Positions 1-64,000 of a DNA stretch of 64,000 bases are shown in pieces. The DNA lies in assembly GCF_006345805.1 (NCBI RefSeq), contig NC_043022.1, positions 19,592,001-19,656,000 on the forward strand, in the 5' to 3' direction. A program made the translations under genes and the position numbers. This DNA comes from Octopus sinensis (taxonomy: Eukaryota). The notes beneath the pieces were generated by a model. That model had not been told where the DNA came from and searched no databases. It worked only from the letters and a program-made list of their open reading frames with translations. The stretch's first letter is position 1, and every line of letters begins with the position of its first letter.

Positions 1-833
1 CACACGTACTGTTTACTTTGGATGAATAATAAACAATATTCAGTGTTTTTGTATAGGCTTCGGGTGTTTTCCTATACAATGCATATATTTACTATAAACT
101 TGTGCACACGCTTTCATTCTTCAGTTTGACTCACGCCTTGAACCGGTATTTGGCTTGTATGCACCCACTACACCCACGTACCCATCCATACGCATACTCG
201 CCCATAATCAGGGCCCCTCTGCGTTCTCGCTCGTCGATGTACTAGGATAATAAACACCCAAATCCCCTTAAAACCATATACTACTGGGTTAAGGCAGGGT
301 ACATTGGCTAATATAATCATAGATGCTATATCTGAAAAAAGGGTGGGGGCGCAAAAATACGGGTTGGTCATAGTTGGAACCCTTTGATCCTCAACCGGTT
401 TATCAGATGACCTGAGTTAAATAGCAATAACAATATATTTGTAATTGATTATAGACACAAAGCACTATTTTGGGGTGAGTGGAGGGTATAATCATTTATA
501 TCGATCTCCAATACTGATCGATGTATTTTTCGACCGTGGAAGAAGAGACGTTGTTTTGAATTCGGTGAGGGTTGAAACCCGAACGTATAGGACCGTATCC
601 CTAAACATTCTAACAGTCCTTTACCAAGCCCTTGTCAGCATGTAATATCATCTGATCCACATTATCTCTCTATTATTTGTCCCCGCGTAAAAATATATCA
701 TCAAAGTGACATAGTTAAACTTCGACGAAAAATATAATGTAAGCTGGCAGAATCGGTGTGCATCGGATAAAATGCGTTAGCGTCATTTCTTACGCCCAAA
801 AATTATAAATACTACAGTTGGTACATTCGACGG

Positions 834-933
834 NNNNNNNNNNNNNNNNNNNNNNNNNNNNNNNNNNNNNNNNNNNNNNNNNNNNNNNNNNNNNNNNNNN
901 NNNNNNNNNNNNNNNNNNNNNNNNNNNNNNNNN
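834..933. other. Assembly gap (100 N)
   Basis: Run of exactly 100 N, a typical unknown-size scaffold spacer. Confidence 0.99.
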
Positions 934-1075
934 TAACTTCCCCGCAATGCATACATTTTTGCATATGTTTATTTACGTATATGTGTTTGTGTAGGAATGA
1001 GTGAGTGCTTGGATGTGCACGTGTATGTGTATTTGTACACGCATTTATATTTGTCTTTGTATGTGTGGGTACACA

Positions 1076-1720
1076 TACTCTTCATTGATGGTGTGGTCCT
1101 TTTGAAGATAGTAAACACAACGCCTTTTGCATGACAGAAAAACTGGGCCCATGACGACCTCCTTTTGAAGCAGATGAGAAAGGGTGTTTTCACTGTATGG
1201 ATCGTCGCTTTGTCTTTGACACAAAGTTATGAACCCTACCCTCATCCAAGAGTTAGAAACGTTCAAGGAAACCAGCTGGATCTGCTTCAAACAATATCAG
1301 AATAACCCATGTGTGATCAGCCTGGTGAGCTTTTGAACAGGTTTCACAAGACATAGCAGCTACCGAGCAAAATATTTTCAAATCTGTCATGGGATATGTT
1401 AACAGTATTGGCCATTTGCTTCATAGTCCATCGCCTGTCACTCATCACCATGTGGGGAATACCATCAATATTTCCCCTCCTAAATTCAGTTGGCAATTTT
1501 TGCCCCGTTGATAAAGCTGGATCGTCATCGTCTAATGCTGCAACCATGTCAGCATGAATGTACTTGGGGGCTAAACCTTTTTTCTGCAGGTTCTTGTGAA
1601 CACTGTGAAACCAAATTTTGTCTGTCGCTACTAGTTACATTTGAAGTCTTCTTTGAAGAGCCAGATGCCAGTTTACCTGGAATGAAGAAAGGATGCAATT
1701 ATTTGTAAGAAGGATAAGAT
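1076..1720 (-). mobile_element. Degenerate Tc1/mariner transposase remnant
   Basis: Broken minus-strand frames give MVMSDRRWTMKQMANTVNISHDRFENIL (mariner HTH-like) and VVMGPVF..YLQKDHTINEEY (like mariner KVMASVFWD..KG.TINGEYY). Confidence 0.7.
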
Positions 1721-2262
1721 AAAGATCATTTTCGAGTCATTCAGACATATATGGCCGGTTTTCATGGTGTATGTATTCTGCACCTGGATCGGACGACAGC
1801 CCGTCGAAGGATTACTCATTTTAGCCAGCTGAACGGACTGGAGCAACGTGAAAAGGAGTGTTCTGCTTAAAACATAATGCATTGCCTATTCAGGAATCGA
1901 AACCACAATCTTACAATTATAAGCACTAAGCCACATGCCTCCACGAGTTGAAATTAAAGCATGCAACATTTCACAGCTCTAGTATCACTCCTTCATTGTC
2001 AGCCTATGAGCTTTTCACCCTACCCTCGTATAATACATACGCAATTATGTATTTATACCCCACACCCACTCTTAGTTCTCCTGTCCCCACTCACATAGTA
2101 CCCTGTGGTGCCACCTGGATTACTCATCATCAAAATCTCTCTCTACCTCCTACTCATCATTCTCGCCCTCTCTTCTGCATGTGTGTAGCCATGTAACTTG
2201 TCTACTACAACAACTTGCTCTGTTCTCACCTCCTCTCATATTTTAATCCGTCTTCTAGTATA

Positions 2263-2463
2263 TATTTCTTTACTACCCATAAGGGGCTAAACACAGAGGG
2301 GACAAACAAGGGCAGACAAAGGGATTAAGGCGATTACATCGACTCAGTGCGAAACTGGTACGTTATTTATCGACTCAGAATTTGAACTCAGAACGTAACG
2401 ACAGACGAAATACCGCTAAGCATTTCGCCCGGCACGCTAACGTTTCTGCCACCTCGCCGTCTC
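2263..2463 (-). mobile_element. SINE family A copy (tRNA-like head, 3' tail ..gtggg(c/t)aataaagaaata)
   Basis: Matches the other family A copies, with an internal deletion. Flanked by a near-perfect TSD ccgt(c/t)ttctagtata. Confidence 0.85.
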
Positions 2464-2606
2464 TCCGTTTTCTAGTATAGAGCCGTCCAAACCCTCGAGG
2501 TGTATACTTTTTTCAGCTGCATGAAAACCTCAATGTTATTATAACACCCTTTTTATATACATACACACACACACATATATATATTGATATATTGATATAC
2601 ATATAC

Positions 2607-2669
<63 letters not shown>

Positions 2670-2794
2670 TATTTACTCTGCTATGTATTGAGTACCTTAT
2701 TTACTGTGGTTAATCCCGACTCAACCCGGGACCTACATATATATATATATATATATTTGCTCATTTGCTTTATGTTTATAAACTGCTGTTTCAG

Positions 2795-2932
2795 CGTGGA
2801 ACGTCAGTGCAATAAGGCGTGCACTATAAAAGGTGTGAACATTCCTGAAAACCTGACTGTCAGAATCGCTGTGGATGCTCTACATTACAATCCAAAATAC
2901 TGGCCAGAACCAGAAAAATTCATTCCAGAAAG
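2795..2932 (+). CDS. CYP3A-like P450 paralog A, third-last coding exon (VERQCNK..PEKFIPER)
   Basis: ttcAG acceptor, GTtagc donor, PERF-region motif; 138 nt, near-identical to paralog B exon 57345-57482. Confidence 0.93.
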
Positions 2933-3805
2933 GTTAGCAATATAAATTATGCTTTCATTCATAGACTGCTGCAGATGTGTTCATGAGATTTAGAGATTCT
3001 ATTCACAAACACCAGTTTTGTGTTTTATCGTCTGATCTACGTTTATATCACATCCTCATCTTACAAAATATTGATCTCAAATTTTGACACAAGACCAACA
3101 AGTTCCAGGAAAGGCCTAAGTCAATTGCATTGACCCCACTCCTCAACTAATATGTATTTTAGCGACCACAAAAAGATGAAAGTGGAATTTGAACTCAAAA
3201 AGGGTATAGAGAAAGGGCAGGTGGGATTGTGAAGCGAAGGGACTTATTGCATAAAAAAATGCTCAAAACACATACAAACAAGGCCATAGACAAACCAGGC
3301 TATACACACACATACAAATACACCCCTATATGTGTGTGTGTGTGTGTATTATGTGTCTGTGTGTGTGTGTTTACACACATACACGCATATACAGAGAAGC
3401 ATATATTCACTAGCTCTCCTGCTTTTAGACTATTCAATTGATAGTACGAAAATAATTGCATAAGGATAAACATGTGTACACACACACATATATAGAGAAT
3501 TTCCTTTCTTTACACAAACACAACACACACACACGTCCCAGCGCGCAAATGTACTTATGCAAGCCAGTAACAGCTTGTACACACGCAGCTACTTAAGTAA
3601 ACTTATACACATATAGACATGCACACGCACACAAACACACACACACAAACACACACACACAAACACACACACACAAACACACACACACAAACACACACAC
3701 ACACACACACCTGTGTATGTGGGAAAGTGTACATTTAAACAAACACCCACATATATATTCACTCATATCCATGCGCATAAATGCACACATGAATATACAT
3801 ACATA

Positions 3806-4219
3806 GGCGCAGGAGTGGTTGTGTGGTAAGTAGCTTGCTTACCAACCACATGGCTCCGGGTTCAGTCCCACTGCGTGGCATCTTGGGCAAGTGTCTTCTG
3901 CTATAGCCTCGGGCCGACCAAAGCCTTGTGAGTGGATATGGTAGACGGAAACTGAAAGAAGCCCGTCGTATGTATGTATATATATATGTGTGCGTGCATG
4001 TTTGTGTGTCTGTGTTTGTCCCCCTAGCATTGCTTGAAATCGATGCTGGTGTGTTTACGTCGCCGTTACTTAGCGGTTCGGCAAAAGAAACCGATAGAAT
4101 AATTACTGGGCTTACAAAGAATAAGTCCCGGGGTCGATTTGCTCGACTAAAGGCGGTGCTCCAGCATGGCCGCAGTCAAATGACTGAAACAAGTAAAAGG
4201 GATAAAAGAGTAAAAGAGA
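3806..4219 (+). mobile_element. SINE family B (CORE-like domain ttgggcaagtgtc, internal TA/TG microsatellite, taaaagag tail)
   Basis: Head ggcgcaggagtggctgtgtggtaag with Pol III-like A/B boxes; more than 10 similar copies in the window. Confidence 0.88.
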
Positions 4220-4924
4220 ATATATGTACTTATAAGTTCACATACATTTAAGTTCATTCGTAATTCCACTCAATTTTTTATGTATTCATAATCTCAAATG
4301 TACATGTATACGTGTACCTTAAATAAATAGAGCAGCTGCATATTCTGATGTAACCACAAAGACAGCTAGGTATTCAGAGGTAGCAGGAAGGGATAGACCA
4401 CTATACCTTAGTGCCTGATGGAGAAAAAAGAAACTATATGTGTGTACAAGCGCCTGATATCCCGGTTACTGAGTGGCAAATCTACATTCAGTAAAGTTTT
4501 ATGAAATTTATGATTGCAGCTTATAATCAGTTATTGTGCTTATTAAACCTATTCAGAAATGGGAGTGTTCCTGTAAAAAAATAATTTGCAACCCTTTTCT
4601 TTGTATCATAAAGAAAGACAGTTCATATAATCAATCAGGAAATTGACTAACTAATATTGTTATTTGTCAAATTAGTGTCGCCAATGAAGTGTTATGCTCT
4701 TTCCTCCTATATTTTAGAGAATTAATGATTTATCAGTCTTGTCTTATGTTTGTTCGCCGTAGCACCCACAAAGAGTTAAATATTATCGTTATGTAGTACA
4801 TGTGCGTATGGATGCCAGTAAAATGAAGTGGCTAACGTTAAGAAGCTTTTGACCAGAGGAGATCCCTATCTAAACAACATCAACAATATATGGCTATTTA
4901 TTCAAGTACTTTTGTCATTTACAG

Positions 4925-5087
4925 ATTTAGCGAAGAAGCAAAGTCTAAACAAGTGCCGTTCACCTACTTACCATTTGGTGCAGGACCAAGAATGTGTCTT
5001 GGAACGAGACTGGCCAAGCTGGAGTTCAAGATAGCAGCTGTTGAAATGATTCGAAATTTCAAAATTCTTCGAACTGAAAAAACCGAA
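4925..5087 (+). CDS. CYP3A-like P450 paralog A, heme-binding exon (FGAGPRMCLG)
   Basis: FxxGxRxCxG motif; AG/GTAAGT splice sites; 163 nt, in phase with the flanking exons. Confidence 0.96.
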
Positions 5088-5665
5088 GTAAGTTCTATTG
5101 TTTCTTTTGTAAACTTTGAAATATATATCAAATTTATGGGTATATATTTTAAATACGTATATATATATTCTTTTTCTTGCTTTTATTTTGTAACGAGGTA
5201 ATTTCCTCTCAAGCTGTTTAGTCTGAAACATAGGTTCAATTCCCAGTCGAGACTTTATCTTTTATACTTTTATCTTTTACTTGTTCCTGTCATTGGACAG
5301 TGGCCATGCTAGAGCACCACATGGAAGGATTTCCTTAAATAAATCAACTTCAGCACTTATTTCAATATCTGGCTTTCATTCTATCGGTCTCTTTTACTAC
5401 TCGACAATGATACTTTTACTACTCTACGGGAACGTAAACAAACCAACACCGGTCATCAAGCATTGATGCGGTAACAAACGAAAGTGTAACACGCACACAT
5501 CTATGCGACCTCGTGTGTACCGTTGGCGATTTTTTTCCTCTGTCTTCCCTTCTCTGGATCTTTCCTTCTCCTATGTTTCCGACGAAGAGCGTCCAATAAT
5601 ACTATATTTGTTTGTTCCACGTCCTTGCGTTGTTGTGTTTTTTGTACTTTCTTGTTTGGATTAAC

Positions 5666-5697
<32 letters not shown>

Positions 5698-6462
5698 AAT
5701 ATATACGACGGACTTCCACATGGTTTCCGTCTATCAAATTCACGCACAAAGAATTAGTCGGTCCAGGACAGTAGTACAAATTGTCTGTCCAGTTTAGAAT
5801 GTAGTGGGACTGAACCCGAAGCCCCGTGTTTACAAAGCCAGCTTCATAACCACGTAGTCATACCCACATCCTGTACATTTTTAACCTAAAGAAAATCTTG
5901 TTATTAATCTCTGTAGTTGCAACCATATCTGCATGGTTTCAAATTCAATTTCCCTGGAAGGAATGCCTTGAACAGGGGTCACTTGTGTCGCAGTTTTTGT
6001 AAAACTGGTCTTGTATTGAAGTGGTCGTCATCATCGGTTGTCTTTAATACCACCATCATATTGCCTGGAGTTACCGTTAGTGAGCGAAGAACCAGATCCT
6101 TAAAGAAAAACACTGGGGTCGATTTCTTCAGCTAAACTCTTCAAGGTGGTGCTTCAGCATGATCGCAGTCCTGTGCCTACACCAACTAAAAGGATTTGTG
6201 TGTGTGTTTGTATATGTATATGTATATGTGTATGTGTGTGTTTGTGCGTTTGTGTTTGTGCGCGCGTGTGTGTGAGTGTGTGTGTGTGAACAGGTCGCGG
6301 TCTCAAAGCGCCGAAAATATTTTGACAAATCAAATTTAAATGTGGAAGTGAATCTAACGGTTTTGTGTGATTCTTAAATGGCTTATAAACACCTTCCATG
6401 CTGCAATTGTTTTCGTTCCAGCACACGATCTCAGATCAGGTTACTTGCTATGCGAGTACATC

Positions 6463-6506
<44 letters not shown>

Positions 6507-6944
6507 ATATATAATATATATATATATAATATATATATATATATGTATAATAGAAATATTAAAATTACTAAGTCTCTCTAAAAGAGAACAACGGCAGCGT
6601 TCCCGGAAAATAATAGTTATCGCCATACTAATATGGCATTCTAAACATGGTTGCAACTACAGAGATTAATAACAAGATTTTCTTTAGGTAAAAAATGTAC
6701 AGGATGTGGGTATGACTACGTGGTTATGAAGCTGGCTTTGTAAACACGGGGCTTCGGGTTCAGTCCCACTACATTCTAAACTGGACAGACAATTTGAACA
6801 GAGATTGCCGTTGTTCTCTTTTAGAGAGACTTAGTAATTTTAATATTTCTATTATTGAAAACAAGTGGATGTATTCCACCGAAGCTAGGTAAATAAAACC
6901 TTTGAACAGAGATTGTCAGAAGCGACACCTACTGGTCTGGCTAC

Positions 6945-6986
6945 GCTGCATTGAAAAGGGGCAATACCCCGAAACGCGTCTGTAGC
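6945..6986 (+). ncRNA. Minimal type I hammerhead ribozyme, U3-A8 core variant, copy 1
   Basis: gctgca TTGAAAA gggg caata cccc GAA acgcgt C tgtagc: stem I gctgca/tgtagc, stem II GGGG/CCCC, palindromic stem III ACGCGU, GUC cleavage after 6980. Confidence 0.82.
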
Positions 6987-7306
6987 TGCCGGCCAAGTAG
7001 TGTGGAGCGACTGACCTCCCTTGTTCAAAGGTATATGGATACAGTTTGTGTATCAAATAGCTAACTTAAGGCGATGGCCTCATGGAGCTAATAAGCGGTC
7101 AGCTTTATTCTTATTTTTATAAGAATGCCATATTAGTATGGCGATAACTATTATTTTCCGGGAACGCTGCCGTTGTTCTCTTTTAGAGAGACTTAGTAAT
7201 TTTAATATTTCTATTATTGAAAACAAGTGGATGTATTCCACCGAAGCTAGGTAAATAAAACCTTTGAACAGAGATTGTCAGAAGCGACACCTACTGGTCT
7301 GGCTAC

Positions 7307-7348
7307 GCTGCATTGAAAAGGGGCAATACCCCGAAACGCGTCTGTAGC
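7307..7348 (+). ncRNA. Hammerhead ribozyme U3-A8 variant, copy 2
   Basis: Identical to copy 1; predicted cleavage after 7342. Confidence 0.82.
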
Positions 7349-7669
7349 TGCCGGCCAAGTAGTGTGGAGCGACTGACCTCCCTTGTTCAAAGGTTATATG
7401 GATACAGTTTGTGTATCAAATAGCTAACTTAAGGCGATGGCCTCATGGAGCTAATAAGCGGTCAGCTTTATTCTTATTTTTATAAGAATGCCATATTAGT
7501 ATGGCGATAACTATTATTTTCCGGGAACGCTGCCGTTGTTCTCTTTTAGAGAGACTTAGTAATTTTAATATTTCTATTATTGAAAACAAGTGGATGTATT
7601 CCACCGAAGCTAGGTAAATAAAACCTTTGAACAGAGATTGTCAGAAGCGACACCTACTGGTCTGGCTAC

Positions 7670-7711
7670 GCTGCATTGAAAAGGGGCAATACCCCGAAAC
7701 GCGTCTGTAGC
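7670..7711 (+). ncRNA. Hammerhead ribozyme U3-A8 variant, copy 3
   Basis: Identical to copy 1; predicted cleavage after 7705. Confidence 0.82.
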
Positions 7712-7951
7712 TGCCGGCCAAGTAGTGTGGAGCGACTGACCTCCCTTGTTCAAAGGTTATATGGATACAGTTTGTGTATCAAATAGCTAACTTAAGGCGA
7801 TGGCCTCATGGAGCTAATAAGCGGTCAGCTTTATTCTTATTTTTATAAGAATGTCATATTAGTACGGCGATAACTATTATATATATGTAAGTATATGTAT
7901 ATTTGTATGCTTGTCATATGATTAAATAACATACATATGTCTCTCTTCCAG

Positions 7952-8035
7952 GACCCTCTTGCATTAGACGACAGTGTCTTTCTGGCTGCCAAAAACGGAG
8001 TTTGGGTGAAGTTTGAACGAAGATTAAAAAAATAA
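7952..8035 (+). CDS. CYP3A-like P450 paralog A, terminal coding exon (DPLALDDSVFLAAKNGVWVKFERRLKK*)
   Basis: cttccAG acceptor, phase 0, TAA stop; homologous to 60121-60204. Confidence 0.92.
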   Translation, partial: DPLALDDSVFLAAKNGVWVKFERRLKK

Positions 8036-8292
8036 CGTGTAGTACTGCACAAATAAATAAATCTTTTGTAAAATTATATACGATGTAATCATTGATTGCA
8101 AAAGCAACGTAAAATATAAAAATAATAAGCGTCATTATAAAACTGGAAAATGTAAAGATAATATTTTGAATAACGTTTCCTTTTCTTCGAACAATAAATT
8201 TTTGTTGGTATATATTTTATTGATCATTAAAAACAAATCTCGTATAGACTTTATCAGAGAGCAACGGTTCTACTGTTGACATTACAAATGTG

Positions 8293-8298
8293 AATAAA
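8293..8298 (+). terminator. Candidate polyadenylation signal of paralog A
   Basis: AATAAA in the context aaatgtgAATAAA, conserved in paralog B (60458-60463) and followed by T-rich sequence. Confidence 0.5.
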
Positions 8299-8814
8299 TT
8301 TCTATTTTTAATAGTAACTGTTAATGATTTTGTTTCAATCCTTTTACTATTTTCATTTTGTCTTTCTTACATTTAACACCTGACACATTGTTACTTCTCA
8401 TCTTTTCTCTCTCTCTCTCTCACGCACGCGCATGCACACATTTATTTTCTCCTCTCTCTCTCTCCACCCCTCCCCCTCTCTCCTCAGGAAAAACAAAAGA
8501 TTAACGGATAAGATGAGATGGTTTTTCTTTACAGAAATTGTTGTAATGAGAAATGTTACAAACTTTTAAGGTTCCTAAGATTTGCCTTATCTCACAAAAT
8601 GGGATATTCACAATTGTTTCCACATGAACAGATGTATATTAACCAACTGGAAAGTGCAACCAAAGAGGACAACTATTCCTCTTTGGAATTACTGTACTTT
8701 GTTGTTTTCTTTTGCCTGTTTATTTTTTCTTTTGTTTATATCATTCTTATTTCTATATTTTATCTACCTTTGCTTTATTTTATTTTTCTCAGAACCGACG
8801 GAGTTCCATGATAT

Positions 8815-11190
8815 GTGTGTGTGTGTGTGTGTATGTATATATGTATGTATGTATGTATGTTAGTTAGTTAGTTATTTTTTGGCTCAAAAAAAAGCAAGGC
8901 CATGTCGGGGGACATGGAGTTATGTACAGGGTGGTGTTCATGTAAAGAGTTCAGGCCACTTGAGGTCAAGGAAGACTTTGAACCGAGCGATCGTCGGCAT
9001 CTTCACCATCTCGTCCGGCAGCTTATTCCACGGATCCGCAACCCGGACGGAGAAAGCCCCTCTCTTTCGATTGAGATGAAATCGTCGCAGATAGAGCTTT
9101 TCGGAATGACCCCGCAGCCGACGCTCTGGAGCAGGAGTGAAGAACAGCTATTTCGAGAGGTTACACTTTCCGCTTTTGATGTATGTATGTATGTATGTAT
9201 GTATGTATGTATGTATGTATGTATGTATGTATGTATACAATTAGGGGGTTATGTTAGCTTGATGAAGGGATGGTATCATCCAAGGAAATACTGGTTCATT
9301 ACCAAATGTTTTGGGGGGAATCAACTTCCTTAAAATAATAATTATATCTCTTATTATAAAAGGCAGATTCTATCTGCCTCCCTTTGTATCTTATAGAAAT
9401 CTACAATATAGGATTTCTTCAATTACAATTTACCTAGCATTTTTAAGAGTAGAATGCATCGGGTCGTGCCAGGTCCAGTTTTTAAAATTTCAACCCCAAT
9501 TAAGCTAAATTTAGAGAAAACTCACATTGTGGTGTATGAGTCAAATGCTTTTCTTAGTGTGGGTTACAGCACTCGCACACACACACACACAAAAAGGGAG
9601 CGATCTGATTCACTCACGCTATCACTCTCATTTCTACGACTTTCTCTTTGCAAGTGTGCAACGATTAAACTGAAACTATTTCTATAAAACGGATCACTCA
9701 TGCTATCAACATAATTTCTCCCACTTTCTCTTTGCAAGTGTACCTTAAACCACTACTAAAAAAATAAAAAACACAGCAAACAGAAACAAATAAATACATA
9801 ACGATTTACTCCTCACACAATTTCTTCAATTAGAGTTTACCTAAGATTTTTCAAAGTACTCCATTCGGTCATGCCATAAAAAATTTCTTTCAATTTCACC
9901 CCCAATTAAGACAAAATTCGAGAAAACTCAATATTTTAACATTTCACTCCGTAAGCATTGATGTACATGTGTGCGTGCGTGAGTGTGTGTGTGTGTGTGT
10001 GTGTGTGTATGTATATATGTATGTATGTATGTATGTATGTTAGTTAGTTAGTTAGTTAGTTAATTTTTTGGCTCAAAAAAAAGCAAGGCCATGTCGGGGG
10101 ACATGGAGTTATGTACAGGGTGGTGTTCATGTAAAGAGTTCAGGCCACTTGAGGTCAAGGAAGACTTTGAACCGAGCGATCGTCGGCATCTTCACCATCT
10201 CGTCCGGCAGCTTATTCCACGGATCCGCAACCCGGACGGAGAAAGCCCCTCTCTTTCGATTGAGATGAAATCGTCGCAGATAGAGCTTTTCGGAATGACC
10301 CCGCAGCCGACGCTCTGGAGCAGGAGTGAAGAACAGCTATTTCGAGAGGTTACACTTTCCGCTTTTGATGTATGTATGTATGTATGTATGTATGTATGTA
10401 TGTATGTATGTATGTATGTATACAATTAGGGGGTTATGTTAGCTTGATGAAGGGATGGTATCATCCAAGGAAATACTGGTTCATTACCAAATGTTTTGGG
10501 GGGAATCAACTTCCTTAAAATAATAGTTATATCTCTTATTATAAAAGGCAGATTCTATCTGCCTCCCTTTGTATCTTATAGAAATCTACAATATAGGATT
10601 TCTTCAATACAATTTACCTAGCATTTTTAAGAGTAGAATGCATCGGGTCGTGCCAGGTCCAGTTTTTAAAATTTCAACCCCAATTAAGCTAAATTTAGAG
10701 AAAACTCACATTGTGGTGTATGAGTCAAATGCTTTTCTTAGTGTGGGTTACAGCACTCGCACACACACACACACAAAAAGGGAGCGATCTGATTCACTCA
10801 CGCTATCACTCTCATTTCTACGACTTTCTCTTTGCAAGTGTGCAACGATTAAACTGAAACTATTTCTATAAAACGGATCACTCATGCTATCAACATAATT
10901 TCTCCCACTTTCTCTTTGCAAGTGTACCTTAAACCACTACTAAAAAAATAAAAAACACAGCAAACAGAAACAAATAAATACATAACGATTTACTCCTCAC
11001 ACAATTTCTTCAATTAGAGTTTACCTAAGATTTTTCAAAGTACTCCATTCGGTCATGCCATAAAAAATTTCTTTCAATTTCACCCCCAATTAAGACAAAA
11101 TTCGAGAAAACTCAATATTTTAACATTTCACTCCGTAAGCATTGATGTACATGTGTGCGTGCGTGAGTGTGTGTGTGTGTGTGTGTGTGT
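8815..11190. repeat. Near-perfect ~1189-bp tandem duplication
   Basis: The same ORFs recur at 8879 and 10068 (offset 1189); breakpoints lie in GT/GTAT microsatellites. Confidence 0.9.
8860..9175 (-). mobile_element. CR1-like LINE 3' fragment with (CTAA)n tail (second copy ~10040-10365)
   Basis: Minus strand reads RLRGHSEKLYLRRFHLNRKRGAFSVRVADPWNKLP, a CR1 ORF2 C-terminal signature. Confidence 0.8.
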
Positions 11191-12340
11191 TTGTTTGATG
11201 GGTTGTGCGACACAGAAAGTGTGGTGTGTAAGTGAAGTGCTTTTGTTAGTGTGTGTAAAGAGACAGAGAGAGTGAAAGACAGAAATAACTGAACTTTTTT
11301 ATTCACTTTTTGTAGTGAGTGACTGAGAGAGAAAAGAGAGAGAGGGGTTATGTATGTATATATGTATGTATGGCTTCAGTGACACACACACACAAAAACA
11401 CATACCTACGTACACCTAAAGCACGCACACACACACACACAAGCGGAGCGCGAACTTTAAAATTTTGGTAGTATTAATTTGCGAGCGTACTTCTAAGCGC
11501 GCATAATTGAAAGTTTTCACTATGATATCATCACGTGCGAAAAAATTCGAAGGGTTTTGAACAATTGAGATACAGATGTCACGCCTGTATTGAAACCATT
11601 GCTAAGCTGCCGTAATTGCTTAATTAAGACTTTGTTTAAATTGAAAGGGGCAAATATGTGACGAGGTTGAAAAAAAATACCCCAGAAAAAAAAATGTACT
11701 GCTGGTATTTATATAATTCACTACTATTTTGCTATAATGTCATGAAAAAGAAAAAATTTAGGTATGTACAACATATATTATACATTTTTTCTATTCATTC
11801 AATTCATTCAACGAAAATAAAAAAATCGAATTCGCCACCCCCTTTTCCCCGTTCGCGTTTGTGTAAAAAAAAATTATTATTCAAGTTTTAAAAATTATTT
11901 ACTTTGTTCAAAAAATATTAATATTAATTAATTTTCAAGAATTATTTAATTTATATAATTAATTCATTAATTTTATTCTGTAAAATAGTAATTAATTCAT
12001 TTATCTGTAAATCCGCAAGGTTGTTACTCAGGCACCTAGAAATAGCAGCCAGATTTTTATATTCTAAATAATTTGCAATTTCAAAAAATATATTAATTTT
12101 GCGTTATTTAATTTGATAAATTCTACGGAATAATTTTGCGCGTTATATACGTTCGCGTTTCTGTAAAAAAAAGTAATTATTTAAGGGCGATCGAGTATCG
12201 AGTACCTACGTCTGGCTCGCGCGCACGCGCGAATCCGCGTGTGCGCAACCGGGACCACTCTGCGATACAAGTACCCATATATACATCCATACATACATGT
12301 GTGTGTGTGTCTATGTATGTGTATTAATGTGTGTGTGTTA

Positions 12341-12697
12341 TCTCTATATAAAGCTAAAGTTGTCTGTGTGCGCCACGTTTGGTAACCTTCAACTAACACT
12401 ACCTCCTCCGAGACCCTGCGGCGCAAGTTGACCAAAATTGAGAGTATGATAGAAGAAGGGTTGCTCTTCCTTCCGTAGAACATAAAATTCAAATTGGACC
12501 ATGTTAACACCAAAAATTATTTACATCAAAAAGCTGCTTTTTTCTATGAAAATCCCTATTTTTTACGATTTTTTCACTGCTGTGTCGCCACTTTTCGGTG
12601 TATTTCAACCAGAAAAATGTTCACAAAATTTTTACTTTTCAAAATTACAATTCCAGCGAGTCGAAACAAACCCGAGCAACGCCGGGCGATACTGCTA

Positions 12698-12698
<1 letters not shown>
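12341..12698 (+). mobile_element. Non-autonomous Helitron-like element
   Basis: 5' TC start, subterminal hairpin cccgagcaacgccggg, 3' CTAG, inserted between A and T. Confidence 0.75.
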
Positions 12699-12782
<84 letters not shown>

Positions 12783-12789
<7 letters not shown>

Positions 12790-14047
12790 TATATTCATAT
12801 AAAAAAAGAAATAAATCAATGGAGATTGGGAAGTTAATAATTGTTTATTATTAACAATAAATCAATAATGATCCCTTACAGCTGTTTCAAATAATACTCA
12901 GTGAAGTAATTAAATTTTAAATTCATATGCCCTGAGCATAATATCTTCATAGGGGAAAATATACCTTTGGATGTTTTATACGTGTGTTTATGGATTCATT
13001 AAAGCAGACTCTGCCATAATGAATCTGAGTCTGCTTTGATGAATCCATAGGCACATATATAAAACAATCAAGGATATATTATCCCCCTATGAAGATATTA
13101 TGCTCAGGCATACTCTTTACTCTCTTTACTCTTTTACTAGCATTGCTTGACAACCGATGCTGGTGTGTTCATGTCCCCGTTACTTAGCGGTTCGGCAAAA
13201 GAGACCGATAGAATAAGTACTGGGCTTACAAAAGAATAAGTCCCGAGGTCGAGTTGCTCGATTAAAGGCGGTGCTCCAGCATGGCCGCAGTCAAATAACT
13301 GAAACAAGTAAAAGAGTAAAAGAGTATACATATATATTTTATCTACCTTTGCTTTATTTTTATTTTTCTCATAACCGACGAAGTTCCACGATGTGTGTGT
13401 GTGCGTGCGTGAGTGTGTGTGTGTATGTATGTATGTATACAATTAGGGGGTTATGTTAGCTTGATGAAGGGATGGTATCATCCAAGGAAATACTGGTTCG
13501 ATACCAAATGTTTTGGGGGGAATCAATTTCCTTATATATATATATATAGTTTATATTCATATAAAAAAAGAAAAAAATCAATATATATATATATACATGC
13601 ACCTATGACTGTGTACAATGTGTATATGTATATATGTGTCTATCTATACACATGCCCGCGCGCGCACACACATATATACACAGGCACGACGAGGGTTCCA
13701 GTTCATCCGAGCAACAGAAGAACCTGCTCGTGAAATTAAGGCGCAAAAGTCTGAGTACTCCACAAAAACGTGTACCCTTAACGTAATTCTCAGGGATATT
13801 TCAGCGTGACACAGGATGTGACGAGGCTGGCCTATTTGAATAACAGGTACTCATTTTTGCCGGCAGTGTGGTCTGGAGCAACGTGAAATTAAGTGTCTCG
13901 TCGGAAATGGAACACACGACCTTACAATTCACTGAGTATTACTTGAAACAGCTGTAGGGGGTGATTATTTGTTGTTAATAATAATCAATTATTAATTTCC
14001 CAATCTCCATTGTTTTTTTCTTTTTTTATATGAATATAAACTATATA
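12783..14047. repeat. Penelope-like inverted repeats with a foldback (~12926-13110) and a degenerate HHR
   Basis: 12783-12905 is inverted relative to 13930-14047. The minus strand has cccctatgaag..ctgagtattatttGAAACAGCTGTA aggga, with core G5 missing. Confidence 0.6.
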
Positions 14048-15730
14048 GTTATATATAGGCGCAGGAGTGGCTGTGTGGTAAGTAGCTTGCTAACCAACCA
14101 CATGGTTCCGGGTCAGTCCCACAGCGTGGCATCTTGGGCAACTGTCTTCTGCTATGTGTGTTCATGTCCCCGTTACTTAGCGGTTCGGCAAGAGAGACCG
14201 ATAGAATAAGTACTGGGCTTACAAAGAATAAGTCCCGGGGTCGATTTGCTCGACTAAAGGCGGTGCTCCAGCATGACCGCAGTCAAATGACTGAAACAAG
14301 TAAAAGAGTAAATGAGTAAAAGAGTATACATACATACATACATACATACATACATACATACATACACACATACATACATACATACATACATACATGTACA
14401 CACGCACATGTATGTCTTTGAACGTGTTATAAACAGATGTGTTTATATACACGACTGTAGAATATTTACCCACACATATATTTTCTCTTAGTTGTTCAAA
14501 TGTTTATTCGTCTTAATGACCTTTGAAACCTAAGATCGGTGCAGATTAATCACTGGCACGTTTTAACACACGTTTTATCCCAATCCGGATAGGTTTAAGA
14601 GAACATGCCACACTAATCGCAGAATTTGTTCCCCAGGCTTACGGTTGAACGTATGTATGTATACATAAATGTGTGAAAGCGCGTGGCTTAGTGGTTAGGG
14701 TAATCGGCTCACAATTCTATGGTCGTGTGTTCCATTTCCGGTGGCGAGTTGTGTACTTGGGCGAGACACTTAATTTCACGTTGCTCCAGGCCACACTGCT
14801 GGCAAAAATGAGTACCTGTTATTCAAATAGGCCAGCCTTGTCGCATCCTGTGTCACGCTGAAATATCCCTGAGAATTACGTTAAGGGTACACGTGTTTGT
14901 GGAGTACTCAGACTTTTGCGCCTTAATTTCACGAGCAGGTTGTTCCGTTGCTCGGATGAACTGGAACCCTCATCGTGCCAGTGTACGTGGGGTGGGAACT
15001 TCAATCTCATCTCGTAGAGATACCTTTGTTTGGGAATTTTCGACGTCGATGAAAATTCAAGCATCTGCAAGATATAGGCGCAGACGTAGCTGTGCGGTAA
15101 GAAGCATGCTTCTCAACTGCATGGTTCCGGGTTCAGTCCCACTGCGTGGTTCCTTGGGAAAGTTTCTTCTACTATAGCCTTGGGCCGACCAAAACCTTGT
15201 GAGTGGATTTTGATAGACGGAAACTGAAAGGAGCCCGTCATGCGTGTGTGTGTCTTTTTGTGTGTGTATCTTTGTGTGTGTGTGTGTCTTTGTGTATGCG
15301 TTTGTCCCCTACCATCGCTTGACAACCGGTACCGTAGCGGTTTGGCAAAAGAGACCGATAGAATAAGTACCAGGCTTAAAAATAATATGCACTGAAGTTC
15401 ATAAGTTCGACTAAAATTCTTCAAGGCGGTGCCCCAGCATGGCCGCAATCTAATGACTGAAACAAATAAAAGATAAGATAAAGGAAAAGATCTACAGTGG
15501 ATTTGGTGCATTCAAACTTGGTGGAATGTGTACCCTTAATGAAGGCCAACTAGAAATTTATAGATACGACAGAGTCTATTCTGGTGTAATGATAAGATAA
15601 GAATAATACCGTATGTATATAAAGCATGAATATAAACTAAAGTATATAAATATAAACAAACGAACAGTTATTTTTTTTTTTCTAATCATCGAAATGTGAA
15701 TTGTATGAAAGAAGCCTGTCGTATATATGT

Positions 15731-15773
<43 letters not shown>

Positions 15774-16472
15774 TTGTGTTTGTGTGTTTGTGTTTGTCCC
15801 CCTAGCATTGTTTGACAACCGATGCTGGTGTGTTTACGTCCCCGTTACTTAGCGGTTCGGCAAAAGAGACCGATAGAATAAGTACTGGGCTTACAAAGAA
15901 TAAGTCTCGGGGTCGATTTGCTCGACTAAAGGCGGTGCTCCAGCATGGCCGCAGTCAAATGACTGAAACAAGTAAAAGAGTAAAAGAGTATACATACATA
16001 CATACATACATACATACATACATACCTACATACATACATACATACATGTACACACGCACATGTATGTCTTTGAACGTGTTATAAACAGATGTGTTTATAT
16101 ATACGACTGTAGATGATAATTATATTTCGAGGGCAGAAGCACAGAACAGCAGAAATATTGTGAAAAATTACCCTCACAGTTAAAGTATTGAGAAAAGCAC
16201 CAACGAGGCCCGTTCGGCTGGATCTGAGAGCCAAAGTACAAACGATGGCTGCACTGCCCTGTACTGAAGAGAGGAAGTTGATCACAATGTGGCTAGCATT
16301 AGTATTTGTAAAAGATAAAAAGCAATAAATTGTTAGAATGTGAGCCAAACAACGATAGCAGCTACAAAGGAACCACACTTTGATATTAGCCAAAAGGCCG
16401 TGAATCTTACCATTCTTCAAAACTGAGCCAATCAGCGATCAGATAGGCAGAGCTTTTTTTTATTTTTATAAA

Positions 16473-16864
16473 TCTTTATATATAAAAGAAAGGTTGTGTG
16501 TCTGTCTACTCCGATTTAGATTCCTAACTACTCCCACATTTTGCGGTGCAGTTTAACCAAAACCGGGTATCTTATAGTCGTGATTCATATCAAGCCCTTC
16601 TGGGTATTAGCGCGCGTCTACGATGAGTCTACGATTTTAAAAATAATTTACCATCATTTTTTTTTCCATTTTAATGCATATTTTTTTAATATAAGGGAAG
16701 TAACTCTCTAAAAATGTCTACGATGAGTCAACGATTTTTAAAAAAAATTACCATAATTTTTCCATTTTTAATGCATTTTTTGCTATTTTTTTGCTATAAC
16801 TCTCTAAAAATGCTTTATAGTTATTTCCCTTACAAACCCGAGCAACGCCGGGTGATACTGCTAG
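16473..16864 (+). mobile_element. Non-autonomous Helitron-like element
   Basis: TC...cccgagcaacgccggg...CTAG, same 3' end as 12341-12698. Confidence 0.75.
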
Positions 16865-17319
16865 TATAATATAATCTTACTGTCATTCATTTTTAGAATG
16901 TGAGCAAAACTCGCTATTTCTAAAGATATTGCAAGCTTATCAACTTTCGTTATTAGGACGTGAGCTAATCAGAAATTGAACGACTAGAGCCAGCTTTTTC
17001 TAATGTCTCTCATGGATGCACTGTGTTTAAAAGCACAGAACTATATCAGAAGCACGCAAAAAATTGTCCAGCAGCGACAGTGAGAATATCTGCAGTAGAT
17101 TTCTGCTTCGTTGAGCTTTGTCACGTAGGCCGCATGCTAAGATAAAATCTGTCGCTACTGATGTAGCAAAACAGCCGCCTGGTTGAATAAAAATTCGTTA
17201 CATGCAACAGAAGTAGTATTAGATTAAAATAGCTATTTTAATCAAATAAAATCGATGAAAAGAGTTTTGTGAATTTGCTGTAAAAAACGGAAAATCGAAC
17301 GTTTCGAAGAAAGGTATAG

Positions 17320-17660
17320 GAGCACTCCGTCGGTTGCGACGATAAGGGTCCCAGCTGATACGATCAACGGAACAGCTTGCTCGTGATATTAACGTGCAAG
17401 TGGCTGAGCATTCCACAGACACGTGTACCCTTAACGTAGTTCTCGGGGAGATTCAGCGTGACACACAGGATGTGACAAGGCTGGCCCCTTAAAATACAGG
17501 TACAAGAGAAACAGGAAGAAAGAGTGAGAGAAAGTTGTGGTGAAAGAGTACAGCAGGGTTCACCACCACCCACTGCCGGAGCCTCGTGGAGCTTTAGGTG
17601 TTTTCGCTCAATAAACACTCACAATGACCGGTCTGGGAATCGAAATCGCGATCCTCCGAC
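17320..17660 (-). mobile_element. SINE family C copy (5'-truncated)
   Basis: Reverse complement of the 27559-27947 body. Confidence 0.8.
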
Positions 17661-17772
17661 CGAAGAAAGACATTATTCAGGAAAAAGTTTAAAGGAGAGA
17701 AATCAATGAGAAACAACAGAGCTTTACATCCTTCAAGTTAAGAAAATACTAGATTTTCCACTGGCCACAATA

Positions 17773-18149
17773 CACTTGCGTCAGAAATTAATTAGCACTT
17801 CTCAAATTTCTACATTAAATAGGTTAAATCAATTAACCTATGAGCTGTTCAAAACGTCTTACGCGATGAGAAAACTTAGTATGGTGTGATTTCGGTCCTT
17901 GCGAGGCGCTACCTATATCTATTAAACAAAGGAAGATTTGTCTGCATCCGCACTCCAAGTTGTTGCACTGCTATGTCCACATCATTAGGCTGTAGACTCT
18001 CAAACTGCTCTGCAAACAAAGTTACGTCATCGTTCTGCGCAACAGTGAACTCGCAACAAAGCAATAGTTCGAGATATGGCCACTAGGTGACAGCACATAC
18101 CTTGAGTGAAGAGCAAATCAAGGGTGCTAATTAATTTCTGACGGTAGTG
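17773..18149. mobile_element. Tc1/mariner-type MITE
   Basis: 26-bp TIRs cacttgcgtcagaaattaattagcac / gtgctaattaatttctgacggtagtg, TA on both sides. Confidence 0.85.
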
Positions 18150-18430
18150 TAAGTTCACTGTAATCCCTTTTATCGAATCTACAACATGATGCAAATGTTA
18201 CCGATACAGACCAACTCTAGCATCTTCGGGGTCTGTTTAATCTTTCCATTTGCAACGCCAGTTTACGCGAAAATTTTAAAAGAAAAATTACTTAATATAT
18301 ATGTAATGTTTTCAAGATAAAAGCTGGATTTAGTGACTTGATCACTGACTGGCGCACGTTCGAACACGTTATGATAGTAAGCTTGCAACCTTTTTAGAAA
18401 AGTCTGACACTAGCTCATGCCCTAATAATG

Positions 18431-18650
18431 TATTTCACTACTGCCCACAAGGGGCTAAACACAGAGGGGACAAACGGATTATGTCGATTACATCGACCCC
18501 AGGGCGTAACTGGTACTTAATTTATCGACCCCGAAAGGATGAAAGGCAAAGTCGACTTCAGCGGAATTTGAACTCAGAACGTAACAGCAGACGAAATACG
18601 GCTACGCATTTCGCCCGGCGTGCTAACGAGTCTGCCAGCTCGTCGCCTTA
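18431..18650 (-). mobile_element. SINE family A copy
   Basis: Family A sequence with TSD atgc(c/t)ctaataatg. Confidence 0.85.
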
Positions 18651-19417
18651 TGCTCTAATAATGTGTTCTATTATAGGCACGGGGTAGGGTACTAGTCGAT
18701 TTCTGGTACTTATATTATTAACCCTGAAAGGATGAAAGGCAAAGTCGACCTCGACGGAAATTTAAACACAGAAAGTGAAGACAGCCGAAATGCCGCTAAG
18801 CATTTTCCCCGTCGAGCTAACGAGTCTACCAGCTCACCGCCTTTAGCATACGTTCTAATAATGCTTTTCAGTATAGTCAAAAGGACTGAATTTTTTGGGG
18901 AGAGAACTAGTCGATTGTCTTCACTCAAATGCTTAACTGGTATTTATTTTATCGACCCTCAAATTCGATCACGGAGGAATTCCAACTCAGAACTTAAAGG
19001 CGGACGAAATGTCCGACGCTCTAACCAGTCTACCAGCTCGCTGCTTTCTCACATTCTAACAATGAAAGATGATAAGCTTGCAATGTATTTAGAAAAAGCC
19101 AGCTTTGCTCATTCGATCACTGATTGCCTCAGTTTCGAACATGGAATGATGGTAACATTCACTGCCTTTTGGCTAATATGAAAATGTAGTAAGCTTGCAA
19201 GTTTGACATTAGTAATTCTATCGTCGCTTGGCACACATTTTAACACTTTGTTTCTCGTTTCCTTTACAAATACTAATGCTACACCGAGTTGTGAGAAATT
19301 TCCTCTTTTCAGTAAAAGACCATGATTTGTAATTAAGCTCCTAGATCCAGCTCAACGGGCCGCACTAACACCAAGTATAAACATTTCTTTTCTATTATTG
19401 TTTATGCTTTATGTATA

Positions 19418-19707
19418 TCTTTTTCTCTAGTTTTAGCAAAGAGATGTGGCCATGCTGATGCACCGCCGTTTTGCTACACTGTTATTATTAAGAGCCTTCT
19501 CGAATATGTGGCACTTGGTGAAACATGGAGTTTGATATAGCTACCCTGATTTGCACCTCTTGCCGTGAGGTAGGATCATCTGGAACTCTTGACAGGAAGA
19601 GGTCCAGCTTTGATTTAAAAACCCCTACATCTACTTTGTGCAAGCTCCTCAGTCTTTTTGGGGGAATATTAAAAAGCTGTGGGCCCTTGAAACCCAGGCT
19701 GTTGCAG
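19418..19707 (-). mobile_element. CR1/L2-group LINE 3' end
   Basis: Minus strand reads CNSLGFKGPQLFNIPPKRLRSLHKVDVGVFKSKLDLFLSRVPDDP, then a 3' tail ggcggtgcatcagcatggccac. Confidence 0.72.
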
Positions 19708-19729
19708 TAACTTGCAATATATATATATA

Positions 19730-19888
19730 TATTCTTGTTTCAATCATTTGACTGCAGCCATAGTGGAGCACCGCATTTAGTCGAACAAATCGACCCCAGG
19801 ACTTTATAAGCCTAGTATAAGCCAAACCGCTAAGTTACGGGGACGTAAACACACCAACATCGGTTTTCAAGTGATGGTGGGGGTACAA

Positions 19889-19929
<41 letters not shown>

Positions 19930-20078
19930 CGATGGGCTTCTTTCAGTTTCCGTCAACCAAATCCACTCACAAGGCTTTGGTCGGCCCGAGGCCATAGTAG
20001 AAGACATTTGCCCAAGGTGCAGACTGAACCTGGAACCAAGTGGTTGGGAAGCAAGCTTCTTACCACAGAGCCACTCCT
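19730..20078 (-). mobile_element. SINE family B copy
   Basis: Reverse complement of the family B sequence, with deletions. Confidence 0.8.
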
Positions 20079-20223
20079 GATGGTATAATTCGTACTTTAT
20101 CATTTCGCCCGAATAGACTCAGTCGTATTTATAACTTTCTCCTTGAGGCTTTCATTAGGGATACTCAATCAACCAAGTTGAATGCCCCCAAATTCACTGT
20201 AGATCCGGCAGATGTTTGAATTT

Positions 20224-20257
<34 letters not shown>

Positions 20258-20402
20258 AGATTCCCAAACAAAAATATTGCACCGGGATAAGATTGTTGTT
20301 CCCACCCTCAACGTCCAGACCTAACCTTGGAGAACAGGTTGTGCGTTAGTCTGGTCTCTTTTCATCTAACGTATATGTGTGGGTGTATACATACAAATAC
20401 AC

Positions 20403-20501
<99 letters not shown>

Positions 20502-20505
20502 TATA

Positions 20506-20673
20506 GGCGCAGGAGTGACTGTGTGGTAAGTAGCTTGCTAACAAACCACATGGTTCCGGGTTCAGTCCCACTGCGTGGCATCTTGGGCAAGTGTCTTCTG
20601 CTATAGCCCCGGGCCGACCAATGCCTTGTGAGTGGATTTGGTAGACGGAAACTGAAAGAAGCCTGTCGTATAT

Positions 20674-20709
<36 letters not shown>

Positions 20710-20865
20710 ATCCCCCTAGCATTGCTTGACAACCGATGCTCGTGTGTTTACGTCCCCGTCACTTAGCGGTTCGGCAAAAGAGACCGATAGAATAAGTACT
20801 CGATTAAAGGCGGTTCTTCAGCATGGCCGCAATCAAATGACTGAAACAAGTAAAAGAGTAAAAGA
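20506..20865 (+). mobile_element. SINE family B copy
   Basis: Family B head, CORE-like segment and taaaagag tail. Confidence 0.85.
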
Positions 20866-21503
20866 TGTGGATGTGTGGATGTGTGTGTGTGTGTGTGCGT
20901 ATGTGAGCGTGCATGTATGTGTGTGTGTGTGTGTGTGTGCGAATTTACGCAGTTATGTATTCTCTGCTTTATCTTATAGGCTATATGTGAAGAACAATGG
21001 AGTATTTATATGTCATGGGTATGTCATGAAGCGTCAAGGTTGAGTTTACAGTATTGGGTTATCTAGTTTTGAGAGGGTTAAACAGCGTGCAGGGCAAGTT
21101 AACATTTCGTTGAATAAAATTAGGCTATGTAGATATAGGATATATTATACGAAGAAGAGCGATGGCGGTGATTTCGGGGGTAAATAGTATTGGCTGTAAT
21201 TGCGGTCATTATAGTTGATTTCGTAACATGCAAAAAAAAAAAAAAAGGTGTCTGGGAAACTAGAATCAACGAATGACAAACCACAATATTTTTAAAAGAG
21301 GACTCTGAAGTGGAGAAAGGACGGTAAACAGATTGAGGTGGGTAGAGGTAAGCATAAAAGAAAAAGAGAGACAGTCAGAGATAGAGAAAAATAGTGTAAG
21401 AGATACGCGGAGATTTAGAGGGGGTTAGAGAGGTGTATATGAGTGTTTACATTTGGCATGCGATTACATAAACACGTAATTCACAGACGAGAGAGGAGCA
21501 ACG

Positions 21504-60204
<38,701 letters not shown>

Positions 60205-60457
60205 CTTGAAGTACTGCACTATTAAATTGGACTTTTGTGAAATTATGTACGATATAACCATTGATTAAAAAAGTAAAGTTATACAAAACAAAAATTGTTA
60301 TTATAAAACTCGAAAATATGAAGATAATTTTTTAATAAATGCTTCCCTTTCATCTATCTAACATCTTTTTTGGTATATATTTTATTGGACATTAAAAATA
60401 AATCTCATATAGATTTTATCAGAGAGCTACAATTCTACAGTTGACATTAGAAATGTG

Positions 60458-60463
60458 AATAAA
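60458..60463 (+). terminator. Candidate polyadenylation signal of paralog B
   Basis: AATAAA conserved with paralog A. Confidence 0.5.
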
Positions 60464-60999
60464 GTTGTATTTTTATTAGTCGTTCTTAGCATTTTTGTTT
60501 CAAGTCTTTTACTATTTTCTTCTTGTCTTCCTTATATTTTCTACTTCACACATCATTTCTCATCATCTCTCTCGTGCACACACATATAAACACTCTCCCA
60601 ATCTGTCTGTCTCTCAAAAGAATAACGAAAAATATGAGATTGCCTTCTTTACAGAAATCGAAGAAATGACACAAACATTACAAAGTTTTCAAGTTTCTAA
60701 TATCTGTCTTAATTCTCAAAATGAAATGTTCACAAATGTCTCCACATGAGCAGATGCATATTATCCAACTGAAAAGTGCAGCCTTTGTATCTACTTTGGT
60801 CCAATTTCTGATTTATAGTTTATATTTGCATTAGGAAATATTTTTCTTCTGGTCTGTATAGTGATATGTTTAACATTGCATACATTGACATGCATCACAC
60901 TAGTTACAAACATCTAAGTAAAGTTTTTATCGTGAGTTGTTTTATTCGAAGTTTACCTTTGTCTACATTCGTTCTAAGTTCTTCAGTGATTGGTTTGCT

Positions 61000-61800
61000 T
61001 TGAAAAAATATTCTATTGGTTATTTAGTTATTTTAATTAATTAGTTTATCTGATAATGTACAAGTCTGATAGGACTACTTTAAAAATATTCTGATGATAC
61101 AGATTATATTTCGCTGTGAAATGTACTGTCTCAGTCTTAGGTTCCTCTTTCTATAGCATTTTGTTTAATAAGCAGGAATAGATATCTTTGTCTAAGAAGA
61201 TATCATTTGAATTCCATAAATCATTCTTCATTGCAAATTGTAGTCTCAACAACAATACATATTTTTCCTGGCTAGAGTGTACTGAATGTGTATATTCTAT
61301 GTGCTGGGTGACACAAGTTAAACGATTAGATACTGATGTATTTCTGGGTCTTTATATGTACAATGACAATTTTGTAGTACATGTTACCTTTGTAAATTTC
61401 GTGGTTTGGTGTAAATTATTCAGCACAATGCTGAAATTTTCTAAAGTGTTTACAGAATTTGTTCAAGAGTCATCTTCAAAAACCTCTAAAATGAGTACCA
61501 CAGTTTTCTAATATTTTCGGCAGCAATTTTGTTTTTAAGTATCCCATTCTTTGCATATACTGGAGCAAAACTAGTTTCCATTGTTGTACCTCCAATTTGT
61601 AGATAATGTTTACTATTGGAAAAGAATGCATTATTTTCAAGAATAAGACTGTCTATTATGAAGTCTATCAAGTATTCACTGGAAATCATCTCATTAGTCA
61701 TTGTTCCAACATTTGATTGATATTATTCCTAAAACATCTAGAATATTTTGTCTTGAGACTTACTACATCAAAACCAAAATTTACAAGTCCAGGCCAAAAC
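61000..61800 (-). mobile_element. Degenerate Penelope-like RT remnant
   Basis: LILENNAFFSNSKHYLQIGGTTMETSFAPVYA matches the PLE RT N.F..Y.Q..G.AMG...AP.YA motif. Boundaries approximate. Confidence 0.75.
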
Positions 61801-62099
61801 CAATTTTATATGAATTCGACATTACATTCAGTAACGAGGTTCCTAATTAATAAATATTCTGCTGTTCTTAAATTTATTATAAAATAATCATCATGTATTA
61901 ACAGGTATGGCTGCATGATAAGAAGCTTGTTTCCCAACCACATGTTTCTAGGTCCAGTCATATTGTGTGTCACCTTAGGCATCTTCTACTATGGCCTCAG
62001 GCCAACCAATGACTTGTGATGACAAAAGACTGAGATGCCTGATGTTTTCCTGTACTCAAATATATATATATATTAAAAATATTTTGAAAAGATAAATAC

Positions 62100-63344
62100 A
62101 TATACAGGTTGACTTACACATTATAAAACAAAGTCATAAATTGAGTTAAGAGTCTATAAGATAAAAAGTTTGGGTGTTACTAATCCAGCTAATAATCCTA
62201 TAGCTGTTTCAGGGGGTCCAGTTGTCCAGTCATAAAAAAGATATTCACATCCATTTTTGGACATTACACCCTTCATCAGGGAAAATATATCTCTAAAAAG
62301 GCTCACATATACTATGTTTTTGAGTGATTGGAGGAGATACAATGCATGATAAGATCAGGCTACTGATGGCTCTATAGGTAGAGGATAAAAGGAGGGAAGT
62401 ATTGATTTATTTTTCAGCAAATGTTTCAATTGGTGTGAAGGCTGGTTCTTAACTATCCAGAATTGTAATGTATAAATGCTGAGTAAAAACTATGTTTGCA
62501 AGAGTAGACAGTGTTGGAGATCCTATTTAATATCGAGTTGTGTAGACAGAGAATAATTAATGACTCTTTTAAGCACAACTTGCATTTGTCTATCTTTGTA
62601 TTACAAGGGGGAGCTTCTTTTATTATGGACCAAGCCAGTGTCTATTGTATATTTTGTGATTTAAGATCATGTATGTGTGTGGCTAATGACATTGAAAATT
62701 TATATTTTATCTTAATGATAAAATGTAAGTGAGCTCTATATTGGCGTTTAAAATCTATCATGCTACCTATGTAGGTCTTTGCTTGATGTTTATCTGATGT
62801 TTTTAAATGACATTTATAAACTACATTTTTATGCAGACAGAAGCCCCTAAGCAGGCATGCATTAGGTACACAACAATTACAGGTTTTCCTTTTAGTTCTA
62901 CCATTTATATTGTGTTATTGCCATTTTTGGACTATGGGGTACTGTACAAGGATCTGGATGTGTACTAATCTGAAGCTGAACTTTACATCTATTAATAGAG
63001 GTTATTATAGTTCCTAAATTTGGTGTGGTGGATTAAGACAATTTGACTGATTTCATCTCAATGTAAATCATCTGACCCCATCAGATTGTACTGTCCCTTC
63101 TTTTTGACCCCTAGAGGGTAATAAAAAAATTAGTACATGTGAGCCTTTTTAGAAATATATTTTCCTTGATGATAGATGTGGTATCCAAAAATGGATGTAA
63201 ATATCTTTTTTTAAGACTGGACAATTGGACCACCAGAAATGGCCACAGAATTAATAACTGGATAAGTAACACCAAAACTTTTTATCTTATAGACACTTAA
63301 CTATTTATATGGCTTCATTTTATAATCTGTAAGTCAACCTGTAT
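62100..63344 (-). mobile_element. Penelope-like 3' remnant: GIY-YIG trace between ~215-bp inverted pLTR arms
   Basis: Arms 62100-62315 / 63130-63344. Minus strand reads CLHKNVVYKC..YIGSMIDFKRQYRAH and has a degenerate CTGATGA..GAAACAGCT motif. Confidence 0.7.
63055..63130 (+). mobile_element. Short 3' tail of a Tx1-like LINE relative
   Basis: atgtaaatcat..cccatcagattgtactgtcc..aataaaaaaatt resembles the 3' end of the 21811-27154 LINE. Confidence 0.6.
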
Positions 63345-63731
63345 TCTCTTTACTCTTTTATTTGTTTCAGTCATTTGATTGCGGCCATGCTGGAGCACCG
63401 CCTTTAGTTGAGCAAATCGACCCCGGGACTTATTCTTTGTAAGCCCAGTACTTATTCTATTGTGACGGGGACATAAACACATCAGCATCAGTTGTCAAGC
63501 AATGCTAGGACAAACACAGACACACAAACACACACACACACACACACATATATATATTTACATATATACGACAGGCTTCTTTCAGTTTCCGTCTACCAAA
63601 TCCACTCACAAGGCATTGGTCGGCCCAGGGCTATAGCAGAAGACACTTGCCCAAGATGCCATGCAGTAGGACTGAACCCGGAACCATGTGGTTGGTTAGC
63701 AAGCTACTTACCACACAGCCACTCCTGCGCC
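63345..63731 (-). mobile_element. SINE family B copy
   Basis: Reverse complement of family B. Confidence 0.85.
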
Positions 63732-64000
63732 TATATGTATTTACCTTTTCAATATATTTTTAAAGTATGTATATCTACATATTTATATATTTTTCTATGT
63801 ATATTTTTGTATGTTTGATGTATTGAATATACTTTTGGAAAAATTCATGCAAGTTGGGTGATGGACTGAGTAAATATAAATGTAGATGTGAATTTCATTT
63901 GCTTAAATTTGATTCTTATTTCTACATTATATTTTAGAGAAGAAATATGTATACACATAAATAAGATAAGCATTTGATGTCTAAAAACGTTAAAAAAATC

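What the first reader, a model, noticed from the sequence alone, without database searches (positions are those of the whole stretch)
6806..7878. Second, unrelated array (362-nt x3) with a compensatory U3-A8 hammerhead core
Seen: gctgca-UUGAAAA-gggg caata cccc-GAA-acgcgu-C-uguagc. The usual C3-G8 pair is replaced by U3-A8 while G5, A6, A9 and GAAA are kept. Stem III is the palindrome ACGCGU, too short to fold alone. Stem I can extend (cacctactggtctggc / gccggccaagtagtgtg). The array is sense to paralog A, in its last intron, and ends ~70 nt before the acceptor. Known: positions 3 and 8 form a tertiary Watson-Crick pair, and minimal palindromic HHRs act as dimers. Inference: the covariation suggests retained function, and a CUGANGA pattern search would miss this motif.
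Basis: partly seen in the sequence, partly recalled or inferred. Interest (0 to 1): 0.85.

Follow-up and report, generated by a model that had tools for sequence, protein, structure and literature searches.

The report
Retrozyme lineage with swapped hammerhead core
This cytochrome P450 intron holds three tandem copies of a 363-base repeat whose hammerhead motif occurs about 1,700 times or more in this genome; it carries an already described U-A swap in its core and is predicted to cut only in pairs, likely yielding RNA circles that a Penelope-type retrotransposon enzyme would copy into TA repeats.

Summary
Observation confirmed. The array (362, 363, 350 nt) is one arm of a larger insertion (6547-7880) in a (TA)n tract of a P450 last intron. 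It belongs to a dispersed non-LTR retrozyme lineage: 1,101 cores of this subfamily, 594 of older ones, seven subfamilies 77-97% alike. U3-A8 is the lineage state; 12 single mutants and no C3-G8 copy were found. Position 7 varies, helices I and II covary, and the helix III hexamer takes all four possible palindromes (ACGCGU, ACUAGU, ACAUGU, ACCGGU), as expected if cleavage needs a dimer. Insertions have Penelope-like anatomy: 5' truncation, an inverted arm, TA targets, two fixed 3' ends 63 nt apart, one of each in 23 of 23 classifiable two-armed insertions, both arms sharing one haplotype. Natural U3-A8 cores, dimeric hammerheads and retrozymes are all published, so this is a new variant of a known kind; I found no cephalopod retrozyme in print. 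Cleavage, circles, expression and the autonomous partner are not shown.

The parts
6806..7880 (+). Sense arm: tandem retrozyme units 6806-7167, 7168-7530, 7531-7880; ends at the 'short' 3' end (unit position 350)
6945..6986 (+). Type I hammerhead 1 (U3 6951, A8 6956, palindrome 6974-6979, predicted cut 6980|6981)
7307..7348 (+). Type I hammerhead 2 (U3 7313, A8 7318, palindrome 7336-7341, predicted cut 7342|7343)
7670..7711 (+). Type I hammerhead 3 (U3 7676, A8 7681, palindrome 7699-7704, predicted cut 7705|7706)
6981..7342 (+). Predicted released monomer 1 (362 nt)
   Evidence: inferred from cut sites
7343..7705 (+). Predicted released monomer 2 (363 nt); circular fold -122 kcal/mol, z -6.8 against 60 shuffles
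   Evidence: prediction
7518..7580 (+). 63-nt 'tail' between the two fixed 3' ends (unit 351 to 50); inferred RT start sites at its two edges
   Evidence: model from PMC11167929
6547..6642 (-). Inverted, 5'-truncated arm (unit 318-363 and 1-50), ending at the 'tail' 3' end
6647..6799 (-). 153-nt inverted copy of the same intron (5774-5926, 98.7%) captured between the two arms
6467..6549 (.). (TA)n target tract, left side; short TA-rich rest at 7881-7900
4925..5087 (+). P450 penultimate exon (heme-binding motif); donor GT at 5088
7952..8035 (+). P450 last coding exon, read by eye from the printed sequence; paralog at about 60120 has only (TA)n at the matching intron site

Best explanation
The array is a likely recent insertion of a non-coding, non-LTR retrozyme whose U3-A8 hammerheads are predicted to cut as pairs of neighbouring units, likely releasing 363-nt monomers that are closed into circles and would be copied into (TA)n by a Penelope-like (PLE) reverse transcriptase. 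Steps: (1) tandem units are transcribed, by read-through such as the P450 pre-mRNA or from a source locus (inferred); (2) two neighbouring units pair their hexamer palindromes into a 6-bp helix III and swap helix I strands, so both C17 sites are cut (predicted by folding, supported by covariation; cleavage untested); (3) the monomer's ends are held by the long stem I and ligated, likely by RtcB as shown for other retrozymes; a monomer circle cannot form helix III and is stable (inferred); (4) a PLE endonuclease/RT cuts (TA)n and primes from both DNA ends at two fixed internal sites 63 nt apart on one RNA species, copying through the cut site for up to about ten units (anatomy shown, enzyme inferred); (5) the two cDNA ends are joined 5'-to-5', sometimes with template switches (anatomy shown). 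U3-A8 is an isosteric swap fixed before the seven subfamilies split; it needs no new chemistry.
For: Dispersed, young family: 201 matches at the 40 of 906 candidates scored, full units 96-100% identical; 1,101 cores with positions 3, 7, 8 free, 99 of the 100 listed U3-A7-A8. Non-U3 copies 9 (5 C3-A8, 4 A3-A8), non-A8 copies 3, none both; C3-G8 with this helix II 0. Subfamily D, found first through its tail motif: 334 cores with 3, 7, 8 free, 94 of 100 listed U3+A8 (counted by eye). N7 is A, C or U; 103 of 310 non-core columns differ among seven subfamilies. 15 chosen copies: 97.3% of 255 cells paired, 7 of 17 pairs changed on both sides, score 0.385 against 0.181 shuffled and at most 0.134 slid. 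Helix III centre among 100 listed of 594 D/E/F cores: AU 56, UA 37, CG 3, non-palindromic 4 (by eye); A/B/C have GC. Two-unit transcript: inter-unit helix III P 0.83-1.0, monomer 0.0. Of 32 family-A loci: 23 two-armed with one short and one tail end, 0 with two alike, 2 with another end, 6 one-armed, 1 cut off; 31 of 32 have a TA flank. Haplotype differences 15 of 730 between arms, 10 of 683 within arms, 1,921 of 5,550 between loci. 1 of 55 inner ends lies near the cut site. Literature: PMC7229834, PMC8557442, PMC11167929, PMC3088659.
Against: No cleavage or circle was observed here. In Xenopus 8 of 9 predicted retrozyme dimers gave no cleavage in vitro (bioRxiv 2026.07.22.740005). In the anole PLE, hammerhead mutants did not impair insertion in vitro and uncut RNA was the main template (PMC11167929). 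For two subfamily-E tandems the predicted inter-unit helix III is weak (P 0.0 and 0.24-0.28), and most E copies have a G.A mismatch at the outer helix I pair. Core invariance in B, C, E, F is partly built into the search patterns. The number of pairs changed on both sides was reached by 61 of 500 shuffles, and shuffles ignore kinship. One B/C locus is short/short, and among 29 D loci one is short/short and one tail/tail. 73 of 82 private substitutions are in single units and 5 in some units only, so unit identity does not prove rolling-circle copying. No autonomous partner was found.
Confidence: 0.8

Rival explanations
1. Same PLE-mobilised element, but the template is uncut linear multimeric transcript; the hammerhead is slow or protein-dependent and serves only to free the RNA from host transcripts, with no circle.
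For: Anole PLE uses unprocessed RNA and its hammerhead needs protein (PMC11167929, parts 1-2 read). Variants present in only some units of an insertion (5 cases) fit a heterogeneous multimer. No pile-up of inner ends at the cut site (1 of 55) fits uncut RNA as well as circles.
Against: Compensatory changes in helices I, II and the intermolecular helix III across seven subfamilies show that propagation depends on the dimeric fold; arms of up to ten units from one haplotype (L168); circles are shown for coral, mussel and axolotl retrozymes (PMC7229834).
Confidence: 0.12
2. A satellite amplified at the DNA level that carries a dead hammerhead relic; U3-A8 is a chance founder state.
For: Subfamily A is so young (about 1% from its majority state) that its invariance alone says nothing; single copies do mutate at 3 and 8.
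Against: Dispersed short arrays with random 5' and two fixed 3' ends in (TA)n; covariation and four palindromes between subfamilies.
Confidence: 0.05
3. The intronic copy is kept by the host to cut P450 pre-mRNA near the last acceptor and tune this paralog.
For: Sense orientation, 70 nt from the acceptor, three intact cores; an acceptor-like tract and AAUAAA lie in each unit.
Against: 99-100% identical to copies on many other contigs, absent from the paralog; nothing singles this copy out. An effect on splicing would be a side effect.
Confidence: 0.03

Closest known systems
Non-LTR retrozymes of coral, mussel and axolotl (Cervera and de la Pena 2020, PMC7229834; parts 2-4 of 6 read, supplement unreadable)
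   Same: 150-450-nt non-coding tandem units, one type I hammerhead each, self-paired predicted circle; axolotl motifs cut well only as dimers
   Different: U3-A8 core; four alternative palindromes in one lineage; (TA)n targets and inverted two-armed insertions are not described in the parts read; no cephalopod in the main text
Natural U3-A8 hammerheads (Perreault 2011, PMC3088659, passages; Cervera 2014, PMC4209133, parts 1-2 of 4)
   Same: Same core covariation: 'several' natural examples, and about 1,300 hits in Schistosoma mansoni PLE minimal hammerheads; active in vitro according to Perreault's citation of Przybilski and Hammann 2007 (not held, not read)
   Different: Here it sits in a canonical-shape motif (helix I 6 bp, helix II 4 bp, no extra base after A9) inside tandem retrozymes, not in heterogeneous single minimal motifs
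PLE insertion anatomy and two-site internal RT initiation (Craig 2021, PMC8557442, passages; Frangieh 2024, PMC11167929, parts 1-2 of 4)
   Same: 5' truncation, partial tandems, inverted 5'-truncated copy, tail at one end only, (TA)n bias; tail equals the stretch between two RT start sites
   Different: Non-coding 363-nt template; tail 63 nt rather than 30-40; the one-short-one-tail pairing and shared haplotype of both arms are counted here
Animal retrozymes as non-autonomous PLE derivatives (bioRxiv 10.64898/2026.07.22.740005, parts 1-3 of 5)
   Same: Proposes PLE origin and mobilisation of tandem type I hammerhead repeats
   Different: 35 genomes, no mollusc; argues from co-occurrence and pLTR similarity, not insertion ends; here no pLTR homologue was found

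Membership tests
Type I hammerhead ribozyme | U4 G5 A6 A9, G12 A13 A14, A15.1-U16.1, H17 | tested here: met
Type I hammerhead ribozyme | Consensus letters C3 and G8 | tested here: not met
   U3 and A8 throughout
Type I hammerhead ribozyme | Watson-Crick pair 3-8 (accepted natural variant U3-A8) | tested here: met
   15 of 15 (never varies, so no covariation inside the lineage); variant documented in PMC3088659 and PMC4209133
Type I hammerhead ribozyme | Helices I and II with covariation; helix III | tested here: met
   helix III is predicted only between units
Type I hammerhead ribozyme | Match to an Rfam hammerhead model | tested here: not met
   0 matches at E<=10
Type I hammerhead ribozyme | Loop 1-loop 2 tertiary contact | tested here: inconclusive
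   UAC/U internal loop is the majority state in most subfamilies and loop 2 varies around CAAAUA; likeness to the Schistosoma motif is recalled, not tested
Type I hammerhead ribozyme | Self-cleavage 3' of H17 | not testable with these tools
   needs an in vitro assay
PLE minimal hammerhead (min-HHR) | Helix II 7-8 bp, helix I 4-5 bp, unpaired base before helix II | tested here: not met
   helix II 4 bp, helix I 6 bp, no extra base against PMC4209133
Non-LTR retrozyme | Tandem 150-450-nt units, each with a type I hammerhead | tested here: met
Non-LTR retrozyme | Non-coding, no LTR flanks, GC under 50% | tested here: met
   no frame of 90 aa or more in the array; flanks are (TA)n; GC 0.387 in the 6001-8000 bin; PBS and PPT not searched
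Non-LTR retrozyme | Many dispersed copies | tested here: met
Non-LTR retrozyme | Expressed as linear and circular monomer RNA | not testable with these tools
   assembled contigs cannot tell a circle from tandem DNA
PLE-mobilised element | 5' truncation, partial tandems, inverted 5'-truncated copy, tail at one end, microsatellite target | tested here: met
   tail 63 nt
PLE-mobilised element | Shared sequence with the pLTR of an autonomous PLE in the genome | tested here: inconclusive
   no similarity in 30 of 90 canonical-core loci or; the search was not exhaustive

The most novel reading that the evidence does not exclude
The helix III palindrome is a self-recognition code: this lineage has moved through all four AC-NN-GU palindromes, and only like-with-like neighbours can be cut out and circularised (homo-duplexes -4.6 to -8.3 kcal/mol, mixed ones -1.1 to +1.0), which isolates subfamilies; and a dimeric PLE enzyme primes both cut DNA ends at two fixed sites on one 363-nt circle and rolls both ways, giving the smallest natural read-out of the PLE tail mechanism in vivo.
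Probability: 0.45. Interest if true: 0.62.

Novelty: new variant of a known kind. Interest (0 to 1): 0.42.

Why it matters
It shows that a whole retrozyme lineage (about 1,700 or more cores) escapes Rfam and CUGANGA searches, so retrozyme censuses undercount. It gives natural comparative evidence for two points that rest mostly on in vitro work: that short-helix-III hammerheads act as dimers (four palindromes), and that PLE-type insertion starts at two fixed RNA sites, one per DNA end, on one RNA species. A 363-nt template with a conserved stretch around and beyond the tail is a small handle for finding what a PLE reverse transcriptase recognises.

Tried and rejected
Rfam over the window gave only microsatellite noise and nothing on the array. 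One search used a pattern with one A too many; its 7 hits are copies with an extra A, and they were later included among family-A loci. The core table was mis-registered by an alignment gap and its subfamily labels were mixed; it was redone structure-anchored. The frame translated was off by one; the last exon was read by eye. Expression: no RNA holder listed; the three RNA-guess runs and one unlabelled run laid cover 28 of 28 bins and three of the four show the exact head-to-tail joint, but this does not show transcription or circles and is not used either way. Autonomous partner: the Pfam family asked for is not held; canonical-core loci (30 of 90 examined), tail-motif loci (30 of 220) and one read-through motif gave only more retrozyme copies or unrelated DNA; a PLE RT fragment (L052) shares nothing with the unit. 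A C3-G8 ancestor was sought and not found (the one C3-G8 row, L133, is unrelated); E and F were not searched with 3 and 8 free. An alternative helix I register using the upstream GCUAC was considered and dropped, as it breaks the core spacing. Earlier scan findings: none. Lunse 2017 and Przybilski 2007 are not held; either, or the unread supplement of PMC7229834, may already list such motifs or palindrome covariation.

Full report
Observation. The array is as described: 6806-7880, three units of 362, 363 and 350 nt, each with helix I (6 bp), UUGAAAA, helix II (4 bp, loop CAAUA), GAA, ACGCGU, C17 and the 3' strand of helix I (U3 at 6951, 7313, 7676). The 106-nt region folds at -48.4 kcal/mol, z -4.6. 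Rfam finds nothing at E<=10. The host is a cytochrome P450; the array is sense in the last intron (5088-7951), 70 nt before the acceptor, and the paralog near 58-60 kb has only (TA)n at that site. The insertion is larger than reported: an inverted arm at 6547-6642, then a 153-nt inverted copy of intron bases 5774-5926, then the sense arm. Genome size (2.72 Gb) and the look of its SINEs suggest an octopus; that label is recalled and comes from no call.

Family. A DNA search found 906 candidates, scored 40 and returned 201 matches, full units 96-100% alike, on many contigs. An exact pattern with positions 3, 7 and 8 free gives 1,101 cores, control 0; 99 of the 100 listed read U3-A7-A8. Looser patterns and a tail motif revealed older subfamilies; the D/E/F pattern alone gives 594 cores. 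Seven subfamilies are 77-97% alike outside the core, and 103 of 310 non-core columns differ. The unit is also held by 19 public runs from 7 studies under five organism codes, so the lineage is not confined to this assembly.

Is the core under selection? Copies mutate after insertion: 9 non-U3 and 3 non-A8 copies in the A/B/C context, all single changes, no C3-G8; in D, 94 of 100 listed cores are U3+A8 (by eye; 5 single changes, 1 unrelated C3-G8 sequence). That is neutral decay and says little. The test is between subfamilies. There N7 is A, C or U while the 12 catalytic letters stay (nominal P 0.008 for independent columns; partly circular, as B, C, E and F were found by patterns that fix these letters; A and D were not). 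Helix I reads GCUGCA/UGUAGC, GCUACA/UGUAGC, GCUGCA/UGCAGC, UCUGCA/UGCAGA, UCCACA/UGUGGA; helix II GGGG/CCCC, AGGG/CCCU, GGGG/CCCU, GAGG/CCUC. On 15 copies that I picked to span six subfamilies, 97.3% of 255 cells pair, 7 of 17 pairs change on both sides, score 0.385 against 0.181 +/- 0.022 shuffled and at most 0.134 slid; the count of such pairs was reached by 61 of 500 shuffles. On 12 A-C copies the outer extension covaries at two pairs but two other pairs hold in only 5 and 7 of 12. The 3-8 pair never varies inside the lineage, so the covariation is against the family consensus, not within this data.

Dimer. A monomer cannot close helix III (P 0.0), while a two-unit transcript is predicted to form the double hammerhead with a 6-bp inter-unit helix III (P 0.83-1.0). 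The hexamer centre is GC in A-C, and among 100 listed of 594 older cores AU 56, UA 37, CG 3 and non-palindromic 4 (by eye). All four self-complementary centres are used, each needing two changes; a monomer loop would have no reason to stay palindromic. Like pairs are -4.6 to -8.3 kcal/mol, mixed pairs -1.1 to +1.0. Against: two E tandems are predicted to form the helix poorly (P 0.0 and under 0.3), possibly from decay or the weaker AU centre.

Mobilisation. Insertions have scattered inner 5' ends and two fixed outer 3' ends, at unit positions about 350 and about 50, 63 nt apart, in (TA)n. Of 32 family-A loci, 23 are two-armed with one end of each kind, none has two alike, 2 have another end, 6 are one-armed and 1 is cut off; of 12 B/C loci 5 follow the rule, 1 is short/short and 6 are one-armed; 29 D loci, chosen through the tail and so biased, give 12 following, 2 alike and 15 one-armed or unresolved. 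Both arms share a haplotype: 15 of 730 site comparisons differ between arms, 10 of 683 within arms, 1,921 of 5,550 between loci (the last figure includes loci picked by the extra-A pattern). Four private substitutions are in every covering unit on both strands, five in some units and 73 in one. Only 1 of 55 inner ends lies near the cut site, so cut linear monomers are not the template; arms reach ten units. This is PLE anatomy as described in PMC8557442 (passages read), and PMC11167929 (parts 1-2 of 4) shows that the tail is the stretch between two internal RT start sites of an enzyme predicted to be dimeric. I infer a PLE enzyme priming both DNA ends on one RNA species. The partner was not found.

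Mechanism. Transcription of tandem units, dimeric cleavage at C17, ligation to a circle (circular fold -122 kcal/mol, z -6.8; RtcB ligation shown for other retrozymes in PMC7229834), then two-site target-primed copying into (TA)n. Shown here: sequence anatomy, copy number, covariation, end rule. Predicted: folds. Inferred: cleavage, circles, enzyme. Circle versus uncut multimer cannot be settled from DNA. Caution comes from 8 of 9 Xenopus dimers not cleaving in vitro (bioRxiv 2026.07.22.740005, parts 1-3 of 5) and from hammerhead-independent insertion by the anole PLE.

What is known. Natural U3-A8 cores are reported in PMC3088659 (passages) and PMC4209133 (parts 1-2 of 4; about 1,300 in Schistosoma PLE minimal motifs). 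Dimer action of palindromic motifs is reviewed in PMC6765202 (passages). Retrozymes and their likely PLE link are in PMC7229834 (parts 2-4 of 6) and the 2026 preprint. PMC7151607 (one passage) added nothing. Nine searches listed no cephalopod retrozyme and no U3-A8 retrozyme; the library lacks most subscription papers, two key papers were not held and one supplement could not be read, so this is weak evidence of novelty.

Verdict. Real, and likely functional as part of a selfish element; a new variant of a known kind. The U3-A8 swap is not the surprise; the four-palindrome series and the one-short-one-tail rule are the parts worth a specialist's time. Interest 0.42.

Noticed in passing
window 34450-36825: The 491-nt x4.8 array is a second, unrelated retrozyme-like repeat: canonical CUGAAGA at 34532-34538, a long insert in helix II, GAAA at 34607-34610, predicted cut after GUA at 34622, ends in (TA)n (fold z -3.6). 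Rfam did not list it.
   Followed up: partly
window 6647-6805: Between the arms lies an inverted copy of intron DNA from 620-770 nt upstream plus a short piece of unit positions about 97-111: template switching during integration. Only 1 of 26 arm junctions examined has filler over 25 nt.
   Followed up: partly
L129:968-1594: A subfamily E unit and a D2 unit stand in one tandem on one strand, 361 nt apart; their palindromes cannot pair (P 0.0). Suggests a switch between two RNA templates.
   Followed up: partly
window 7168-7257 (unit 1-90): The stretch around and beyond the tail end varies less between subfamilies (20 of 90 columns, against 27 of 55 in positions 91-145): a candidate RT-binding region.
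   Followed up: partly
window 7177-7188 and 7254-7259, repeated in each unit: An acceptor-like pyrimidine tract with UAG and an AAUAAA lie sense in the P450 intron; possible mis-splicing or early polyadenylation.
   Followed up: no
loci (e.g. L061, L067, L070, L079): Other, unrelated hammerhead-like families with the same hexamer occur with both C3-G8 and U3-A8 cores (90 against 18 control, and 235 against 26 control), so the swap may have arisen more than once in this genome.
   Followed up: no
L052:56-922: A 289-aa PLE-type RT fragment (RVT_1) upstream of a minimal hammerhead; no similarity to the retrozyme.
   Followed up: partly
positions 7246, 7265, 7355, 7389, 7462: The four runs laid mostly carry another haplotype of subfamily A than the window, the one seen in L031-L037; the window's copy seems to belong to a younger offshoot.
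   Followed up: partly
window 8800-10871: A roughly 1.2-kb stretch appears twice in tandem (same frames at 8872-9687 and 10064-10871); duplication or assembly artefact.
   Followed up: no
window 22285-27023, minus strand: A LINE-like element with gag-like, endonuclease and RT frames between the P450 paralogs.
   Followed up: no
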